Assembly (NCBI GenBank): GCA_964388035.1
Contig: CAYLZE010000005.1
Location: 35,742-99,741 of the forward strand
DNA: 64,000 nt
Reading direction: 5' to 3'
Source of the DNA: an uncultured archaeon
Lineage (GTDB): Archaea; Asgardarchaeota; Lokiarchaeia; Sigyniarchaeales; SOKP01
The notes beneath the pieces were generated by a model that made no database searches, was not told where the DNA came from, and worked only from the letters and a program-made list of their open reading frames with translations. Of this stretch, positions 1-64,000 are shown piece by piece. A program made the translations under genes and the position numbers. How positions within the stretch are numbered: the stretch's first letter is position 1; every line of letters starts with the position of its first letter.

Positions 1-767
1 CTATTAGAGGGCTTGTAACCATCATGGAATATAGGTTCGGATAAGAATCTATTGAATGTGGCTTGAAATAGAAATTGACTACTGTGGCAACCTTCCCCTT
101 GAACAGCAATTAGGTTACCTTGGTCTGCTTGCAGAAATCCCAAAATACTGAAAATTGCTCTGGAACGATCTACAGGATCATTCACATTAAAAGTAATAAA
201 TGAGTCTGGACCGTATCTGGCATTAACTCCTAACGTGCCAACAGTATAGAAACTAACTGTAAACATCCTATCATTTTTTTTTCCTTTATCAATATCTTCT
301 AATTTTGCTAAATGTGTGAAAATCTCCTCGTACTTTTTAGCAGCAGCTATAAATTTGAGCATATACTTCTCATCCCACAAGTTATTTAGATCTCCATAAG
401 GCAATAATGTCTCATATGTATATGACATAGAAGTAAAAATGGAAGCACAATCTTTAGATTCATATAATATTTTCCGGATGTCTTGTAATTCGAATTTTAT
501 AGAGATCTTTTCTGATTCAGCTGGTTTAAATCCAGTTATTGCATTTATTTTCGGAGTAATCTCAAGCTCCAATGGTATTCTATAATTAAGAGCATCAAAA
601 ATATCTTTCACATAATCATTAACTAAGGTAGGCGAATAACAATAATCAGAGAAGCCGTACATGTTCGGCTTTCCGTAATGCACGACATCCAGTACCCGCT
701 TCTTTTTGAGTCGCTCTAAATAATTCCATGCCAGAGTTCTATTATATCGCGAAATTAAAGAAATCAT
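1..767 (-). CDS. Hypothetical protein, partial (runs off the window start)
   Basis: Manual translation from ATG at 767 (MISLISRYNRTLAWNYLERLKKKRVLD...) stays open to the window edge; absent from the ORF track because its stop lies outside the window. Confidence 0.7.
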   Translation of the reverse strand, partial: MISLISRYNRTLAWNYLERLKKKRVLDVVHYGKPNMYGFSDYCYSPTLVNDYVKDIFDALNYRIPLELEITPKINAITGFKPAESEKISIKFELQDIRKILYESKDCASIFTSMSYTYETLLPYGDLNNLWDEKYMLKFIAAAKKYEEIFTHLAKLEDIDKGKKNDRMFTVSFYTVGTLGVNARYGPDSFITFNVNDPVDRSRAIFSILGFLQADQGNLIAVQGEGCHSSQFLFQATFNRFLSEPIFHDGYKPSN

Positions 768-823
768 CGCGATTTTAAGGGTTTTTTCTTAATTTTTTTT
801 ATATTTTTTTTGGTTGAAAATTT

Positions 824-2488
824 TCAACTTGAAATTTTAACTTTTGAATATTTTTTCTTGAGATTTTCAACTTGTTTTAGAGGCACGTTACATTCATTTA
901 TGTCCAAGAATTTTAAATTCATTTCCGTGAAAATCCATTCAGGTATCTTTTCCAGAGGATTTCTCCATAACCATAGTGATTTGAGCATAGGAAGAGTTCT
1001 AATTCCAAGCGGGATCTCCGTAAAATGATTATCATGTAAATCAAAAATTGCTAATTTGTTAAATCCACTTAAATCGGAAGGTAAGGAATCAAGATTATTA
1101 TAACTGAGGTTAAGTCTTTCTAATGAGGCAATCCCCTTGAAATTTGGATCAATTTTTTCTATGCAATTACGATCTACATTTAAAAGATCAAGTGCCTTGA
1201 ATTCTTCGATTTTGGCGGGCAAAAATTTAATTCTATTTTTAGAAAGATCCAATTCTTTCAACGGTCTTATGCAAGTCAATTCCACGGGAAATTCAACTAA
1301 TTCATTTCCGCTTATGTTGACATTTATGAGGGATTCCAATCCCTTCAATGATTTGGGAAGATGCTTCAGTTTACAATCCCGTAGTTCCAGCCATTCTAGA
1401 TTTTTCAAATTTCCAAACGATGCGGGTAAAAATTCCAAGGAGCATTGATCTATTATCACTTTTTTAAGATTTACCAGCATCCCTACTGATTCTGGCAACG
1501 TAATTATCCCGCTCCTATCGATCTCGAGGTTATAGAGACCTAAAAGTTCCCCGAGAGAGTCGGGAAGAGTGATTTCGGAACAATCCAGAACGGTAAGATA
1601 CTTCAACCTTTTGAGATATTTAAAGGTGGTAGGCATCCATTCTTTAGGGAGTTGCAGCAAAAATAACTGCTCCAAAGAAGGAAATTGATTGGGTCGGTCA
1701 AACAATTGTGAAAGGTCAATATGAGTCGCAGAAAAAATCTTAAGCTGGGGCAAGGGACTCAATCGGGCAACTATTTGGTTATTGGTCTGATCATGAATGC
1801 CAAGAATTTCCAAGGAAGTGAGCTTGGAGATGGCCGCTTGAAGAGTCTCGATTTGCTTCGCATCAAGGGGGTTATCTATTATTAGACGCAATTTCTCCAC
1901 GAGACCTTCTTGATTGATCCCTATATCATGGGTGGGCAAATAGAGATTAGCGGGAACCAATTTCCTTATTATAACGACAGCATCACGTTGCGTCTCAGAA
2001 ACATTCGAAAAGATTTCCTCGAGCGAAAAATATTCATGGAATTGACCTATCAGCCAAGTGCGAACGTCCTCGTTCCTGCCTTTGAGGCGTTCCAGAAGCT
2101 CCTCTTTAAACTTCATTTTAACGCACGGTATACCTTGGTTCGCCAATTCTTTGAGTAAAACGAAAGATAGATGAGAATCCAGCAATCGGGTATCATAATC
2201 ATGCATTACCCATGTCTCGAGATTGGAACAGTGGACCCAAAACGCCTCATTGGGAGCGATTAAATCTTCAAGGTCGCGTTCTTCGTATTGATAGAGGATA
2301 TCGTCGATAGACTCGATATTCTTTAGAGCGGGAAAATCATCCTCAGAAAATTCCAAAGCAACAGTCATACATGTCATTATCTCCTTTTCACCAATGAAAA
2401 TGCGAGTCTTTTCATCAATAAGCTTGAGAGTGAGGACTAGTCGTCCTTCATTATCCTTGATCGAATATTCGGAAGGTGATTTGCTCAT
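824..2488 (-). CDS. Leucine-rich repeat protein with Lokiarchaeal N-terminal domain
   Basis: N-terminal FWxHCSNL..W...YDTRLL motif shared with 13314..14045; many LxxLxxLxLxxNxLxxLP repeats at the C-terminus. Confidence 0.9.
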   Translation of the reverse strand: MSKSPSEYSIKDNEGRLVLTLKLIDEKTRIFIGEKEIMTCMTVALEFSEDDFPALKNIESIDDILYQYEERDLEDLIAPNEAFWVHCSNLETWVMHDYDTRLLDSHLSFVLLKELANQGIPCVKMKFKEELLERLKGRNEDVRTWLIGQFHEYFSLEEIFSNVSETQRDAVVIIRKLVPANLYLPTHDIGINQEGLVEKLRLIIDNPLDAKQIETLQAAISKLTSLEILGIHDQTNNQIVARLSPLPQLKIFSATHIDLSQLFDRPNQFPSLEQLFLLQLPKEWMPTTFKYLKRLKYLTVLDCSEITLPDSLGELLGLYNLEIDRSGIITLPESVGMLVNLKKVIIDQCSLEFLPASFGNLKNLEWLELRDCKLKHLPKSLKGLESLINVNISGNELVEFPVELTCIRPLKELDLSKNRIKFLPAKIEEFKALDLLNVDRNCIEKIDPNFKGIASLERLNLSYNNLDSLPSDLSGFNKLAIFDLHDNHFTEIPLGIRTLPMLKSLWLWRNPLEKIPEWIFTEMNLKFLDINECNVPLKQVENLKKKYSKVKISS

Positions 2489-2693
2489 GGTTTGGTCTAT
2501 AATTAAGAAGAAGCGAACGCTTAAAAAATTAGCGTCTTGATAAAATTTCTAATTTCTAAATTCTACTTTTATCGCTAATAAAAATAAAGAAAATTCTTCC
2601 CTTGACAATTCGACGAGAGAATCCCGATGGGGAATATCAAGATGTTCCCATCTCCAAGCTCATTCTAAAAAAAGAATAATTTTTTACTACGTC

Positions 2694-3140
2694 TTATTGT
2701 ACTCTATTTTTTCCCCTTTCTGTTAAATAATAAACCCGATTTTCTCCCACAATTTCGGAAGCTACGTACCCTTTTGCAATTAGATTCGCAAGAATTTCTT
2801 CTAATTCTGCTTTCTTCATTGGTTCCAGTCCTAATGGCATCCTACTCTGATTCATTACGATAGCAATGCGTGTTAAGAACAATCGTTTGCCTATGAAACA
2901 TTCCAGCATGGTCCTTTCATCGTTGGTTAAGGTTTCAAATGAATCATGAGTTAGAATTTGAGTTTTCAAGGTGGTAGCTAAATTAATCGCTTCTTGACTC
3001 GGTTCTTGCTTTTTCGTGGTGACATGCTTGAGTTTAACTTTATCTTTAGCCACTTTTCCTTTTTTCTCTTCATTTTCTTTTCCCTCTTCTACTTCATTTT
3101 CTTCTACTTTTTCTTTATCATCCATGGAGAGTATCCTCAA
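2694..3140 (-). CDS. Hypothetical protein, charged N-terminus and probable winged-helix C-terminus
   Basis: L..LIAKGYV.......YYLTERG wHTH-like pattern. Confidence 0.65.
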   Translation of the reverse strand: MRILSMDDKEKVEENEVEEGKENEEKKGKVAKDKVKLKHVTTKKQEPSQEAINLATTLKTQILTHDSFETLTNDERTMLECFIGKRLFLTRIAIVMNQSRMPLGLEPMKKAELEEILANLIAKGYVASEIVGENRVYYLTERGKNRVQ

Positions 3141-3335
3141 GTAATATTATTTTGTTTTAAAATTATTATCATTATAATCATTTAGACACTTCATATAAAA
3201 AAGTTTATTCGTTTAAAGATATTTATTTTTTCACGTGACTTAATATAATTATGCATGGTGCTTCATTGCCGAGCTTCTACGTTTAGAAGGTGTAGATATA
3301 AATTAATTCCTTAATTACAATAATCTGTTTATATC

Positions 3336-3899
3336 ATGAAAAAAACCATCCATTTGAAAGACACGCAAGAAAAAGTCGTGCTTAGGCATGTAAAGAAAAC
3401 CGATGTGGATGGAATTTGGAATAACTTCAATCAAGTGGTTGAGGAAGGAATATATCTTCCCGTGTTTCTTCCCGTGCTTTCAGATTATGAAAAAAAAACG
3501 TGGTATGACAATATAAAAAAAGATAATGAAGTATGTATCGTGGCAGAACTCCTGTCTCTCAAAAATCCTTATAATATCGTGGGGCAATGCGAGATTTCTA
3601 ATTCTGAATGGGAAGCGGCATCTCATGTCGGAATTTTAGGAATAATAGTCAATAGTCATTATCGCAACATGGGAATAGGGAAAGCTTTAATTGATTTTGC
3701 CATCAGTGAATCCAAAAGAATTAATAATAAAAAAAAGATTGTTCTCAGCTGTTTTTCGAGTAATAGAAGGGCTATCCATCTCTACAAAAAGCTGGGATTT
3801 AAGAAAGTGGGGATGAGAAAAAAGCAATTTTTTCTGAATTCTGTCTATTATGATGAAGTGATGATGGAATTGTGGATTGATGATTATTTAAAATTATAA
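3336..3899 (+). CDS. GNAT family N-acetyltransferase
   Basis: V...YRNMGIGKAL motif A; N.RAIHLYKKLGF motif B. Confidence 0.9.
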   Translation: MKKTIHLKDTQEKVVLRHVKKTDVDGIWNNFNQVVEEGIYLPVFLPVLSDYEKKTWYDNIKKDNEVCIVAELLSLKNPYNIVGQCEISNSEWEAASHVGILGIIVNSHYRNMGIGKALIDFAISESKRINNKKKIVLSCFSSNRRAIHLYKKLGFKKVGMRKKQFFLNSVYYDEVMMELWIDDYLKL

Positions 3900-3960
3900 A
3901 TGCTTGAAACAAATTATTTCCTAAAAAGACGTTAAATGAATTCCTATCCATTACGTAAAG

Positions 3961-5418
3961 TTAAGGATATCTATTTTTTCGACGATACAATTCCCAACTA
4001 TGCTTGGTGAGCGGATTTTGATTTAAGAAGATAAAATTAAGATTTCTTAATTTTTCTATTCCCTTAAATTGGGTAATGTTATTTCTTTCAAGAAAGAGAA
4101 TTATCAGGCTTTCTAAATTATCAAATCCTTCCATTTCTTTAATGGCATTTTTATCTAAGAAGAGTTCTTGTAATTTGTGGAGGCTATCCAAGCCTTCAAT
4201 TTTTTCTATTTGATTCCCCGAAAGTTCTAGCTTCCGAAGATTAGTTAATGCATCTAAATTTTCAATTTTTAAAATGAAATTATTGGAGAGATACAATCCT
4301 TTTAAGGAATGGCTTTCAGTCAATCCATCGATATGAGAGATACAATTGTCATTAAGATGGAGCCAGAGTAAATCTTTAAGCATTTCTAATCCTTCTATCC
4401 GGGTAATTTTATTTAAGGCAAGATTCAGATTTTTTAATCGGGTTAATTCCTGGAAATTCTGAATTTGGGAAAGATTATTATTGCTCATGCTTAACGTTTC
4501 GAGTCGATTCAATCGTTCTAATCCGTTAATTTCCGTAATTTGATTATTGTCTAATATTAGTGTCTTTAAATTCCTCAAAGGAGAGAGATTTTCTATTTTT
4601 TTTATGAGATTATGAGACATGTCCAAGAGCTCTAAATTAGAAAGTTGCTCGAGATGTTCGATAGTCTGGATGAGATTATTACTTAAATTCAGTGTCTTTA
4701 ATAATTTTAAATGTTCTAATCCGGATACACAAGAAATCTGGTTTTTTTGTAGCAAGAGATGCTCCAAATTGGGGAGTAATTCTAGATATTTTATATCCGA
4801 TATTTGCCTTAGATTGGAACCCTCACAGTTCAATAAGATGATATCCGCATCTTTTAGGGTTACACTATATCCACATCCATTCACGTAATAATCCTTTAAA
4901 GTCAAATTATAAGAAAGAGTGGTTAATTCGGGGGTGATGCTCGTCCATTCTGAAAGTTTTGGAAAAATCCATTCTAATTTTTCTATTTCGCTTCTTTTAT
5001 GAGTTAGTATTAAATAGTTCATGTATTTTTTTAATAAGTTTAGGGACTCTTGATCATTAATAGTGCTAAGGGCATTAATAGTTAATAATTTTTGATCAAT
5101 AGTTCCACTCTTAAGTAATATATACTGAAAGAGAGAAGGCAATTCGGGATGATGGCAGTAACTTTCTTTCAATACCTGCCCCGCTAATTGCTTTATGGGT
5201 TCGGACTCATCCGAGAGAAAAAGCTGCACGTAAAATGAAAAATCATCTCCCATTTCCCTTGTTCTAAGTATTTCTAAGGCTTTAACTCTCCGTGGTAACT
5301 CATTTGAATTAGAAATGATTTCTTTTAAAAAGGTAACTCCTTCTTTATCACTAATTTTTGTCAGATATGATTCGAAATCATCAGAATTACTATTCATGGG
5401 ATCTGATAACGTTCTCAA
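3961..5418 (-). CDS. SDS22-like leucine-rich repeat protein with helical (HEAT-like) N-terminus
   Basis: Repeated 22-aa LxLxxNxIxxIEGLxxLxxL units; true start may be the internal Met (MNSNS). Confidence 0.88.
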   Translation of the reverse strand: MRTLSDPMNSNSDDFESYLTKISDKEGVTFLKEIISNSNELPRRVKALEILRTREMGDDFSFYVQLFLSDESEPIKQLAGQVLKESYCHHPELPSLFQYILLKSGTIDQKLLTINALSTINDQESLNLLKKYMNYLILTHKRSEIEKLEWIFPKLSEWTSITPELTTLSYNLTLKDYYVNGCGYSVTLKDADIILLNCEGSNLRQISDIKYLELLPNLEHLLLQKNQISCVSGLEHLKLLKTLNLSNNLIQTIEHLEQLSNLELLDMSHNLIKKIENLSPLRNLKTLILDNNQITEINGLERLNRLETLSMSNNNLSQIQNFQELTRLKNLNLALNKITRIEGLEMLKDLLWLHLNDNCISHIDGLTESHSLKGLYLSNNFILKIENLDALTNLRKLELSGNQIEKIEGLDSLHKLQELFLDKNAIKEMEGFDNLESLIILFLERNNITQFKGIEKLRNLNFIFLNQNPLTKHSWELYRRKNRYP

Positions 5419-5513
5419 ATGCTTAATTATCCTTATAATGATTATACCTTGTTATTCTACACTTTTAATTGTATATTACAAGGATGAGAAGTAATAATTA
5501 AATAATATTCGTT

Positions 5514-6599
5514 TCATGAATAAATGTATTCTTTAACGCTATGATCCTTATCCATGATATCAGCTAAGGCACTATCAAAATGTTTTTGGGTAATCTTTTT
5601 GTTCCTTTCTCTTAAACACTTTATTCCCGCTTCGGTGCACAAAGCTTTAATGTGGGCTCCACTAAATCCATCTGTCACTTTTGCAAGTCGGTTAAAATCC
5701 ACATTGTCTAAATTCATCTTTCTGGTGTGTATTTTTAAAATGCTCAATCGAGCTTCTTCATTAGGTAACCCGAATCGTATTATCCTGTCAAATCGCCCCG
5801 GTCTCAAAATCGCAGGATCAAGCACATCTTCGCGATTAGTAGCCGCTAAAAACATTATACCTTCCGTGTTGGCAAATCCATCCAATTCACTCAACAATTG
5901 CATGAAAGTCCTCTGTACCTCCCGGTCGCCCTTATATACCTCGCTTGTACGCTTTACTGCTATGGCGTCGATCTCATCTATGAAAATTATGGCAGGAATG
6001 TTGATTTTTGCCAGGGTAAAAACTTCTCTGACCATCCTCGAACCCTCCCCGATAAATTTCTGTACTAAATCAGATCCTACTAAATGAATGAATCTCGCAT
6101 TTGTTGAATTTGCAATGGCTTTTGCTAAGAGAGTCTTTCCCGTTCCGGGAGGACCGGATAATAGCGCTCCTGAGGGAGCTTCAATCCCTATCTCTTCAAA
6201 AATCTCAGGATGCAATAAGGGTAATTCTATGACTTCTCGAATGGCCTGTATTTGGTCGTCCAATCCCCCAATATCTTCAAAAGTCACGTTCGGATTCTCC
6301 ATTAATTCCATGGCCGCCACGTGCCCTCGAATGTTTTTTGATAAGATTTCTATAATTTGAAAACTACTTCCATGGAGACTGACCAGATCCCCCGGTGATA
6401 AATTCTCCAAATCGGGTCTGGGCGGTATTAGAATGCGATTACCGGGAGCATGAGAAATAACTACACGCCCATCTTTTAATACCTTCTCAACCGTCCCAAT
6501 GATGAGAGGGTTTTCTTTCATTCGATTTAAGATGGTTCTAAGTTGCTCATTCTCTCGCTCTAATACGCGAATTCTTTTTATATAATCTGATTCAGTCAT
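5514..6599 (-). CDS. pan: Proteasome-activating nucleotidase (AAA+ ATPase)
   Basis: Coiled coil + OB fold; Walker A GPPGTGKT, pore loop KFIGEG, Walker B IFIDEID, SRH DPAILRPGRFDR, C-terminal HbYX motif (IYS). Confidence 0.92.
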   Translation of the reverse strand: MTESDYIKRIRVLERENEQLRTILNRMKENPLIIGTVEKVLKDGRVVISHAPGNRILIPPRPDLENLSPGDLVSLHGSSFQIIEILSKNIRGHVAAMELMENPNVTFEDIGGLDDQIQAIREVIELPLLHPEIFEEIGIEAPSGALLSGPPGTGKTLLAKAIANSTNARFIHLVGSDLVQKFIGEGSRMVREVFTLAKINIPAIIFIDEIDAIAVKRTSEVYKGDREVQRTFMQLLSELDGFANTEGIMFLAATNREDVLDPAILRPGRFDRIIRFGLPNEEARLSILKIHTRKMNLDNVDFNRLAKVTDGFSGAHIKALCTEAGIKCLRERNKKITQKHFDSALADIMDKDHSVKEYIYS

Positions 6600-7044
6600 G
6601 ATATAATCTCTATGCTAAGAAAAGATTTATTGCAAAAATAATTTTTTACTTATTTTTTACTTATTTCTCCTCAAAATTAAACGAAAAAAAAAAATCCACT
6701 GAATTTAAATTCTCATGTCTATAATAAATACATATTTCTAAATATTCTCGTGAAAAAAATGATTTTACCTTCAACTCCATCGCAAAAACAGTTAGAACTT
6801 CAAAAATTTGTGCTCAAATCTGGAAATCTCGACGTTTTATTTTCATTCAAGAACTTCGATTTTTTATTCAAATATACATCGATTTGAGTTTTTGAATAGA
6901 AAAAATTTAAATATCAAATCAAATATCAAATTTATAAGCATTTATAATTTCCACACAAAAAATAATATTATTGTAAAAGTAAAAAATATCTAATCTATTA
7001 TTAAATAATAAAAAATATAAAAAACCACGAGCTGAAAATAGAAT

Positions 7045-8254
7045 ATGGCTGAAGAAGAAAGCTTTTTAAGTGCAAAAGCATTAGTGGTTGACAACGGTAC
7101 AGGAATCTCTAAAAACGGATTTGCTGGTGAGGACCAACCCCGTTCCGTGTTTCCAACTTTAATCGGGTACCCCAAATATGAAAGTATAATGACTGATGTC
7201 GAGCATTATACGAGAGAATACTATATCGGGGAAGAAGCAATGCAACTCAAGGGTGTATTGAAATTAATGTTCCCCGTAGAACACGGAATCATAGAAGATT
7301 GGACTGCCATGGAAAAAATATGGCACTACACCTTTTATACGGATTTGAGAATTGATCCCAGCGAACATCCCGTTCTCTTAACCGAAGCCCCCTTAAATCC
7401 ACGACCAAACAGAGAGAAAATGGCAGAAATCATGTTCGAAACTTTCAACGTGCCCGCGCTTTATGTTGCCATGCAAGCAGTTCTTTCCCTTTACGCGTCT
7501 GGTAGAACCACCGGATGTGTTATTGATATTGGCGACGGAGTGTCTCACGTTGTACCTATTTTTGAAGGTTTTGCGTTGAGCCATGCAATTCAGAGAATTG
7601 ATTTAGCCGGCAGAGATATTACCACTTATCTCCAACGTCTTTTACGACAAAAAGGTCATTCCTTTACGACTTCTGCGGAAAAAGAAATTGTTCGAGATAT
7701 CAAGGAAAAACTCTGCTACGTGGCCATCGATCCTGAAAAAGAAATGATGCTCTCCAAAAAAGTGGCGGGCATGGAAAAGAGCTACATGCTTCCTGACGGT
7801 GAAACCATTAATGTAGGTGTCGAACGATTTTTAGCTCCTGAATGCTTCTTTAATCCTTCCGTCATTGGAAAGGAATTGGAACCATTAGACGATGTCGTCG
7901 TAGGAGCAATTTCCGAGTGCGATGTTGACTTGAGAAGAGATTTATACAGCAACATTGTACTCTCTGGTGGATCTACCATGTTCCCCGGAATAAAGGAACG
8001 TTTGACTAAAGAAATAAAAGAACAGATCCCCGAATCAGTAGATGTAAAAATAATCGCACCTCCCGAAAGAATGTATTCCGTTTGGATCGGCGGCTCAATC
8101 TTGTCGTCTCTTAAAACCTTCCACCGAATGTGGGTCACTAGACGCGAAACCGAAAGAGATCAAAGAATCTCTCGGCGCGAGTACAAAGAAATGGGCCCAC
8201 AAGTAAAGAGAATCGAAAGAGATTCGATTTCGCTTAATTCATCGCTGCTTTTAA
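7045..8254 (+). CDS. Lokiactin (Asgard actin); predicted spliced CDS join(7045..8148,8182..8206,8238..8254), 381 aa. The unspliced frame runs to 8286 (413 aa)
   Basis: Actin signatures [44 protein letters not shown]; removing two insertions restores ...[20 protein letters not shown], matching eukaryotic [21 protein letters not shown]. Confidence 0.95.
8149..8181 (+). other. Candidate archaeal BHB/BHL-type mRNA intron 1 in Lokiactin (33 nt, phase 0)
   Basis: Central helix CGCG 8143-8146 / CGCG 8176-8179; bulge AA^A; inner stems CCGA/UCGG and GAGAU/AUCUC; 3' AG^U; splicing gives CGC GAA UAC (R-E-Y). Confidence 0.75.
8207..8237 (+). other. Candidate archaeal BHB/BHL-type mRNA intron 2 in Lokiactin (31 nt, frameshifting)
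   Basis: Central helix AAGU 8201-8204 / GCUU 8232-8235; bulge AA^A closed by G8208-C8231; inner stem GAAUCGAA/UUCGAUUU; 3' AA^U; splicing gives GUA AUU CAU CGC UGC UUU UAA (VIHRCF*). Confidence 0.8.
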
Positions 8255-8280
8255 GCACGATGCGGGCCCTTCAAATCGCG
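8240..8280 (+). promoter_or_regulatory. Structured stop-codon/3' UTR element of Lokiactin mRNA
   Basis: Hairpin CAUCG(C)UGCUU-UU-AAGCACGAUG over the true stop; GGGCCC 8264-8269 complements 8193-8198; UCGCG 8276-8280 complements CGCGA. Confidence 0.55.
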
Positions 8281-8286
8281 AATTAA

Positions 8287-8315
8287 TTTTTTTTTAATTA
8301 TTTAAATTTTTTTTA
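8287..8315 (+). terminator. Oligo-T archaeal terminator after Lokiactin
   Basis: Two long T runs immediately after the structured 3' end. Confidence 0.5.
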
Positions 8316-8852
8316 TATTTTTATATTTTACCCATAAATTAATTGATCAAATCAAGTTCAGTCTATTTTTCAATAGCAATTAAGAATAAATTATTTTATG
8401 TACGAAAATTTCTAAAAAAAATATTATTATTTAGATTGAGGATAGTTTTTTTGTTATCAAAAAAAGGTTTTTTGTGCTAATAATCTATGAAAAAATTCAA
8501 TAAGAAGCTTGCTTTTGTCCTTTTTTTTTATAAAAAATGGTTATTGTAGAGCGCTTGAATAAGTATCAATTAATCTTAACACTTTAGGATTTAATATTTT
8601 TATTATGAAAATTGAATTCTTGAGGTACATTCGCATAATATTCTCAATTTATGAAGTTTAAAATTCAAAATAAGAAGTATATGGTGTCTTTTAGCAAGAT
8701 CAAGTTCAAGGGCACATATAGTATTACCCAAAAGAAAAATTCCCAATGAAGTACCAAATTACTATTCCGATCCTAAAAAAAGTCGGAAAGAAGTCAAAAA
8801 AATAGGAGAAAAAAAAAAGGAGAATGACGGAACCATTTTTTCTGTTAGCAGT

Positions 8853-9137
8853 GAAGAGCAGGGCAAAGAACTTCCCAAGCAGAAGGAAAAGAACTTAAAA
8901 TTCCTGACGAAAGAACAGGGCAAAGAACTTCTCAAGCAGAAGGAGAAAAACTTAAAATTCCTAACGGAAGAGCAGGGCAAAGAACTTCTCAAGCAGAAAA
9001 GGGAGATTTTAAAATTCCTAACGGAAGAGCAGGGCAAAGAACTTCTCAGGCAGAAGAGGGAGATTTTAAAATTCTTGACGGAAGAGCAGGGCAAAGAACT
9101 TCTCAAGCAGAAAAGGGAGATTTTAAAATTCTTGACG
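8853..9137 (+). repeat. 57-bp coding tandem repeat x5 plus a partial 6th (19-aa unit EEQGKELLKQKREILKFLT)
   Basis: Units gaagagcagggcaaagaacttctcaagcagaaaagggagattttaaaattc(c/t)t(a/g)acg directly visible. Confidence 0.92.
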
Positions 9138-10835
9138 GAAGAGCAAGGAAAGGAACCCATCGAGCAGAAAAAGGAAGTAAGAAAAAAAGAGTTTGATTTT
9201 CCTATGAAAGAGCAAGTAGAAAAACGAATGAAAGAGAAAAAAGCATCCATTTTACCAGCTAAAGAAAGCGAGATCAAAAGACAAAACAATTTGGATATTT
9301 TTGAAACGGAAAATAGGAAGATTATACTTAAAGAAAAAGCTCGAGAGCTAGAAAACTCAGTAGGGATTGGCAAAGACTTGAAAGAACGAGATCGGTTAAA
9401 AAGAGAGCAAAATTTAGATGAGCTTTCAAAAGGAAAGATTAATGAAAAAGATATAAAACAAAATAAAAAAGAAGTAATTAAAAACCACAAAGAAGGATAT
9501 TATTATGAAAAAGAGTCGATCCTAAAAGTAAAAGAGAATCCATCTAAGCTTAAACCTAAAGAGCAGATAGAGATTCAACATAATCAAAAAAATACACTTG
9601 AATTTAATACTAAAGAGAAAGGACAGGAAAAGCAAAAGAAGGTGATTAAAGAGCAAGAAAAAGAAGAGACCGAAAATAATGCAATTAAATTATTTGAGGA
9701 TTTACGAAAGGAACTCGGCATTTTAAAGGGAGAGCCTAAAACAATATCTGATCCCAATTTAAGTAAAAGTTTGGGACGGGCTCCCAGCTATGTAATGACG
9801 AAAAAGGCACAAATTAAAGAAAATCCTAAATTTCAACTTTCCTTAAAGGAACTATCAGGATTTCAAGAACACTTGAATTTGAAGTATGGAAAGTTAGCCA
9901 GTCGATGTTCTGAGATAATCGAAAAGTATAAAGTAGCTAATCCAGACTTAAAAGAATATGCTCATGAGCAACATGAGGTTAGTAAGCCCCATTTTTTTTC
10001 TAAAGAAAACATGTTATCTAATACACCAGAAGGGAATAATGCATGCTATTTTTACGGATTTCTCCATGCAGATGGTTATAGAAAAGGTAGGTACGTAATA
10101 GGCAGTAGGATTCATCCGCATGATAAATTAGTTTTAGAAAAAATATGTGACGCGATTGGTATTGATCGAGAGAAAATAAAAGTTAGTGAAAACGTAGCGC
10201 AGTTAGAGTTCAAGTGTAAACCAATGCACGCCGACTTAAAAGAGGTTAAGGAGTATTGCATTCCTAACTTTTTAAGACCAAATAGAAAGAAAGTGCTGCG
10301 TTGGCTTCATGGTTTCTATGATGGAGATGGTACACAAGGTCGGACAAATTTTGGATCAGCACATAAAGAAATCTTGATTGATGTTAAGAAGTATTTCGGA
10401 ATAGAAAATGAAGTTTTAAAAACTCTGGAGAAATATACTTATGTCGATAAAGCTGGAAAAACACATGTTAGAAATGAATATTGGACATTAAGCATTGGTC
10501 CAAAGATATTTAATGAAATGCTGCTTTCTAATCCTTCTGGTGGATTACCTAGAAAATATTCTTTCAAGCAGGAGAAAGATGAATCATATAAAAGGTTAAA
10601 AAGAAATGTTGTTATTTTTGAGAAAAGACTCGGAATGCCACTTCAAGAAGCCCTATATAAATATCGGGTTAGCCAATTTAGGGAAATGTTAGGATCGAGG
10701 TCTACATCATTGCATAGGTTAATTACAGAACGAAAGTTAGAACTACCCCCTAAATCATATTGGAAGGATAAACCTACAATTTGGCCAAACAATGAAGTTT
10801 ATAAAGATTTAAAGGATAAACCATTACATGAATAA
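9075..10835 (+). CDS. Free-standing double-motif LAGLIDADG endonuclease-like protein with long Lys/Glu-rich N-terminus (frame open from 8655; true start probably upstream of 9075)
   Basis: Motifs YFYGFLHADG and WLHGFYDGDG about 85 aa apart. Confidence 0.8.
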   Translation: MTEEQGKELLKQKREILKFLTEEQGKEPIEQKKEVRKKEFDFPMKEQVEKRMKEKKASILPAKESEIKRQNNLDIFETENRKIILKEKARELENSVGIGKDLKERDRLKREQNLDELSKGKINEKDIKQNKKEVIKNHKEGYYYEKESILKVKENPSKLKPKEQIEIQHNQKNTLEFNTKEKGQEKQKKVIKEQEKEETENNAIKLFEDLRKELGILKGEPKTISDPNLSKSLGRAPSYVMTKKAQIKENPKFQLSLKELSGFQEHLNLKYGKLASRCSEIIEKYKVANPDLKEYAHEQHEVSKPHFFSKENMLSNTPEGNNACYFYGFLHADGYRKGRYVIGSRIHPHDKLVLEKICDAIGIDREKIKVSENVAQLEFKCKPMHADLKEVKEYCIPNFLRPNRKKVLRWLHGFYDGDGTQGRTNFGSAHKEILIDVKKYFGIENEVLKTLEKYTYVDKAGKTHVRNEYWTLSIGPKIFNEMLLSNPSGGLPRKYSFKQEKDESYKRLKRNVVIFEKRLGMPLQEALYKYRVSQFREMLGSRSTSLHRLITERKLELPPKSYWKDKPTIWPNNEVYKDLKDKPLHE

Positions 10836-11093
10836 CTATTTTCTCATTAACCTGGGTTCCAATTAAGATTTTCTCTTTTCGAACAACCTTTTATACGATT
10901 CTTTATTCTTTCTAAGATATTGGAGGCGGATGTTCATTTAATGTTAAAATCATAAAAGGATTTCTGGCATTTGTACATGGTTTTACATTCTATCATATAT
11001 AATAAAAAAAACAAGCAGTTTATTTTTAATAGTTTTTATAGGATTAATCCATACTACTATTAGACATCAATTAATATATACTAAATATTTAAG

Positions 11094-12170
11094 ATGTGTT
11101 TACGATTAACTGACGAGAATCCCCTCATAATTGTCGGGGAGAAGACAAACAAATCCAAGTATGATTTCTTGCGGGGCTTTTATCCCAGCTGGAATAAAAT
11201 TGTGAAGACAAGGGAGCGCGTGATTATTGATACCCATGCGGGAACCGGGATGGTGGAACTCCAAAGTTCCAAAGACATTTTAGGCGTTCAAAGCAAGAGA
11301 AAGATGTATGGCTCACCATTGCTTGCGATAATAAAGACGCTTACGATTTCCAATAGATTGACAATAATACTCAATGAAGCAAATCTGGATATCTTTTCGA
11401 CATTAAAGAGTCATGTGGATACTTTTGTACAAGAGGGAGTTCCAGTTTTTCGTAAGATAGAAAGCGATTTTAAATATAGATCTCTCGAGACTAAAAGACA
11501 AAGACGTCAAAAGAAGAAAGCAAAATATACTTTTCCCGATTTTCCAGATTGCAAACCAGAGTCAGGATATGAAACCTATTATCTTTTTACAAAAGCTAAC
11601 GTCCAATGTATTAATAATAAAATTGAGAGGAGTATTGATCACATTTTATCTGAATTCTTGAAAGAAGGGGGAAAAGAATCTTCACAATTAAAACCTATTG
11701 CATTATTTTTTGTAGATCCATGTGGCGCTGTGGGCTGGAATAAAGTGATCCATAAAATATGTATGCGTTCTAATAATTCAGAAGGAACTGAACTTATATT
11801 GAATTGGTCTTGGGAGGCAATTCATAGAAATCTTACCACCCAATCAAAAGAAAAAGTGTTAAACAAAATCTATGGAATTCCACGTGAAAAAATTGCGGAA
11901 GAATTTAAAGGCATTAATACAATGGAAGATTATCTTAAGAAATATATAACCCAACTCATGCAGTATTTTAAATATGTCAAGGAGATTGGTGTACCAAAGG
12001 ATAGAAAAGTAAAGCCTAAGCCTTCAAAGCATAAGAAGTATTATTTGCTAATTTGTACAAACAACAAGAGTGCTCTTTCTCTAGCAGGATATCGTATTAA
12101 CAAAGTTAAAGAGGCGCTGAGAAGTCCATTCGTAGATATTGTTAAATTTGCCAAATCTTTGAAAAATTGA
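11094..12170 (+). CDS. Three-Cys-motif partner protein (TcmP-like, methyltransferase fold)
   Basis: KT..KY..L, IDTHAGTG, YGSPL, FVDPCG, TELILN and KYYLL motifs; adjacent to a DUF5131-type gene. Confidence 0.72.
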   Translation: MCLRLTDENPLIIVGEKTNKSKYDFLRGFYPSWNKIVKTRERVIIDTHAGTGMVELQSSKDILGVQSKRKMYGSPLLAIIKTLTISNRLTIILNEANLDIFSTLKSHVDTFVQEGVPVFRKIESDFKYRSLETKRQRRQKKKAKYTFPDFPDCKPESGYETYYLFTKANVQCINNKIERSIDHILSEFLKEGGKESSQLKPIALFFVDPCGAVGWNKVIHKICMRSNNSEGTELILNWSWEAIHRNLTTQSKEKVLNKIYGIPREKIAEEFKGINTMEDYLKKYITQLMQYFKYVKEIGVPKDRKVKPKPSKHKKYYLLICTNNKSALSLAGYRINKVKEALRSPFVDIVKFAKSLKN

Positions 12171-12197
12171 GTAATTAACTATTATGAAAAACCAAGC

Positions 12198-12965
12198 TTA
12201 TTTTCGATAAACATAATTGATTATACTATCTTTAATTCGAATATTTTCGCCTTGCTCCCGAGCTTTTTCCAAGATGGAAATTAAATTCATCTTGGTATTA
12301 ATTTCTTTAATCGCATTGTAATAAGGTCTTTCATTAGATAATATCCCTTGAGAACGAATATAATTCATCTTCCCGATCCAAATTGATTCTGTAACATAGC
12401 TTTGTAGTTTTTCAACTAATTGAAATGGATTTTTATCTAAAAATGGCTCTATAGAAATACTTGTCTTAAAACCATTATTAAACGCAATTTGAAGGGCATT
12501 GAGTCTATCTTCGAAAGACGGAGCTCCTGGTTCCCAAAATTTTAAAAGATCATTCTGGTATGAGGTTATGGTGAATCGGAATTGAATAAATTTCTTAAAA
12601 GACGTAAAAGTTTCGCATATAGTTTTAATACATTGAGGGTGTGGTTTAGAAGTAATAAGAGCTTCATTTCCTGCAGTTAGTAATTTTTTTATAACGAAGA
12701 CGCATTGATCTAAAGTTTCTTCCGTAATGTCGTGAGATGTGGGGAACATCACCCTACCTTTGCGCTTACCATACCCTTTATTGATTTGTTGTATGTTAGG
12801 TTCCATTATCTTCCAAGTGTCCTCAGTTTTTCGCTTGAACCTAAGGGCCATCTTTTTCGCATAACAATAACGGCAATTGTTTGAACATCCATAATAAATA
12901 TTAACGTTGCTATCCGCCCATTCTTTCGTGCCTAACGTGATTTTTTGGGATTTGCTTTCAGTCAT
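12198..12965 (-). CDS. DUF5131/Gp37Gp68-like radical SAM protein
   Basis: N...GCSNNCRYCYA..MA.R (CxxxCxxC) and SISIEP motifs. Confidence 0.78.
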   Translation of the reverse strand: MTESKSQKITLGTKEWADSNVNIYYGCSNNCRYCYAKKMALRFKRKTEDTWKIMEPNIQQINKGYGKRKGRVMFPTSHDITEETLDQCVFVIKKLLTAGNEALITSKPHPQCIKTICETFTSFKKFIQFRFTITSYQNDLLKFWEPGAPSFEDRLNALQIAFNNGFKTSISIEPFLDKNPFQLVEKLQSYVTESIWIGKMNYIRSQGILSNERPYYNAIKEINTKMNLISILEKAREQGENIRIKDSIINYVYRK

Positions 12966-13313
12966 TATAAATCATTTTTATTTATTCTTTCTTTATAATT
13001 ATAGCCTTAATATACTTAACATGAAAAATCGAGTACTATCTGAATATCACTTTTTTTATGAATTCTTCTTTTTCTGAGTCTATATAAATAAAAAATGGTT
13101 TGGAAGATTAATTCTTTTGCTAATTTTCATATTCTTTATAGAGTAATTTAGGATCTTTCGTACTCATTTGAAATTTAAATAAAAATATTGCACTAAAAGC
13201 TATTTGAATATTTATTATTTCGTAGATAATAAGAAGTCATTTGGTTAAGTTTAAATCCTTAAATAGCCAATTTTATAATAACAGGACAAGAATAATAGAA
13301 AGATACTCATAAA

Positions 13314-14045
13314 ATGAAGGAATTTAAAATCAACGAATATCTTTTGCTCCGGTTAGAGGAGGGAAAGACTAATATTTACGTGAAGGGAGAGCTATTTAAG
13401 CAATGTAAATTTCTCTTACTCAATATTCCCGTGGAAAAGATTAGCACATTTGATGAAATCGAATCTATAGATGAAGCTATTGAAAATTTAGATCATTCTT
13501 TTGAGAGGAAGAGAGATGATTATGATATTCCCCCTGAGACAGAATTTTGGGGGCATTGTTCTAACCTGCAGGTATGGGCAGAGAATGAATACGATACACG
13601 ACTCTTGCACCGAAATCTTGCCTTTCCTTTACTCAAAAAATTAGCGGATGCTGGGGAAATAATTGCTAAAAAGACATTCAAGGAAGAAATCGTGAATAGA
13701 CTGCTCAGCAATAATGAAACGGTAATTACCTATCTTCTTGAATTAGGATACCTTGATTCCTTTAGTACTGATGAGTGGGAAATCATTCTGGAGGACGCTC
13801 TCTCTAAAGATAAGATTGTTTTGGTAAAACACTTATTAGATTTTGCAGCTGAGAAATTAAATTTATATTATATTAATTATCTATTAAAAGAAAATACTCA
13901 GCTCTCTAATTTTATACATGCGGTATTGCAATCAAAAAATGTCAGTGAAATTTCTTATGTTTTTGCTTTACTTAAGAAATTAACAATTACCGAAGAGTGC
14001 ATGGCTAAAACGCTTCTCAAGGAAGGAATAATGAATTGTCTGTAA
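13314..14045 (+). CDS. Lokiarchaeal expanded-family protein (domain usually N-terminal to LRRs), probably truncated
   Basis: MKEFKINEYL.LRLE...FWGHCSNLQVWAEN.YDTRLLH.NLAFPLLKKL; homologous to the N-terminus of 824..2488. Confidence 0.8.
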   Translation: MKEFKINEYLLLRLEEGKTNIYVKGELFKQCKFLLLNIPVEKISTFDEIESIDEAIENLDHSFERKRDDYDIPPETEFWGHCSNLQVWAENEYDTRLLHRNLAFPLLKKLADAGEIIAKKTFKEEIVNRLLSNNETVITYLLELGYLDSFSTDEWEIILEDALSKDKIVLVKHLLDFAAEKLNLYYINYLLKENTQLSNFIHAVLQSKNVSEISYVFALLKKLTITEECMAKTLLKEGIMNCL

Positions 14046-14191
14046 GACAATGATAGTATAGTGAAAAAATATGTAATTGAAAGGGGATATTTAAAATTCT
14101 TCGGTAGAGAGGATTGGAATGGAAAGAGCGATTGGTGATTAAGGAATTATATGACTAAATTTTAGTAATTATAATTACTATAATAATTATA

Positions 14192-14488
14192 GTGATTATA
14201 ATAAAGAATAAAATCAAAATGGCAAATACTACAATACAGATTTCAGAAGAAACCAAAAACAAGCTTTTTGAAGTTATAAATAATTTAGAAAAAAAATGGG
14301 GCAGGAGAATTACTTATGATGAAGCAATCGCCTATTTAATTCAACAAAAACATGGGATTGTATCCAAAGAAGAATTTATTAACAATCTTAAACAATTCAA
14401 GGGAATTCTAAAACCTGGTGAAGGTCAATCTTTATTAAAAGAAATGCGAAGGGAAGAGCTTGAGCGAGAAGAAAGGTTCACAAAATAA
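14192..14488 (+). CDS. Antitoxin (VapB-like, ribbon-helix-helix type)
   Basis: TTIQISEETK..L.......TYDEAI pattern; overlaps the downstream PIN gene; likely start MANTT. Confidence 0.7.
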   Translation: MIIIKNKIKMANTTIQISEETKNKLFEVINNLEKKWGRRITYDEAIAYLIQQKHGIVSKEEFINNLKQFKGILKPGEGQSLLKEMRREELEREERFTK

Positions 14489-14897
14489 TTCAATTATAGC
14501 AGATACTTCCGTTTTAATTGAATATCTTGAAGATACAGAGTTAGGGAGGAAATTCTTTGACCAAGTATTATCAAATCCTCAGATAGAGAAATACTTTATT
14601 GCGCCCATTGTTGACACAGAATTAAAATATATTCTTTGTAGAAAAACTAGTTATGATGAGGCGGTTAAATCGGTTAATAAGTTTTTAAAAGATTTTATAT
14701 TGTATCCGGAGGAAAATCTACGAGATGAAGCTGCAAAATTAAAATGCAACTTCGCGATTTCACTTGCAGTTTGTTATAGTATTGCTACTGCTATAGTATT
14801 AGATGGTCCCTTATATATTAAGAGACAAAGAGAAATTGAGAAAATTTTAGATGAATTAACTGAAATTGTTGATTTAAACTTTATTAATGATTTATAA
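14460..14897 (+). CDS. PIN-domain toxin (VapC-like)
   Basis: IIADTSVLI, conserved Glu, ISLAVC (usual Asp replaced). Confidence 0.8.
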   Translation: MSEKKGSQNNSIIADTSVLIEYLEDTELGRKFFDQVLSNPQIEKYFIAPIVDTELKYILCRKTSYDEAVKSVNKFLKDFILYPEENLRDEAAKLKCNFAISLAVCYSIATAIVLDGPLYIKRQREIEKILDELTEIVDLNFINDL

Positions 14898-15212
14898 TTT
14901 AAATGAATAGATATTTTAAATCAGAGATTTTATTCTAATATTTTTAGGTTTTTGACAATTTTCCCAAATATTTAATCCTTAATTCCTCATAGAGACAAGA
15001 TACTATTATATACGCTGGATACCTCGAAGAAATGAAAGGGGTATAAAAAAATTGAAGTGAGGAGGACATTACATTAAAATTAATCTCTATAACTATTTCA
15101 TTGCTGAAGTTGATCTTTACATTGAAATAAAGTTATCATATAAAAATAGAAAGGTCAAAAAGAATTTAAAAAAATGGTTATAGATCATAAGAAAAAGAAT
15201 ATTTGAATAATA

Positions 15213-15941
15213 ATGAAGTATCGAATAGGAGTGGACAGTTGTCCTTCAGGGTGGATTTCTATTGCAAATGCATTGAGTCATGAAAAAGAGGTTCGGAATT
15301 TCAAAACTATCCAGCATTTGTGGGAGTTTTACAAGGACAAACCTCCAGAGCTCATTCTGATTGATATTCCAATAGGATTTGTTGAGCAAGGTTCCGAGCC
15401 AAGAACGTGCGACAAATTGGCGCGAAAGTATCTTACCCGTGCAAGATCCTCTTCGATCTTTCCCGTCCCTTGCAGAGCTGCGATTTATGCAGATTCATAT
15501 GAGCAAGCAAACGAAATAAATAGGCGGAAGACCGGAAAAGGTGTATCAAAGCAGTCATGGAATATAACGGCAAAAATTCGGGAAATGGATAAATTATTAC
15601 AGAATGAGCCCGAAGCGAGGGAAATTTTCATGGAAAGCATGCCCGAAGTTTGCTTTACCGCTTTAAATAACGATAATCCCATGGTTTTTTATAAGAAGAA
15701 GAAAGAAGGCATTCAAGAACGATTAAAGGTTTTAGAAATGAAAGGGAGCCTCCATAATTCTTTATTTCCTAAGATCATGAATCAATTTGAATCATCTCAC
15801 GTGCAAGAAGATGATGTAGTAGATGCTTTAGTATTAAGTTTATCAGCGTCTCGAGGAGAAACAAGTTTGCGATTTTTACCTCCAAATTATGAAAAAGATG
15901 CTACTGGGCTTCCCATGCGTATTGCGTATCCCTCATTTTAA
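15213..15941 (+). CDS. DUF429 family predicted nuclease
   Basis: IGVD...GW, IDIPIG, R.CD..AR, E..PEV.F, DD..DA motifs. Confidence 0.85.
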   Translation: MKYRIGVDSCPSGWISIANALSHEKEVRNFKTIQHLWEFYKDKPPELILIDIPIGFVEQGSEPRTCDKLARKYLTRARSSSIFPVPCRAAIYADSYEQANEINRRKTGKGVSKQSWNITAKIREMDKLLQNEPEAREIFMESMPEVCFTALNNDNPMVFYKKKKEGIQERLKVLEMKGSLHNSLFPKIMNQFESSHVQEDDVVDALVLSLSASRGETSLRFLPPNYEKDATGLPMRIAYPSF

Positions 15942-16162
15942 CATTCACTTTTGAATTCTTTAGTAGAAACTCATTCCAAAAAATCTTTTCTTGAATTGAA
16001 CATGAAACATTAATATTAAAATAGAGTAGATTGGGAAACGAACACTAAACCATTTTGATATCGCACATTTAGAAATTTGTGAAGAGAAAAAGATTAATAT
16101 AGGAGTTCTTCTAAAACATAAATTAATAAAAATTTGATTATAGGAAATAAAAAATCAAGGTA

Positions 16163-17542
16163 GTGAATTATCCCATCATGGAAACTAAAAACGATAAAAT
16201 CCATTCTTTTAAGGGGCATTTTTTCTATTCCTTAGGGGCGATACCGAGTTCTCTCCCATACAACATGATACAATCATTTTTTGTTTTTTTTTATACTATT
16301 CATGCGGGACTATCCTTGGAACTGGCGGGTTTAATATTAATATTCTATGGTATTTGGAATGCGATCAATGATCCGATATTTGGTTATTACATGGATAAGA
16401 AGAAATTTAAAAAATGGGGTCGTCGGGTTCCTTATATCGTGATTGGAACGATTCCAATGACGGGAGGGTTCATTTTTATCTGGTTCGCATCATTATTGAC
16501 AAATGAGGTTGAAATTTTCTTCTTAGGATTAATCTCACTATTCTTTTTCGACCTAGGGTTTACTTTAGCCATGACTGCTTGGTCAGCACTCTATACGGAG
16601 ATGTATGAGACAGCAAAAGAACGTGCCAGCGTGGTAGCACTAAAAGATTTTATTGCATTTCTTTCCGGGATGTTAGGCTTGCTTTTTCCTCCATTATTTG
16701 CGGCAGTGATGGGATGGCCTCTTGTAGGCGTTCTATTTGGCCTAATGATCCCCGTGACCATGCTACTTTCCTTACTTGGCACGAAAGAAAAAAAGGAATA
16801 CCAAATAGATGAGCCCTTGCCCGTTGTTAAAGCTTTCATGGAAACAGTTAAAAATAAACCCTTCATGAACATCACGTTTACCTACGCCATGATTGATTTT
16901 TTTACGGGGTTAACTCTTACCGTCCTCCCTCTCTATGCTAAATTTATTCTCCAAATGGATGAGAGTTTGGTGGGTTTTTCAGCGATAGGAATTGCATTAG
17001 CCTTATTGGTGAGCATTCCTTTTTGGAGATGGGTATATTCCAAAAAAGGTCCTAAATATGGACTATTATTAGCCTTTGGCATTTTTATTATCGGAATTTG
17101 GCCCATATCCCTTGCTCCCGATTTCATTACTTTCTTCTTGTTAACTTTAATTCCAGGAGTAGGAGCAGGTGGTCTCATCATGACCGAACCTGCAATGTCC
17201 TGTGCAATTGATTATGATGAGTTAAGGATAGGAAAGAGACGGGAAGCGACTTATAACGGCATTTTAACCCTAATTGCCCGCTTATCGATAGTATTTTCAG
17301 GAGTGGCGTTGATTTCCGTGCAACTTTTAACGGGTTTTGATTCAAGTACCCCGATTCAGACCGAACAAACGTTATTTGGTTTAAGAGTGTTAGTCTCCTT
17401 AGTACCTCTCTTGGGAGCAGTCATTGGATTTTTGATATTCAGTAGATTTCCAATCAATTATAAAGTATTCATGGAACAGCAAGCTAAATTAGAAGCTCTC
17501 CATGAAAAACGCTTGAAGGATTTAAAAAATCTTGATTCTTAA
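16163..17542 (+). CDS. MFS transporter, glycoside-pentoside-hexuronide (MelB-like) family
   Basis: WNAINDPIFG, KWGRR.PY, DYDE...G.RRE..Y.G; about 12 TM segments. Confidence 0.9.
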   Translation: MNYPIMETKNDKIHSFKGHFFYSLGAIPSSLPYNMIQSFFVFFYTIHAGLSLELAGLILIFYGIWNAINDPIFGYYMDKKKFKKWGRRVPYIVIGTIPMTGGFIFIWFASLLTNEVEIFFLGLISLFFFDLGFTLAMTAWSALYTEMYETAKERASVVALKDFIAFLSGMLGLLFPPLFAAVMGWPLVGVLFGLMIPVTMLLSLLGTKEKKEYQIDEPLPVVKAFMETVKNKPFMNITFTYAMIDFFTGLTLTVLPLYAKFILQMDESLVGFSAIGIALALLVSIPFWRWVYSKKGPKYGLLLAFGIFIIGIWPISLAPDFITFFLLTLIPGVGAGGLIMTEPAMSCAIDYDELRIGKRREATYNGILTLIARLSIVFSGVALISVQLLTGFDSSTPIQTEQTLFGLRVLVSLVPLLGAVIGFLIFSRFPINYKVFMEQQAKLEALHEKRLKDLKNLDS

Positions 17543-18058
17543 AATTAACTTTTTTTTTATTTATAAAGCATGGAAGTTGATTAAACACTAAAAATTACAT
17601 TAAAAATTTCCATTCCGAGTTAGTAGAAGCAAATTTTAGTCGAGCACTTTTTTTGATTTCCTTACTTAGTTTTGATTTTCGTAAGAGTATTTCTGACAAA
17701 ATCAGACCTATACCCGCATGAGAAATGAAAGAGGAGATTTTCTTATCCCTTCAATTGAGTATGATTTAGAAAGTTAAGAATTCGTTATTCAAAGATTTGT
17801 TGTTTATTATAATTAGGTATTTGTTATAAGGAAAGAATATTATCTTCCAATTCCTTCTATTTTACATGATGTTTATGTACCTCAACTATAACATCCATAT
17901 TATCTCTTGCAGATTATCCTTTCTTTCTACATCGCAATTTTGATTATTCTTCCAAATTTTTGTATATCAATTAGGATAATTGCCAAGATTATTTTAAATA
18001 ATGAAAAGATTTTTTTTCCTTTGGTTATTTAAGAACTAAAATTTACTAATCTTTCCTC

Positions 18059-20014
18059 TTGATCATAATGGTTAAAAAAGACACCCGGTTTTTAAGTGAA
18101 ACGGGTAAGGTTTTAATGTTAGGAAATGAAGCTTTAGTAAGGGGAAGCCTCGAAGCGGGTGTTTCCTATGTTTCTCAATATCCGGGAACCCCCACGAGCG
18201 ATATAGGTGAGTATTTTCATCAAATATTGCGGGACCAACCCGAAGTAAAAGAATACATAGTTCATCAATGGGCAGTTAACGAAGCTGTAGCAACATCTTC
18301 TTGTGCGGGTGCAGCGTGGACGGGATGTCGCAGTTTGAATCCCATGAAACACGTGGGACTAAACGTTGCCAGCGATGCATTGAGTGTAATTGCTCTCAAT
18401 GGACCTAATCCTGGCGGAATGGTAATCGTAGTTGGAAGTGATCCCGGTTCTTTAGGGTCCCATCAAGAACAGAATGAGCGTTTTTATGGTTGGATGCTTC
18501 ATCTTCCCAAAATTGAACCCCACACGCCCCAAGAATGCAAAGATTGGATTAAATTAGCTTTTGATCTTTCTGAAAAGCATGATTTGGTCATTGATTTTCG
18601 AACATCCACGAGAAGTGCCCATTCCAGGGGCTTCGTGGAACTTGGTCCTTTGAAAAGAGGCAAATCAAAAGGAGAATTTGTTCGAAACATCCCTAAGTAT
18701 AATTCCTTGCCCCCTCATGCCATTAACAATCATAAAAGGTTATATGAACGAATAGAAAAGTTAAGAAACGAAATTCCTTCTCTCAATCTCAATAAGATCC
18801 TTCCCGGAGATAATAGGACGGGTATTATCACCAGCGGAATACCGTATGGATACACTTTAGAAGCTCTTAATCAATTATCATTAGATGATGTACCGGTCTT
18901 AAAATTAGGAATGATTTATCCCTTGAATTATAAAGAAATTTTGGATTTCATGCAGGATTTGGACCGAGTCATAATAATCGAAGAATTGGAACCTTTTTTG
19001 GAAGTGAAGCTTGCTGAAATTGCTCAAAAAGAAAGGATTAACTTGAAAATAATAGGAAAAGAATTTTTTCCATCATATGATGAATTTTCCACGGGATTAG
19101 TCGCTTCTTGCTTAGCAAAGATATTTGAGAAAAAACCCAATGAACAAATGCGCATTGCCACGGAATTATTTGATGAATATAAGAAAATTATACCCAGTCG
19201 CTTTCCTACCTTCTGTGCTGGGTGCCCAGAACGGGCTACCCTTTATTCCATACTTAAAGCCACGGACAATTTAACCAATACCGTGGTATGTGGGGACATC
19301 GGATGTTATGTCATGTCCTTTTTTCCGCCTCAAGAATGCTCAGATTTAATCATCTGCATGTCGGGGGGATTAAGTGCTGCGATTGGAATGTCTACCAAGA
19401 CAGATCAAAAAGTTCTCGCCATGATCGGTGATTCTACCTTTTTTCACACCGGAATGAGTCCTCTGGCAGAAGCCGTTGGATACAATTCCAACGTTCTCTT
19501 GATCATTTTTGAAAATTCTTGGACCGCTATGACGGGACATCAAAACGATGTACTCCGCTATTTAAATACCCAAGGATTTTCAATTGAAAAAATCTGTAAA
19601 GCAATTGGAGTACAATGGTTAAAAGTAGAAGACTCCTATAATCCAAAGAGGTTAACCAAGACGATTGAAAGTGCTTTAGAATCAAAGGGGCTTAAGGTTA
19701 TAATAATAAAAAGAGAATGCGGTTTACAAGCCCATAGATGGCGCATGAGCCAGATTCGTGAATTAGAATCCCAAAATAAGAAATATCAAGAAGTAATATA
19801 TCAAATATATGGATGCCAAGTCTGCCATGAATGCAGCAGAATCCTTAGCTGTCCTGCAATTAGACGAGTTACGGTAGACGGGAGAGAAACCATGCAAATT
19901 GACCAAGACAGATGCATTAAATGTGGCGTTTGCTATGAGATCTGCCCCAATAAAGCCATTCATAAATCTACTATCAATGCATTGGAAGAAGAGGTGCCTT
20001 TTCGTGAAATTTAA
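18059..20014 (+). CDS. iorA: Indolepyruvate:ferredoxin oxidoreductase alpha subunit
   Basis: LGNEA..RG, YPGTP, MKHVGLNVASD, FCAGCP, GDIGCY, IGDSTFFH TPP motif, C-terminal 4Fe-4S motifs. Confidence 0.92.
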   Translation: MIIMVKKDTRFLSETGKVLMLGNEALVRGSLEAGVSYVSQYPGTPTSDIGEYFHQILRDQPEVKEYIVHQWAVNEAVATSSCAGAAWTGCRSLNPMKHVGLNVASDALSVIALNGPNPGGMVIVVGSDPGSLGSHQEQNERFYGWMLHLPKIEPHTPQECKDWIKLAFDLSEKHDLVIDFRTSTRSAHSRGFVELGPLKRGKSKGEFVRNIPKYNSLPPHAINNHKRLYERIEKLRNEIPSLNLNKILPGDNRTGIITSGIPYGYTLEALNQLSLDDVPVLKLGMIYPLNYKEILDFMQDLDRVIIIEELEPFLEVKLAEIAQKERINLKIIGKEFFPSYDEFSTGLVASCLAKIFEKKPNEQMRIATELFDEYKKIIPSRFPTFCAGCPERATLYSILKATDNLTNTVVCGDIGCYVMSFFPPQECSDLIICMSGGLSAAIGMSTKTDQKVLAMIGDSTFFHTGMSPLAEAVGYNSNVLLIIFENSWTAMTGHQNDVLRYLNTQGFSIEKICKAIGVQWLKVEDSYNPKRLTKTIESALESKGLKVIIIKRECGLQAHRWRMSQIRELESQNKKYQEVIYQIYGCQVCHECSRILSCPAIRRVTVDGRETMQIDQDRCIKCGVCYEICPNKAIHKSTINALEEEVPFREI

Positions 20015-20072
20015 GGAAAATAAAATATTATTAAACATGGTGTCTGGCTTGTCGAAGGTGAGTAGTTAATTC

Positions 20073-20723
20073 ATGACGTCTAATCAAAATGATATTGTAA
20101 ATTTAGTTATCGCTGGTACTGCAGGTCAAGGGGTCATTACCCTTAAACGATTAATAGAATTTGCTGCTCAGAAGGCGGGCGTGGATCGAATCTTCGGCAG
20201 TGAGATGCATGGGTTAGCGCAACGCGAAGGCTCCATTACCAGCCATACCAGGTATCAGATGAAAATTTTTGCTAATGAGAGAAAAAATCTACAATCGCCC
20301 TTGATCAGTTATGGAGATGCTGATTTATTCATATGCCTTGAGCCCGTGGAAGCCTTGAGAAGAGGAATATATGCTTCCCATAAAACCATGTTTGTATTGA
20401 ATGAACGCACCATCCCTCCCATCTTGATCACGGCAGATTTGGAAGAATATCCTCCGTTAGAAAAAATAGGTTCGATTCTGGGCAAGTATTCATCCCAAGT
20501 TTATTTCATGAATGCCACGGATTTAGCTTTAAAATTTTTCAGTTCGAATCAAATGGTCAATATCATCATGTTAGGGTTTGCAATTGCGACGGATAAACTG
20601 CCCTTCATAAAAATTGAACATTACGAACAAGTTATTGAAGAATGGCTCCGAGATCCCGATGATAACATTAAAGCATTGCACATGGGGATTGAAAAAGGAA
20701 AGGAAATCGTTAATTCTTTTTAA
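20073..20723 (+). CDS. iorB: Indolepyruvate:ferredoxin oxidoreductase beta subunit
   Basis: G..GQG, SE.HGLAQR.GS, N..MLG; follows iorA. Confidence 0.9.
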   Translation: MTSNQNDIVNLVIAGTAGQGVITLKRLIEFAAQKAGVDRIFGSEMHGLAQREGSITSHTRYQMKIFANERKNLQSPLISYGDADLFICLEPVEALRRGIYASHKTMFVLNERTIPPILITADLEEYPPLEKIGSILGKYSSQVYFMNATDLALKFFSSNQMVNIIMLGFAIATDKLPFIKIEHYEQVIEEWLRDPDDNIKALHMGIEKGKEIVNSF

Positions 20724-20829
20724 TCTCTCGATTTAAAAGAGAATAAATTGCGATAATAGAAAAAAAGAGAGGTTTTCTTCTAGTAATTTTACTGTGAATT
20801 ATTTAGTAATTATTGATTAGTAATCTTCT

Positions 20830-21354
20830 TCATGCTCTTTTGATAACTTTCACTAAACCCTTATCCCGTAATTTATCCATCATTTTTTCGATTTCTTCCA
20901 GGCTTTTTTTAGCAATTTCCGCCACTTGCTCTATGGTATTCATGCCATCACATATTTTTAACACGACATATTCATCTTGGGTTATCATGCCTAAATTTAC
21001 GCTCATGACGGGGATATCTTTAACTACAATAGGGATGCGCACTTCTCCACTGGGAGTGGCGGCTTCAAATTCTTCCATGCTGGGGGATTCACCAAAAAAA
21101 CTCTTCACTCCCGTCACGTTAAAATCTTGATTAATATATACGTACAAGGTATGCTCCTTAACCGAGGGATCATCAGGATCCTCAAGATCAGGATACGGAT
21201 TCACGTGAGAATATTCCTTGGTGTAAATGCCTGTTTCTAATCCGTTAAGGATCTCGTCCTTATCAACCCTAATCTCAATATGCTCCTTGCAAATATCGCA
21301 CCATGTCCATATTTGTACAAATCGGAAATAATTTTTTACTTTATTCTCTGGCAT
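20830..21354 (-). CDS. Conserved hypothetical protein with CxxC and C-terminal winged helix
   Basis: CDIC; VLKICDG.NTIEQVA.......L..KGLV. Confidence 0.7.
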   Translation of the reverse strand: MPENKVKNYFRFVQIWTWCDICKEHIEIRVDKDEILNGLETGIYTKEYSHVNPYPDLEDPDDPSVKEHTLYVYINQDFNVTGVKSFFGESPSMEEFEAATPSGEVRIPIVVKDIPVMSVNLGMITQDEYVVLKICDGMNTIEQVAEIAKKSLEEIEKMMDKLRDKGLVKVIKRA

Positions 21355-21595
21355 TAAAAAGACCTACTTTATAATTAAATATTTTCCCTTAAAGACTGAG
21401 GAAATGTTAAATAAATTTAAAATGAATATTACAACCTATATACAACATATGATACTTTAGAATTTAAAGATTTGTTGAAAATGGAAAGAATGGTCATGAA
21501 AATGGAACTATCTCTTGAATTTTTGGTAGACGAAAAAAATTAAAGTCATCAAAAATTAGAATCACTAATATTATCATTTAGTAATAGCTGAAATA

Positions 21596-21769
21596 ATGTC
21601 AGTAAAAAAGAACACGTGCTTATCTTGTGGTCATCCGATCGCCCCATATGAAAATGCTGTTCATTTTCCCTGTCCAAATTGTGGAGATGTTACTATATGG
21701 CGTTGTGAGCGCTGTAGGATCATGGGGAAAACGTATAAATGTTTGAAATGCGATTTTGAAGGACCATAA
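21596..21769 (+). CDS. Small zinc-ribbon protein (HVO_2753/DUF1610 family)
   Basis: Manual translation [57 protein letters not shown]; four CxxC; typical position upstream of aEF1B; below ORF-track size cutoff. Confidence 0.92.
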
Positions 21770-21807
21770 TTGCGTGAAAGTCACAATAATAAAAGGAGTT
21801 GCAAGTA

Positions 21808-22074
21808 ATGGGAGAATATATGGCTTTAATCGATATGATCCCCGAGGATATTGATACCGATTTCGATGTGCTTATCGAAGAGGTGAAAAAAGTGATTCCC
21901 GAGTCTTGCACGCTCGAGCGCCATGATATCATGCCAGTGGCGTTTGGCTTGAAGAAAGTAAGGCTCCGGATACGCTATCCCGAAGAATGGGGAGGAACCG
22001 AAAAATTAGAAGAATATTTGAACACTATAGAAGGGTTACAGGGAGTAGAAGCTATTGCTTTTTCGAAAGCTTGA
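21808..22074 (+). CDS. ef1B: Translation elongation factor aEF-1 beta
   Basis: PVAFGLKK motif, GGTE.LE; ATG 21808 preceded by AGGAG. Confidence 0.9.
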   Translation: MGEYMALIDMIPEDIDTDFDVLIEEVKKVIPESCTLERHDIMPVAFGLKKVRLRIRYPEEWGGTEKLEEYLNTIEGLQGVEAIAFSKA

Positions 22075-22338
22075 ATGATTGAGGGCTTTCTTATTCCCAA
22101 TTTAGTTGCTAAATTTTTATGGAATTAAAAATGAACGCTTTTCTTTTTCCTTTTTCAATATCATGTATTTTTAGACCTTTTTAAAAGAAGAATCTTTTTA
22201 TTAAGGGTTAGAGATTTTATTTCGGATGAATAAATAGATTTTAAAATTCATGCTGTTTAATAGCTAAAAATTACAAGAATTCTGGAGCAAAATGAAGGTA
22301 AAAGCAAAGAAATAATATAATATTAAATATTCAAATGT

Positions 22339-23130
22339 TTACAGTCTCTTTTTAAGTGTCTTTTTATGGATGAAGAAGGATAAGAAGAGAAATCCCAGCC
22401 CAAATCCAATCATCACTAGAAAATCAATTAAAAGTCCGTAAATACCAAATGCACTGGAATCACCTAATCCCACGTTAATCATATCAATGAAGTAAGAGAG
22501 AGGTGAAAGGAGAGTCACGGGAGTGATTGTAATCGGCTCAAAGAGAGGACTAATAAAAATGAGAGGAAATTTAATGACAGTAGTTAATATATTCACATAT
22601 CCCGGATTTTCCGTTGGAGGAGTGGAAAGAATGAGACTAAAGCTTGAAAAAGCAAGTGCTCCAATAAACATTCCGATTAGAACAATTATAAAACCTAAAG
22701 AAAAGGAAAGGGAGAAAATAATCATTCCTAAGAACAAGGGAACGAAAGAGAACATGAATCCATAGCTAAATGAACTCCAAACACATCCCAATAGAATAGT
22801 TTTAATTGAGATAGGACAGGTAATTAATCTCTCCAGCGTTTTTCTCATGGTTTCCCAGGGAAAAATTACGGGTCCTATGGAGGTGGAAGTCAAGAACAAG
22901 ACCATGGTTATTAGTCCAGAGATCATGTGGATCGGTTGAACTACTCGTCCGATGACAAAAGCAAAAAATAAGATCACGGGAAAAATTATTCCCTGCATCA
23001 GCACGGGGGGTTTATTGTAATAAATTCTGGTGTAAAGCCCTGAAATATAGAAGGATTTCCTAAATTGCGTCCAGAAATTTTGAATTTTTGAAATGTTTTC
23101 AAACATTGATTCTTCTTTAATCTTTTCCAC
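22339..23130 (-). CDS. ABC-2 type exporter permease (copy 1)
   Basis: Six TM segments, E...TLERL..P, SPL.Y. Confidence 0.88.
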   Translation of the reverse strand: MEKIKEESMFENISKIQNFWTQFRKSFYISGLYTRIYYNKPPVLMQGIIFPVILFFAFVIGRVVQPIHMISGLITMVLFLTSTSIGPVIFPWETMRKTLERLITCPISIKTILLGCVWSSFSYGFMFSFVPLFLGMIIFSLSFSLGFIIVLIGMFIGALAFSSFSLILSTPPTENPGYVNILTTVIKFPLIFISPLFEPITITPVTLLSPLSYFIDMINVGLGDSSAFGIYGLLIDFLVMIGFGLGFLFLSFFIHKKTLKKRL

Positions 23131-24106
23131 CTCTTTCTATGATGGTTAAAAAAACTTCCTCTAGTTTTGGAATGTGGTTATTTATTTGTTTTATCTTTAA
23201 CTGGTTTCGAGTTGCAAATTCAACGATATTACACACGGCAATATCAATTTCTTTAACTATAACCTGATAACTATCTTCATCTTTTTGGATTTTTATCACC
23301 GAAGGCATGTTTTTTAATTCTTCTTCGTTAACCCTCCCTTCGAAATTTAGAATAATAGCTTGATATTCTTGGGTTAATCTGCGCAAGTTTGCAGGAGTAT
23401 CCAAGCTAATGATCTTGCCGTGATCGATGATGGCGATTCTATCACAGAGCTCATTGGCAACCTCCATGTCGTGCGTGGTTATAAAAATAGTCATTCCTTC
23501 ACTATTATATTCCTTTATTAATTGCTTTATAATTTTAGCACTTTGAACATCCAAGCCCGAAGTGGGTTCATCCAGAAATAAAATTTTCGGCCCGCTCATT
23601 AAGGCCATGCAAAGCAATAACCTCTGTTTCATCCCTTTTGAGTATTTTTTTGCCGTGAGGTTTTTTTTCTCGAACAATTCAAACTTTTTTAATAATTCTT
23701 CCGCTTTTTTATTCCTCTCTTTCTTTTCCATTCCATACAATGAACCTATGAATGTCAGATTTTGGATTCCCGACAATTCTAAATATACATTTGCCATTTC
23801 GGGAACGTTACCCGTGATTTGCTTTACCTGTATGGGATGTTGCCACATATCATTGCCAAATACATTAATTTTGCCCTTAGTAGGTTCTAAAACCCCCGTC
23901 AACATTCGAATCGTGGTGGTCTTTCCCGCTCCATTCGGACCCAGAAATCCAAATATCTCTCCCGTTTTTACTTCAAAATTAATATCATCCACAGCTCGAA
24001 TTGCCATTTTTGTGCCATCTGAAGGTTTTCCCCACTTCAATCCTTTTCTTTCTCGTTTTGGGGTATCAAAATACTTGCATAGACCGCTTACTTCAATCGC
24101 ATTCAC
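23117..24106 (-). CDS. ABC exporter ATP-binding subunit (copy 1)
   Basis: GPNGAGKTT, YSKGM, LDEPT, THDM. Confidence 0.93.
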   Translation of the reverse strand: MNAIEVSGLCKYFDTPKRERKGLKWGKPSDGTKMAIRAVDDINFEVKTGEIFGFLGPNGAGKTTTIRMLTGVLEPTKGKINVFGNDMWQHPIQVKQITGNVPEMANVYLELSGIQNLTFIGSLYGMEKKERNKKAEELLKKFELFEKKNLTAKKYSKGMKQRLLLCMALMSGPKILFLDEPTSGLDVQSAKIIKQLIKEYNSEGMTIFITTHDMEVANELCDRIAIIDHGKIISLDTPANLRRLTQEYQAIILNFEGRVNEEELKNMPSVIKIQKDEDSYQVIVKEIDIAVCNIVEFATRNQLKIKQINNHIPKLEEVFLTIIERGGKD

Positions 24107-24325
24107 TTAATTCACCAAGTAAATAAATGAAATTTTTTTATATATAATTTTAATATTTAATATACGATTATTCTTACTAGACATAACGCTAGATCAAGTT
24201 TATTCTTTTCTCAAAACATGTCTTTACAGAAATGTAGAATACATTTATAAAGTGATTACATTGAAATTAAGAGAATAAGATTTAATAAAATATAGAAAAA
24301 AAAAAGATATTTAAAATACCACTAG

Positions 24326-25117
24326 TTATAATCTTCTTTTAATTGTTATTTTATGGATGAAGAAGGATAAGAAAAGGAATCCAAAGCCAAATGCGATTAC
24401 TACCGCAAAATCGATTAATAAACCGAAATTACCAAATGCGCTAACCTCTCCAAATCCCACGTTAATGATATCAATGAAATAAGTTAAGGGCGAAAGTAAA
24501 GTAGCGGGAGTAATCGTTATTGGAGTGAAGAGAGGACTAATAAATATTAGGGGAAATTTAATTAGAACTGTTAAGAGCATGGTATTTCCGGGAGTGTCCG
24601 TTGGAGGAGTAGAGAGAATTAGACTGAAGCTTGAAAAGGCTAATGCACCGATAAACATTCCTATAATAATAATTACGAAACTGGGAGGAAAAGGAATAGA
24701 GAAAAAAATCATTCCTAAGAACAATGGTATAAAAGAGAAAGCAAATCCATAAACAAAAGAACTCCAAACGCATCCCATTAGGATTGTCTTTATCGAGATA
24801 GGACAGGTGATTAATCTCTCCAGCGTTTTTCTTCCGGTTTCCCAGGGGAAAATTACGGGTCCTATGGAGGTGGAAGTCAAGAACAGGACCATGGTTATTA
24901 ATCCAGAAACTATGTGAACTGGTTGAATCACTCTCCCAATAATGAAGGCAAAGAACAACATTATTGGGAATAATATTCCTTGGATCAGCACGGGAGGTTT
25001 ATTATAATAAATTCGAACATAAGTCATTGAAATATAGAACGACCTTTTTAATTGCATCCATAAACCTCGTAATTTTGAAATATTTTCAAACATTGATTCT
25101 TCTTTAATCTTTTCCAC
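24326..25117 (-). CDS. ABC-2 type exporter permease (copy 2)
   Basis: Paralog of 22339..23130. Confidence 0.88.
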   Translation of the reverse strand: MEKIKEESMFENISKLRGLWMQLKRSFYISMTYVRIYYNKPPVLIQGILFPIMLFFAFIIGRVIQPVHIVSGLITMVLFLTSTSIGPVIFPWETGRKTLERLITCPISIKTILMGCVWSSFVYGFAFSFIPLFLGMIFFSIPFPPSFVIIIIGMFIGALAFSSFSLILSTPPTDTPGNTMLLTVLIKFPLIFISPLFTPITITPATLLSPLTYFIDIINVGFGEVSAFGNFGLLIDFAVVIAFGFGFLFLSFFIHKITIKRRL

Positions 25118-26093
25118 CTCTTTCTATGATGGTTAAAAAAACTTCCTCTAGTTTTGGAATGTGGTTATTTATTTGTTTTATCTTTAACTGGTTTCGAGTT
25201 GCAAATTCAACGATATTACACACGGCAATATCAATTTCTTTAACTATAACCTGATAACTATCTTCATCTTTTTGGATTTTTATCACCGAAGGCATGTTTT
25301 TTAATTCTTCTTCGTTAACCCTCCCTTCGAAATTTAGAATAATAGCTTGATATTCTTGGGTTAATCTGCGCAAGTTTGCAGGAGTATCCAAGCTAATGAT
25401 CTTGCCGTGATCGATGATGGCGATTCTATCACAGAGCTCATTGGCAACCTCCATGTCGTGCGTGGTTATAAAAATAGTCATTCCTTCACTATTATATTCC
25501 TTTATTAATTGCTTTATAATTTTAGCACTTTGAACATCCAAGCCCGAAGTGGGTTCATCCAGAAATAAAATTTTCGGCCCGCTCATTAAGGCCATGCAAA
25601 GCAATAACCTCTGTTTCATCCCTTTTGAGTATTTTTTTGCCGTGAGGTTTTTTTTCTCGAACAATTCAAACTTTTTTAATAATTCTTCCGCTTTTTTATT
25701 CCTCTCTTTCTTTTCCATTCCATACAATGAACCTATGAATGTCAGATTTTGGATTCCCGACAATTCTAAATATACATTTGCCATTTCGGGAACGTTACCC
25801 GTGATTTGCTTTACCTGTATGGGATGTTGCCACATATCATTGCCAAATACATTAATTTTGCCCTTAGTAGGTTCTAAAACCCCCGTCAACATTCGAATCG
25901 TGGTGGTCTTTCCCGCTCCATTCGGACCCAGAAATCCAAATATCTCTCCCGTTTTTACTTCAAAATTAATATCATCCACAGCTCGAATTGCCATTTTTGT
26001 ACCATCTGAAGCTTTTCCCCTCTTCAATCCTTTTCTTTCTCGTTTTGGGGTATCAAAATATTTGCATAAACTGCTTACTTCAATTGCATTCAC
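25104..26093 (-). CDS. ABC exporter ATP-binding subunit (copy 2)
   Basis: Differs from copy 1 at only three N-terminal residues. Confidence 0.93.
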   Translation of the reverse strand: MNAIEVSSLCKYFDTPKRERKGLKRGKASDGTKMAIRAVDDINFEVKTGEIFGFLGPNGAGKTTTIRMLTGVLEPTKGKINVFGNDMWQHPIQVKQITGNVPEMANVYLELSGIQNLTFIGSLYGMEKKERNKKAEELLKKFELFEKKNLTAKKYSKGMKQRLLLCMALMSGPKILFLDEPTSGLDVQSAKIIKQLIKEYNSEGMTIFITTHDMEVANELCDRIAIIDHGKIISLDTPANLRRLTQEYQAIILNFEGRVNEEELKNMPSVIKIQKDEDSYQVIVKEIDIAVCNIVEFATRNQLKIKQINNHIPKLEEVFLTIIERGGKD

Positions 26094-26307
26094 TCAATTC
26101 ACCAAAAACGTATAATAAAAATATATTAATAAGCTTAATGCTTAATTTCAGAATATATTTACTAAAAATATAATTTGGGAAATTTACTTTTTATCAATAC
26201 GTTGCTATATAAAAATTGCACAACTTGTTGTATTAGGGGTCTAAAAATCAATAAGAATAAGATTTGTTAAAATTTAAAAAAAAAATTAAGGAATCATAAA
26301 GATTTGG

Positions 26308-27096
26308 TTAATCCTTGAATCTCCTTTCTAATGTTTTTGCGTGAAGAAAAAAAGCCAGAAAAAGGAAAAATAGTCCAAAGGCACCTAAAATTGCTAAGTC
26401 AATCAAGATACCATGCATTCCAAAGATACTCGCATCTCCAAATCCTACATTAATTACATCGATAAAATAGGTTAATGGCGAAATAAATGCAGTAGGGGAT
26501 AGCATAATCGGCACGAATAGGGGACTAATGAAGATCAAGGGAAATTTAATGAGGATGGTCAACACCATGGTATTCCCGGGAGCATCCGTGGAAGGGACGG
26601 AAAAAAGAAGCCCAAAACTTGCAAACATCAATCCCGCTATCACCATTCCAATGAGAATTATGAACAAATTCATCGTTAAATATAAAGAACCAAAAATTAT
26701 CCCCAAGATGAGCGGAATGGATGAAAAAATGAGCCCGTGGATAAAAGAGCTCCACATGCTTCCTAACAAGATCGTCCTGATGGAAATAGGACATGTAATT
26801 AACCTTTCAAAGCTCTTGCTCATCGTCTCCCAGGGAAAGACAATCGGTCCTATGGCGGTGGAAGTTAAAAAGATAATCATTGCCATCATTCCAGAAACTA
26901 AATATCGCACTTGCACGCTTCTTCCGATGGTTAATGCTATGAAAAGGATGATGGGAAAGAGAATACCTTGAATCAGGACCGGGGGTTTATTGTAATATAT
27001 TTTAAGATCCTTTTTTGTAATTGCAAACGAGCGTTTTATTTGAGTAAAGAAACCTATTCCCTTTAATGGATCCATGCTCATTCTTTTTTCATCCAT
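26308..27096 (-). CDS. ABC-2 type exporter permease (copy 3)
   Basis: More divergent paralog; YYNKPPVLIQGI shared. Confidence 0.88.
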   Translation of the reverse strand: MDEKRMSMDPLKGIGFFTQIKRSFAITKKDLKIYYNKPPVLIQGILFPIILFIALTIGRSVQVRYLVSGMMAMIIFLTSTAIGPIVFPWETMSKSFERLITCPISIRTILLGSMWSSFIHGLIFSSIPLILGIIFGSLYLTMNLFIILIGMVIAGLMFASFGLLFSVPSTDAPGNTMVLTILIKFPLIFISPLFVPIMLSPTAFISPLTYFIDVINVGFGDASIFGMHGILIDLAILGAFGLFFLFLAFFLHAKTLERRFKD

Positions 27097-28087
27097 TTAC
27101 AACACCTCTTTCAAGAATTGTTAAAAATGCTTCTTCTAATTTCGGTTGGTGAGTGTTCAATTGTTTGATAATAATATTTTTTGACTTAACATAGTCAATA
27201 ATCTGGCATATAGATTCGGTGAGATTATCAACAATTACGCGAAATCCTTCGGGTATTACTTGCACTTCTTTCACGGCCGGGATATTTTTGACATCTTCTT
27301 CTTTCACACCATTCGCAAAGTAGACGTCGATAGCTTGAAATTCCTGTGTTAATCTTTTAATGTTTGCCGGGGTATCTAAACTGATTATCTTACCGTGACT
27401 GATGATAGCGATTCTATCACAGAGCTCATTAGCCACTTCCATGTCATGTGTGGTTATAAAAATGGTCATTCCACGTTCATTATATTGCTTTAATAATTGT
27501 TTTATTATTTTCGCGCTTTGAACATCCAATCCCGAGGTGGGTTCATCCAGAAATAGAATTTCCGGCTCGCTCATTAGTGCCATGCAGAGTAATAATCTTT
27601 GCTTCATTCCTTTTGAATACTTTTTAGTCTTGAGATGGCGTTTTTCATATAAGTCAAATTTTTTCAATAATTCTTCCCCCCTTTCCATTCTCCTTTTCTT
27701 CGGAATCCCATATAGTTCTCCCATGAATAAGAGATTCTCCCATCCCGTAAAGGAAATATATGCATTTGCCATTTCTGGGACATTACCCGTGATCTGTTTC
27801 ACTTGAAGTGGCTGTTTCCATGCATCCATTCCAAATATCTCTATTTTACCATGAGTCGGACGCAACACCCCCGTCATCATTCGAATGGTGGTAGTTTTTC
27901 CAGCCCCATTAGGTCCGAGGAACCCAAATATTTCCCCTCGTTCCACTTGAAAATTAATCCCATCTACAGCACGAATGATGTAATTTTCTCCATTTAAGGT
28001 ATTATTTGCTTTATTCCCCTTTTTTCGATTTATCTTCGATTTAAAATGCTTGGATAAATCTTTTACCATAATAGCCGTAGTGTTCAC
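27089..28087 (-). CDS. ABC exporter ATP-binding subunit (copy 3)
   Basis: Walker A/B and signature motifs. Confidence 0.92.
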   Translation of the reverse strand: MNTTAIMVKDLSKHFKSKINRKKGNKANNTLNGENYIIRAVDGINFQVERGEIFGFLGPNGAGKTTTIRMMTGVLRPTHGKIEIFGMDAWKQPLQVKQITGNVPEMANAYISFTGWENLLFMGELYGIPKKRRMERGEELLKKFDLYEKRHLKTKKYSKGMKQRLLLCMALMSEPEILFLDEPTSGLDVQSAKIIKQLLKQYNERGMTIFITTHDMEVANELCDRIAIISHGKIISLDTPANIKRLTQEFQAIDVYFANGVKEEDVKNIPAVKEVQVIPEGFRVIVDNLTESICQIIDYVKSKNIIIKQLNTHQPKLEEAFLTILERGVVNG

Positions 28088-28128
28088 TTTAATTACCTCT
28101 TGAGAATATTTTATTATTTACTTTATAT

Positions 28129-28290
28129 TCATTCCTCTTCCTTTTCTAGATGGACATGCTTGAATAGTTCATCAATAGATTGTTCACCGTGGCATTTTAT
28201 AATTTGATTTATCGAACATCCATTAGGATGTTTTTCCAAGATGTCAGGATGACTGCAGTCACATTCTTCCTTTTTAATTTTCATTTTCAT
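28129..28290 (-). CDS. Small Cys/His-rich protein (53 aa), probable metal-binding
   Basis: MKMKIKKEECDCSHPDILEKHPNGCSINQIIKCHGEQ...; AAAGGAG RBS upstream; heads the ABC cluster; not in ORF track. Confidence 0.72.
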   Translation of the reverse strand: MKMKIKKEECDCSHPDILEKHPNGCSINQIIKCHGEQSIDELFKHVHLEKEEE

Positions 28291-28482
28291 GTACTCTACA
28301 CTCCTTTTAATTTATTTTTTCCATTAATTTAATTATATTTATCATTAGTTGAATATTAGGTTTAACCAATGAAACTGCATATTTAAATATAACGAAAATT
28401 CTTTTCAATAGTTAAAAATAAAACCTAAAAATTTATTTACCAGAAGTAAATATACTAATTTGAATAGGAAAGGAATTAGACC

Positions 28483-28845
28483 ATGCCTCAAAAAATGAAA
28501 GAAATTAACCTCTCTGAAATTGATATATTTGTAAAAGCCCTGCATTGTCCCATTCGATGGGATATCATTGAAATTTTAAAAAACGGACCAAAAAGTTCAA
28601 AAGAAATATATGATATTCTTAAGGAAAAACCAACTGCTGAAAATTCTAATGATCCTAACTGTAAAGGAAAGTGTCACGATAATATATATCCTAATTTGAA
28701 GAAGCATTCTCTCTATTATCATTTACGGGAATTGGAAGCGGTAAAGATCATCGCATTGGATGAATTTAAGCCCAGTGAGGAGGGAAGGGCTCCTGAAAAG
28801 GTATGGAAATTGAACATGGATAAGATAGTGATTAATTTGAAATAA
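28483..28845 (+). CDS. ArsR/SmtB-family transcriptional regulator
   Basis: KAL.CP.R..I..L, YYHL..LE; Cys-containing insertion CKGKCH; divergent from the ABC cluster. Confidence 0.8.
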   Translation: MPQKMKEINLSEIDIFVKALHCPIRWDIIEILKNGPKSSKEIYDILKEKPTAENSNDPNCKGKCHDNIYPNLKKHSLYYHLRELEAVKIIALDEFKPSEEGRAPEKVWKLNMDKIVINLK

Positions 28846-28920
28846 AGAGAGAGCTGGATACCCTTCTCCTTTCTGTCAAGAATCTCTTTTTAAATTTATT
28901 TGATTTGAAACGGAGGGATC

Positions 28921-30819
28921 TTAGCCAGTTCTTTTGAAAAGCTTATCTAACTCCTTATAGGAAAAAAATTTCATGACCGGTCTTCCATGAGCACAATGAA
29001 AGGGGTCCTTGCAAGTGGATAATTGAATCAATAAATTCCTAATATCTTTTAAAGACAAATCATCACCTCCCCGAATGCTCCGATGACAGGACAAGTAATT
29101 GATGATTTCTTCCTTGACTTCGGAAAAGGAACGTTCCTTTCCAATCTCCGTGATATCGCTGACAATTTCCTTGATTATCGCAGTATCCACGGATTTTCCC
29201 ATAATGACGGGAATTTCTCTTAAAATAAAAGTATTTCCCCCAAAGTGTTCGAAATTAAAACCCAATTTCTTGAACTGAGCAAGATTTTCCATCAAGAAGA
29301 ATTTTTCACTGGGGGATACTTCTAGATGTAAAGGAGAGATCAGCACTTGTTTACTTTTCACGGAATTTTCATACACGTCCAAGAAATATTCCTTGTTAAT
29401 TCGCTCGGATGCAGCATGTTGATCCAAGATAAACATTCCTTCCTCCCCCTCTTGGCTGAATCCTTCTAATAGGATGTAGATTTTATTGCTTAATTGTCCC
29501 GTTGGAGGAAGGAGTTTAATACGAGGAAAATTCTTCTCGGTAATATATTTATCTCGAATCAAGGAATCCAATACTTTTTTTTGCGAAGATCCTTGCATTT
29601 CCTCGTGTTCAATTAACAAGGTTTGTACGGGCTCTGATAGGAATTCGGAATTCATATCGGCATTTTCTTCCGTCGGGACTTGACTTACTGCCATCTTTTC
29701 TTGATCATCTAATACGGCTTGCTCATCAAGATTGAGTGAACTTACGTGTTGAGTCGTGGTTTTATTTCCTTTAATACCAGTATAATCCGTGATCTCCATG
29801 GGGATAGTTGCACTCTCTTCCTTCATGAAGTTCTCTTCCACTACCTTGCGAATGATAGTATAGACTTTATTATACATGTAATTATCATCTTCAAATCGCA
29901 CGTGGAGTTTCTTGGGATGCACGTTAAAATCCACAGTAGAAGGGCTTATATCTAAAAAGAGGATGAAAAAGGGAAACTTATTTATCATTAAAGTACCTTT
30001 ATAGGCATCCTTAACTGCTCTGAACAAGACATCACTGATGATGTAGCGCTTGTTTAAAAACACGCTCGAATCTTTCCGATTTCTACTCGAAATTGCCGGT
30101 TTTCCTATTAATCCCCATGCTTTAAAGTCTTCATCTTCGGAATACTCAAAGGAAATCAACTGGCTTGCTATTTGCTTGCCATACACGTGGAACACTGTGG
30201 TTCGCAAATCATTTGATAAAGGACAATTTAGAATGGTTAGCTCATCATGTGCATAATAAAAATGCAACTCGGGATATGCCAACGCATATCGTTGCAAGAT
30301 ATCCGTGATGTGCCCCAGTTCCGTGGCATCGGATTTTAAAAACTTTTTTCGAGCGGGAAGGTTATAAAAGAGGTTTAATATTTTTATATCCGTGCCAATG
30401 GGACAAGAAATACTCTTTTTTCCTTTTACCTTTCCTTCCTCCAGGATTAATTCCTCGCCTAAATCAATCCCTTTAATTCTCGAACGGATCTGGACCTTGC
30501 TCACCACTGCCATGCTGGCCAGCGCTTCTCCCCGAAAGCCCAGGGTTTGCAGGTTTTCTAAATCCTCCACGCTTCTTATCTTGCTACTGGTATGCCGTTC
30601 GAAAGCAATCTCCATTTCATCGGAGGGAATGCCAATCCCATCATCTATCACTTGAATTAAAGTTTTCCCCGCATTTTTCACCAGCACTTTTATTTCTTTC
30701 GCTCCCGCATCGATACTATTTTCAACCAGCTCTTTAATCACGTTAGAAGGGCGCTCTACCACCTCACCTGCCGCAATTTTTTCGGCGTGAATAATTTTTT
30801 CGATCTTCTTGCGTTCCAT
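28921..30819 (-). CDS. mutL: DNA mismatch repair protein MutL
   Basis: IAAGEVVERP, KELVENSIDAGA, GFRGEAL, DQHAASER, C.HGRP. Confidence 0.96.
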   Translation of the reverse strand: MERKKIEKIIHAEKIAAGEVVERPSNVIKELVENSIDAGAKEIKVLVKNAGKTLIQVIDDGIGIPSDEMEIAFERHTSSKIRSVEDLENLQTLGFRGEALASMAVVSKVQIRSRIKGIDLGEELILEEGKVKGKKSISCPIGTDIKILNLFYNLPARKKFLKSDATELGHITDILQRYALAYPELHFYYAHDELTILNCPLSNDLRTTVFHVYGKQIASQLISFEYSEDEDFKAWGLIGKPAISSRNRKDSSVFLNKRYIISDVLFRAVKDAYKGTLMINKFPFFILFLDISPSTVDFNVHPKKLHVRFEDDNYMYNKVYTIIRKVVEENFMKEESATIPMEITDYTGIKGNKTTTQHVSSLNLDEQAVLDDQEKMAVSQVPTEENADMNSEFLSEPVQTLLIEHEEMQGSSQKKVLDSLIRDKYITEKNFPRIKLLPPTGQLSNKIYILLEGFSQEGEEGMFILDQHAASERINKEYFLDVYENSVKSKQVLISPLHLEVSPSEKFFLMENLAQFKKLGFNFEHFGGNTFILREIPVIMGKSVDTAIIKEIVSDITEIGKERSFSEVKEEIINYLSCHRSIRGGDDLSLKDIRNLLIQLSTCKDPFHCAHGRPVMKFFSYKELDKLFKRTG

Positions 30820-30906
30820 TAAATTATTACCCGGATTAATACATTATCTTTTTTCTTTTAATGTAAAAGGAATTTTATTAAATTAATCTTCTCAATATAA
30901 AATGCT

Positions 30907-31016
30907 GTTTCCATCTTCTACTTGAAGCTTTTTCTCCGTAACTGTAAAATCAGCAGACTCCTTATTAATTTATTAACATGTTTCAATCTTCTACTTGAAG
31001 CGTTTTTCTCCGCAAC
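30907..31016 (-). CRISPR. Orphan minimal CRISPR array: 2 repeats and one 37-nt spacer
   Basis: Repeat (minus strand) GTTGCGGAGAAAAACGCTTCAAGTAGAAGATTGAAAC at 30980..31016; degenerate 36-nt copy at 30907..30942; spacer 30943..30979; AT-rich leader-like sequence from 31017. Confidence 0.8.
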
Positions 31017-31158
31017 TATTATATATATAATACAATATAAAAACAACCCTATTATAATTTTATGTAAATCAGAGAACATTTCCGAATTTAGAAAAGTTAT
31101 CTAAGGTATTGTGACGATTTTGCAGGATTGGCCTTATTAATTTTCCTTTATATGGAAG

Positions 31159-31457
31159 TTAATTTAAAATATTAGTAGATAAGAAATTTCTTAGTAACAT
31201 ATTTGTAGCATCTGGATGTGGTGAAAAGACGTGAAGTATTATTATAGTGGGAGACTCTGAAGCGGAAAAATGGTAGAGTGTTCCAAAGCCTTTATCATAT
31301 GTGATTATTGGTACTTGATGTTCAAAGCATAATCAAAAATGATTTGATCACTTATTCCTGGCTTTAATTCTTTCTCAACAAAAAGTAGATTAAGTCCTGA
31401 TTTTTTTAAAATTAAAATAGTAGATTTAGCAAGGCATTCGTCTACGAGGAGCTTCAT
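31159..31457 (-). pseudogene. DUF5615 PIN-like toxin, frameshifted and short
   Basis: MKLLVDECL...G.SD..IFDYA, then after a frame change near 31325 VPIITYDKGFG; downstream of a DUF433 gene. Confidence 0.78.
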
Positions 31458-31495
31458 GTGAACATAAATGATCAAATTATTATGATAAAGGCCTA

Positions 31496-31729
31496 TTAAA
31501 GATTAATTAATTCTTCTTCGGGGTGATCGACAACAAAAATCGAATATTCAAGAGCTGCTTTTATATCTTCCCTAGAAAGACGAGGGTATTCCTCTATTAT
31601 CTTTTCAAAGCTTGCTCCGTCGCTTAACATTTTTAATACTAGAGAGATCGGTATTCTTGTACCTTTAAATACAGGTTTTCCAGATAGTATAGCTGGATCA
31701 TTTCGAATTCTTTCAAAGAATTCATTCAT
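31496..31729 (-). CDS. DUF433 family antitoxin
   Basis: RI..DP.I..GKP..KGTRIP.......YP.L..EDI.AAL.Y. Confidence 0.92.
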   Translation of the reverse strand: MNEFFERIRNDPAILSGKPVFKGTRIPISLVLKMLSDGASFEKIIEEYPRLSREDIKAALEYSIFVVDHPEEELINL

Positions 31730-31974
31730 TTATATTCTTCTCTTGTAATAATTTACTAATGAATTTAATATTCTCAGTAAAAATAAAACTTTTATATTTC
31801 AATTTTTATATGGCTAATTTTCACTTTAAGAGAAATTATAGTGTAAACATTCATTCTTTACTGCTTAAATTTGCTCCATTAAAACTTTCTTTTAAAACAA
31901 ACTTTACTTCATAATTTTTTAAAAGAAATTGATTTAAGGATATTAATTCCCTTATTTGGAAATAAGGAAGTTTC

Positions 31975-32715
31975 TCATAATAAGGAGGCAGAATCTTCAT
32001 CAAGAAAGGCCCAGGTGTGGGGGTGTCTTTTTAAAATGGAAGCAGGATACATCGGGGAAACCGTGACCTCTGAAGACAAGCAATCGCGCACGGCTTCTGC
32101 CTTTCGCTTGTCGGGAACCACGCATATAATATATTTTGATTTTAAAATCTGCCGGATGGACATAGAAATGGCTTGGATGGGTACCTGTTCCACGGATGGA
32201 AACCAACCCTCCCCCACTTGTTGCATCCTGCAATCCTCGTCGAGATTCACGATGATGTAAGGCACGTCAAGAGTAAAGTCTGCTGGGGGATCATTAAATG
32301 CCAAGTGCCCGTTCTCTCCAATTCCCACGAAGGAGACATCAATTCCTTCCTGAGAAATTAACCGGTTCATTCGGGCACATTCTTCCTGCGGATCGGGAGC
32401 ATCTCCTTGAATGAAATGGACTTCAGCAGGATGGACCTTGTTAACGAGACGCTCCTTTAAATACTTGCGGAAACTGGCGGGATGGTTTTCTGAAAGCCCA
32501 ATGTACTCATCCAAATGAAACATGGTGGTTTTTTCCCATTTAATGGAGGGCATATCGCATAATGCATTCAAGAACTCGAATTGAGACGCTCCAGTTGCCG
32601 CAATAAATCGTACATTATCTTTATGTTTCAGTATTTCGTCAAAAAGTTCCGCAGCTTTAAGGGCTGCTGCTTGGCCCAAACTTTTTTTATTTGGATATAT
32701 GTCTATTTTTAACAT
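31975..32715 (-). CDS. nagB: Glucosamine-6-phosphate deaminase/isomerase family protein
   Basis: ATGASQ, FHLDEY, GIGENGHLAFNDP, PASIL. Confidence 0.85.
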   Translation of the reverse strand: MLKIDIYPNKKSLGQAAALKAAELFDEILKHKDNVRFIAATGASQFEFLNALCDMPSIKWEKTTMFHLDEYIGLSENHPASFRKYLKERLVNKVHPAEVHFIQGDAPDPQEECARMNRLISQEGIDVSFVGIGENGHLAFNDPPADFTLDVPYIIVNLDEDCRMQQVGEGWFPSVEQVPIQAISMSIRQILKSKYIICVVPDKRKAEAVRDCLSSEVTVSPMYPASILKRHPHTWAFLDEDSASLL

Positions 32716-32776
32716 GATGATTTTATCCTTTTAGAGAATATTTTAAGGATTCTATTATATGGTAAAAGGAGGGTTC

Positions 32777-35698
32777 TCATAAGTCTTTTTCTTGAATTTT
32801 TTCTTTAATTTCAATCAATTTTTTCATTGCATCAACGGGTGTTAGATTATTGATTTCTACCTCTTTAATGAGTTGAATGATTGTTTTTACCTCGTCATCC
32901 AATATTTTTTCGGTTTTAACAACAGGTTTAAAAAAGGAAGTTTGCACCATTTTTTTCTGTTTAGATTCTATTTTTTTAGCGTTAGTTTCTGGTTGGGGTT
33001 GAAGTTTTGAGGTTAAATCCTTGAGTTTTTCTTCCTTTTCTTCTATTTCATACTCTTTAGAATGAAGATCCTGCTCACAGCCTGTCAATTTAGCCTTCAA
33101 GTCATTCATTTGTTTATTTAACGCTTCTAGAGCTTTTTTCTTGCTTTGTATCATGGTTTCATAGGCATGCTCCTGAAATTTCCCATTACCATTACTTCGC
33201 ACGGTTTCCGTGAAGGGATCGTATTGTTCAATTTGCTCCAATAGGGAAAAAGCACGAATGATCACGTCATCGGGAATTCCTGCCAATTTTGCAACGTGAA
33301 TTCCATAGGACTTGTCGGTACTGCCCGATTTTAACTTCCGCACGAAGTTTATGCTTCCATCATCATTTTCAATAATATCCAGATGATAATTATTTATTCT
33401 CGGAAGGTTGATTTCCGTGAGCTGGTGATAATGGGTGCTGAAAAGAGTTTTTACCTTCATTTCATGCAGTTTTTCAAGAGTTGCCATGGCAATGCTCTGT
33501 CCATCACTGGTGCTGGTTCCTCTGCCTAACTCATCAATGATTACCAAGCTTTGGGGGGTGGCATAATTCAGGATCTTTGCAGTTTCCGTCATTTCTATCA
33601 TGAACGTGCTTAATTTCCTTGCCAGATCATCCGAAGCTCCAATTCGGGTAAAAATTTGGTCGAGCATTCCAATCGATGCTTTCGTTGCGGGCACGTAACT
33701 CCCCATCTGAGCAATCAAGCAAATTAAAGCCACTTGCCGCAAGTAGGTCGATTTTCCCGCCATGTTCGGGCCTGTTATGATGAGAATTTGTTCGCTTTCC
33801 GTGTCCAAATAACAATTATTCGGAATGAAAGCGTCCATGTAATTTATTTGCTCGATAACGGGATGCCTTCCTTCTTCAATCAGGATTTTATCATCTGCCG
33901 TGATTGTGGGGCGGCAATAATTATACTTTTCTGCAATTTCTGCGAAAGAGGATAAAATGTCGATCATCGCTATGTTTTTAGCTGTTTCTAAAACATCGTG
34001 AGTTTTTTCAATGGTTTTTTCTCGAATGGTGGTGAAAATTTCATATTCCAAATCATAAATTTTCTCTTCCGCCTCGATGATCTTTTCTTCGAGCTTTTTT
34101 AATTCGATGGTGGTATACCGCTTTGCATTTTTTAATGTTTGGCGTTCCACGTATTCATCTTCGGGAATTTTGGAAATGTCTCGCAAGGTTTTTTTAGTAA
34201 TTTGGATATAATATCCCAGGATATTATTATGCCCCACTTTCAATCCCGAGACCACGTTCCACCTTTTTTTTTGTTCATTTTCGTAATCCAAGAGGTACTT
34301 CTTTCCATTTTGTAAGATATCACGCAATTCATCTACTTCATCATTGAACCTTGTTTTTATGATCCCACCTTCCTTGATAGTGGTCGGAGGATTTTCAGCT
34401 ATGGACGCCCCTATCAAAGCGCGTACCTCTCCAAAATCTGAAATATTATCTAAAAATGTTGCAATCTCCGGTATCGAAGCATTTTTTAAACAATTTTTTA
34501 TTTCTGGGATTTTTTCCAGGGAATTTTTCAAGTTTAGCAAATCTCGTGCATTACAAGTGCCAGAATAGTTTATACGATTTACAAATCTTTCCAAATCACC
34601 CAATTCTTTCAATCTTTCCCTCAAATCCGAGCGCAAGAAAATGTCTTGTTTAAACTTTTCCACGATGTTGAGGCGATTATTAATCTCCTCGATGCTTGTC
34701 AATGGCTTTAATATGATTTTTTTCAACAATCGGGCTCCCATGGGCGTGTGAGTGTAATTGAAAATGGAATATAAAGTGGTATCCTTACCTCTCTCCCATA
34801 AGGATTTGGTTAATTCCAAATTTCTCTGCGTGACGTAATCTAAATGGAGGGTTCCTTCTTCCTGAATTAAATTAATTTTGAAAATATTAGGGAGAATGTC
34901 TCTTTGCGTTTCCTTTAAAAAAGCTAATAGGCCTCCCGCTGCTTGAACAGCAAGATCATGAGATTCCAATCCAAACGGTTCCAAGTTAGTAAGATTAAAG
35001 TGCCGCGTGATTAAAGCATGCGCATCATCGAGCGTGAAACAATGATCATGGTGGGGTTTTATTAGCGCATCTGTTAAATCAGTCAAGAATATGAGAAGAT
35101 GTTCATCCTTATTTAATTCTGACGGAATGATCACTTCCACGGGATCGTATTGAGAAAAGATGCTGAGCAATTTTTCCATGGGATCTTTTATTTTCATGGA
35201 AAACTCTGTGGTAACAAATTCGCCCGTGGTTAGATCGGCAAAAGCTATCCCATACCCTTTCTTTTCTTTAATGATAGATGCAATATAATTGTTTTCGTTG
35301 GACTTTACTAATTCTGAATCCACGATCGTACCAGGCGAGAGAATTTTTACCACGCCCCTCTTGACAATTCTCCCTTTCACCGTGGCAGGATCTTCCAATT
35401 GATCCACGACCACGACGGTTTGCCCTAAATTAATGAGATTGTTCAGATAATTTCCGGCGTGATGGGGTATGCCTGCTAATGGATAAGAATCATTTCCGAT
35501 TTTTCTTTTAGTCAAAGTTATTCCCAATAAACTAGACACCCTCGTGGCATCCTCATAAAAGAATTCGAAGAAATCTCCCATTCGATACGCGATGATGTAC
35601 TCTTTGGGGTAATTTTTCCGAATAGATGCCCAATGCTGCATCATGGGAGTGAGCTTTCTAATATCTAGGTCCTTGGACAATTCATCATCGATAGACAT
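32777..35698 (-). CDS. mutS: DNA mismatch repair protein MutS (MutS1)
   Basis: TPMMQ, R.GDFFEFF, GRHP, TGPNMAGKSTYLRQ, STFM.EM, DELGRGT, SYGIHVA. Confidence 0.96.
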   Translation of the reverse strand: MSIDDELSKDLDIRKLTPMMQHWASIRKNYPKEYIIAYRMGDFFEFFYEDATRVSSLLGITLTKRKIGNDSYPLAGIPHHAGNYLNNLINLGQTVVVVDQLEDPATVKGRIVKRGVVKILSPGTIVDSELVKSNENNYIASIIKEKKGYGIAFADLTTGEFVTTEFSMKIKDPMEKLLSIFSQYDPVEVIIPSELNKDEHLLIFLTDLTDALIKPHHDHCFTLDDAHALITRHFNLTNLEPFGLESHDLAVQAAGGLLAFLKETQRDILPNIFKINLIQEEGTLHLDYVTQRNLELTKSLWERGKDTTLYSIFNYTHTPMGARLLKKIILKPLTSIEEINNRLNIVEKFKQDIFLRSDLRERLKELGDLERFVNRINYSGTCNARDLLNLKNSLEKIPEIKNCLKNASIPEIATFLDNISDFGEVRALIGASIAENPPTTIKEGGIIKTRFNDEVDELRDILQNGKKYLLDYENEQKKRWNVVSGLKVGHNNILGYYIQITKKTLRDISKIPEDEYVERQTLKNAKRYTTIELKKLEEKIIEAEEKIYDLEYEIFTTIREKTIEKTHDVLETAKNIAMIDILSSFAEIAEKYNYCRPTITADDKILIEEGRHPVIEQINYMDAFIPNNCYLDTESEQILIITGPNMAGKSTYLRQVALICLIAQMGSYVPATKASIGMLDQIFTRIGASDDLARKLSTFMIEMTETAKILNYATPQSLVIIDELGRGTSTSDGQSIAMATLEKLHEMKVKTLFSTHYHQLTEINLPRINNYHLDIIENDDGSINFVRKLKSGSTDKSYGIHVAKLAGIPDDVIIRAFSLLEQIEQYDPFTETVRSNGNGKFQEHAYETMIQSKKKALEALNKQMNDLKAKLTGCEQDLHSKEYEIEEKEEKLKDLTSKLQPQPETNAKKIESKQKKMVQTSFFKPVVKTEKILDDEVKTIIQLIKEVEINNLTPVDAMKKLIEIKEKIQEKDL

Positions 35699-35812
35699 CG
35701 TATGGAAAAAAAATCTCTTTTAGCTTAAATATCTAAAGAGACCGCTGTTTATTTAGTATAAACTCATGGTACTATTAAATTTCATTTATTAATAGCATAA
35801 TCATGGATGATT

Positions 35813-36871
35813 TTATATCCAAGGAGTCTTATCCAAGGTCTCTTGCCAAGATTTTGAGGTTTCCACGAGATCGGGATAATATTTTTGGATCTCTGCAATT
35901 GCCTCCAAGCAACCCGTTAATTTATGAGCACTATCGTATCGATTAAATAGGAATTCTCGGTCATTTAAGGTGGGAAGGGTATAATTTAGATACTTGCTTA
36001 AAGCTTTTTGAATGTCGTCTTCCCGATAACCCCCTGTTTGCTTGCAACTTCTCGTGAGACAAAAGATAGCATCTAAATCAATACAGTAGGAAACATCTCC
36101 ATCCCAAAGCCCAAAATCGTTTTGTAATTGAAGCGTTGCATCAATAATTTTTTCAGGATAAGGAAGGGGGTGCTTCATGAATTCATATACCCAATAATAG
36201 TGTACTGCACCGCCTAATTCGTGTTTCGTTAGTCTATCTTTTTTTAATCGGTGAATCCAACCCAATCGCCAGAATCCTACTTCTGGATCTGCCATCTTAT
36301 CCAACCATTCAAAATACCAATCGAAAAAATTTTCATGAGGATAAGAATCTAAGCCCAAAGTAGCAAAAGAAGCGGCAAGACCTCCTCCACGATGGGAACC
36401 AGGCCAATACAATAATCCCCATTCTGGCGTGGTCCTTAACCATTTTTCAACTTTTTTTTGGTTATTTAATTTTTTAGCAATTTTAAGGGGATATTTTGGA
36501 GCTCCTCCTAATAAATTCAATGCAGAAATTGAAAATGCCGTGCTATGTTCCTTGAAATGGATTCCATAATTTATTAAACTTTTCTTGAACCAGCCTGTTT
36601 TTGGGTCTTGGAAGGATTGAATGTAAGAGAGCCAGCCTTCCTTATTTTCGTTAGGATGGGAGGAGAAATAGGAATCCAAAAGGTTTGGAATGGTTAAATT
36701 AAATACCATGTCCGTGATGCCATACAAGGAGGGTTTTGTCTTTGAACGAACTACAGAATAATTTCCCGTTTTTTCATCAATCTTGTAGGAGTCCACCCAA
36801 TCGAATAAATAACTCTGAAATGAAGTGAGATCTTTAGGGTGGGATATTTTTAATAGTTCCATGTTACTCAT
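35813..36871 (-). CDS. Hypothetical protein, possible alpha/alpha-barrel (prenyltransferase-like repeats)
   Basis: QDPKTGWF, DPEVGFW, LQNDFGLW QW-like motifs. Confidence 0.55.
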   Translation of the reverse strand: MSNMELLKISHPKDLTSFQSYLFDWVDSYKIDEKTGNYSVVRSKTKPSLYGITDMVFNLTIPNLLDSYFSSHPNENKEGWLSYIQSFQDPKTGWFKKSLINYGIHFKEHSTAFSISALNLLGGAPKYPLKIAKKLNNQKKVEKWLRTTPEWGLLYWPGSHRGGGLAASFATLGLDSYPHENFFDWYFEWLDKMADPEVGFWRLGWIHRLKKDRLTKHELGGAVHYYWVYEFMKHPLPYPEKIIDATLQLQNDFGLWDGDVSYCIDLDAIFCLTRSCKQTGGYREDDIQKALSKYLNYTLPTLNDREFLFNRYDSAHKLTGCLEAIAEIQKYYPDLVETSKSWQETLDKTPWI

Positions 36872-37024
36872 TAAAAGGCTTAGGAAATAATATTTTTTTA
36901 GATTTCTTTCAATTCATGGTAAAAAATGTTCTAAAAGGATTTAACTCAATTAATTTGAAAAGAGTTCCTTTCCCCAAGATTCCTATTTATAATTTAGATA
37001 ACCAAAAAAATAAAAGAAATTTAT

Positions 37025-39775
37025 TTAAATTTTTAAAACTTTCTTCTCAAGGGTTAATTCGTAAGCTTCTTCCATGGCAGTTTTGTAGATATCCACTTTA
37101 AACTTATTATGTAAAGGACTTATTCTTGCTCCAGCGTGTGCTGCTTTATACACAGAATTTGATAAGAATCCTAATTTTCCTTTCACCATCTTGGCTGCTT
37201 TTTCCAGCTCCGTTAAGGTATTATCATCATATCCTCCAAAAAGCCCATCTAAGAAGGCATAGAAATAAAGAAATATGAATATTCCCGTTAAGAAAATAAT
37301 GGCGGTATTGATGATTTTATCCCCCATTTCGATGACCCAAAGTGCTTCTCCCACGAAATATAAGACTGCAAAGTTGCAAATCGCGGCTAATATAGGAGCT
37401 ATAAAGGTTTTATAGGGATACACCTTATAATCCGAGATTTTACGCTTTACGATAATCCAAGCAATGATATCCTTAGTAAATACCGCGGGAATATAAGCAT
37501 AGAGAACGGCAATCATGTCTTTCAATGCCAATACCAAGACTAGCATTAGGATCGCTCTGGTGCTTTGTTCAATTACCCATACCAAAGCAGCATAGCCCGT
37601 TCTCCCCGTACCTTGAAAAACTGCATCTACCAGCCAAGAATATACTCCAAAGGAATGAAAGATCAATAAAGGAAACAGAAAACGTACAGCCGGGCCACCA
37701 TAATCCTCTCCTGCTGCACCTACTATAAATTTAGGTCCTACCGCAAAAAGAACCGATACTATGAAGAAGGCAAAATAATTTCCCCATCTAAAAGCTTGAT
37801 AAATATAAAGTTTGGTGAGAGTTTTCTTATTATGAGACTCAGATTCACTAAATGCTCCTAATAATGATGCTCCATAGAGTGTTACGAGTTGGACAATCAT
37901 TCCAATGTTCCAAGTTAATTGAAAGTAGCCGAGTTCATTGGAATAATTAGCAATGAAAGCGCTAGTGATGATAATTTGCAAGAAATACCCTATTTGAACG
38001 AAGGATTCTCCAAAGGCTAAACGAGAGCCATAGTGCATGGTTTGTTTGAATTCTTCTTTATCGAAATCAACGCGAAACACCGTTTTGGGAGAAAATCCCA
38101 TTCTCTTAAAGATGGCAACGGATAATGCAAACGTGGCCCAGTAGTCAAAGTATCTCGCTATAGAATAACCAATACCTGCTCCTAGTGCTTCTCCAATGGC
38201 AGGATTAGCTGCCCCCCATAATCTTCCAATATAGCAAAATATTACCTGTCCTATTATCAAAAATACGACTTCCCATGCGACATATAAAATTAAATGATAA
38301 TCAGACCTTTGCATTCCCTGAAATGTGTACATGAAGACCAAGAAAAATCCCGGATATTGCACCAGTGAGAAAGTGATGAAGACCCAACTCATGTGAGCTA
38401 AATTCGTGTTTGGAAAAATTATAGAACCTAAGAATGCAAATATTGAGACTTGAACAACTCCCGTGAATAGTTGCCACCATACAAAAATTTGGATATAATG
38501 AATGGCTTTTTCGGGGTTCTTCACACGGTATTGGGAGAAATATTTAGCCAGTGCATAAGATGTGCCAAAATCAAAGAGTAGCCATGCGATTTGAAAGAGA
38601 TTGTAGGTTAAATAATACCATCCTGCTGCTTGGGGATAGGGTTGAATAATTTGGGGCATGACAAAATTGGAAACCAATAATTGAGGAATGACGACTAATA
38701 ATCCGATAAAAAGCGTGAAAAAAAACCCTCCCAACTGGCGGTGTATGCCTATAACTTCCCAATCATCCTTTAAATCTACTTTTTTTTCAAGTTTTTGCTC
38801 GAGGACCCTGGATTCTTCTATTTTTTTTTCTTCTTCTTCTCGTGCCATTCTTTCTAAGGCTTGAATGGTGGCTTGGTCCATTTCGGGCTGGGATCGTTTT
38901 CTTACGATCTGGAATAAGGAGAAAGCCATTACTGCAAGGCTGATTACGATGATCAACAAGATGATTTGATCGAAGAAGTGCGGCACGGGTGAATATGGCC
39001 AAACAGGATAAGTATCAAAATTTTCATTCAATGTTTGAAACATCATGCCATATAAGAGGTAATTAAAATAGGGCCATACCATAAAATCCTTGTTAAAACC
39101 CTCTTCTAACCACCCGTTAAATAATAGCACGTTTCCTTTTCCCTTGCTCGCTTCTACTAATATAGGTTGTCGATATTCATCGATGGCTAAATTTTCCGAT
39201 GTTGGATAAGTATCTATTATAGGTTTTACTCCATCCGCATAACTCTGCAGGGGGATTTTCGTCATGCTATCTGCCTTCAAACTAGGAGCAGAATTCCAAT
39301 CCAAGTTCTTGCCGAGAGGATTGGTATTATCTTTAACGATGAAGACCTCTGCCTCATCATTCTCCTCAAAATTAGCAATGTCTAAAATACCCATATCAAA
39401 TAAAAGTTCGGGATCTTGAAAAAGGGCATTTCCCATAAATATAGCTAAACCTCCCCCTTTTTCCACGAAATCTACGAGTCTTGCACGACCTGCTGATTTC
39501 AGGACAACATCAAAAACGATGACAATATCATAAGCACCTAATTCGGAGATATCTCCCACCGTCACATCGAAATTTTGTTCATCCACTCTCAAACTTTGAA
39601 GGAAAAGTTCATCATTACCATTAGTGATGACGAGAACCTTGTTCTGGTTTGAAGCTTGTCCCTTAGAAGGGGGTATCAATATAAAAAATCCCACGGTGCT
39701 GCTAATAAATAAGGCAATCACGCAGATAACTAATATGTTAGAATTTATTTTATTAGTTTTCATCTTTTTAAGCAA
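37025..39775 (-). CDS. Membrane protein: extracellular GATase-like domain fused to a MOP/oligosaccharide flippase-like domain
   Basis: N-terminal TM; L..FV..GGGL and GKG.V soluble domain; more than 12 C-terminal TM segments with D.G...AL..Y.S. Confidence 0.65.
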   Translation of the reverse strand: MLKKMKTNKINSNILVICVIALFISSTVGFFILIPPSKGQASNQNKVLVITNGNDELFLQSLRVDEQNFDVTVGDISELGAYDIVIVFDVVLKSAGRARLVDFVEKGGGLAIFMGNALFQDPELLFDMGILDIANFEENDEAEVFIVKDNTNPLGKNLDWNSAPSLKADSMTKIPLQSYADGVKPIIDTYPTSENLAIDEYRQPILVEASKGKGNVLLFNGWLEEGFNKDFMVWPYFNYLLYGMMFQTLNENFDTYPVWPYSPVPHFFDQIILLIIVISLAVMAFSLFQIVRKRSQPEMDQATIQALERMAREEEEKKIEESRVLEQKLEKKVDLKDDWEVIGIHRQLGGFFFTLFIGLLVVIPQLLVSNFVMPQIIQPYPQAAGWYYLTYNLFQIAWLLFDFGTSYALAKYFSQYRVKNPEKAIHYIQIFVWWQLFTGVVQVSIFAFLGSIIFPNTNLAHMSWVFITFSLVQYPGFFLVFMYTFQGMQRSDYHLILYVAWEVVFLIIGQVIFCYIGRLWGAANPAIGEALGAGIGYSIARYFDYWATFALSVAIFKRMGFSPKTVFRVDFDKEEFKQTMHYGSRLAFGESFVQIGYFLQIIITSAFIANYSNELGYFQLTWNIGMIVQLVTLYGASLLGAFSESESHNKKTLTKLYIYQAFRWGNYFAFFIVSVLFAVGPKFIVGAAGEDYGGPAVRFLFPLLIFHSFGVYSWLVDAVFQGTGRTGYAALVWVIEQSTRAILMLVLVLALKDMIAVLYAYIPAVFTKDIIAWIIVKRKISDYKVYPYKTFIAPILAAICNFAVLYFVGEALWVIEMGDKIINTAIIFLTGIFIFLYFYAFLDGLFGGYDDNTLTELEKAAKMVKGKLGFLSNSVYKAAHAGARISPLHNKFKVDIYKTAMEEAYELTLEKKVLKI

Positions 39776-39904
39776 ATTTATTATTTTTTATAGTTGATAT
39801 TAATGATATAATTCTATAAATAACCTTTTTAAATTTCATCCTCGGACTATTTTTTTTAAACTTGATTTAATAACTTTTTTTGAGGAGTTATTTTTTTTTA
39901 TCTC

Positions 39905-40699
39905 ATGAGTAATGAAGATTTAGATTTGGTATTATATGAAGCAAAAGGTGGCGTTGCTACCATTTCCCTAAATAGACCGCCCGTTCATGCGTTTAATTTA
40001 GAATTAATGAAGACACTCTATCAACGGTTAGAACAAGCTAATAACGATGATAGTGTAAAATGCGTGTTACTTAAGAGTACCGGAACGCGCGTGTTCAGTG
40101 CGGGAATTGACATTAAATCGAAATCACTCGATGAGGATCCCGAATATTTTGAAGAAGTGAAGAAATACGGGAGATTAAACAATCAAATGATCGTGACCAT
40201 GATGAAACCGGTTGTAGTTCAAGTACAAGGATCGGCGATTGGATATGGAATGGAATTAGTTATGGCAGCGGATATGCGCATTTTTGCAGACCGACCCCAA
40301 GAAGAAATGTTCTTTAGAATGCCGGAAATAGCAATTGCCATATATCCACAGACGGGGGCAACTATTCTGCCCTTATTAGCATTTGGATTCACCTACGCAA
40401 AAAATGTTTTATTTACTTCAGATGATTTTGGATTGGCAGAATTGAAGAATTTGAACATCCCAACGAGAATATTTCCTTTAGAACATCTTAATGTAGAAAC
40501 ACAAAAGTTCATGAGAACGTTTTCAAAAAGGATGAATTCTTTCATGTATTTGATGAAATCTACGTTAAACATCATGAACAAAAAATTAATTGACCGATGT
40601 TTTGATTTGGAGGATGAATGTGGAAAAGAAGCGTATAAAAAGAAAACACCAGGAGAGTGGAAAAGATTCATACAAGATCTATATAAACGCTATTTATGA
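39905..40699 (+). CDS. Enoyl-CoA hydratase/isomerase family protein
   Basis: ISLNRP, FSAGID, KPVV..V.G.A.G.G.EL..AAD, F.MPE. Confidence 0.88.
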   Translation: MSNEDLDLVLYEAKGGVATISLNRPPVHAFNLELMKTLYQRLEQANNDDSVKCVLLKSTGTRVFSAGIDIKSKSLDEDPEYFEEVKKYGRLNNQMIVTMMKPVVVQVQGSAIGYGMELVMAADMRIFADRPQEEMFFRMPEIAIAIYPQTGATILPLLAFGFTYAKNVLFTSDDFGLAELKNLNIPTRIFPLEHLNVETQKFMRTFSKRMNSFMYLMKSTLNIMNKKLIDRCFDLEDECGKEAYKKKTPGEWKRFIQDLYKRYL

Positions 40700-41088
40700 T
40701 GGATATTTTCTTTTTTGGACCAGAAATAAAAAAAATAACAGGGGTGTGCATGAATTTTATCGTTTAACCTGACATGGAGCAATCCCTCATAGAGTACATG
40801 CCTCTTATCCTACATTTTAAAAATATTATTAACTTTACCGTTTTTTTATTAATAGTTTTCATCCTTGGTTCTTAAATTTAAGTAGTATAAGCAAGTTAGG
40901 AGGTATTAGGATTAATAAATCACTTACCTTTTTCCCTTAAAAGAGATCATGAAGAAGGTGGAGAAAACATTCATTAATCAACAAAGAAAAATCGAGCGGG
41001 TTTGAGGAAATCCTTAGCTAATGAATCTATTTTCAATTCCCTTATATTTTCTTGTATTAATGAAGACACAACGATTATTAAGGTTGCA

Positions 41089-41817
41089 TCACTCCTTTTT
41101 CCACATTCTATTAAATCTAGCTTCTTGAATTTCTTTTATGGGGAGAATGATATGGAAACTAGCAAACGGTTTTTTATTATTATTCGGTTTTCCTTGCATT
41201 TTTCTTTTCTCTCTAAAATCATCCATTTTTTCCATTAGTTCTTCATAAAATTTAAAATATTCTTGATATTCTTCTTCATCCAACACTTCTACATAATAGT
41301 TTATATGTTTTCTCTTATAAAAAGTCTCAATTTCATCCGGAGTTAACTTATGTGCTTCTTTTAAATATTTCTTTAAATCTTGATAATATGGGATACAATC
41401 ATCGAGAATTTTTTTTATGAGTTGAATGGTCTTTTTATCGGAGTCCAAATCTTTTTCTAATATTCTTTTGACTTGAGCTGAAGGAAGTGATTTTAAATGT
41501 TCTAGATCAAGACGAGTCAATTCAAGCAAGTTAGGGATCACGGAGTACATTTTCATTTTTTTCTCCTTCCGTTGAACCTTAAGTAAGCCCGTCTTTTTCA
41601 ATTCTTTAAGGTGCTTCAAGACTGTAGGGCGTGTTTTGCCTAATTTTTCACACAATTCATTAATACTTAATTCTCCAGAAGCCCATAGCAGAAGTAAGAT
41701 TCTAATTTTAGTTAAATCGTTCAAAGTTTCCGCTACTTTAAGCTGGAATTCCATGTTATTTATATCTGCTCGTTCAGAAGAGGAGTTTGATAGTTCTTTA
41801 TCTTTTTCTATAGTCAT
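41089..41817 (-). CDS. ArsR-like winged-helix transcriptional regulator
   Basis: L.D.T...IL.LL....LS..EL...LG....TV..HL..L...GL. Confidence 0.8.
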   Translation of the reverse strand: MTIEKDKELSNSSSERADINNMEFQLKVAETLNDLTKIRILLLLWASGELSINELCEKLGKTRPTVLKHLKELKKTGLLKVQRKEKKMKMYSVIPNLLELTRLDLEHLKSLPSAQVKRILEKDLDSDKKTIQLIKKILDDCIPYYQDLKKYLKEAHKLTPDEIETFYKRKHINYYVEVLDEEEYQEYFKFYEELMEKMDDFREKRKMQGKPNNNKKPFASFHIILPIKEIQEARFNRMWKKE

Positions 41818-41950
41818 GGTTAATTTAATTGGAGTCCAAATTTGTAATAAACTTTATTAATGATAAGAGTTAAATTACTAAAATTAATTTAACGACACGA
41901 ATGATCCAATAAATATATAATCTTCTTTCTTCTTCCAATACTTTTAGTCA

Positions 41951-42784
41951 TTATACGTGTTTTTCTAACCACACGTAAATATCTTGATACACTTGGGCCC
42001 TATTTTTTTCATTCAATAAATCGTGGAGGAATCCATCATAGATCTTAAATGTCTTATCTGCACTCTTTACATTTTTAAAGAACTTCTCCGCCTTTTTTTT
42101 ATCGACAATTTTATCATTCCCTCCTTGCAAAATTATGACAGGGCAAGCGAGCTGGGAGGCATTAGATAGGATCCACTTTCTTAACTTTTCTCTCTCAGAA
42201 GCTGTATTTCCAGTTATAGCTTTTAATGTATTTTTATCCTTAATAAATAGTTTTAAAATTTTCAAATCACTCGTTAATTGATTTTGATCCATATTGATTT
42301 CAATAGATTGAGAAAGAGAGTTACTTAATTTTTTTAACATTTTCTTCCCAACCGTACTTTTTCCAAATAAGCCCAATTCTGGAGAAGTAATGATAACTCC
42401 TGGAAGATCGGGGTGCCTAATTGCATGCATCAAGCAAACTAAAGCTCCGAAACCTTGTCCCAATAAAAAAATCTTTTTTCCATTAGCTTTTTTCTCGATT
42501 AAATCTAAAAAGAGGACCAAATCTTTTTGTAAATGATCCATACTATCAATTTCTCCAGCGATATCGCCCTTGCTTCTATTATGTCCTCTCAAATCATAAG
42601 CGTGCAAGGTATACCCTTTCTCATTCAAATATTTTGCAATTAAATTGAATCTATCGGAATGAAATGCTAATTCATGAAGTGCAACGATATGGGCTTTGAC
42701 CTCTCCTTCAGAATTCCAAGATTGATAAAAGAGCTCCCGTCTTTCGCGCCCTTCAAAAAATTTCTCAACATTATTATTCGACAT
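41951..42784 (-). CDS. Alpha/beta hydrolase (monoglyceride lipase-like), nucleophile Ser absent
   Basis: DLRGH..S, GQGFG in place of GHSxG, QGGND, HDL..E. Confidence 0.85.
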   Translation of the reverse strand: MSNNNVEKFFEGRERRELFYQSWNSEGEVKAHIVALHELAFHSDRFNLIAKYLNEKGYTLHAYDLRGHNRSKGDIAGEIDSMDHLQKDLVLFLDLIEKKANGKKIFLLGQGFGALVCLMHAIRHPDLPGVIITSPELGLFGKSTVGKKMLKKLSNSLSQSIEINMDQNQLTSDLKILKLFIKDKNTLKAITGNTASEREKLRKWILSNASQLACPVIILQGGNDKIVDKKKAEKFFKNVKSADKTFKIYDGFLHDLLNEKNRAQVYQDIYVWLEKHV

Positions 42785-42990
42785 TGAACTTCAAGGTTTT
42801 TTTACTTAGAATATTATAAATAATTTACCTTTCATGATAATTAGTTTTTACGTTCTTTAAACAAATCTCGTAGTTCCATTATAAAACCATATGCATTTAA
42901 CAAAAATAATAAAAAATTTTTAATTCTTAAATGAATTTCTAATAAAAACGGATTGTTTTATTACATGCTGAAAAATGTAAATTAGGTACA

Positions 42991-43584
42991 ATGTTCATGA
43001 ACAACAATGATGTCATTAATATTGTAATTTTTGGAAGAGGAGGACAAGGAGGAGTCACTGCTTCTCAAATTATTGCGGAAGCGGCTTTCAATAGCGGTAA
43101 ATTCGTGGACGTGCATGCTTATCCCTCTTTTGGAGCAGAACGGAGGGGGGCACCCATTCAAGCGTATGCCAAGTTATCCAAGAAAGACAAGATTTGGGAT
43201 AGATCCCAGATTGAATTTCCTGATATCGTGATTGTTTTAGATGAAAGCACGATTACTAATGATCTGGTCAAATCTATAAAGGAAAATGGATTTTTCATTA
43301 TTAATACAGATAAAGACCCCGAATTTTTCCTGAAAAGATATGAGTTTAATGAAGGAGTTAAAATAATTGCTGCGGACATCAGTAAATTAGCAAGTGAAAA
43401 TGAATTAATAGTCGAGGGTATCCCCGTTGTAAACGTGCCCATATTGGGATTGTTATCCAAAGCGGTTCCGGAAATAACTTTGACAGATTTGAAAAGTGTC
43501 ATCCTAAAGCGGTTAGGAGAGAATTTGGGAAACAGGAATGTTTCACTCATGGAGAAGGGATTTGAAATAATCAAGACGGTATGA
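42991..43584 (+). CDS. porG: Pyruvate/2-oxoacid:ferredoxin oxidoreductase gamma subunit
   Basis: GRGGQG.VT, FGAERRGAP. Confidence 0.9.
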   Translation: MFMNNNDVINIVIFGRGGQGGVTASQIIAEAAFNSGKFVDVHAYPSFGAERRGAPIQAYAKLSKKDKIWDRSQIEFPDIVIVLDESTITNDLVKSIKENGFFIINTDKDPEFFLKRYEFNEGVKIIAADISKLASENELIVEGIPVVNVPILGLLSKAVPEITLTDLKSVILKRLGENLGNRNVSLMEKGFEIIKTV

Positions 43585-43821
43585 GAACTTAATTTTCTTA
43601 AGGTTTAAATTACAATACAAACCGGCTATTTTTCTACTTGAATCTGAAGAGATAATTCATTATCATTTATTTTAAGATAAAACTTCATATTCTTCGGATT
43701 ATGCACCATATTATTTTCTGATATAATTGCCAAAACGCCCTCCTTCTTATAATAAATGATAATGAACTTTTTAAAGCTATTTGCTTTTGACTTTATAATA
43801 GAGTGATTTTTTTCGAGAATT

Positions 43822-44121
43822 ATGAATGAATCAAAAAAGGATTATCAAAAAATACTGAGTTCAGTTCAAAAAAGCGTGATCGGAGAAGCTGGAAAAACGG
43901 GAACGTGGAGCAAGTTAAAGCCCGTCATAGATTTGAATAAATGCATTCCTGCAAAATCAGGTAAACCAAGTTGCTTTAATTGCTGGTTGTATTGTCCAGA
44001 AGCGGTGATTGAAAGAAAAATTCCACCAGAAATTAATTTGGAATATTGCAAAGGTTGCGGTATCTGCGCCGAGGAATGCCCCGTTAGAGCTATAACTATG
44101 GAGGAGGTAAATTCGGATTGA
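43822..44121 (+). CDS. porD: Pyruvate/2-oxoacid:ferredoxin oxidoreductase delta subunit (2x4Fe-4S)
   Basis: KTG.W...P, C..CWLYCP, YCKGCGICAEECP. Confidence 0.9.
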   Translation: MNESKKDYQKILSSVQKSVIGEAGKTGTWSKLKPVIDLNKCIPAKSGKPSCFNCWLYCPEAVIERKIPPEINLEYCKGCGICAEECPVRAITMEEVNSD

Positions 44122-45398
44122 CAACAACAGAACAGAATGCAAATATCAAGACAAGAAATATAAGGATCATGACAGGAAACCATGCAGCAGCTCATGCATT
44201 TCGTCAAGTTCGAGTGGGCGTGGTTTCTGCTTATCCAATCACTCCTCAAAGTCCTGTGGTAGAGAAAATTTCTCAGTTTATAAACGAAGGAAAATTAAAA
44301 GCTAAATTTGTAATGGTTGAATCGGAGCACTCTGCAGCAGCCGTTTGTTGTGCCGCCTCTGCGACAGGTTCAAGAGTGGGTACTGCCACTTCTTCGCATG
44401 GCTTAATGTTAATGTACGAGCTTTTACCTTGGGCATCGGGGAATAGACTGCCCATAATAATTAATTTAGCCACCCGAGCCACGGGAGCCCCGTGGTCTGT
44501 GTGGACAGACCATCAAGATTTCATGACCGTGCGAGACGTGGGATGGATTCAAATGTTTTGTGAGGATAATCAAGAAATTTACGATACAAACTTGCAAGCC
44601 TTTAAAATTGCTGAAGATCCTCGCGTTTATTTACCGGTGATAGTGGGATATGATGGATACATTCTTAGTCACACGATGATGCCCGTTCAGTTAGAACTGC
44701 AAGCTGACGTTGACAAATTTCTTCCTCCCTTAAAACATCATATTAATTTATCTGATATCTCCCATATTAAAGGAATTGATCCCGTCACGACCCCTCACGT
44801 TATAAAAAGAGAAGAGGGAACCGCACCAGGATACTATGAATTTCGATATTCCCTACAAAGAGCCTTAGAGAATTCCATTCCCATCATTAAAGAAGTTCAC
44901 GATGAATTTGCCAATACTTTCGGGAGATCATATGGAAATGGAATTTACAAGAACTACATGACGGAAGATGCAGATTCCATTATTTTTGCGATGGGCTCAG
45001 TCGCATCCCAAGCAAGAAGCGTGGTGAACATGCTTAGAAAAGAGGGCATAAAAATCGGACTCATTGTACTTAAACTGTTTCGTCCTTTTCCAAGAAAGAT
45101 CCTAAATGAATCATTACGTGATTTTGATAATATTATCGTGTTTGATAGAGATATAGGATACGGCTATGAAGGGGTTCTGGCTTATGAATTGAAAGCAGCA
45201 CTGTATGGTGTAAAGAATCCTCCTTTTATAAAGGGATTTATACTTGGTTTGGGAGGGCGCGATATTAATAATGATCAAATCAAGAAAGGAGTATATAAAG
45301 CTCTAGAGGAATCAAAGAAAGGAATTTATTCCCATGAAACAGATTTTCTCGGATTAAAATTGGATGAATTAGATTTTTCTAATGGAGGGAAAAAATAA
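44118..45398 (+). CDS. porA: Pyruvate/2-oxoacid:ferredoxin oxidoreductase alpha subunit
   Basis: AYPITPQ, VESEHSA, TATSS.GL. Confidence 0.92.
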   Translation: MTTTEQNANIKTRNIRIMTGNHAAAHAFRQVRVGVVSAYPITPQSPVVEKISQFINEGKLKAKFVMVESEHSAAAVCCAASATGSRVGTATSSHGLMLMYELLPWASGNRLPIIINLATRATGAPWSVWTDHQDFMTVRDVGWIQMFCEDNQEIYDTNLQAFKIAEDPRVYLPVIVGYDGYILSHTMMPVQLELQADVDKFLPPLKHHINLSDISHIKGIDPVTTPHVIKREEGTAPGYYEFRYSLQRALENSIPIIKEVHDEFANTFGRSYGNGIYKNYMTEDADSIIFAMGSVASQARSVVNMLRKEGIKIGLIVLKLFRPFPRKILNESLRDFDNIIVFDRDIGYGYEGVLAYELKAALYGVKNPPFIKGFILGLGGRDINNDQIKKGVYKALEESKKGIYSHETDFLGLKLDELDFSNGGKK

Positions 45399-46296
45399 AA
45401 TGGTTAATGTAATGGATCTTCCTGAGGAGGAATATATCTATCCGGGAACAAGAGCTTGTGCAGGATGCGGAATGGCTTTAATTTATAGAATGGCCTTGAA
45501 GGCTTTGGGACCAGATACTATAATTACAGTTCCCGCATCTTGTTTGACCGTGCTCCACGGAATGCAGGGTTTTTGTTCCACGAAAGTTTCAGTGCTTCAC
45601 ACGCCTTTTGCCACCACGGGAGCGTCAGCTTCAGGCATTGTCGCTTCTTTGGAAGAAAAAGACCTAGCAGATAAGATTTGCGTGGTGGCATTTGCCGGAG
45701 ATGGAGGTACCACGGATATTGGAATTCAGAGTTTAAGTGGCGCAGCCGAACGTGGCACGAATTTCATTTACGCTTGTTATGACAATGAAGCTTACATGAA
45801 CACGGGAGTGCAGAGAAGTGGGTCAACACCATTGGGAGCATTCAGTACCACGACTCCTGGTGGGAAAACTCAAACCAAGAAAAACATGCCAAAAATTTTA
45901 GAAGCCCATGGTATTCCCTATGTGGCCACTGCGAGTGCATCTTATCCCATCGATCTTTTTGAGAAATTTCAGAAAGCTCGAACAATTACAGGTACGAAAT
46001 ATATTCACATCCATTCCCCGTGTCCTCCGGGATGGGGATATGACCCTAAGGATACCATCAAAATTGGACGGTTAGCCGTGCAATCGGGATTTTGGCCTTT
46101 ATATGAAGTAAAACATGGGAAATTCGAACTTTCCTTGAATAGCAAAAAATACCTTGACTCTTCGAAGCGGGTACCCATTGAAGAATATCTTAAAGCTCAA
46201 GGAAGATTTAAGAAAATTACTGCTACCGAGATTGAGAAATATAACAGCTACATAACTGATTTATGGGATGACATTCAAAGAAGAGTGGAAGAATAA
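45382..46296 (+). CDS. porB: Pyruvate/2-oxoacid:ferredoxin oxidoreductase beta subunit
   Basis: ACAGCG, GDGGT.DIG, DNEAYMNTG.QRS, SPCP.GW. Confidence 0.92.
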   Translation: MEGKNKMVNVMDLPEEEYIYPGTRACAGCGMALIYRMALKALGPDTIITVPASCLTVLHGMQGFCSTKVSVLHTPFATTGASASGIVASLEEKDLADKICVVAFAGDGGTTDIGIQSLSGAAERGTNFIYACYDNEAYMNTGVQRSGSTPLGAFSTTTPGGKTQTKKNMPKILEAHGIPYVATASASYPIDLFEKFQKARTITGTKYIHIHSPCPPGWGYDPKDTIKIGRLAVQSGFWPLYEVKHGKFELSLNSKKYLDSSKRVPIEEYLKAQGRFKKITATEIEKYNSYITDLWDDIQRRVEE

Positions 46297-46429
46297 TTCC
46301 GAGATTATCATTTTCTTTTCTTTATTGAAATGATGCCCCTACTTTATATTAACTGAACACTAAAATTCTTTTATCTATATTTCTTTATATATATTACTAA
46401 TTCCAAGTCATGCATGAGATTAGGAGCAA

Positions 46430-47374
46430 ATGTTAAGAACCTATATATTCAGCGAACAACACCAGAATTGGATAGAAGAAGAACAAAAACTCTTTCTCCA
46501 TGATCATTGCGTTATTTTAGATGATGAACGCAAGAAAATTTATCTGTGGAGTGGTCCAGAGAGTACCCAAGAAACGCGAGAAAATGCACAAGAGGCAATT
46601 AAAGAACTTGTTTCAAGATATCCTCAAGGATTCCTTGAATACAACGTTCTACAAGAAAAATTTCCGGAAAATGTGACGAAAAAAGTTAATTCAATGCTAT
46701 TAGGAGCGAAAGAAGAAGAAAATAAATCCAAATTTCAATTTAGTCAATTATCTGCCGTACGCCTTTATTTTATTTCTATTCTTCTTTCTATTATCTTGTC
46801 TATTGTTGCCCAAGCAGATCTATTTTTCTCCTTAAGTTGGCCCTTATCGGGGGGTAATTTAACGGTCAATGCAAACACCTATTTATTCTGGATAAATTTT
46901 GCTTATTGGATGTATGTTGTTATAGGAGGGTTGTATTTGTTTGCCACTCTTATCGGGGTCTGGCAAAAAGAGTATCAAGTGGTTATTTATTCATCAGTAG
47001 GTGTCATTACTTGCTTGGGTATTGTTTTATATCTCGCAGAAGGAGTATTTCTTTTTGAATTTGAACCAGGATCAACTCTAACTGTATATTTAATCTCTCT
47101 TTTTAACATAATATTGTTTTTAATTTCAATTTTGCTCCCTACGTTGATCTTTGTGATTCCTAATGGTCTTAAGCTTTGGAAATTTTTTAAAACTTATCAG
47201 AAATTCATCGTTTTAGAAAATTTTCAGGATCTTCAAGAGTTTGATGAAAATAAGATCAAGGAAATGAAATCAAAAAAAAAATTCATTAAAAAACTAACTT
47301 TAAAAAAATTTAGAGAGAAAAAAGTTAGCAAGAGTGATTCCAACCTCGAGAAAAGCGAATTGAATGCAGCATAA
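46430..47374 (+). CDS. Gelsolin-like domain protein with about 4 TM helices and a basic C-terminal tail
   Basis: D..VILD....IYLW.G..S......A...I gelsolin-repeat pattern followed by hydrophobic segments. Confidence 0.62.
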   Translation: MLRTYIFSEQHQNWIEEEQKLFLHDHCVILDDERKKIYLWSGPESTQETRENAQEAIKELVSRYPQGFLEYNVLQEKFPENVTKKVNSMLLGAKEEENKSKFQFSQLSAVRLYFISILLSIILSIVAQADLFFSLSWPLSGGNLTVNANTYLFWINFAYWMYVVIGGLYLFATLIGVWQKEYQVVIYSSVGVITCLGIVLYLAEGVFLFEFEPGSTLTVYLISLFNIILFLISILLPTLIFVIPNGLKLWKFFKTYQKFIVLENFQDLQEFDENKIKEMKSKKKFIKKLTLKKFREKKVSKSDSNLEKSELNAA

Positions 47375-47503
47375 TTATCAGATTTATTTATTTAAGATTA
47401 AAGGTTAATTTTTTGGTATTTTGCTACGGGTTTCCATTTCTTAAAATAATGCATCCCCATTAGGATAGAAAAGTCTTTTAAGCCAAAAGAGTTAATAAAA
47501 TAT

Positions 47504-48373
47504 GTGCAAGCTTCCAAGATTCTTACCAAGTTAGATAAAGAAGATCTACGTATTCTCATGGCAATTGAGAGAGGAATGGTTAAATCTGAATACGTAACTA
47601 TTGCAGATATAAAGTTTTATGCTCGATATCCCATGGAAGAAACGCTTTATCGCTTGAAAAAGGTTCACAAATTAGATTTGATCATCAGGGATTCTTCTCA
47701 AAGGGAAACAGGGTTCACTTTAAATTCGATAGGTTACGATCTCTTAGCCCTTCATGCGCTGGTTGAAAAAAACATTATTAGCCAATTGGGACCTTCTATT
47801 GGAATGGGAAAAGAATCCGACGTATATAGTTGCATGGATGATGAAAAGAACATTTATGCCCTCAAAATTTATCGAATTGGAAGAACGAGCTTTAAGAATA
47901 TAAAAAGATTAAGAAATATTTTGGGAGAAAGAACGCATTATTCTTGGTTATACGTCAACCGTCTTGCCGCTCACAAGGAATATGAGGCATTAAAAAAAAT
48001 ATACGAATTAAATCTTGACACTCCCAAACCGATCGGAATAAATCGACACATCATTGTCATGGAATATTTACGGGGAAAGGAATTATATTATTACAAATCT
48101 ATAGATGATCCTGAATATATATTCAATGAAATCATCGATCAAGTGCGAATCATATATCAGAAGGCAGGATTGATTCATGGGGATTTAGGAGAATTTAACA
48201 TCGTGATGGATGAAGAAGGTCGCATTCTTATCATAGATTGGCTTCAATCCGTTCCATCCACCCATCCAAATGCTATTTCCATATTGCAAAGGGATATTGA
48301 AAACATTTGCAATTATTTTGAAAAGAAGTATGATATAGAAAGCAACGTGGAAGTGATTTTGGAATCGTTTTAA
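47504..48373 (+). CDS. rio2: RIO2 serine/threonine kinase
   Basis: N-terminal wHTH (D.RIL.AIE.GM), G.GKESDVY, R.GRTSF, IHGDL.EFN, IDW.Q. Confidence 0.93.
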   Translation: MQASKILTKLDKEDLRILMAIERGMVKSEYVTIADIKFYARYPMEETLYRLKKVHKLDLIIRDSSQRETGFTLNSIGYDLLALHALVEKNIISQLGPSIGMGKESDVYSCMDDEKNIYALKIYRIGRTSFKNIKRLRNILGERTHYSWLYVNRLAAHKEYEALKKIYELNLDTPKPIGINRHIIVMEYLRGKELYYYKSIDDPEYIFNEIIDQVRIIYQKAGLIHGDLGEFNIVMDEEGRILIIDWLQSVPSTHPNAISILQRDIENICNYFEKKYDIESNVEVILESF

Positions 48374-48381
48374 GATTTTTT

Positions 48382-49020
48382 TCATTTACTAATGTTTTCA
48401 GAAGGGTATTCTTTTTTTGTCTCACAAATTATAATAAAATCTTCCAGGTTATCTTTCTTTATTACTTCCCATATGTTAAAATAATTGATTAGTTCAGATT
48501 CTAACTGGCTTAAATCCACTTTCTTTTTCAAAATGCTAAGCATCATGGTAGATTTATCGTGTATTACTCGTAGTAATTCCATAATTCCTTTCTTCATATT
48601 CATGAGATTTTGAAGAGACGTGAACGATAATGTTAAATTAAAACTAGCATTTCTGAACGGTAAATTCTCCATGTCGCATTGAATTAAATTAAAATTTGGA
48701 GAATTAAAATTATTATTTTGAATTTTTTCCATGAACCTCCCTAACATGCCCCACGAAAGATCTATTCCAACATATATAAAATCACCCTTTTGCATATCTT
48801 TTGTAACCTGTGTATAAAATTGATAAAATAATCCCGTCCCACACCCTGCATCTAGAACGATTTGAATTGGAAAATTTAACTTTTTTAATAAGATTTCATA
48901 TTTTTCTGACTGAATTTTTAAATAACGAGCATCATAAAAAGGGGCACTTGAATCATATTTCTCCATCATCTCCCTCTTTTTATCCGGCTTCGAGTTCTTC
49001 CCTCTCAGATTCATAACCAT
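48382..49020 (-). CDS. Class I SAM-dependent methyltransferase
   Basis: VLDAGCGTG, GIDLS..ML, D.ENLPF. Confidence 0.88.
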   Translation of the reverse strand: MVMNLRGKNSKPDKKREMMEKYDSSAPFYDARYLKIQSEKYEILLKKLNFPIQIVLDAGCGTGLFYQFYTQVTKDMQKGDFIYVGIDLSWGMLGRFMEKIQNNNFNSPNFNLIQCDMENLPFRNASFNLTLSFTSLQNLMNMKKGIMELLRVIHDKSTMMLSILKKKVDLSQLESELINYFNIWEVIKKDNLEDFIIICETKKEYPSENISK

Positions 49021-49128
49021 TAAGTTTTAATTATAAAAAAAGTTATAAGTTTACAATACATTTGAAAATTTTTAACTCTTAATTATTTTACTAACATACA
49101 TCTTAAAGTTTGTTGAGGTATTAGGAAT

Positions 49129-49389
49129 ATGTCCAAAGATAATAACAATTATAAGTCTAAAAATCCCCTCACCATCTTACAAAATAGCCAAAATTCACAA
49201 ATTTTGCTCCGCTTAAAGGATGGTACCGAATATAAGGGACTTTTAAAAGAGATTGATGCTTATATGAACATGATATTAGAAGACGCTACGGAAATAATGG
49301 ATGGCTCTCCCATCGCAAAATATAACGAGCTATTTATTAGAGGAAATAATCTCCTTTTTATAAAACCCGATGCTTCAGAGCTCCTCTAA
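49129..49389 (+). CDS. Sm/LSm-like archaeal RNA-binding protein
   Basis: Sm1 G.L...D.YMN..L and Sm2 IRGNN motifs. Confidence 0.93.
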   Translation: MSKDNNNYKSKNPLTILQNSQNSQILLRLKDGTEYKGLLKEIDAYMNMILEDATEIMDGSPIAKYNELFIRGNNLLFIKPDASELL

Positions 49390-49621
49390 AGATCCCTTTG
49401 AATAATATTATCATCCTAAATTATATAAGAAGGTAATTCAACTACACATATCAAAGTGAATTCAATTAATTTAAAATACTAACAACGGTGCTTTAGGAGA
49501 TTTATTTTCAAAGGAATAAAGCTTTGTTGATGATTTTAAAAATAATATAATGAATGAAATTAGTCTACAGTTCTTTTTAAAAAAAACCCCAAAAAAAAAA
49601 AATTGAAATTATTTGATTTAA

Positions 49622-50329
49622 TTATTTCTTTCTTCTTATGACGTAGATTAATCCTATTGTGCTCAAGGCAGTGATCCCTAAAAAGATTGGTAATTCATAT
49701 CCAGGAATTTGAAACCCTTGTAGTGTAAGTTCCCAAATAGTCTTTCCAACATAAGTAAATTTTTCAGAACTAATTACACCGTTAGTTGTATCCCAGGTCA
49801 TAACATCCTTATAATTATAAGGATAATAAGGAACTTTACCATAATCAATAGTAAGAACATTATCTTGGGAACTAATATAGTCTTGCGCATAAGAAGGTAT
49901 TGATCCGACTAAAGCTGTTAAATATGCATCTACTGGAACGGGTAATATCAATGAAGGGTATGCAGACAAACTGGTGGGATCTTTATATACATTAATGTAA
50001 TAAGTGGTACTATCGGGATATTCATCGAATTCCCCAACGGTCCAATCCCAGTACTGAAAGGTTATATACCAATAAGTAGTTTTATCAGTTATACCAGTTA
50101 TAACATATTTTGTTTTTGCATCTTGAACACCCATTTCTCCCATCATTTGAGCCCAATTAGTACCAAATACCGCTTCTAAACCGTCTTTATCTACCGTTGT
50201 TACTTTATAAATGTATTGATCATTTTCAGCCACTTTTAAGTCATATAGTGCGGCTCTTGCACCTATTACATTACCTATGAGGAAGGTTGCCATTAGAACA
50301 AGGAATAGAATTGAAGTTTTCCTATTCAT
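49622..50329 (-). CDS. Secreted surface protein with Loki-CTERM-type sorting signal
   Basis: Signal peptide; C-terminal IPGY + TM + RRKK. Confidence 0.8.
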   Translation of the reverse strand: MNRKTSILFLVLMATFLIGNVIGARAALYDLKVAENDQYIYKVTTVDKDGLEAVFGTNWAQMMGEMGVQDAKTKYVITGITDKTTYWYITFQYWDWTVGEFDEYPDSTTYYINVYKDPTSLSAYPSLILPVPVDAYLTALVGSIPSYAQDYISSQDNVLTIDYGKVPYYPYNYKDVMTWDTTNGVISSEKFTYVGKTIWELTLQGFQIPGYELPIFLGITALSTIGLIYVIRRKK

Positions 50330-50636
50330 AATTTCACCTTGATTTTAATATTTTCTGTATTTTAAATTTTTATTAGATTTGATATTATAAAATGTGTTCT
50401 ATATCCTATTTAATTCTTTTCTTTTTTTATTGTATTAATCTAGTATTTAGATTTTTTATTAAATTCTTAAAAATTGTATTTTTAGTTTTAAATAATAATT
50501 TTTCATTAAATTTGACAAGGAATTATCATCTTAATTCCAACGCGTTTTATAATTTAAATTTTGGATTAAAAATCTGCAATTAAAGCAAAAATTTTATAGA
50601 TAAGGGAGATCTAATGAGAAATGAATTTTTGCTTAT

Positions 50637-51117
50637 TTATAGAGAACTCAATATGAAAACTTTTATATGATCTACTAATTTTTCTTCTAAAGAAGGATCG
50701 GGGGGATATCCTATAGCAAGCTCATTTTTGACCTCATTTTCCAAATCTTTCTTTAAATCAGAGGACATTTTGATTGCATCCAACGTGTCGAGATGGACCT
50801 CTCCTTTTTCTTTGAGTATTCTTGTAATAAAAACAGAGATAATGATTTTTATTGTGTCTTCAGAACTTTCAGCTCCTATCACTTAGGGGATCTTGATCAA
50901 ACAGAAACCCTTTATAATAGAAAATGTTGGTATTTCTCCATTTTTGAATTTTGAATTTTAACACGTCTAATACTCCGAGAATGTCTAATGGACTTTTGGC
51001 ATCTTTTAAATTAAAAAAAATGCCTGATTTAATCTCTTCTTCGTATTGTTTTAAGATCTCCCTTAATTTTATAATTAGTTCTTGTTTTGATGAAAAATGA
51101 AGATTATTGTTGCTCAA
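50637..51117 (-). pseudogene. Hypothetical gene apparently split by a frameshift near 50880 (ORFs 50869..51117 and 50637..50882)
   Basis: Two short overlapping co-directional ORFs; junction GAT CCC CTA A GTG ATA GGA. Confidence 0.5.
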
Positions 51118-51428
51118 ATTCGTGATATCTTCTGATATTTTAATTAATCTAACGAATTAATAAATTATATCATCATTAAACAAAAAATGTTATTTTTAAA
51201 TTTTCTTTTTTTTCCCATTTCCATTTATTCTCTATAAATCGTAATAAAACCTATTAAAAATAACAGAAATAGAATTTTAGACTTTCAAGATACTGTAAAA
51301 AATAGAATTAATATAACAACAATGAGAGAGATATTAGTGTCATTTTAATAAATTTACAATAAATAGGAAAAAAAAGCGTTATTATTAGGATTTTATAATA
51401 ATTTAATCTTAAATTTGCATGGATCAAT

Positions 51429-52355
51429 TTAACTATTAATGATTTCTACTATTTTTGGAAAGATACGTGTATAATGAACTGCCATGGAATGAATTCCGGC
51501 AATTAAATTCTTCTTTTTTAACTCGGAAATAAAGGGTTTGAAGAATTCATAATTTAATTGATCATACATGCGATTTTGTTCTTTTTTATCGGTTATATCA
51601 TTTTTCACGCTTTTCCATTTGGCTAAAATATCTTTAGGCACATCTACTCCGGGAACAAAATCATCAAAACCCTTGGCAATAGCATAGCTTTTCATAGGAA
51701 AGACCCCTAATAATATGGGAACTTTATACTTACCTATAGCCTCCAAAAATTCAATGGTTCGATCCAAGTCATAAACGACTTGAGTTTGAATAAATTCTGC
51801 CCCTGCTTCTGCCTTTCTGCCAATTTTAAGCACTTCTGCTTCCATGGGATCAGCATTTGGATTAGCCGCACATCCCACATGTAAGGTCGGAGGGCATTCT
51901 ATTTCGTGCCCGTTGATAGATTTTTTGTCCACCATTTCTCGCACCAATTTTACTAAAGTAGCCGAATCGAGATCAAACACGGGTTTCGATTCAGGCATGT
52001 CTCCTAAAGCAGTATGATCTCCTGTTAAAGAAAGAACATTTTTTATTCCCAAAGCTTGGGCACCCATGATCATTCCGGCAATTCCCAATTTATTCACGTC
52101 TCTCACAGTAAGTTGCCAAATGCATTCTATTCCTGTTTGCTGTTGAATAATGGCCGATGCAGCTAAGGAATTGATAGTTAGGATTGCTAAAGGACTGTCC
52201 GTAACGTTAGCAGCTACTATATAAGGAGCCATTTCTTTTGCTTCTTCAACTGTATGGGATAAATCGCAAGTTTTTTCGGGCTCTAATTCTCCCGTCAATA
52301 TGAATTTTTTACTTTCCAACATTTGACCTAATTTTGAATATGCCATTTTATCCAA
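51429..52355 (-). CDS. metF: Methylenetetrahydrofolate reductase
   Basis: E..P, NVTD.P, RD.N, LTGD, K..AGA.FIQTQ. Confidence 0.9.
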   Translation of the reverse strand: MDKMAYSKLGQMLESKKFILTGELEPEKTCDLSHTVEEAKEMAPYIVAANVTDSPLAILTINSLAASAIIQQQTGIECIWQLTVRDVNKLGIAGMIMGAQALGIKNVLSLTGDHTALGDMPESKPVFDLDSATLVKLVREMVDKKSINGHEIECPPTLHVGCAANPNADPMEAEVLKIGRKAEAGAEFIQTQVVYDLDRTIEFLEAIGKYKVPILLGVFPMKSYAIAKGFDDFVPGVDVPKDILAKWKSVKNDITDKKEQNRMYDQLNYEFFKPFISELKKKNLIAGIHSMAVHYTRIFPKIVEIINS

Positions 52356-52362
52356 TCACCTC

Positions 52363-53034
52363 CTACCTAAAAATAACTTCTTGCTGATGTCCACTTTCGC
52401 TCCAATCTCTCGCATCTCTGAGTTGAGAAAATAGATCAAGCCTTCCTATGCTTTTCAAGCGATTGAAAATTAAAATCCAACCGCAATCTCTTTCATAACC
52501 CCCTACTTCGCATTTACCCTTGACCATTCCTCCACAAGGACCATTCATGAGACTTTTTGCACAAGTTGCAATAGGACATATGCCTCCCGTATAATTAAGC
52601 AAGCAATCGCCACAAGCTCTGCACCGCATGTAAAAGCGTCCGATTCTTTCGGTCATCCCGATGAATTTCGTGTCATTTGAAATCAATACGGGCATATCAG
52701 GATATTTTTTTTGAATTACTTCTATAATAGATTGTACGCCAAGTCCACAACTAAGTGTCAAAATACCGTCAGAAACCTTTAGCTCATCTTCAATTTTTCG
52801 CAAATCTTGTTTCATCACCCGATTATCACAGACATCCTCAGAAACGATCACTGCAGTGACTTCATATCCCTTTTCCTTGAGTTTATTTTCCCACTCTTTT
52901 GCACCTTCCGTACCCCCCGTCTGACAAAGGGCCGCACAAGTTCCACATGAAACAATTGCTATTTTCTTGAGCTTGTAATTTTCAATGGCCTCAAATACTT
53001 CTTCTTCCGGTTTCTTTACTGTTATGACTACCAT
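52363..53034 (-). CDS. metV: Methylenetetrahydrofolate reductase Fe-S subunit
   Basis: C..CA..C.TGG, C..CG.C.L..TGGICP...CAK.L.NGPCGG; upstream of metF. Confidence 0.88.
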   Translation of the reverse strand: MVVITVKKPEEEVFEAIENYKLKKIAIVSCGTCAALCQTGGTEGAKEWENKLKEKGYEVTAVIVSEDVCDNRVMKQDLRKIEDELKVSDGILTLSCGLGVQSIIEVIQKKYPDMPVLISNDTKFIGMTERIGRFYMRCRACGDCLLNYTGGICPIATCAKSLMNGPCGGMVKGKCEVGGYERDCGWILIFNRLKSIGRLDLFSQLRDARDWSESGHQQEVIFR

Positions 53035-53723
53035 TTTTTAATTCCCTCTTAAAATTGATAGATAAGATTATTATGTAATGAAATTGTAAAACTGATATAT
53101 AGTTTATCTTTTTTTGTAGATTTTGTGACCAAGTCTCGTACTATTCATGACAGTTTTTTTTGTTGAATAGACAAAATTAGTTGTGATTCGTTTCAAAATA
53201 ATAAAAAAGGATGAAAATAAAAACTAACGTGATCGTTTTTAGGTATGGAAACGTCTAGTTTCCGAAATGCAAAGTTTAACAATAGTTATGAAAGCAATAA
53301 TCTCTTTCGAATATCAATATTTTTAATTATCAAGGACCCTAATCTAATTATTAAAAGTAAAGCATTATTGAAAAGGATAAGTGGAATATTTAAAAAGTAG
53401 TTAGTTTTTAAATGATCCTTTGAGCATATTAGTTTGAACCAAAGAGTAGTACAAATAAGAGAGCACCCTAATGTAATATATTAATTTTTCCCTGCATTCT
53501 CAACTTACGTTCAAGAATCTTTTCTGATGCATCGCCTAAAAAGTTATACTTCCCTGGGATTATGATTATTCATTTTGTTGAAAATGTAATCTTTTCTCTT
53601 GGAAAGATATCATGTAAATTAAGCTTCTAAAATAAATGATACAACTTTAAAAAATACATATCTTAAATTAACCTATTATATTAAAAAGTAGAAAAAAAAT
53701 AATTTTTCATTGTAAATTTAAAC

Positions 53724-55220
53724 TTAAATTGAAATTCCTAACATTCCCGGTAAAATCTTGCTTAATGGAACAGCTAACCCGCCTAAAAGCGAAAATACAG
53801 AAGAAAGTTTTTTCAATTTGGTTTTCATGTCCTTTGTCACGAGGACAACTCTGGTTTTCCCTTCGATTATAACACCCTCTTCCGACTCGAGATATATCTG
53901 AATGGTTTGCTCACCTAGTTCTCTTGGTTCTAAGGTTAACCATATAGTATCTCCATTTTCTAGCATGCTTGAAAGAACATTAACAATATCAGTTCCTCCT
54001 TGAGATATTAAGGGAATGGGTTTACTTGGAATTTCAAAAGAACCCCTACCTTCCACCTCGATGTCTAACGTGAATTGCCGTGGAGCAAACCCCGGGGCAG
54101 CAACTTTTAATCGATATCTTTTAGCGGCAGGAGCGTTATTATAGAAAAAGATCATCAAGTTCAACTCACCATTAGCAAAAACCACTTCTTGGGCAGAAGA
54201 ATCCATGTATATCGGATCTTTCGAGATCCGTGAGATATTATCAGCTAGTTCCAGCTGTAACCTGTCAATTATGGTGAAAAATCCCGGGTTATATTGTTTT
54301 ATATAATCGAATATCTTGAATACATCTTCAGTCGAGAAGTACCATGCACCTTCCACCAAAAATCCCTTATTCACATCAAAAGTTTCCGCTTTAGTATTAA
54401 TGATTTCACTCATTTCTTTAAGAAATAGCTCATCATCCAAAACTTCTTGATATTTTAAATAGTACAAGAAGAGTAGGGACTCCATCGCAAAAGTAATGGG
54501 TAGTTCATCTTCTTCCATTTCTTTTACATGACTAACGAAAGCCGGATTCAATATTTTGTTAATTTCTTCCAGATATTCATCCCATTTTAAAAATGTCACC
54601 GGATCTAAGTGATTGGAAAAGATTTCAGAAAAAAAGTTATCTAGGAAAATTTGATGGGTGGTGGGTTTAAAGAAATCCTGCAGGCCATTTACATCGTGAA
54701 TGTGTAAATTCAAGCTCCGAATAAGGATGGCTAAAGCTAACCCTACAAGGGCAAATCCTGCAGCCGCAAAACCAACATCTAAATTCCCAATAGCAAGCAT
54801 GACGATGAATAAAATGATTGCAACAAAGCAAATTAGAGAGATGAGTTTAAGTAAATTAATCACTTTTTTTACATTACTTTCAAGGAGTTCAAATCCATCC
54901 AAACTATCAATGGGTCTCCCTCGTTTTCTTTCAAAATTCAATCGCATTTTTAGAGAAGTTTCCGTGAGACTAGCACCAAGCAATAACATGACGGAATTAA
55001 ATGCATAAATGATTAATACTATATAGAAAATTATCGTGAGGGTTAAGTCTAATGTTGTTACGATAGTTAGAATGGTGACAACGACCAGAACAAGAGGTAG
55101 CACGAAAAGGAGAATCTTTCCAAAGCTTGTTATGTAATTGGTGAGCTGACCCTGCGTTTTTTCTTTCTTCAATATTTTTGCCAAAAAGTCTTGTAATAAT
55201 TTTTCCATGGAAATCAACAA
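53724..55220 (-). CDS. Hypothetical membrane protein (4 N-terminal TM, soluble domain, C-terminal hydrophobic tail)
   Basis: Long ORF; hydropathy pattern. Confidence 0.75.
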   Translation of the reverse strand: MLISMEKLLQDFLAKILKKEKTQGQLTNYITSFGKILLFVLPLVLVVVTILTIVTTLDLTLTIIFYIVLIIYAFNSVMLLLGASLTETSLKMRLNFERKRGRPIDSLDGFELLESNVKKVINLLKLISLICFVAIILFIVMLAIGNLDVGFAAAGFALVGLALAILIRSLNLHIHDVNGLQDFFKPTTHQIFLDNFFSEIFSNHLDPVTFLKWDEYLEEINKILNPAFVSHVKEMEEDELPITFAMESLLFLYYLKYQEVLDDELFLKEMSEIINTKAETFDVNKGFLVEGAWYFSTEDVFKIFDYIKQYNPGFFTIIDRLQLELADNISRISKDPIYMDSSAQEVVFANGELNLMIFFYNNAPAAKRYRLKVAAPGFAPRQFTLDIEVEGRGSFEIPSKPIPLISQGGTDIVNVLSSMLENGDTIWLTLEPRELGEQTIQIYLESEEGVIIEGKTRVVLVTKDMKTKLKKLSSVFSLLGGLAVPLSKILPGMLGISI

Positions 55221-55761
55221 TTATAGTTGTTAAATATTCAATCGTGTTCTCTTATTTATTTTTATGTATCTTTGATCTAACGAGGTATTTAAAATGAAAA
55301 AATGAATATAGTTAGCAGCTTAGCTTGAAATCATCAATTTTTTTTTGAAAAATGACGAAAAGAAATAATTTATATAGAATCATTAATTTTTTTATTTAAA
55401 AATATTGGATCTTGATCTTTTTTCTTTCATTTTTTTATTGATCTGATAACTTTTTCATTCCTTCTCTCTTAAAAAAGTAATGAAAAAGGAACACAATATC
55501 CAGATTTCTCCAAATTTCGTTACTTCTACTTTTGAAAAAGTAATAAAATTAGCATCTTTTGATGCTTTTATGAGGTTTTCCATTTTCGGTCATGGGAGGG
55601 GTGAAAAAAGGCGTACTTTCAATTATATTAATAATATCCATCCTTTTGGCAGAGGAAAATTTCCCATTAGATTTAAATAGGTAGTTGATAATCTTTATAA
55701 TAGAGTAAATTAAAAGAAATAATAAAGTTAAAAAAAGTAAAAAAAAAAGGAGTGATAAAAT

Positions 55762-56094
55762 ATGGAATTATACCAATCCAAAGAAAAATTAGAATTATTA
55801 ACTGATCAAAAAAGAAAAGAATTATACGGTCTAGCAAAAGATGTGAGCAAAGAAACTATTGAAGAAGTATGCCCTGCGCTGCTTCGAGTATGCATGAACG
55901 GTCCTAAAGGAGCTTTAAAAAATGAATTAGGGAGGGTTATCTTTCATTTGCAAAAAAATGAACGCATTTCTACACTAATAGGATTACAAAAATTACTTGA
56001 AGGAGCGTTAATGGTAGATCAAAAAGAAACTTTCGAAATTCTCAACTCATCTGATGCTCAAGATTTAGCGAATAAAATAAAAGCAATTTTATAA
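55762..56094 (+). CDS. Hypothetical protein
   Basis: 110 aa; strong GGAGTGA RBS upstream. Confidence 0.8.
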   Translation: MELYQSKEKLELLTDQKRKELYGLAKDVSKETIEEVCPALLRVCMNGPKGALKNELGRVIFHLQKNERISTLIGLQKLLEGALMVDQKETFEILNSSDAQDLANKIKAIL

Positions 56095-56248
56095 AATCTT
56101 TATCTATTTTTTCTCATTTAAACCTATTTTAGATTAATCATATAAAGGCTTGGTTAATAAAATTTCTCGTTCTTGTTCTATTTTATAAATTAGTTCTCTA
56201 GAATTTCCTATTTCATATTTAGCTTTAAATGAATAATCTCAGATACTG

Positions 56249-56773
56249 CTAGCATTTCAACCTGTTATCTAATCTTGTTCCGCAATTCGGACAGTAGAAA
56301 TTTTTTTCCTCCCATTTTTCGGATGTCATATATTTTTTAAGGAGGTTTTTAAGATTTTCATAGATATTTTCGAGCATGATGTCTTCAATTGAGATTAAAT
56401 TTAATTTCCCTTTTTTATATAAGAGTAATTTTTCTTTTTTTCTGTTAAAATACTGTTTTCCAAAGTATCCCCAATATTCCATGTATACATCATATTCAGA
56501 TAAAAACCAGTCATATTTAACGGGAGAACCATGGATGGTTATCTCTTTTTCATATTCATGTTTAATATTAAAATATGTTAATGCGTTATCAATAATCATT
56601 TCTCCTTTTGAACGTGTAACATGACCGTCCATGCACTTGAATTTAGTAGCCCTTGTAGGGACATACTTTCTTTGCCATTTTTCTAGAATTTTCTTAATAG
56701 AATAATAGAATACGATAAAAAGTAATACACATATAATTCCTCCTATAAAAAAGTATGCGAGATATGTTTCCAT
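56249..56773 (-). CDS. Membrane-anchored PD-(D/E)XK-like protein with C-terminal zinc ribbon
   Basis: TM, DGH..RS..E..IDN.L, YE, D...Y.EYWG, CPNCG; start set at internal METYL. Confidence 0.62.
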   Translation of the reverse strand: METYLAYFFIGGIICVLLFIVFYYSIKKILEKWQRKYVPTRATKFKCMDGHVTRSKGEMIIDNALTYFNIKHEYEKEITIHGSPVKYDWFLSEYDVYMEYWGYFGKQYFNRKKEKLLLYKKGKLNLISIEDIMLENIYENLKNLLKKYMTSEKWEEKNFYCPNCGTRLDNRLKC

Positions 56774-56990
56774 GATAATCAGAATCTTTTTGAGATTAAA
56801 TTCGTAATTAATTACATTAAATTTAGAATCGAGAAAAAGCATATGTTTTATGGGGGAGAGCAAGATTACTGAAAATGTATTTTTAATAAATGGAATAGAT
56901 CCCTTCATGATTATTTCAACATGCTTTAATGATTTGCTTACCGCAAATATGCTTTAAAATAGGAAAAAAAGGTTTATACTTAACAGAATT

Positions 56991-57737
56991 TTATTTAATT
57001 CTCTTGATTAGCCATTCTGGCATGATTAAAGATAAATAGGATAAGAGAAATACTAAGATCGCAAAAATCCATGATATGTAGATAAAGATAGAATATCCTG
57101 TATTACCAAAAAACACGATGGTAACTGTATCAAGGACATTCATTAAAAGATATAAAATCATGCAAATTACAGCCCAAAATAACAAGTTAAGTCCCAATTT
57201 TGCGATTTTTTCGGATGTTTTTTTCTCAACTCTCCTCAAGAGAATTGCCAGATAAACAAAAATTGCCCAAGAGAAGATTACCAGACTTCCTGTAGAATAA
57301 ATGCGAATACTTGGTTGTCCTTGATAATCTGCTTGCGGAACACCCCACCAATTCCAAGGAAGCCAAAGCAGAAGTATTATAATAGAACCCATAATAGCTA
57401 GCGGGATTAAAAGTGCATTGCTCTTCTCTGTCATCTCATTAATAAAAACAACAAATAAGAGATCGACAATTATAATCATTGTATATGCAAAAGGTAAAGA
57501 AAAACGATAAATTTCTTTATAAAATCCCGTTATCACGGCTTCGGCTAATCCGATGGCTAATACTATTAAAGCAAGTGTAAGGCCGATAAAAACAAATGTT
57601 AAATGTAGCGTAGGAGGGGTTTTTCTCTCACGGTATTTGAAATACATTTTCGATGAGATAAACACCCCAAATATGGAAAGGGCTATGTAAGCAAAAAATA
57701 TCGGAAGGATTCTAATTTCAAAAGCATCATAACTCAT
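56991..57737 (-). CDS. Hypothetical 7-TM membrane protein
   Basis: Seven hydrophobic helices; C-terminal MPEWL. Confidence 0.75.
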   Translation of the reverse strand: MSYDAFEIRILPIFFAYIALSIFGVFISSKMYFKYRERKTPPTLHLTFVFIGLTLALIVLAIGLAEAVITGFYKEIYRFSLPFAYTMIIIVDLLFVVFINEMTEKSNALLIPLAIMGSIIILLLWLPWNWWGVPQADYQGQPSIRIYSTGSLVIFSWAIFVYLAILLRRVEKKTSEKIAKLGLNLLFWAVICMILYLLMNVLDTVTIVFFGNTGYSIFIYISWIFAILVFLLSYLSLIMPEWLIKRIK

Positions 57738-57874
57738 AACAATCTATTCATGTTCCTTTACTAAAAAAAAGTTTTCTTTTTAGATAAAAAATCAACTATT
57801 CACTTATATAAAAAATTCGGGGAATAATTTGAACTTTAGACATACAATTGAATTAGAACTTCTTATTTCTCTAA

Positions 57875-58942
57875 TTATTGGTTGATCTTTAGTCCTTTTT
57901 TTGCTAAGTCAAGTACTTCTTTAGGAATATCCAACCAAAAATTAGCTTTAACGTTCAATTTTTTTAAATTGTTTAGATTACCCAAGGAAGAAGGAATATT
58001 TTTTAACTTATTATTATCCAAGTTAAGCACCTCTAAATTTACTAAATTGCAAATCTCCTTGGGGATCTCTAAGAGATCATTTGCACTCAAATTTAATGCC
58101 TTTAAAGAAGATATGGCACAAACTGGGTTTGGGAATTCATTCAGTTGGTTTAATCTTAAATCCAAAACCTCAAGACAAGAAAATAACGCAAATTCTTTTG
58201 GAAGAGCCTTCAACTTATTTCTTCTTAAAAATAATTTCTTAAGGAATTTAAAGCCTTCTATTGGCATTGGTAAGCAATTAATTCGGTTTGAATTTAAATT
58301 AAGAATTAGGAGGGAACTGAATTCCCCAAAATGCGCTGGTAATACTTCTATTTGATTATGATCAAGCCAAAGATCCTTAAGCGAAGGCATGAATGCTAAC
58401 TCTTTAGGAAATCGATGAATTAAATTATGACTTAAATAAAGGAATTTTAAGGAATGTAATGGAATGGTTAATGGGGGTAAAGATTTTAATTTACAATTTG
58501 GAAGGGATATCCCAATTACTTTATTATTATTTTGCAAATACCCTAATTGATTGGGAGCTATTTCTTTAACTTCAGGTATGTTTTTACCTACCTCAATTTC
58601 AAGGATTTTGAGATAATCTTCTTCACTGAATTCAATATCCATGATACCTTTATTTTTTTTGTTTGAAGTTGGTTTATCCCGAGTTTTTATGGGTTCTCCA
58701 CATTTAGGGCAAAATTCTATTTGAGAAGAGCATAAATAACAACAATGGGGACAAGGTACTCGCTTAATGTGATAAATTTGTTCGTCTTTTTTCAGCAGAA
58801 ACACTATATTAAAATTGATAATTGAATTTGTTAGAAAGTCTATATTATCCTTATTGTCTGATGGATATTTAAATTTATAAATAAATCCCTCACTTATAAA
58901 ACGATCATAAAAACAAAAATAATGATTTATTTCCACTCTCAT
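57875..58942 (-). CDS. Leucine-rich repeat protein with N-terminal zinc ribbon
   Basis: CPHC...FCPKCG followed by 23-aa LRRs; start uncertain. Confidence 0.85.
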   Translation of the reverse strand: MRVEINHYFCFYDRFISEGFIYKFKYPSDNKDNIDFLTNSIINFNIVFLLKKDEQIYHIKRVPCPHCCYLCSSQIEFCPKCGEPIKTRDKPTSNKKNKGIMDIEFSEEDYLKILEIEVGKNIPEVKEIAPNQLGYLQNNNKVIGISLPNCKLKSLPPLTIPLHSLKFLYLSHNLIHRFPKELAFMPSLKDLWLDHNQIEVLPAHFGEFSSLLILNLNSNRINCLPMPIEGFKFLKKLFLRRNKLKALPKEFALFSCLEVLDLRLNQLNEFPNPVCAISSLKALNLSANDLLEIPKEICNLVNLEVLNLDNNKLKNIPSSLGNLNNLKKLNVKANFWLDIPKEVLDLAKKGLKINQ

Positions 58943-59253
58943 CTCAAGTTAAATGAATATCATAAATTATTCGGATTTGATAATAAAGGTTGCATGGAGT
59001 CTCTACCTTAAATTTTAGTATTTAATTAACGTGAGATAAAAGATAATAAATAAATCATGATATAGAATTTCTTCTTTTTATCAATTTTTTAGAGGAGTTT
59101 ATATATATTTTTTAGTAGGAATTTTTGCCTAATATATTTAAAATCCATTTTAATGATGACCATATATGTTTTATGAATTTTCAATAGTTAAAGTAAAGTA
59201 CATTAATAAAAGAGGGAATCATCATAAACCAACTTAATTTTGATTTATTTCAA

Positions 59254-60150
59254 TTGGGTGGAAGATTCATTATATGTAAAATTTTTGAAACTCTAATTGA
59301 ACCCAATTTTAAACAACAAAATTTAAAACAATTTTTAATGAATAATCTTCCTAACTTTGCACGAGGAACTATAGAAAATCCAGGAATTGGTTTTAGGCTT
59401 ATAGAAAATTATGATTTACCAAGATATTTTAGAGATGATTTTGACTATGAAGATTTCTTAAATAAATTACTGATAATTGAATATCAATTAGAAATACATA
59501 AATTAATACATTTAAATGGGGAAGATAAACCAACGTTAATAAAGGATTATATAGGATATATATTTTTTATATCTCCCAATCTTTTAATAATTAAGGGTAA
59601 TAAAGAAGATTGTAAAACTATTTTAGATAGTTTTTTTGCAGTTACAAGATTCATATTTCAAAGGATTGAAGTTTTTTCATTTGAATCGGATTTTTTTATA
59701 AAATTAATAGAAAAGTTGTGGTTTAAGCAATTTAAATTTGAAGATGATTTTAGAATTAGTTATTTAATGAAATTAAAGACTTTAACAAATGAAGGTATAA
59801 CTAGAGTTATAGCATATATCGACAATCCTTTTCCAAGATTTTTATCAAGACACGCAGCCCAAGCAATTTTAAATAATTATCAATTCGAGTATTGTAAGTA
59901 TAGACTCATTTTAAAAGATGTATATTTTACTATTGAACTTGATCGTAAAGGTCCTGTTAATATAATGCAGGATTGTGGAGACTTTGTATGGTTTAGTAAA
60001 AATGAGCGAGCAATTCATGGAAGTTATATTATTTATCGTTTGGTAAATTATTTCAATTATTGGAAAAATTTGCCTCCAAATAGTAAAAATATTTCCGAGA
60101 AATTTAAAAACTCTCTCCGAGAATATTTAGATGCTCTAGAAGACGAATAA
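59254..60150 (+). CDS. Hypothetical protein
   Basis: 298-aa open frame, AT-rich. Confidence 0.65.
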   Translation: MGGRFIICKIFETLIEPNFKQQNLKQFLMNNLPNFARGTIENPGIGFRLIENYDLPRYFRDDFDYEDFLNKLLIIEYQLEIHKLIHLNGEDKPTLIKDYIGYIFFISPNLLIIKGNKEDCKTILDSFFAVTRFIFQRIEVFSFESDFFIKLIEKLWFKQFKFEDDFRISYLMKLKTLTNEGITRVIAYIDNPFPRFLSRHAAQAILNNYQFEYCKYRLILKDVYFTIELDRKGPVNIMQDCGDFVWFSKNERAIHGSYIIYRLVNYFNYWKNLPPNSKNISEKFKNSLREYLDALEDE

Positions 60151-60528
60151 AGTTTATTCAAATAGTAATAATTTTTTTTGAAAGTCTTAACAAGATAATC
60201 GTGAAACGGTCCTTTCACGGCAATTCAAGCATATCTAAATAATAATTCCTTATATATATATCATTAAGAGGGAATATTTTTAAAAAGGAGAAAAATATCA
60301 TAGTGCCTAAGTTCTAAATCATTTCAATAGTTAAAGAGGGATAAATAAAATTAATGATATTATTCATTCTTTGAGCATATCGCTACAAGTTAGCAATGAG
60401 GGCTTAATTTCAGTGGTTACTCCTTTTGAAGAAATTCCAAAGATATTATTTATTGAAGTATATTAAGTTATATGAGACATAAATAATATAGACAGAATTA
60501 AAATTCAATCTTAGAATTAGGGTTTCTT

Positions 60529-62031
60529 ATGGATTTAACATTTTATGGCGGCGTGAATGAAATTGGAGGAAATAAAATATTATTACGAAATAATAATACT
60601 AGGATTTTCTTAGATTTTGGCATATCTTATGCTAGAATGAAGGAATATTATGAATTTCCTCTTTTACAGCCAAGTAATAAGGACGATCTATTAAAAACCT
60701 TCCTTATTCCGGATTTAAAAGGCGTGTATCAATACCATACTCATGAGGTCATTTATAATCAAAAAGGTCCCCAGAAGGTTAATCCTCAAAATGAAACCAG
60801 AATCATTGATGCAGTTTTGTTATCACATGCCCACATGGACCATTATGGATACATTGGGCTTCTTAGACAGGATATACCAATTTATACCTCGAGGTTAACT
60901 AAAAGAATCATCCAATTGTATTCTAAAATGGGAAGAAATGAATTCAATGTAATAATTGATCATCTGAATTTGAAAAACATTAAAGAATCTAAGGAATTAT
61001 TAATTAACGATTTGCTCATTAAGCGATTTAATGTAGATCATTCCATTTTGGGGGCTTCAGCTTATTATATCGATGGCGACAAATCAATTGTCTATACGGG
61101 AGATTTTCGGTTACATGGGCTTAAAAAAGAAGTAACTGAAAATTTCCTAAATCAAGTTAAAAAGGAAAGGATAGATTATTTATTATGTGAGGGTACAAGA
61201 CTCGGATTGCTAGATGAGAATGAAGATCAAATTGCTGAAAGCAACATTTTAGATTCAGAAGAAGAAGTTAGAAAAAAATGCATGAACATTATCGATAGTG
61301 AAGAGGATTTGGTAATATATGACGCATCCCAAGCGGATTTGGAACGACTCCGAATCCTCTGGGAAGTTGCTAAGAAAACAGGTCGTGTCTTAGTAGTCGA
61401 TTCTAAAAAAGCCTACTTGCTTCTAAATCTAAATAAGAAGAAGAACATAGTGAAAGGTTTGCCAAAATTAGGAGATTTTAAAATTTTATTAGGAAGATCA
61501 AAATTAAGATCTTCTTCAAAAGCATGTAAGGAATTAACTGCAAGCTGTCCTGGTTTATATCTTGAATGTTTTAAATCGGGGAGGAAATATCATGAAAGGA
61601 TTATGGGGGAGGAGGAAGAAATTTCGGATGATACTTACATTTGGGGTCCACAATTAAGAAAAAAAATATTGGACAAATCAAATGAATATCTCATTTATAC
61701 TTCAAATGGTCCTTTACTTCTCTTACAATGTAAATTAAAGAAAGTACCAATAAAGGGAACTTATATCTATGGAAAGGCAGAACCATTCAATGAAGAAATG
61801 GAATTTACTTTTGAGCGGTTAATGAATTGGTTAAAGTTATGCGAGTTAAACTTAGCATATGCACACACCACGGGACATTGCATGCCCGATGATTTAAAAC
61901 GCGCAATTGAGATAATCAATCCTAAACAAATTATTCCCGTTCATACCCAACATCCTGATTCTTTTAAAGAATTACTTCCAAACAATATTACTCTCATCAA
62001 ACCCGAATTAAATCAGAAAATAATTTTATAA
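60529..62031 (+). CDS. Metallo-beta-lactamase/beta-CASP nuclease (RNase J-like), copy 1
   Basis: GGVNEIGGN, LDFG, SHAHMDH, VDHS, YTGDFR.HG, EGT, HTTGH, P.H. Confidence 0.88.
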   Translation: MDLTFYGGVNEIGGNKILLRNNNTRIFLDFGISYARMKEYYEFPLLQPSNKDDLLKTFLIPDLKGVYQYHTHEVIYNQKGPQKVNPQNETRIIDAVLLSHAHMDHYGYIGLLRQDIPIYTSRLTKRIIQLYSKMGRNEFNVIIDHLNLKNIKESKELLINDLLIKRFNVDHSILGASAYYIDGDKSIVYTGDFRLHGLKKEVTENFLNQVKKERIDYLLCEGTRLGLLDENEDQIAESNILDSEEEVRKKCMNIIDSEEDLVIYDASQADLERLRILWEVAKKTGRVLVVDSKKAYLLLNLNKKKNIVKGLPKLGDFKILLGRSKLRSSSKACKELTASCPGLYLECFKSGRKYHERIMGEEEEISDDTYIWGPQLRKKILDKSNEYLIYTSNGPLLLLQCKLKKVPIKGTYIYGKAEPFNEEMEFTFERLMNWLKLCELNLAYAHTTGHCMPDDLKRAIEIINPKQIIPVHTQHPDSFKELLPNNITLIKPELNQKIIL

Positions 62032-62145
62032 ACATATTTAAAAACATTTCAAACTAGGTAGTAAGTGAAAATTTCTATCAAGTAAACTAATAAAAAAGAC
62101 AAATAATCTAAATAAATTCAAAATTGCTATCATGGGGCGATATCT

Positions 62146-63648
62146 ATAGAGTCGAAGGTAAGATTAACTTTTCTCGGAGGAGTAAATGAAATAGGAGGAA
62201 ATATCGTTCTTTTAGAAGATTTTGTTAAGGATGTTAAGATTTTTCTTGATTTTGGGATAAAAATTAAGAAGTATTATAAACACTACGAATCAGGTGATTC
62301 GGCCAAGAGCATTGATGAATTAATCACCTTAAATCTGCTTCCCAATGAGAAACATTTATCGGTGAAAAATTTATATACGCATGAGTTTAGCAACTTTAAG
62401 ATAAGAAAGAAAAAATGTTCTGATAGTTCTAATCAATCATTAGATGCTCTGTATCCTTCTAATTTAGACGGCGTTTTAATCTCCCATTCACATAAGGATC
62501 ATTTTTCTGGACTTTCATACATGAATCGCACGATTCCTGTCTATGCGGGTGTCGTGACGAGAAAAATAATCAATGCCTTCTATAAATCCTCCAAAATTTC
62601 CTTGAATAATAATTTTGGGCAGTTAAATTGGATTACCTTCAGAACAGGGCAGATTTTAGATATAAAAGGATTAAAGATTGTACCTTTTCACGTGGATCAT
62701 TCAATTCCTGCTGCCTATGGTTTTATTATTTACACTTCTGTTGGTCCCGTAGTATATACGGGAGATTTTAGAATGCATGGATCCTTGTCTCATATGTCAC
62801 GTGAATTCCTTGAAGAAATTCAGTCCCATCATATCATTCAATCAAAGAAAGTTCTCTCAAAGGAAGAGAGAAGCAGGATAGAGAAGGGTGTAAAAGTCTT
62901 AATTTGTGAAGGAACAAAAATTAATAAAAGTACTGTTGAATCAGAAAAAGAGGTGGAAGATAATTTAGATAAGTTATTTAAACAGAATCCCTTTGATTTT
63001 ATTTTAGTAAAATACGATAGAATTGATTGGGATCGATTTCGAACATTTTCCCATATGGCTAAAAAATATCAGTGGAAATATATAATTTCTGAAAAGGAGG
63101 CTTACTTTTACTATCTCTTGAATGAAGATGCCTTTCATATGACCATGAAAGATCCTAATATCCTCACAGATAGCCACATTCTTATTTTAAGGAGTAATAA
63201 AGACAGATTTAAATGGCAGAAGAAAATTAGAAAAATAATCCGCGTTAACCGAATGGCATATCGTTTGATTACTTACTTGGAATTAAAAAACTTGAAGGAA
63301 AAGTATTTCCTATACATCACACACCTTAGTGATAGTTTATTTAACCATATCAATTTTGATCGAAGGGGATTGTTTATATCCTCCTCCGTCGATCCTTACG
63401 TGGAGGAATTTTATGATAATACTAATGGCATTAGGTTAAAATTAGAACCACTTGGTATTCCTACCTATCGCATCCACGCTTCAGGTCATGCTACTCCACA
63501 TGATTTGATCAATTTTATAGATAGCATTCGCCCCGAGATGCTCATTCCCATTCATACAAAACATTCGGAATTTTTTAAAAACCTCTTTCGAAATTCAGAC
63601 ATAAAGGTCATCGTACCTGAAAAATATTCAGTGATTAATATCAATTAA
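62146..63648 (+). CDS. Metallo-beta-lactamase/beta-CASP nuclease (RNase J-like), copy 2; probable non-canonical ATA start
   Basis: In-frame LTFLGGVNEIGGN and FLDFG lie upstream of the track start 62362; SHSHKDH, VDHS, HASGH. Confidence 0.85.
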   Translation: MESKVRLTFLGGVNEIGGNIVLLEDFVKDVKIFLDFGIKIKKYYKHYESGDSAKSIDELITLNLLPNEKHLSVKNLYTHEFSNFKIRKKKCSDSSNQSLDALYPSNLDGVLISHSHKDHFSGLSYMNRTIPVYAGVVTRKIINAFYKSSKISLNNNFGQLNWITFRTGQILDIKGLKIVPFHVDHSIPAAYGFIIYTSVGPVVYTGDFRMHGSLSHMSREFLEEIQSHHIIQSKKVLSKEERSRIEKGVKVLICEGTKINKSTVESEKEVEDNLDKLFKQNPFDFILVKYDRIDWDRFRTFSHMAKKYQWKYIISEKEAYFYYLLNEDAFHMTMKDPNILTDSHILILRSNKDRFKWQKKIRKIIRVNRMAYRLITYLELKNLKEKYFLYITHLSDSLFNHINFDRRGLFISSSVDPYVEEFYDNTNGIRLKLEPLGIPTYRIHASGHATPHDLINFIDSIRPEMLIPIHTKHSEFFKNLFRNSDIKVIVPEKYSVININ

Positions 63649-63786
63649 AAAGAGAGAATAATCTAACAATCTATTTATCTTAAAAATCATCATAAAATCT
63701 TACAAAGAGAGGAAATCAATAATAAACTTTTTAATTCTTTCTTTTGCTTTGCAATATTCTTGCATTATAACGATTGAATGCTATAA

Positions 63787-64000
63787 TTAATGTTTTTTGA
63801 AGCAAATAATTCCCCCAAATTCATTAATACGAATACCAGCAAGACTCTCGTTTGATATAATTTTAGTTATAATCCCTTTATTTTCTGCAATCTGTTTGAG
63901 CCTATAAAGACGGTTATTTTGTTTAGAATTTTCAAGTAATTCATCTGTCATCAAGAGATAATCCAGCTTGTTAGCAACTTTTTTATCTTTTTTCCCTCCT
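63787..64000 (-). CDS. Partial CDS ending in an eRF1/Pelota domain-3-like C-terminus
   Basis: Manual translation ...LDYLLMTDEL...LKQIAENKGIITKIISNESLAGIRINEFGGIICFKKH*. Confidence 0.55.
   Translation of the reverse strand, partial: GGKKDKKVANKLDYLLMTDELLENSKQNNRLYRLKQIAENKGIITKIISNESLAGIRINEFGGIICFKKH

What the first reader, a model, noticed from the sequence alone, without database searches (positions are those of the whole stretch)
8131..8286. Lokiactin gene appears to be split by two tRNA-endonuclease-type (BHB/BHL) mRNA introns
Seen: the protein is canonical actin up to MWVTRRE, then reads [25 protein letters not shown]... and lacks the normal C-terminus. The missing codons ATT CAT CGC TGC TTT TAA (IHRCF*) are present out of frame at 8237..8254. 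Deleting 33 nt and 31 nt gives [19 protein letters not shown], collinear with eukaryotic [20 protein letters not shown] (one residue shorter). Both insertions share one geometry: a 4-bp exon/intron helix, a 3-nt AAA bulge closed by an intron stem, and 3 unpaired nt after the 3' helix strand. Established: archaeal EndA cuts after the second nt of each 3-nt bulge flanking a 4-bp helix, RtcB ligates, and mRNA introns of this type are known mainly from crenarchaeal cbf5. Applying that rule to both insertions yields the correct reading frame. Inference: an Asgard archaeon splices the mRNA of a eukaryotic-signature cytoskeletal gene (three exons, one a 25-nt micro-exon). I do not know of this having been described, but cannot search.
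Basis: partly seen in the sequence, partly recalled or inferred. Interest (0 to 1): 0.97.

Follow-up and report, generated by a model that had tools for sequence, protein, structure and literature searches.

The report
tRNA-type mini-introns split Asgard actin gene
The only true actin (Lokiactin) gene of this Loki-type Asgard archaeon is broken near its end by two ~30-base hairpins shaped like the introns archaea cut out of tRNAs, so its message very probably has to be cut and rejoined twice before a normal actin can be made; published cases of this inside an archaeal coding sequence are limited to one other gene (cbf5).

Summary
Window 7045..8286 is a Lokiactin under strong purifying selection (180-197 synonymous vs 4-5 non-synonymous codon differences to relatives). 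Its 3' end carries a 33-nt insert (8149..8181) and a 31-nt insert (8207..8237).

27 of the 29 relatives' loci whose 3' ends I read end that way, uninterrupted.

Of 141 Lokiarchaeia-class genomes with the gene, four others carry 30-31-nt inserts, and seven metagenome contigs add more. That makes 13 inserts at five sites. All fit one rule:
- a 4-bp helix between the exon end and the intron 3' end;
- 3-nt bulges cut after nucleotide 2;
- an 8-9-bp intron stem (relaxed BHB, class HBh').

The chance rate is about 0.002 per position. The helices covary, including with a synonymous Arg codon base in the exon.

The genome encodes two EndA subunits and RtcB. I verified the same kind of insert in six other genes (pyrG, an E2, FGGY kinase, creatininase, Zn-ADH, a thymidine-phosphorylase type). 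This scan had already reported such introns elsewhere in this genome.

No RNA data exist, so cleavage and ligation are inferred. In the papers I could search, only cbf5 (coding) and a Haloferax 5' UTR are described.

The parts
7045..8148 (+). Exon 1 of Lokiactin (368 codons, ends ...CGC GAA = R E)
   Evidence: Pfam Actin 1.7e-127. 96-99% amino-acid identity to same-family Lokiactins, 89-92% to other families of the order. 180-197 synonymous vs 4-5 non-synonymous codon differences.
8143..8146 (+). Site-1 central helix H, exon strand (CGCG); pairs with 8176-8179
   Evidence: 4/4 Watson-Crick pairs. Pair probabilities 0.98-1.00, and the BHB conformer is the MFE at -13.7 kcal/mol.
8149..8181 (+). 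Intron 1: 33 nt, in frame, no stop. 5' bulge is A8147 A8148 | A8149. Stem h' is 8150-8175. H' is 8176-8179. 3' bulge is A8180 G8181 | T8182.
   Evidence: Absent from 27 of the 29 relatives' loci read. Only one boundary is allowed by the exon sequence, and it is the rule's. Six other contigs have a 30-32-nt intron at this same codon boundary.
8182..8206 (+). Exon 2: 25-nt micro-exon (TAC AAA GAA ATG GGC CCA CAA GTA A = YKEMGPQV plus the first base of Ile)
   Evidence: Collinear with the uninterrupted genes.
8201..8204 (+). Site-2 central helix H, exon strand (AAGU); pairs with GCUU at 8232-8235
   Evidence: 4/4 pairs including one G.U. Pair probabilities 0.59-0.72.
8207..8237 (+). Intron 2: 31 nt, frame-shifting. 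5' bulge is A8205 A8206 | A8207. Stem h' is 8208-8231. H' is 8232-8235. 3' bulge is A8236 A8237 | T8238.
   Evidence: Of the four boundaries allowed by the exon sequence, only this one meets the rule. A homologous 31-nt intron sits at the same site in G013, with two double-compensatory stem changes.
8238..8254 (+). Exon 3: TT CAT CGC TGC TTT TAA (completes Ile, then HRCF and the stop)
   Evidence: Gives IHRCF* as in the uninterrupted relatives. G013 differs here only by synonymous changes in the spliced frame.
8255..8286 (+). End of the unspliced read-through tail of the 413-aa ORF (after the site-2 frameshift it runs 8207..8286); 3' UTR after splicing
   Evidence: The unspliced tails of different genomes are unrelated to each other.
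9075..10835 (+). Neighbouring 586-aa ORF with two LAGLIDADG-like motifs (GFLHADG, GFYDGDG). Possibly linked to the site-2 intron; not part of the splicing unit.
   Evidence: The motifs are visible. There is no Pfam or PDB sequence hit and the structure model is unusable (pLDDT 36). Among the fetched loci, the only homologue lies beside the actin of G013, the other site-2 genome (34 aa, 59%).

Best explanation
The Lokiactin gene is transcribed as a three-exon pre-mRNA.

Each insert folds into a relaxed bulge-helix-bulge motif of class HBh':
- The last exon bases before the cut (positions -6 to -3) pair with the bases at -6 to -3 of the intron's 3' end, forming the 4-bp central helix.
- Each strand then has 3 unpaired bases.
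- The 5' bulge is closed by an 8-9-bp intron hairpin.
- No exon-exon helix closes the 3' bulge.

The heteromeric (two-subunit) splicing endonuclease EndA cuts after the second base of each bulge, at 8148/8149, 8181/8182, 8206/8207 and 8237/8238. RtcB then joins exon 1, the 25-nt micro-exon and exon 3. The mRNA encodes a normal 381-aa actin ending ...[13 protein letters not shown]. The 33- and 31-nt introns are probably released as circles.

Shown by sequence: the inserts, their geometry, their covariation, selection in the spliced frame, and the presence of the enzyme genes. Inferred: cleavage, ligation, the order of the two events, and what holds the micro-exon in place.
For: 1. Only the rule-defined cuts restore the conserved C-terminus and the 381-aa length.
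2. There are 13 inserts of 30-33 nt at five sites of Lokiactin, in five genomes and seven metagenome contigs. All have H >= 3/4 (8 have 4/4) plus a directly adjoining stem of 8-9 pairs at an allowed boundary. The chance rate is 0.002 per position.
3. Inserts that shift the frame or carry stops (G008, G013, G022, G060, L041-L044) sit in genes whose downstream exons are kept in the spliced frame.
4. Covariation at site 1, six homologous introns: 82% of cells paired against 38-53% when slid; 7 pairs changed on both sides; no shuffle of 500 reaches the covariation score. At site 2: 96% against 31-46%, with two double changes.
5. The third pair of H at site 1 follows the synonymous third base of the exon's Arg codon: C-G in G000, U-A in L041/L042/L044, G.U in L043.
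6. The gene is functional and is the only Lokiactin in the genome.
7. There are two EndA paralogues, each with both domains, and one RtcB. PMC5829648 assigns Asgard archaea the (alpha-beta)2 EndA with the loop that confers broad specificity.
8. The same inserts split six other genes of this genome, with Pfam profile coordinates adjoining across the junction, e.g. FGGY_N 1-78|79-217 and Creatininase 2-101|103-224.
9. The site-1 BHB conformer is the MFE.
Against: - There is no RNA, circle or peptide evidence.
- No exon-exon helix h exists (0-2 pairs), so nothing obvious holds the exons, least of all the 25-nt micro-exon, together after cleavage.
- At site 2 the BHB conformer is 2.9 kcal/mol above a competing fold in which the AAA bulge pairs with UUU, and the local fold is not better than shuffles (z -0.64).
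- Five of the 13 introns have one mismatch in H.
- Intron 1 of G000 is in frame and stop-free, and no homologue of its own sequence was found. On its own it could be translated.
- My motif-first genome scans gave no excess over controls.
- The broad-specificity loop of EndA was not checked in this genome.
Confidence: 0.85

Rival explanations
1. Programmed translational bypassing: the mRNA is not spliced, and the ribosome takes off before each hairpin and lands after it, as in phage T4 gene 60 or the mitochondrial 'byp' elements.
For: The inserts are short hairpins that start right after the last normal codon. At site 1 the take-off and landing triplets are often alike: GAA...GAG in G000, GAA...GAA in G060, L042 and L044. 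At site 3 both are GCT.
Against: - Several inserts split a codon (sites 2 and 5), or have unlike take-off and landing triplets: GAA/GAT in G008 and L043, AGA/AAA at site 4, GTA/TTA at site 2.
- Bypassing does not predict the exact geometry of a 4-bp helix with 3-nt bulges, nor covariation between exon bases and the intron's 3' end.
- The triplet repeats at site 1 follow from the near-palindromic H plus the A-rich bulges.
Confidence: 0.04
2. The inserts are not removed. G000 makes an actin with an 11-aa insertion and a foreign 30-residue tail, or the gene is decaying.
For: An uninterrupted 413-aa ORF exists. Intron 1 is in frame with no stop.
Against: - The gene is under strong purifying selection (4-5 non-synonymous vs 180-197 synonymous codon differences) and is the only Lokiactin copy.
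- The out-of-frame IHRCF* exon is kept intact, and in G013 it differs only synonymously.
- The unspliced tails differ completely between genomes.
- In G022 and G060 the unspliced reading hits stop codons, at codon ~94 of the actin in G022 and ~20 codons before its normal end in G060.
Confidence: 0.04
3. Removal at the RNA level by machinery other than EndA/RtcB, such as another nuclease-ligase pair or a small self-cleaving motif.
For: Removal is required, but the enzyme is inferred only from the motif's shape. There is no exon-exon helix, which is unusual for efficient ligation.
Against: - The shape and the cut rule are exactly those of EndA substrates, as defined in PMC2738675 and in the 2026 preprint.
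- 30 nt is too small for group I or II introns.
- There are no GT..AG ends.
Confidence: 0.05
4. Assembly or binning artefact: the inserts are not in the organism's DNA.
For: The genome is a draft MAG (211 contigs, 7% contamination). The exact G000 intron-1 sequence was seen only here.
Against: Homologous or same-site inserts occur in independent assemblies from different projects (G008, G013, G060 and seven metagenome contigs). An assembler error would not create structured, covarying hairpins at codon-exact sites.
Confidence: 0.02

Closest known systems
cbf5 pre-mRNA intron of Crenarchaeota (Desulfurococcales, Sulfolobales): Watanabe 2002; Yoshinari 2006; Yokobori 2009 (PMC2738675)
   Same: - A short intron (16-44 nt there, 30-33 nt here) inside a protein-coding sequence.
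- An unconventional, relaxed BHB motif.
- Cleavage predicted between the 2nd and 3rd bulge residues.
- The host has a hetero-oligomeric EndA.
- Too small to encode a homing enzyme.
- Lineage-specific presence or absence.
   Different: - A different gene and phylum, so not homologous.
- cbf5 has one ancestral site (in the catalytic Asp codon) with a common origin. Lokiactin has five sites, with non-homologous introns at one site, present in only 5 of 141 genomes.
- Two introns in one mRNA flank a 25-nt micro-exon.
- It is one of at least seven split genes in the same genome.
- cbf5 splicing is shown by cDNA and enzyme assays. Here nothing has been shown at the RNA level.
Non-canonical tRNA introns of Asgard and TACK archaea (HBh'/hBH motifs; PMC5829648; bioRxiv 10.64898/2026.10.13.758758)
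   Same: The same motif definition and the same enzymes. Asgard genomes are rich in such introns, with repeated gains. In this genome aragorn calls only 22 tRNAs, 15 of them with an intron.
   Different: The substrate is an mRNA with no tRNA body to hold the exons together. The preprint on Asgard tRNA introns never uses the word mRNA ('mrna' 0 occurrences; its single 'protein-coding' passage is about neighbouring genes).
BHB intron in the 5' UTR of Haloferax volcanii HVO_1309 (PMC7714728)
   Same: EndA processes an mRNA at a BHB motif; this was shown in vivo and in vitro.
   Different: It lies in the untranslated leader, so no reading frame depends on it. It is a strict BHB in a euryarchaeon.
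Free-standing homing endonuclease beside an ORF-less intron ('collaborative homing' in phages)
   Same: An ORF with LAGLIDADG-like motifs lies just downstream of the actin in both genomes that carry the site-2 intron.
   Different: The fold and activity are unconfirmed. There are only two cases, one of them a 34-aa fragment at a contig end. The site-1 loci lack such an ORF.

Membership tests
Archaeal BHB-type (tRNA-endonuclease) intron, class HBh' | [quoted passage not shown] | tested here: met
   Site 1 is CGCG/CGCG and site 2 is AAGU/GCUU, both 4/4. 8 of the 13 Lokiactin introns have 4/4 and the rest 3/4.
Archaeal BHB-type (tRNA-endonuclease) intron, class HBh' | Two 3-nt bulges on opposite strands, with cuts after the 2nd base that yield the correct joined product | tested here: met
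   The bulges are AA|A and AG|T at site 1, AA|A and AA|T at site 2. The cuts give ...[16 protein letters not shown]. This is product logic only; it was not shown on RNA.
Archaeal BHB-type (tRNA-endonuclease) intron, class HBh' | At least one flanking helix (h between exons, or h' within the intron) of >= 2 contiguous pairs | tested here: met
   h' has 4 contiguous pairs and 9 in total at both sites. The exon-exon helix h is absent, with 0 pairs at both sites.
Archaeal BHB-type (tRNA-endonuclease) intron, class HBh' | Helices maintained by compensatory change among homologous introns | tested here: met
   Site 1 has 7 pairs with double changes, and no shuffle of 500 reaches the covariation score. 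Site 2 has 2 double changes, but from only two sequences.
Archaeal BHB-type (tRNA-endonuclease) intron, class HBh' | The host encodes a broad-specificity EndA and the ligase RtcB | tested here: inconclusive
   Two EndA paralogues with both domains, and one RtcB, are present. The specificity loop (L1 of PMC5829648) was not examined in this genome.
Archaeal BHB-type (tRNA-endonuclease) intron, class HBh' | Cleavage by EndA and ligation in the cell | not testable with these tools
   No transcriptome, circular-RNA or proteome data are available.
cbf5 pre-mRNA intron family (homology) | Located in cbf5 at the catalytic Asp codon, with shared intron sequence | tested here: not met
   The gene is actin. 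It works like the cbf5 intron but is not a member of that intron family.
Programmed translational bypass element | Matching take-off and landing codons at whole-codon boundaries | tested here: not met
   Site 2 splits a codon and its triplets differ (GTA/TTA). The triplets also differ in G008 and L043 (GAA/GAT) and at site 4 (AGA/AAA). These were read.
Spliceosomal, group I or group II introns | GT..AG ends, or a ribozyme core of hundreds of bases | tested here: not met
   The introns are 31-33 nt and start with A.. and end with ..AG or ..AA. No allowed boundary gives GT..AG.

The most novel reading that the evidence does not exclude
In this Asgard lineage, cutting and rejoining of messenger RNAs by the tRNA-splicing enzymes is an obligatory and evolutionarily dynamic layer of gene expression. 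Dozens-of-base introns are repeatedly gained and lost in protein genes. There are five sites in actin alone, and at least seven split genes in this genome, among them eukaryote-signature genes such as actin and an E2. The actin message needs a three-piece ligation around a 25-nt micro-exon. A neighbouring LAGLIDADG-like gene may spread the site-2 intron at the DNA level.
Probability: 0.6. Interest if true: 0.92.

Novelty: new variant of a known kind. Interest (0 to 1): 0.85.

Why it matters

If its mRNA must be spliced, and twice, then split protein genes and obligatory mRNA splicing exist in this lineage, although by the protein-only tRNA-splicing route and not by a spliceosome. That bears on how intron-tolerant the archaeal ancestor of eukaryotes may have been.

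Practically, such inserts make gene callers report frameshifted, truncated or falsely extended proteins in Asgard MAGs. Here the caller would give a 413-aa 'actin' with a junk tail. The two complete single-contig genomes of the sister family in the survey have uninterrupted actin, which may be why this has gone unnoticed.

The claim can be tested directly by RT-PCR or metatranscriptome junction reads and by an in-vitro EndA assay.

Tried and rejected
1. Motif-first genome scans. I searched G000 for HBh' motifs whose removal joins two long open frames.
   - The first decoy rule was invalid, because A-runs satisfy it.
   - With displaced-partner controls there was no excess: 396 real clusters against 415 and 423 in the controls.
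   - With a sharper motif there were 15 real clusters against 13-15 in the controls.
   - Junctions between adjacent same-strand genes satisfy the ORF logic, so the scan cannot count introns.
   - Even so, 5 of the 15 strict hits proved real by Pfam continuity.
2. The two G000 introns have no other copies in the genome (blastn-short), so they are not a repeat family. Flanking direct repeats vary from 0 to 5 nt, so there is no fixed target-site duplication.
3. A scan for other species representatives with two inserts in the actin 3' end found none.
4. Five of the near-complete genomes without a Lokiactin match (G020, G122, G069, G102, G116) have only distant paralogues. The gene is simply not assembled there, not hidden by a larger insert.
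5. The LAGLIDADG identity of the downstream ORF could not be confirmed: nothing relevant in Pfam, nothing in PDB sequences, and an AlphaFold single-sequence model at pLDDT 36.
6. RNAalifold's alternative register at site 1, in which the A-run slides by two, was rejected because it has no 3' bulge and gives the wrong product.
Full report
**1. What is in the window**

ORF 7045..8286 (+) encodes 413 aa. Pfam Actin matches residues 10-370 at E=1.7e-127.

The end reads ...[55 protein letters not shown]. The codons ATT CAT CGC TGC TTT TAA lie out of frame at 8237..8254.

The genome (G000: 5.47 Mb, 211 contigs, 96.7% complete, 7.3% contamination) has four actin-fold genes. Only this one is a Lokiactin; the others are 29-38% identical.

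**2. Relatives define the inserts without using any motif**

In 40 relatives the orthologue is 89-99% identical (96-99% within the family, 89-92% in other families of the order). Of the 29 relatives' loci whose 3' ends I read, 27 end, uninterrupted, in ...[19 protein letters not shown] or a near variant. The other two are G008 and G013.

DNA alignment shows two clean insertions in G000: 33 nt after ...CGCGAA (8149..8181) and 31 nt after ...CAAGTAA (8207..8237). The same-genus genome G001 has neither.

Removing them gives 368 + 8 + 1 + 4 = 381 codons, the length found in relatives.

**3. The gene is alive**

Against G001, G002 and G013, exon 1 differs at 180-197 codons synonymously and at only 4-5 non-synonymously.

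Exon 3 is kept intact although it is out of frame in the DNA. In G013 it differs from G000 only by changes that are synonymous in the spliced frame (ATA CAC CGA TGC TTT TAG).

**4. More inserts in the same gene elsewhere**

A survey of all 161 genomes of the class found Lokiactin in 141. It is interrupted only in the following:

| Genome | Site | Insert |
|---|---|---|
| G000 | sites 1 and 2 | 33 nt and 31 nt |
| G008 | site 1 | 31 nt |
| G013 | site 2 | 31 nt |
| G022 | site 3, EDWTA\|MEK | 30 nt with TAG and TGA in frame |
| G060 | site 4, FHR\|MW | 31 nt |
| G060 | site 1 | 30 nt |

Other truncated matches lie at contig ends. Five of the genomes without a match lack the gene in the assembly.

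One pattern scan of metagenome contigs found seven more:
- L041 and L046 (identical), L042, L043 and L044 carry 31-32-nt inserts at site 1.
- L045 and L047 carry a 30-nt in-frame insert at a fifth site, inside ...YK|(D/N)LGPQV.

Reading these genes unspliced gives unrelated tails or early stops. Removing the inserts gives ...[19 protein letters not shown] in all eight site-1/2/4 genomes and contigs I processed, and restores ...[12 protein letters not shown]... in G022. For site 5 the script chose the wrong frame; read by hand, the joined end is ...YK(D/N)LGPQVIHRCF*.

**5. One geometry fits all 13**

I scored every boundary that the exon sequence allows against an explicit rule:
- H is exon positions -6..-3 paired with intron 3' positions -6..-3.
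- A 3-nt bulge is cut after base 2.
- The intron stem h' starts immediately after the bulge.

Both G000 introns have H 4/4 and qualify as 'canonical HBh'' by the definition used in bioRxiv 10.64898/2026.10.13.758758.

At random positions of this genome, H >= 3 with h' >= 8 occurs at 0.20% of positions, and H = 4 at 0.03%. With at most six allowed boundaries per insert and at least five independent introns, chance is excluded.

No exon-exon helix h exists (0-2 pairs), hence class HBh'. In all 13 introns both bulges begin with A.

**6. Covariation**

Site 2, G000 against G013:
- The stems are in the same register.
- 96% of cells pair, against 31-46% when the partner is slid.
- Two pairs changed on both sides: A-U to U.G and C-G to A-U.
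- Two sequences give little statistical power.

Site 1, six homologous introns:
- 82% of cells pair, against 38-53% when slid.
- 7 of 12 pairs have changes on both sides; 2 of 500 shuffles reach that.
- No shuffle of 500 reaches the covariation score.

The most telling case is the third pair of H at site 1. It joins the synonymous third base of the exon's Arg codon to an intron base. It is C-G in G000, U-A in L041, L042 and L044, and G.U in L043. It is mismatched in G008 (U.U) and G060 (C.A).

At site 5 the same happens with a Tyr codon: TAC pairs with G in L045 and TAT with A in L047. There the ten 'inserted' codons differ at several positions, while the hairpin is kept by compensating changes.

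The G000 site-1 intron does not align with the other site-1 introns. This suggests an independent gain at the same site, or fast turnover.

**7. Thermodynamics**

For site 1 the BHB conformer is the MFE (-13.7 kcal/mol) and the H pair probabilities are 0.98-1.00.

For site 2 the BHB conformer (-5.8) lies 2.9 kcal/mol above a fold in which the AAA bulge pairs with UUU. H itself is present in both folds (p 0.59-0.72). Site 2 therefore rests more on frame logic and on the G013 homologue than on folding energy.

**8. Machinery and genomic context**

- G000 has two ~200-aa EndA paralogues, each with the N-terminal and catalytic domains, and one RtcB.
- PMC5829648 reports the (alpha-beta)2 EndA with the broad-specificity L1 loop for Asgard archaea. 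I did not check the loop here.
- aragorn finds only 22 tRNAs, 15 of them with an intron. This fits the heavily interrupted Asgard tRNA genes described in the 2026 preprint.

**9. Other split genes in this genome**

Earlier notes of this scan claimed similar introns in many genes here, so I tested this independently.

pyrG is split by a 31-nt hairpin between ...DQDFG and KYERFLG....

Among the 15 strict-motif hits of my own scan, five junctions rejoin conserved motifs, and the two exons hit adjoining Pfam profile coordinates:

| Gene | Pfam coordinates of exon 1 \| exon 2 |
|---|---|
| Creatininase | 2-101 \| 103-224 |
| FGGY_N | 1-78 \| 79-217 |
| UQ_con (an E2) | 18-62 \| 68-139 |
| ADH_N | resumes at profile position 15, after KRCG^ICGSDVH |
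| Thymidine-phosphorylase type | N-domain \| a/b domain (DKHS^TGG) |

The scans themselves showed no numerical excess over controls. I therefore cannot say how many such introns the genome holds, only that there are at least eight in at least seven genes.

**10. Rivals**

- **Translational bypassing.** This is the only serious alternative way to read such genes. It fails on split codons and on unlike take-off and landing triplets at several sites. It also does not predict the exon-intron covariation.
- **Pseudogene or translated insert.** This is contradicted by section 3 and by the stops in G022 and G060.
- **Assembly artefact.** This is contradicted by independent assemblies with homologous introns.

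**11. What is known**

The papers I could search report a BHB intron inside an archaeal coding sequence only for cbf5 of Crenarchaeota. That intron is 16-44 nt with a relaxed BHB, cut between bulge residues 2 and 3 by a hetero-oligomeric EndA, at one ancestral site (PMC2738675). A further one lies in a Haloferax 5' UTR (PMC7714728).

No paper pairs Lokiactin with 'intron' or Lokiarchaea with 'mRNA intron'. The October 2026 preprint on Asgard tRNA introns never uses the word mRNA. Subscription-only literature was not searchable.

**12. Verdict**

The mechanism is a known kind. What is new:
- the lineage and the gene;
- two introns around a 25-nt micro-exon;
- five sporadically occupied sites in one gene;
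- membership in a genome-wide set of split genes.

Confidence that these are EndA/RtcB-spliced introns is 0.85.

Noticed in passing
window 9075..10835 (+); L011 2798..2899 (-): A 586-aa ORF just downstream of the actin has a K/E-rich repetitive N-half and two LAGLIDADG-like motifs (GFLHADG, GFYDGDG). Among all fetched actin loci, only G013 has a homologous piece beside its actin (34 aa, 59% identity, opposite strand, cut by the contig end). G013 is the other genome with the site-2 intron. There is no relevant Pfam hit and no PDB hit, and the structure model is unusable.
   Followed up: partly
G000 contigs: C37 ~630-662; C50 ~19069 and ~21721; C38 ~34332; C149 ~3791 (-); C32 ~9855 (-): Six other genes of the same genome are split by 29-31-nt HBh' hairpins, with Pfam profiles continuous across the junction: pyrG, a zinc alcohol dehydrogenase, a creatininase-family gene, an E2 ubiquitin-conjugating enzyme, an FGGY kinase and a thymidine/AMP-phosphorylase type.
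   Followed up: yes
L031 (G022, - strand) about 2334..2378; L034 (G060, - strand) 311..408; L045 677..721; L047 5607..5651: Three further intron sites in Lokiactin of other genomes: EDWTA|MEK (30 nt, two in-frame stops), FHR|MW (31 nt), and inside YK|(D/N)L (30 nt, in frame). Four of the five sites lie within the last ~25 codons. This may partly reflect how I searched.
   Followed up: partly
G059:C96:5971-7113 (L036): This Lokiactin has one in-frame TGA with no change in length. It could be a sequencing error, a nonsense allele or recoding.
   Followed up: no
whole genome G000: aragorn calls only 22 tRNAs in a 5.5-Mb, 97%-complete genome, and 15 of them have introns. Most tRNA genes are probably hidden by multiple or non-canonical introns.
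   Followed up: no
all 13 Lokiactin introns: The first base of both 3-nt bulges is A in 13 of 13 introns, most often AA|A and AA|T. This may be a sequence preference of this lineage's EndA, or of the way the introns arise.
   Followed up: no
window 8131..8136 with 8194..8199: In the MFE fold of the region, UGGGUC in exon 1 pairs with GGCCCA in the micro-exon. This could help hold the exons together, but the bases are dictated by the W-V and G-P codons and also occur in intron-less genes, so it is unproven.
   Followed up: no

Follow-up and report, generated by a model that had tools for sequence, protein, structure and literature searches.

In the 64,000-nt stretch of Asgard archaeal DNA analyzed here (the window), the lokiactin gene (7045 to 8254, forward strand, as for all features below) is host to two hairpin inserts of 33 and 31 nt near its 3' end. 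The locus raises the question of whether the first insert (8149 to 8181) is read as part of the protein or is removed from the pre-mRNA. An earlier note, made without database searches, had proposed removal. Judged from the sequence, the insert is very probably an endonuclease-type intron with a relaxed BHB (HBh') motif in the main actin gene, of the same class as the introns known from cbf5 pre-mRNA.

Layout of the lokiactin gene

Exon 1 (7045 to 8148; codons 1 to 368) ends with the codons CGC GAA and matches the Pfam Actin profile (E = 1.7e-127). It is followed by intron 1 (8149 to 8181; 33 nt), micro-exon 2 (8182 to 8206; 25 nt, UAC AAA GAA AUG GGC CCA CAA GUA A), the frameshifting intron 2 (8207 to 8237; 31 nt) and exon 3 (8238 to 8254; UU CAU CGC UGC UUU UAA). 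Micro-exon 2 encodes YKEMGPQV, which is the same in homologues, and the first base of an Ile codon. Together with A8206, exon 3 gives I-H-R-C-F-stop, and IHRCF is the C-terminal end in all aligned homologues. The three exons add up to 1,143 nt (381 codons), and the joins 8148|8182 and 8206|8238 yield a 381-codon open reading frame (ORF) with the same 16 C-terminal residues as all homologues. The first join reads CGC GAA UAC (R-R-E-Y), again identical to all homologues. The protein is 98% identical to 381-aa Asgard actins and represents the sole canonical lokiactin of the genome (423 bits; next paralogue, 285 bits).

The unspliced reading frame is a 413-aa ORF (7045 to 8286) that is 11 residues longer at intron 1. 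ORF calling reads through the insert because it starts on a codon boundary (8149 - 7045 = 1104) and contains no stop; its length is a multiple of three, as the earlier note had pointed out. The expectation that annotation would miss the insert was likewise borne out: gene callers give a 413-aa actin that gains 11 residues at the insert and ends in a spurious 26-residue tail where the last five residues should be. The 11 extra residues are missing from all 20 aligned homologues (80 to 98% identical), and a homologue with 98% identity lacks the 33 nt in its DNA. Intron 2 is also missing from homologue DNA.

Structure of the intron 1 motif

The sequence from 8143 to 8182 is exactly as the earlier note had described it (CGCG AAA CCGA AA GAGAU [CAAAGA] AUCUC UCGG CGCG AGU), and the hairpin claimed there is the minimum-energy and centroid structure predicted by RNAfold for 8125 to 8200 (-22.8 kcal/mol, z = -3.2; matched by one of 200 shuffles). 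The shorter segment 8140 to 8185 gave z = -2.1, while both hairpins co-form in the fold of 8125 to 8262, which spans both inserts (-41.7 kcal/mol, z = -3.6; matched by none of 200 shuffles).

The 5' strand of the central helix (H; CGCG, 8143 to 8146) lies in exon 1, comprising the Arg codon and the G of GAA, and pairs at all four positions with the 3' strand (H'; CGCG, 8176 to 8179) at the 3' end of intron 1. The adjacent 5' bulge AAA (8147 to 8149), with a predicted cut after 8148 (AA^A), is unpaired in the minimum-energy and centroid folds. The inner hairpin h' (8150 to 8175) consists of the pairs 8150-8153:8172-8175, an AA bulge, the pairs 8156-8160:8167-8171 and a loop (8161 to 8166). At the 3' splice site AGU (8180 to 8182), the predicted cut falls after 8181 (AG^U).

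Intron 1 thus has a 5' bulge, a 4-bp helix and an inner helix in common with the strict hBHBh' form, in which a 4-bp helix lies between two 3-nt bulges of opposite strands, each bordered by an outer helix. However, no exon-exon helix adjoins the 3' site, in agreement with the earlier note, and this holds for all eight introns at this position (site 1); in the minimum-energy fold, the 3' site of intron 1 is a 2x2 internal loop beside a 2-bp UA:UA stack. The motif is called relaxed because this site is not closed by an exon-exon helix, and it fits the HBh' form, in which the 3' cut site immediately follows H' (H, 4/4; h', 5 of the first 6 pairs). Because no closed 3-nt bulge is formed at the 3' site, cleavage would depend on a broad-specificity enzyme. 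The minimum-energy folds also contain a predicted distal exon-exon helix of 7 bp (8130-8136, GUGGGUC, with 8194-8200, GGCCCAC). Its complementarity recurs in L065, L069 and L071 and is missing from some other site-1 carriers; this modeled helix appears weak and is possibly incidental.

Cleavage rule and intron 2

Intron 2, located 25 nt downstream of intron 1, scores similarly (H, 4/4; h', 5/6), and its hairpin is seen in the fold. H is formed by AAGU (8201 to 8204) and GCUU (8232 to 8235), the 5' bulge is AAA (8205 to 8207), h' begins with G8208:C8231 and the 3' site is AAU (8236 to 8238). Both introns therefore have a common build: a 4-bp H, a bulge cut AA^A, the hairpin h', H' and then AR^U. 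The build can be written as a rule: if c5 denotes the final base of the upstream exon and c3 that of the intron, positions c5-5 to c5-2 pair with c3-5 to c3-2 and the cuts fall after c5 and after c3. A cut between the second and third bulge bases is the published rule for cbf5 introns (PMC2738675).

Twelve introns were found at four sites in actin genes, and the rule fits all of them, choosing the register that yields the conserved protein. The cuts that the earlier note had predicted for intron 1 therefore obey the same rule by which the conserved protein is recovered when the 11 other actin introns, and five introns of other genes (see below), are removed. At least three of the four H pairs are formed in 12/12 actin introns, compared to 16.8% of random genome positions, and all four in 9/12 (2.5%). 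H with at least three pairs combined with at least five of the first six h' pairs is found in 10/12 actin introns and at 0.66% of random positions.

The frame is shifted by intron 2, and only its removal gives the conserved IHRCF-stop. Genome G130 has a homologous 31-nt intron at the same site, and its exon 3 (ATA CAC CGA TGC TTT TAG) differs from the one described here by synonymous changes only. These codons are conserved between the two genomes although the unspliced frame would not read them. An in-frame 34-nt removal in G130, with a perfect UCAG:CUGA helix, was rejected as it loses the conserved Ile; the 31-nt register (H, 3/4 pairs) was preferred because it restores QVIHRCF.

This conservation bears on whether the inserts could instead be DNA-level insertions that are never removed, such as footprints or miniature, target-duplicating mobile elements, in an actin gene decaying to a pseudogene. 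Direct repeats do flank some inserts (CGCGA at intron 1, as the earlier note had observed, and UAA at intron 2), and the inserts are patchily distributed among relatives, with none in close sister genomes. However, the CGCGA repeat arises because H is a palindrome, and where H is not palindromic (AACC/GGTT, GGTG/CACT), the introns have no direct repeat. Repeat lengths also differ between elements, and the elements form no genomic repeat family: neither the two hairpins nor the loop motif NAAAGA is repeated or enriched genome-wide (94 hairpins with this loop versus 73 to 101 with control loops). A decaying gene is further at odds with the lack of a second canonical lokiactin in the genome, with an exon protein identity of 98% at approximately 81% nucleotide identity to the nearest relative and with the conservation of codons, through synonymous changes, 3' of frameshifting inserts. 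Purifying selection on the spliced frame is thus already seen, and unremoved insertions are a highly improbable explanation.

Distribution and covariation at site 1

Intron 1 is missing from nearly all of the 151 genomes of the order, including G137 of the same genus. Exactly at site 1, seven other distinct introns were detected in G097, G112, L066 and four metagenome contigs; one is 30 nt long, five are 31 nt and one is 32 nt. Six of them are frameshifting, and the exons downstream of the frameshifting introns are intact. Six further chance matches to the site-1 pattern (five bacterial and one other) were discarded; this is about the number expected from the degeneracy of the pattern.

The site-1 introns differ in sequence, while the helices are kept through compensatory changes. 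Across the eight introns, which are kin and are also the sequences from which the structure was derived, 80.7% of cells are paired, compared to 65.4% in shuffles (none of 500 reached the observed value) and 36 to 44% with slid partners; 7 of 11 pairs changed on both sides, with a covariation score of 0.464 versus 0.189. Within h', both-side changes with the helix kept were found in six of seven counted pairs. The wobble base of the Arg codon covaries with its H' partner (UA, 4; CG, 1; GU, 1; unpaired, 2), and one H mismatch is present in two of the eight introns. Had the insert been an ordinary part of the protein, its peptide might have been kept in homologues and the pairing lost. The opposite is observed, as the pairing is kept and the sequence is not.

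Intron 1 could nonetheless be retained, always or in part, as an 11-residue insertion that is decaying or regulated and gives an actin isoform, with only intron 2 being spliced. Being in frame and stop-free at 33 nt, in contrast to six of the other seven introns at site 1, it would not abolish translation if retained, as its frameshifting relatives would. In contrast, its motif is the best formed at site 1 (H, 4/4 Watson-Crick; inner helix, 9 bp), and among thousands of homologues none has extra residues at this position, which lies within RREYKEMGP, a segment nearly invariant across the actin family. Retention is therefore considered unlikely, and removal of both introns is the preferred reading.

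As the genome is a metagenome-assembled draft of 211 contigs with an estimated contamination of 7.3%, an assembly or binning artefact also had to be considered. The shallow Logan contigs of source-like DNA runs end between 8164 and 8230. However, an independent contig (run X3) extends 16 nt into intron 1, another (X1) begins inside intron 2, and same-site introns are found in independent assemblies of other projects. An artefact would also not be expected to show ordered, covarying structure, and its probability is negligible. The single RNA run (searched along with 20 DNA runs as Logan contigs) provided a contig, X19, without both inserts. Since its flanks differ and it has a TAG stop, this contig stems from a relative and is therefore uninformative on splicing in this organism.

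Other split genes of the genome

Inserts of the same shape, 29 to 30 nt long, interrupt at least five more genes of this genome, and all of these inserts carry in-frame stops or shift the frame. The genes encode an FGGY kinase, NAD synthase, creatininase, UXS and a phosphorylase. Applying the same cleavage rule gives contiguous Pfam coordinates across the junction in the first four: FGGY_N, 1 to 78 before and 79 to 245 after; NAD_synthase, 4 to 143 and 144 to 242; Creatininase, 2 to 101 and 103 to 238; and GDP_Man_Dehyd, 1 to 143 and 146 to 332. In the fifth gene, the junction separates two neighboring glycosyl-transferase domains: Glycos_trans_3N, matched to position 61 of 63, before it and Glycos_transf_3, matched from position 11 of 253, after it. 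The underlying genome-wide scan, which combined the motif with ORF fusion, gave 11,587 matches without a length peak, mostly at boundaries of neighboring genes, and only a strict subset was used. From this subset, candidate C20 was rejected because Pfam shows that it joins two different genes, and candidates C2:91080 and C101 were judged to be two joined genes because the sequence that follows the junction resembles an N-terminus. Four more, L051 (roadblock), L054, L055 and L056, are kept as candidates outside the count.

Frame restoration across a gap could in principle also be achieved by the ribosome. In known translational bypass elements, namely phage T4 gene 60 and the byp elements of Magnusiomyces mitochondria, the ribosome takes off before a hairpin and lands on a matching codon after it. 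The inserts resemble such elements in having a take-off site followed by a hairpin. At site 1, the gap is preceded by GAA or GAG, and it also ends with one of these two codons in five of the seven scored introns (the eighth, with no frame assigned, was left out). However, the same codon stands at take-off and landing in just 3 of the 15 frame-resolved introns, and re-pairing is excluded by the combinations GAT/TAA (NadE), ATT/TAT (UXS), CAA/TAA (FGGY) and ATA/ATG (G089). Bypass also leaves unexplained the covarying pairing of the four exon bases before the bulge with the last four paired intron bases, as well as the like size and build of the tRNA introns of the same genome (see below). We consider bypass very unlikely and return to excision at the RNA level.

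Splicing enzymes and tRNA introns

The genome encodes two PF01974 proteins, corresponding to EndA alpha (202 aa) and EndA beta (200 aa). The alpha subunit keeps the catalytic Tyr, His and Lys, contains a stretch that aligns with the Crenarchaea-specific (L1) loop of the Aeropyrum enzyme and has A. pernix EndA as its best solved match (3p1z_B, 1e-35). The beta subunit lacks the catalytic His. From these sequences, the host EndA is predicted to belong to the (alpha-beta)2 class with an L1-like loop, a class that, like epsilon2, is able to cut relaxed motifs. Such an EndA architecture has been assigned to Asgard archaea and tied to the cleavage of non-canonical introns (PMC5829648). A gene encoding RtcB is present on contig C23 (PF01139, profile positions 1 to 426, 553 bits).

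The tRNA introns of the genome are mostly 23 to 36 nt long, and several obey the actin-intron rule. ARAGORN identified only 22 tRNAs and was relied on solely for the lengths of introns and a few clear cases. The registers it assigns to introns are unreliable, as tRNA-Val(CAC) on the same contig as actin was miscalled as Tyr(ata). The intron of this tRNA-Val begins with ACCGAAA, as does actin intron 1, and has 13 consecutive bases in common with a site-1 actin intron from a metagenome (<0.07 such matches expected by chance). A 10-mer is also common to both actin introns.

Cleavage and ligation would then proceed with EndA and RtcB as the enzymes. In the pre-mRNA, the exon CGCG (8143 to 8146) and the last CGCG of the intron (8176 to 8179) would form the 4-bp central helix, with the inner hairpin (8150 to 8175) as the second helix. 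The (alpha-beta)2 EndA would cut the AAA bulge between its second and third bases (after 8148) and make a symmetric cut after 8181, and RtcB would ligate the exons to CGC GAA|UAC, the 33-nt intron probably being circularized. Intron 2 (8207 to 8237; 31 nt) would be excised likewise, and both events together would give the 381-aa actin with its conserved 16-residue C-terminus.

Possible mobility and implications

Closely related genomes differ in whether they carry a given intron, as seen in the sister pairs of this genome and G137, G112 and G123, and G130 and G102. These pairs provide a natural system for studying intron gain and precise loss among the nearest prokaryotic kin of eukaryotes. 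Together with the 13-base identity to the tRNA-Val intron and the shared 10-mer, they hint that the mini-introns could be an active mobile population moving between tRNA and protein-coding genes of Loki-type Asgard archaea, a reading that we regard as tentative. If it is true, the closest archaeal relatives of eukaryotes are now gaining and losing spliceosome-independent mRNA introns genome-wide, and in-frame, stop-free copies such as intron 1 are hidden in annotations and could yield protein isoforms. As in-frame introns are invisible to annotation pipelines, the Asgard proteomes used in studies of eukaryogenesis may hold hidden errors.

Splicing of mRNA by the tRNA machinery has so far been treated as a curiosity of crenarchaeal cbf5. 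Here, the principal cytoskeletal gene is hit twice, along with at least five metabolic genes in one Asgard genome and several actin sites in related lineages.

Comparison with known systems

To our knowledge, mRNA splicing by tRNA enzymes has been published for essentially one archaeal protein gene, cbf5, whose pre-mRNA carries a BHB intron in Crenarchaeota. Its splicing was demonstrated by cDNA analysis and in vitro cleavage, whereas the actin introns are known here from sequence. The cbf5 intron (Watanabe 2002; Yoshinari 2006; Yokobori 2009, PMC2738675) resembles the actin introns in being a short intron in coding sequence with an unconventional (relaxed) BHB motif and predicted cuts between the second and third bulge bases. 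Likewise, it needs a hetero-oligomeric EndA of relaxed specificity, and its gain and loss among relatives are sporadic. In contrast, the host here is a Loki-type Asgard archaeon and not a crenarchaeon, and the gene is actin and not cbf5, with a 25-nt micro-exon separating two introns. Four or more sites are occupied by introns in the actin family, and at least five further genes are split in the same genome.

Relaxed HBh' tRNA introns, which are cut by (alpha-beta)2 EndA with an L1 loop (PMC5829648; PMC2724299; PMC3241643), have the same geometry and presumed enzymes as the actin introns. The tRNA introns of this genome (approximately 23 to 36 nt) also fall into the same size class. However, the actin substrate is an mRNA and offers no tRNA body to aid recognition. 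Heavily interrupted tRNA genes were described for Asgard archaea (bioRxiv 10.64898/2026.10.13.758758) in a text in which "mRNA" does not occur and "protein-coding" occurs once, for genes neighboring tRNA loci. A full-text literature search with incomplete coverage turned up no description of BHB introns in protein genes of Asgard archaea or in lokiactin.

In Haloferax volcanii, the 5' untranslated region of the HVO_1309 mRNA contains a BHB intron, and its cleavage by the tRNA splicing endonuclease was confirmed both in vivo and in vitro (PMC7714728). As proposed here, an mRNA is thus cut at a BHB motif by this enzyme. However, that intron lies in an untranslated leader and combines a strict BHB with a homodimeric enzyme, while the actin introns interrupt codons and are relaxed.

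A eukaryotic parallel is provided by HAC1/XBP1 mRNA, which is cleaved by IRE1 and ligated by tRNA ligase or RtcB; the XBP1 intron is 26 nt long and bounded by stem-loops. The nuclease is IRE1 and not EndA, splicing is stress regulated and cytoplasmic, and no homology between the introns is implied. Nevertheless, as would be the case for intron 2 of lokiactin, a tiny intron is removed without a spliceosome. Similar to the RtcB-dependent XBP1/HAC1 system, removal of an intron of about 30 nt from the lokiactin pre-mRNA would shift the frame to one that encodes the functional C-terminus.

Lokiactin gene and its inserts

The host genome (G000) is a 5.47-Mb draft in 211 contigs from a Loki-type Asgard archaeon, and its closest database proteins bear the name Promethearchaeota. 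The open reading frame (ORF) at 7045-8286 (+) of the window encodes an actin (Pfam Actin, E = 1.7e-127). Unspliced, this ORF comprises 413 aa, versus 379-381 aa in essentially all Asgard homologues. When it was aligned with 20 homologous proteins (80-98% identical), the 11 residues following ...MWVTR (register equivalents are possible) were missing from all 20. Likewise, all 20 homologues terminate in IHRCF, a point past which the window ORF runs on. At the DNA level, two stretches of the window have no counterpart in L003, a 98% identical homologue: one of 33 nt and another of 31 nt located 25 nt downstream. Immediately 3' of the 31-nt stretch, ATT CAT CGC TGC TTT TAA (IHRCF-stop) is present in a shifted frame, and removal of both stretches (intron 1, 8149-8181; intron 2, 8207-8237) leaves an exon total of 1143 nt, or 381 codons.

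The neighboring genes on one side encode a leucine-rich-repeat protein (3961-5418, -) and a PAN-like proteasome-activating AAA ATPase (5514-6599, -), both ordinary in Asgard genomes. On the other side, a run of near-identical ~57-nt repeats coding ...EEQGKELLKQK... (8850-9100) leads into a 586-aa ORF without a Pfam match (9075-10835, +).

Hairpin structure and cleavage rule

The earlier note had described 8149-8181 as an in-frame hairpin intron of the relaxed type, hidden as an 11-aa insertion. The 33-nt hairpin is indeed present, predicted as minimum-energy structure and as centroid alike, and the insert keeps the frame and contains no stop codons. The label relaxed is also correct, the 3' splice site having no helix that closes it directly. 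Fold stability was z = -3.2 for 8125-8200 and z = -2.1 for 8140-8185; with both inserts included, it reached z = -3.6, and none of 200 shuffles was equally stable.

A single cleavage rule describes the actin introns. If c5 denotes the final base of the upstream exon and c3 that of the intron, the central helix strand H (c5-5..c5-2) pairs with H' (c3-5..c3-2), cleavage in the bulge c5-1..c5+1 falls between its second and third bases with a symmetric cut after c3, and the inner helix h' begins with the c5+2 : c3-6 pair. Intron 1 thus reads CGCG AA^A ... CGCG AG^U and intron 2 AAGU AA^A ... GCUU AA^U. The rule holds for all 12 actin introns, its register is the top-scoring one in each set of equivalent registers, and A is the first base of all 24 bulges. 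At least three of four H pairs form in 12/12 introns (16.8% of random positions) and all four in 9/12 (2.5%), while 10/12 combine at least three H pairs with at least five of six h' pairs (0.66%). Both bulges begin with A in 12/12 introns, compared to 11.4% of random positions. Retention of the in-frame intron 1 as part of the protein is improbable, as intron 1 has the best motif among the site-1 introns and is positioned in a nearly invariant actin segment.

Predicted actin introns in related genomes

In a six-frame search across the host's order (151 genomes), actin was found uninterrupted in almost every genome, G137 from the same genus included. Inserts of 31 nt (G097; L040, G097:C12) and 30 nt (G112; L041, G112:C2) occur at exactly the position of intron 1 (site 1) and at site 1, respectively, and G112 carries a further 31-nt insert between FHR and MW. 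The 30-nt insert of G089 (L038, G089:C140), at codon 87 (EDWTA|ME), contains TAG and TGA. The carriers added by a degenerate-pattern scan for "site 1 plus a gap" were L066 (a species genome) and L068-L071 (four distinct metagenome contigs). The position of intron 2 (site 2) is occupied only in G000 and G130 (31 nt at exactly the same position; L039, G130:C199) among 154 genomes of the order. As these inserts recur on independent contigs and in independent assemblies, an assembly artefact is exceedingly improbable.

Of the seven site-1 introns other than intron 1, six have a length that is not divisible by three; their downstream exons are nonetheless intact. Between G000 and G130, all codon differences in exon 3 are synonymous. 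Judged from these sequences, selection acts in the spliced frame on the codons downstream of the inserts, and for this reason removal of the inserts must take place no later than during decoding. A mobile-element footprint or a pseudogene is a very unlikely source of the inserts, given that G000 has no second lokiactin, the lokiactin exons are strongly conserved and the insert elements are not repeated.

Covariation was assessed in eight aligned site-1 introns (alignment A3) over 11 pairs (4 H and 7 h'). Paired cells amounted to 80.7%, versus 65.4% in shuffles (0/500 as high) and 36-44% with slid partners, and the covariation score was 0.464 versus 0.189 (0/500 as high), although the eight sequences are akin and the structure itself was taken from them. 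Both sides changed in 7 of the 11 pairs. An Arg codon contributes its wobble base as the third position of H, which covaries with its intron partner (U:A 4, C:G 1, G:U 1, unpaired 2). Skipping of the inserts by translational bypass leaves this covarying H helix unexplained, and the take-off codon equals the landing codon in just 3 of 15 introns with a resolved frame; bypass is therefore hardly to be expected.

Predicted mini-introns in other genes

G000 was scanned in full by combining the cleavage rule with an ORF-fusion test. Raw output consisted mostly of gene boundaries, whereas a strict subset (H 4/4, both bulges with A first, 29-34 nt) showed an excess over a T/T control at 30-33 nt. Five further split genes have inserts of 29-30 nt built likewise of H / bulge / h' / H', and Pfam profiles were run on their exons separately. 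These genes encode an FGGY kinase (insert L048:901-930 (-), G000 C149:3761-3790; FGGY_N 1-78 before and 79-245 after the junction), an NAD synthase (L049:460-489 (+), C45:19136-19165; NAD_synthase 4-143 and 144-242), a creatininase (L052:402-430 (+), C50:21722-21750; Creatininase 2-101 and 103-238), UDP-glucuronate decarboxylase (UXS; L053:531-560 (-), C5:29388-29417; GDP_Man_Dehyd 1-143 and 146-332) and a glycosyl-transferase-3 phosphorylase (L050:902-931 (-), C32:9825-9854; junction DKHS|GGV). One profile spans the junction in the first four; the phosphorylase junction falls between the adjacent domains Glycos_trans_3N (to position 61/63) and Glycos_transf_3 (from 11/253). In UXS, taking out 30 nt brings back the conserved GNVNPVGPRSCYDE motif. 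The predicted mRNA introns of 29-33 nt in G000 number at least seven, and the true number is probably higher because the ORF-fusion scan is blind to in-frame, stop-free introns such as intron 1.

Splicing machinery and tRNA introns

With regard to the architecture of the tRNA-splicing endonuclease (EndA), a point raised along with the relaxed motif, the two EndA-family genes of G000 provide a catalytic alpha-like chain and a His-less chain. The former (202 aa) most closely resembles the catalytic alpha chain in the heterotetramer from Aeropyrum pernix (1e-35), keeps Tyr/His/Lys and includes a stretch aligning with the Crenarchaea-specific loop of the A. pernix enzyme; from the latter (200 aa), the catalytic His has been lost. 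The RNA ligase RtcB is also encoded. Non-canonical introns are cut only by (alpha-beta)2 and epsilon2 enzymes, and Asgard EndA has the (alpha-beta)2 architecture with an L1 loop (PMC5829648).

Use of the relaxed motif by tRNA introns was borne out in part: those called by ARAGORN in G000 have lengths of mostly 23-36 nt, and several of them obey the actin-intron rule. ARAGORN found 22 tRNA genes, 15 with introns, in a genome estimated to be 96.7% complete. Many were probably missed owing to non-canonical or multiple introns, as are found in tRNA genes of other Asgard families (2026 preprint, bioRxiv 10.64898/2026.10.13.758758).

Origin and turnover of the introns

Intron carriers group together on the actin nucleotide tree without being monophyletic. 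Intron presence differs in three well-supported sister pairs (window/G137, G112/G123 and G130/G102), the non-carrier lacking the intron precisely, and at least four state changes are needed at site 1. Since site-1 introns have sequence blocks in common, e.g., GTAGAGAACTT and TTCACGAA, at least part of their distribution reflects common descent followed by precise losses. The actin gene of G123 (L046, G123:C96:5971-7113) has its full length apart from one reported in-frame TGA, which may stem from a sequencing error or have another cause.

A tRNA-Val(CAC) gene located roughly 1 kb ahead of the window (G000 C5:34659-34760; miscalled Tyr(ata) by ARAGORN) contains a 30-nt intron that begins ACCGAAA, as does actin intron 1. 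It has 13 consecutive bases (GAAAATTCTGGAA) in common with the site-1 intron of metagenome contig L068 (6853-6916 (-)), followed after a 1-nt indel by ATTTTT; the chance expectation for such pairs is below 0.07 among 378 intron pairs. The match offers a hint of movement between tRNA introns and those of mRNA. Introns 1 and 2 of the window share the 10-mer CGAAAGAGAT (8151-8160 and 8214-8223), which is suggestive, though no proof, of a common origin. Five of the 378 pairs share at least 10 bases (0.5 expected), three of them between same-site introns.

Comparison with known pre-mRNA introns

Overall, the rule fit, covariation, frame restoration and other split genes support the intron interpretation, and 8149-8181 is predicted, with high confidence, to belong to the endonuclease-spliced pre-mRNA introns of the type found in crenarchaeal cbf5. 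A 2020 paper names cbf5 as the only additional bulge-helix-bulge intron reported (PMC7714728). The term mRNA does not occur in the 2026 Asgard tRNA-intron preprint (bioRxiv 10.64898/2026.10.13.758758), and full-text literature searches found no report of mRNA introns for lokiactin or for Asgard archaea. Precedents in the literature come from Crenarchaeota (pre-mRNA intron of cbf5) and from Haloferax (intron in a 5'-UTR); the notable points of the present case are the Asgard host lineage, actin as the target gene and the pair of introns flanking a 25-nt micro-exon.

Follow-up and report, generated by a model that had tools for sequence, protein, structure and literature searches.

The window, that is, the whole 64,000-nt stretch of DNA that was analyzed, carries a Lokiactin gene that is interrupted near its 3' end by two short inserts lying on either side of a micro-exon; downstream follows an open reading frame for a putative free-standing LAGLIDADG endonuclease (Table 1). 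Orthologues of this Lokiactin are 95 to 99% identical in most family genomes, all of them Promethearchaeota (Loki-type) MAGs, and in a cultured relative Lokiactin is filament-forming and the most highly expressed actin (PMC12993045). No second Lokiactin was found in the genome (97% complete, 7% contamination), which encodes three other actin-fold paralogues with 29 to 38% identity to Lokiactin. Compared with a genome of the same genus, the gene has a pN of 0.016 and a pS of 0.78; it is under strong purifying selection and is not decaying. As observations that would refute its reading, the initial annotation had named an intact second copy accompanied by decay of this one, to be checked through copy number and dN/dS, or conserved translation of the long unspliced tail, and neither is seen here.

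Table 1. Features of the Lokiactin locus, in window positions
Feature	Position	Strand	Details
Lokiactin exon 1, codons 1-368	7045-8148	+	PF00022, E 1.7e-127
Exon-1 strand of the intron-1 distal outer helix	8129-8136	+	Pairs with 8194-8201
Intron 1 (predicted)	8149-8181	+	Relaxed BHB of 33 nt, in frame; 8143-8146 pairs with 8176-8179
Micro-exon	8182-8206	+	25 nt; bears 8201-8204 (intron-2 central helix) and hexamer 8193-8198
Intron 2 (predicted)	8207-8237	+	31 nt, frameshifting, relaxed BHB (HBh'); homologue in G013
Last exon	8238-8254	+	Rest of Ile codon, HRCF, stop
Last-exon/3' UTR hairpin (predicted)	8240-8262	+	One arm of a three-way junction round intron 2
3' UTR hexamer	8264-8269	+	Complementary to 8193-8198, with which it closes intron 2 in a distal outer helix
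Putative free-standing LAGLIDADG homing-type endonuclease gene	9075-10835	+	586 aa; 820 nt downstream of actin

A relaxed BHB motif near the actin stop codon

Recomputation of the geometry bore out every coordinate that the initial annotation had given for the 31-nt intron 2, its helix strands, and its cuts. The central helix has 4/4 pairs between the exon strand 8201-8204 and 8232-8235, and the predicted cuts, after 8206 and 8237, each fall behind the second base of a 3-nt bulge. The inner stem (h', 8208-8217/8223-8231) comprises nine pairs, with A8209 bulged and a 5-nt loop at 8218-8222. Both the central helix with its bulge cuts and the inner helix are as in a BHB motif, whereas the exon-exon helix (h) of the canonical hBHBh' form is missing, with 0/4 adjacent pairs right outside the bulges. 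Because no h helix adjoins the bulges, the motif is the relaxed HBh' form and not the full hBHBh'.

Deletion of the 31 nt gives the ending GPQVIHRCF-stop, which is the ending of more than 100 relatives, in agreement with the earlier claim that removal of the intron is needed for the HRCF end; removal of 8149-8181 as well gives a 381-aa protein. The unspliced frame, also as had been claimed, continues into a 26-aa tail that ends at 8286 (ORF 7045-8286). Four junction registers (starts 8204 to 8207), of which the BHB register is one, yield an identical protein, so the junction is not fixed by the protein alone. A spliceosomal intron was considered and rejected: in the BHB register, intron 2 begins with AG and terminates with AA, and although the ends admit another reading in the earliest of the four registers, GU-AG occurs in none of them.

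When the insert was shuffled, 0/20,000 sequences reached a 4/4 helix together with an equal stem, and two reached 3/4; the genome background for an intron-2-like structure was 2 in 50,000 positions. The folding z score was about -2.3 to -2.4, and the stem is moderately stable (about -4 kcal/mol when constrained, with a pairing probability of 0.3 to 0.5 in context). A search of the genome for further copies of intron 2 found none, and its exact pattern had no match in the JGI metagenomes. In an RNA run and read sets, no contig of the four runs bridged 8142-8229; the RNA contigs were short pieces from relatives, with neither an exon joint nor coverage at these positions.

The intron-2 site is occupied in 2/151 genomes of the order, namely, this one and a genome of another genus (G013, contig JAUWRB010000028), where the insert is likewise 31 nt long, lies at the same base, and is identical at 22/31 positions (71%). 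All nine stem pairs are kept in G013, with two double changes and one single change (two compensatory pairs). Across the alignment of both carriers, 25/26 cells are paired, and the G013 central helix has an A-G mismatch; as there are only two carriers, this covariation is not significant alone. An assembly error does not explain the insert, since a homologous one occupies the same base in an independent MAG. Between the two genomes, the last exon has four differences, all of them silent in the spliced frame, while 4/7 residues change in the read-through frame, and the 20-residue spliced ending is invariant in 103/110 tails read. Synonymous sites are saturated among the actin genes.

The genome encodes two EndA paralogues (alpha and beta) and RtcB. 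The catalytic EndA alpha has a Tyr-His-Lys triad and a K-P-R loop aligned to K44-P45-R46 of Aeropyrum pernix, whose enzyme is the closest to it among solved structures; a loop of this type confers relaxed (broad) EndA specificity (PMC3241643, PMC12397907). To judge from these sequences, the host EndA should be able to cut relaxed motifs, and a ligase is present. Furthermore, tRNA-Phe, -Ala, -Val, and -Pro of the host have introns of 29 to 30 nt at non-canonical sites, which implies that the cell must already cut such motifs. ARAGORN and Rfam together gave only about 20 tRNA genes, most of them with introns; further multi-intron tRNAs were probably missed.

Given the geometry, the restored C terminus, a structure preserved in another genus, and the enzymes that the genome encodes, we are highly confident that intron 2 is a genuine ORF-less, tRNA-type BHB intron, real and spliced. 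The single Lokiactin, the pN/pS contrast, the silent-only differences in the last exon, and the presence of EndA and RtcB all support splicing, and normal 381-aa Lokiactin very probably needs it. In muscle actin, the C-terminal segment makes inter-subunit contacts (PMC2628472), by analogy with which unspliced Lokiactin is probably defective. If this is true, a prokaryote closely related to eukaryotes would depend on mRNA splicing for its cytoskeleton, and the output of Lokiactin would depend passively on EndA/RtcB activity, a dependence that does not in itself amount to regulation.

Intron 1, the surrounding mRNA helices, and other inserts

The intron-1 site carries 30- to 33-nt hairpins in seven distinct actin genes (30 to 32 nt in the other six). 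Between them, these inserts use each of the three frames for read-through. Changes at the wobble base of the exon Arg codon go together with changes in the helix strand of the intron, and two of the genes regain their protein in the BHB register alone. A loose scan of JGI data, consisting mostly of chance matches (at least 120 listed), included four actin matches, all with intron 1. A third intron site was observed at actin codon 88 (L118, G022:C140), with a 30-nt insert, two stops, and a 4/4 central helix. Introns 1 (8151-8160) and 2 (8214-8223) have the 10-mer CGAAAGAGAT in common, which was reached in 20/20,000 shuffles and possibly reflects local copying between them; intron 2 of G013 differs at this 10-mer.

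Pairing of the micro-exon with the 3' UTR forms a distal outer helix that is present in both intron-2 carriers, one pair being C-G here and U-A in G013. A helix of this kind with at most one G-U was found in 0/95 intronless genes, in a test devised after the fold had been seen. The micro-exon/3' UTR helix and the 8240-8262 hairpin are predicted to close a three-way junction round intron 2. At intron 1, a strong exon-exon duplex (-14.6 kcal/mol or below) occurs in 5/6 carriers versus 4/86 intronless contexts (rank test, P value of 0.002, kin not being independent), and in the carriers it arises from silent codon choices. The surrounding mRNA appears to be adapted to the introns. The outer helices of introns 1 and 2 compete for the same micro-exon bases, which suggests an ordered removal of the two. 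Exon skipping across both introns was rejected by sequence inspection, as the cross helices do not pair.

Genome wide, a loose scan combining BHB motifs with ORF merging gave no excess over ±1-nt controls, and a strict scan gave 6 candidates versus 2 and 0 in the controls. A homology search of 110,000 sampled codons yielded several BHB mRNA inserts; we estimate, but have not counted, tens of such inserts in the genome. Two paralogous small-GTPase-like genes of this genome (G000:C10 near 71610 and G000:C47 near 4846) contain a near-identical in-frame 33-nt hairpin that is absent from the homologue in G001, a genome of the same genus whose actin is intronless. On G000:C32, a 30-nt stop-containing insert near 9825-9855 was found both by homology and by the strict scan, and its two opposite-strand calls, about 30 nt apart, may be one element. 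Contigs G000:C191, C197, C200, and C204 are short, have scan hits that look GC-rich and dissimilar from the others, and are probably part of the 7% contamination.

The putative nuclease gene and its homologues

The nuclease ORF has a charged, repetitive N terminus and a double-motif nuclease domain from about 10040, with both acidic motif residues intact. The frame is open from near 8655 (start codon putative), and five to six tandem charged repeats of ~20 residues precede the domain. The ORF itself had no sequence match in Pfam or the PDB, and a profile search matched LAGLIDADG enzymes weakly; LAGLIDADG_3 (PF14528) was matched above cut-off by four of six homologues tested, and, in a fold comparison with a structure model (pLDDT 81), I-DmoI and the endonucleases of inteins were matched with E values of 8e-6 to 1e-4. 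Since direct sequence searches missed it, the identification relies on homologues and predicted fold, by which the ORF is a LAGLIDADG homing-type nuclease and a putative cutter.

This is the sole member of its family found in the 5.5-Mb genome, and it adjoins actin. Homologues are present in at least 71 family genomes. In G013, the closest homologue among the matches listed (57% identical) is represented by its final 37 codons, which lie about 110 nt past the actin stop, on the opposite strand, and the contig ends before the nuclease domain. Both intron-2 carriers, therefore, have the same nuclease subfamily beside actin (2/2, with the C-terminal 37 codons visible in G013), a link that the initial annotation had not drawn. 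In G001, a stop-ridden nuclease remnant follows actin, and the UTR is the most similar to that of this genome, a state in keeping with fixation, decay of the nuclease, and exact loss of the intron. Across the 36 family genomes with located actin, no other genome had a homologue on the actin contig among the matches listed, and the intron-1 carriers G008 and G065 likewise had no match to the nuclease among these. Searches of the actin flanks span only 0.2 to 2 kb, and their count of 185 takes in loci matched by chance, so locations were taken from whole-genome positions.

The association was also analyzed at the best 19 nuclease-homologue loci of related genomes, chosen without regard to introns and comprising five target genes identified from sequence motifs. 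At 13 of the 19, a 30- to 33-nt BHB insert interrupts the conserved gene alongside (RNA polymerase A', fwdA, EF-1alpha, alpha-mannosidase, or aldolase), and 10/14 inserts have a single protein-restoring register, with a 4/4 helix. By the same search, there were 14 BHB introns in 7,522 codons beside homologues versus 2 in 77,875 blind codons of three genomes, an enrichment of about 70-fold, or about 26-fold when each target gene is counted once. These introns lie 190 to 830 nt from the nuclease domain. The other mRNA introns of the present genome have no neighbor of this nuclease family.

The individual inserts beside nuclease homologues are found in RNA polymerase A' at codon 42 (L305), in fwdA at codons 195 and 327 (L307, L308, and L320, with L308 broken at the first site), in alpha-mannosidase at codon 17 (L310, L311, L317, L318, and L321), and in aldolase at codon 194 (L313). 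In EF-1alpha, 32- to 33-nt BHB inserts lie at codon 20, in the GTP-binding loop, beside a LAGLIDADG gene (L309, L314, L315, and L316). A 31-nt insert at a different, earlier EF-1alpha site was seen in G008 (L173), where no nuclease neighbor was found.

We propose that the actin pre-mRNA folds into the 4-bp helix and the intron stem within the three-way junction closed by the micro-exon/3' UTR helix, that a two-subunit EndA would cut after 8206 and 8237 and RtcB would join the exons, and that the normal 381-aa actin would arise from the spliced message only. In the DNA, intron 2 would be tolerated as a passenger and would split the site targeted by the adjoining LAGLIDADG endonuclease. This nuclease would cut intronless actin alleles near the 3' end, and repair from a carrier would copy the gene end, intron, UTR, and nuclease together, with the carrier becoming immune (collaborative homing). 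The patchy distribution of intron 2 would be accounted for by its following the neighboring homing-type nuclease, for which the target can be placed, as a guess, within a few bases.

We think it likely, from comparative evidence at the sequence level, that intron 2 spread with this nuclease by collaborative homing, in which cleavage is a prediction. That intron 2 is real and spliced and that it spread with this nuclease, both together, is on balance probable. We lean slightly toward the broader proposal that Loki-type Asgard mRNA micro-introns are a general class that would invade essential genes (actin, EF-1alpha, and RNA polymerase A') through LAGLIDADG collaborative homing, with the host evolving silent-codon and UTR helices that here may order their removal.

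Competing explanations and related systems

A real, obligatorily spliced BHB intron may instead have arrived without the nuclease, through local DNA copying or through reverse splicing into some plentiful mRNA and then reverse transcription, with the nuclease homing on the actin end independently. Such an origin would be in keeping with the 10-mer common to introns 1 and 2, with the lack of such a neighbor at most introns of the genome, and with conserved genes attracting elements of either kind; in addition, no general mobile-element route was found in a preprint on the tRNA introns of Asgard archaea (10.64898/2026.10.13.758758). However, the same nuclease subfamily lies by actin in both intron-2 carriers, and introns are strongly enriched close to the domains of its homologues. 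We regard arrival without the nuclease as possible but unlikely.

In HAC1/XBP1, a small frameshifting mRNA intron is cut by the stress-regulated IRE1 and joined by tRNA ligase, changing the C terminus in a conserved switch. Intron 2 resembles it in its size, its frameshift, its effect on the C terminus, and a predicted tRNA-ligase type of joining, but no dedicated nuclease or conserved switch is seen here. That intron retention is a regulated switch of this kind, or yields a long-tailed actin isoform, is improbable. The intron is frameshifting and moderately stable, the competition of the two outer helices for the micro-exon could order or modulate splicing, and a regulatory role has been proposed, though not demonstrated, for the cbf5 intron (PMC2738675). 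Against this, the read-through tail is 26 aa here versus 17 aa in G013, with 4/7 residues differing while the spliced frame is unchanged; the intron-1 inserts use all three frames; and intron 2 is absent from 149/151 genomes. When the read-through tail was compared with known proteins, none carrying a tail like it was found. Of the two interpretations in the initial annotation, obligatory splicing for normal Lokiactin is thus supported by the comparative evidence, and the on/off or four-isoform switch is not, the tail being unconserved and the intron confined to two genomes.

Even less probable is an insert that is not spliced at all, with a long-tailed actin being tolerated, the frame being recoded in translation, or the gene decaying. 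The break lies five codons from the end, and the three actin-fold paralogues are also present; yet conservation of the last exon follows the spliced frame, pS greatly exceeds pN, and nearly all of the at least 120 protein homologues listed have a C terminus of normal length. In addition, the stop-bearing inserts early in EF-1alpha and rpoA' of relatives could not survive unspliced. An assembly artefact or a chance hairpin, for which the 7% contamination of the MAG and the lack of a read set bridging 8142-8229 might be adduced, can hardly be entertained in view of the 71% identical insert at the same base of an independent MAG and the negative chance tests.

A spliced intron that spread with the adjoining nuclease, the reading that we prefer, has partial counterparts among known systems. 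The crenarchaeal cbf5 pre-mRNA contains an ORF-less BHB intron of 16 to 44 nt, mostly of relaxed motif and with patchy gain and loss (PMC2738675), which was described in 2020 as the sole archaeal mRNA intron (PMC7714728). Like intron 2, it is short, ORF-less, mostly of relaxed BHB form, and with a cut (predicted for intron 2) after the second bulge base, in hosts with a two-subunit EndA and with patchy gain and loss. The two differ in phylum and gene, and Lokiactin has two introns round a 25-nt micro-exon. Unlike cbf5, intron 2 also has a distant outer helix with the 3' UTR, has many counterparts within its genome and its family, and is linked to a nuclease; its RNA excision is predicted.

In the collaborative (trans) homing of phages, a free-standing endonuclease and a group I intron without an ORF share the same site (PMC3984707). 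The likeness lies in a free-standing nuclease beside a gene that has an ORF-less intron at its near end, and in their co-occurrence across genomes. Here, by contrast, the intron is a 31-nt BHB element, predicted to be protein-spliced, on an archaeal chromosome, the nuclease is of the LAGLIDADG type, and both cleavage and immunity are predicted. Membership in a phage-type pair with a self-splicing group I intron was rejected, as a ribozyme core would not fit into a hairpin of 31 nt. BHB introns of archaeal rRNA encode LAGLIDADG endonucleases of the I-DmoI type (PMC2738675, PMC4496867); motif and nuclease fold are the same, but in Lokiactin the nuclease is not encoded within the intron, which interrupts an mRNA.

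The preprint on non-canonical tRNA introns in Asgard archaea describes repeated gains and a two-subunit EndA, concerns tRNA genes only, and leaves the arrival route open (10.64898/2026.10.13.758758). The motif is that of intron 2, whose size class is also that of the tRNA introns in this host; the preprint text does not treat mRNA, cbf5, homing, or actin. In the literature searched, which was mostly non-subscription, no published report of mRNA introns in Asgard archaea was found, and beyond cbf5 no archaeal protein-coding gene with a spliced intron was found. The October 2026 preprint regards the arrival of short ORF-less introns in archaea as an open problem; Lokiactin, if the proposal is true, adds a testable vehicle for their spread in the form of an adjoining nuclease gene. 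As to how the 31 bases of intron 2 first arose, the 10-mer shared with intron 1 hints at local copying. At BHB micro-introns such as these, gene callers give wrong C termini or split genes in Asgard genomes.

Follow-up and report, generated by a model that had tools for sequence, protein, structure and literature searches.

A 3' UTR that folds back onto the coding sequence of a twice-interrupted Lokiactin gene and may brace its second mini-intron

The window, by which we mean the whole 64,000-nucleotide stretch analysed, comes from a Promethearchaeota (Loki-type Asgard) genome, here G000. The gene at 7045 is a Lokiactin, and near-identical Lokiactin proteins are found across the host's family. 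Divergent from it lies a gene for a PAN-type proteasome ATPase (5514-6599, - strand). The features needed for the analysis are the following:

7045..8148, + strand: Lokiactin exon 1; the spliced CDS encodes 381 aa with the family C-terminus
8143..8146, + strand: intron 1 central helix, exon strand, pairing with 8176-8179; bulges 8147-49 and 8180-82 (from sequence and folding)
8149..8181, + strand: intron 1, 33 nt, in frame, HBh' type; site also occupied in G007, G024 and L063
8182..8206, + strand: micro-exon, 25 nt
8193..8198, + strand: P2 5' strand, formed by the Met-Gly-Pro codons; its end lies 2 nt short of the intron 2 central helix
8201..8204, + strand: intron 2 central helix, exon strand, pairing with 8232-8235; bulges 8205-07 and 8236-38
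8207..8237, + strand: intron 2, 31 nt, frameshifting, HBh' type; homologous to the G020 intron
8238..8254, + strand: last exon, 17 nt, with the true stop at 8252-8254
8240..8262, + strand: P1, stop-burying hairpin of the last exon and first UTR bases
8264..8272, + strand: UTR side (3' strand) of P2 at 8264-69, extended by 8270-72 pairing with 8188-90; closes a three-way junction
8276..8280, + strand: P3 strand, not conserved; in folding models a rival of the intron 1 central helix
8286..8330, + strand: U-rich tracts, probable transcript end
9075..10835, + strand: free-standing LAGLIDADG-like endonuclease gene (by homology)

Orthologous actins share one near-invariant C-terminus, which the window matches only when 8149-8181 and 8207-8237 are removed. 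Because removal of both mini-introns restores the family C-terminus, we take 8252-8254 to be the stop, a placement that rests on orthology. An earlier, sequence-only reading had chosen the same stop and counted the fold of the 3' UTR in its favour; the position stands, but its proof lies in the orthologues with identical C-termini and not in the fold. The near-invariance of this C-terminus rules out a read-through protein to 8286 as the main product, and interruption of the same sites in independent genomes rules out an assembly artefact.

Both inserts are built alike: a central helix of 4 bp, two bulges of 3 nt and a stem within the intron, with a contiguous exon helix of zero length (h = 0). 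Judged by sequence, they are relaxed BHB (HBh') mini-introns and candidate EndA substrates. For intron 2, the central helix (8201-04/8232-35) has four of four pairs here and three of four in G020, and cutting after the second base of its 3-nt bulges yields a CDS end exactly like that of intronless orthologues. The intron-side helix h' is a 9-bp stem with one compensatory pair relative to G020; in the folding model it competes with a shifted register. Intron 2 departs from the strict hBHBh' motif in that P2 starts 2 nt off, across the junction. The genome encodes two EndA paralogues. Alignment of the catalytic paralogue with Aeropyrum EndA extends through the specificity loop. This loop permits cutting of relaxed HBh' motifs (PMC5829648), so such motifs should be cleavable in this host. 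A third BHB with 8277-80 as central helix was considered and rejected: it has no adjacent inner helix, and the cut would ruin the C-terminus.

Genome scans by motif alone could not tell BHB introns from decoys; accordingly, the analysis was confined to nine candidates lying in genes with a Pfam hit, and an orthologue check covered six of them. These further BHB-type inserts of 29-32 nt (L245 on G000:C38, L242 on C23, L240 on C32, L241 on C4, L243 on C109, L244 on C89, L237 on C55, L238 on C50 and L239 on C63) interrupt genes for ubiquitin E2, TFE alpha, AMP phosphorylase, acyl-CoA dehydrogenase, thiolase, DUF1512, an MFS transporter, zinc dehydrogenase and aldolase. The ubiquitin E2 and TFE introns are common to G018, and the AMP phosphorylase intron to G007 and G020. 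In five of the nine the local exon helix measures 0-1 bp, so an exon helix is unlikely to be required for removal; enclosure by nearby pairing is significant in three, but not overall (Stouffer z 1.4). A scan for further introns near stop codons returned noise (114 against 91-104 in decoys). The ubiquitin E2 gene of G007 (L273/L275, G007:C183:3223-3566) is split elsewhere, near query residue 64, by a probable further intron.

Downstream of the stop, the UTR pairs with the coding sequence. An unconstrained fold of 8100-8300 holds all of the helices (z -3.0; 2 of 200 shuffles). In an ensemble over 8090-8300 the probability of P1 (8240-49/8254-62) is 0.96-0.98, that of P2 (8193-98/8264-69) 1.0, that of the P2 extension (8188-90/8270-72) 0.58 and that of P3 (8176-80/8276-80) 0.69, the alternative 8143-47/8276-80 reaching only 0.04. 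The UTR-coding interaction amounts to -11.6 kcal/mol, where shuffled sequences average -3.1 and -3.9; it is equalled by one in 500 shuffles under mononucleotide and dinucleotide nulls alike, and ranks first of 137 Asgard actin 3' ends. In the predicted fold intron 2 is enclosed by a three-way junction that the UTR completes, while P1 sequesters 8251-56, the complement of the intron 2 3' splice site (8232-37). These pairings had been proposed from the letters of the window, and every segment of them lies where it had been placed.

The same reading drew attention to the UTR as GC-rich and complementary to coding sequence. It is indeed 65% GC, at the top of the range among actin ends; a GC-rich element at this place is, however, common. 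An own UTR hairpin between stop and U-tract occurs in 69 of 125 related actin ends, and the best matches to the window UTR, after the sister genome, are mostly hairpins of the form GCCC-loop-GGGC. Such Lokiactin hairpins share with the window a GC-rich stem of similar sequence, placed after the stop and before U-tracts; they differ in that the stem of the window pairs with coding sequence and encloses a splice site. To judge from this resemblance, the element may be the family hairpin turned onto the coding sequence. A search of Rfam gave no significant match and a bacterial-type terminator scan no match; a stable stem (P1 and P2) nevertheless stands directly upstream of the U-tracts, and folding predicts that both helices persist in spliced mRNA.

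These properties invite the reading that the fold-back is a mere 3' terminal stem, concerned with stability or termination and older than, or indifferent to, intron 2. The HBh' motif of the intron would then suffice for its splicing, and the UTR would have been co-inherited because it sits between the intron and the linked endonuclease gene. We regard this as a possible, though tentative, explanation. It draws on the likeness to the family hairpin, on the frequency of self-hairpins and of buried stops (34 of 115 ends) among related actins, on the persistence of P1 and P2 after splicing and on the other introns that do without exon helices. The evidence that sets intron 2 apart comes from folding models and from comparison of alleles.

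In this genome the model gives the central helix of intron 2 a probability of 0.68 when the UTR is included and of 0.13-0.20 when it is left out. Mutation of P1 or P2 lowers it to 0.21-0.30, and shuffled UTRs equal the real one in 3% of cases. Even with the UTR, the cleavable register of intron 2 costs about 2 kcal/mol. The equivalent calculation for G020 shows no gain: the central helix has a modelled probability of 0.02 with the UTR and 0.08 without, and the mispairing equivalent to 8251-56/8232-37 wins in the model.

Alleles were sought by pattern searches of 161 genomes of the class and 400 of the phylum (Asgard), by a metagenome scan and by protein searches. Across the 400 Asgard genomes and the metagenome scan, the intron 1 site is occupied in G007, G024 and L063, and the intron 2 site elsewhere only in G020; the one additional copy of the intron-2 allele lies on an ENA contig identical to G020 over this region. 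A perfect 6-bp UTR complement of the Met-Gly-Pro hexamer is present in both intron-2 alleles, in none of the three alleles with intron 1 only and in none of the 125 ends without an intron in the last 63 nt. G020 has P2 in an unchanged register, again with 2 nt between it and the central helix. On the coding strand of P2, variation is possible only at the Gly wobble position, where the pair is C-G in the window, U-A in G020 and a G.A mismatch in the intronless G018. That the perfect P2 occurs only with intron 2, and that both intron alleles preserve pairing at its variable position where the intronless one has a mismatch, argues against a stem indifferent to the intron.

The comparison is nonetheless a small one. 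Covariation in P2 comes down to one pair and one event in three sequences, and 90 of 500 shuffles score as high, so that it is not significant. Intron 2 and the intron of G020 are identical at 22 of 31 positions; since the intron is homologous and the same endonuclease gene lies next to both, we consider that the two alleles share descent and are not independent. Where an intron falls within the last 63 nt, a coding-UTR hairpin buries the stop in every case (five alleles); among the other ends it does so in 34 of 115. Kin among these are not independent. Introns of Thorarchaeia and Hermod-type actins lie further upstream and the ordinary UTR self-hairpin is retained; bracing by the UTR is therefore not general. 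In the intron-bearing G024 (L214) the UTR folds back, and the self-contained UTR hairpin of its intronless sister G023 (L018) is lost.

G018 belongs to the same genus, is sister in the gene tree and has no actin intron. Its UTR is homologous and keeps P1 and seven of the eight P2 pairs, which would suit a terminal stem that serves no intron. The fold-back of G018 may, to go by sequence, be a relic of a lost intron; equally, it may be older than the intron. Although G018 shares two other mRNA introns with G000, it is without one that G000, G007 and G020 have in common; the orientation of its actin to PAN is also reversed, and the two together fit secondary loss.

Persistence of the fold in G018 also raises the thought that the fold-back came first and made the site permissive, introns being gained or kept where a coding-UTR stem isolated the site; the pairing would then be a precondition rather than an adaptation. 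Asgard tRNA introns preferentially occur where the motif can form (10.64898/2026.10.13.758758), and the three of nine other introns enclosed within strong exon stems point the same way. Against this stand the signs of loss and rearrangement in G018, and the clade of G020, in which P1 is present and P2 absent. We consider this order of events improbable.

The sequence-only reading had held that the UTR supplies the exon-side scaffold that intron 2 lacks locally. What speaks for such a role is the perfect P2 in two of two intron-2 alleles against none of 125 ends, the one compensatory pair and the rise of the central helix to 0.68 in the model; what limits it is the shared descent of the alleles, the near-complete P2 of G018, the want of any gain in G020 and the mRNA introns without exon helices. 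Taken together, the comparisons and the folding models make a supporting role for the UTR plausible, at about even odds, with thin comparative support.

The explanation that we favour is that the 3' UTR is a dual-use terminal stem, derived from the GC hairpin that precedes the U-tract of many Lokiactin messages and pairing here with coding sequence instead of with itself. Intron 1 would fold locally before the UTR is made and be cut independently of it. In the pre-mRNA, P1 would occupy the last exon and the stop region and so keep them from mispairing with the 3' splice site of intron 2, and P2 would clamp the micro-exon onto the UTR. Together, P1 and P2 would make intron 2 an arm of a three-way junction and favour the cleavable fold, much as the cloverleaf of a tRNA presents a non-canonical intron. 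A relaxed-specificity (alpha-beta)2 EndA would cut both bulges and a ligase join the exons; the brace would improve folding or yield without being strictly required. Once splicing is complete, P1 and P2 would stay as an ordinary 3' protective stem. We put the probability of this explanation as a whole at roughly 0.5; it supposes that the Lokiactin transcript is spliced, that it folds in vivo as predicted and that the fold affects cleavage.

The endonuclease gene provides a further line of comparison. Relatives of about 30% identity occur in 43 of the 161 class genomes, and the closest homologue found (L303:1465-1858:-), at 62%, lies about 107 nt behind a G020-type actin, in the opposite orientation. 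That homologue adjoins the G020-type actin only; other homologues are 26-40% identical. Linkage of this kind would by itself carry the UTR along with intron 2, as the terminal-stem reading has it. The last codons of G000 and G020, however, show no excess identity and thus no recent co-conversion. The link between intron and endonuclease gene must then be old, and P2 has been maintained while the coding sequences diverged by about 20%, which counts against simple co-inheritance. Collaborative homing in phage (PMC10448857) resembles this arrangement in its ORF-less intron in an essential gene, its adjoining free-standing endonuclease gene and its occurrence in two lineages; there the intron is of group I, whereas here it is EndA-type, gene orientation differs between genomes and homing is putative. 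A 57-bp tandem repeat (8853-9175) lies at the front of the LAGLIDADG-like gene.

A stronger version would make the UTR an obligatory, co-evolving part of the splice site: a tRNA-like junction would be required for removal of the last actin intron, the C-terminus of actin could form only once the UTR had been fully transcribed, and the endonuclease gene would travel as one unit with the intron and the UTR. We think this unlikely.

The brace is the new part; the splicing system beneath it is already known. The cbf5 pre-mRNA intron of Crenarchaeota (PMC2738675) is likewise a short intron of a coding gene with a relaxed BHB, cut after the second bulge base by a hetero-oligomeric EndA. It lies within the coding region, whereas the last exon of Lokiactin has 17 nt, the enclosing helix comes from the 3' UTR by way of a three-way junction and splicing is predicted. 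HBh' tRNA introns, cut by (alpha-beta)2 EndA with an L1/CSL loop (PMC5829648; 10.64898/2026.10.13.758758), also have a central and an intron helix, no contiguous exon helix and one bulge opening into a multibranch junction, and junction-type tRNA introns are abundant in Asgard archaea (10.64898/2026.10.13.758758). The difference is that the Lokiactin junction is built of mRNA coding sequence and UTR and not of a tRNA cloverleaf (PMC5829648). Within the library searched, neither Lokiactin introns nor UTR-assisted BHB splicing turned up as the subject of a paper. If the bracing explanation is true, it shows how a message in a prokaryote can carry an intron so close to its stop, only a few codons away, with non-coding sequence giving the structural context that a tRNA normally gives; it would be a long-range cis element for mRNA splicing, on the actin gene of the closest prokaryotic relatives of eukaryotes.

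It had further been proposed that the distal UCGCG invades the central helix of intron 1 and so orders or gates the two splicing events. In silico the effect is large: inclusion of 8276-80 takes the central helix of intron 1 from about 0.9 down to 0.0-0.19, and mutation of the segment restores it. Equal disturbance is nevertheless produced by 30 of 200 shuffles, and the effect is not above chance. P3 stays at 0.98 after removal of intron 2, so the block on intron 1 would remain and splicing of intron 2 would give no release. Neither G018 nor G020 retains the segment, the three other intron-1 alleles are indifferent to their UTRs in the folding models, and the intron 1 motif is complete about 95 nt before UCGCG is transcribed. 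We therefore hold this part of the proposal to be unsupported and very improbable.

Three minor observations may be added. The distal UTR contains a 6-nt palindrome (8276-8281) that differs from that of G018 (L031) at two symmetric positions, the palindrome being kept. Mini-introns occur at further sites in other Asgard actins (L214, the second of G024; L102; L194/L223 of G134; L101; L256; L264-L269), and one actin intron is common to six genomes of one family outside the class. Elsewhere in the window, a weak BHB-like candidate (59948-59980, + strand) has three G-U pairs in its central helix and is probably due to chance; its removal would close a 250-codon frame with a CaaX-like tail.
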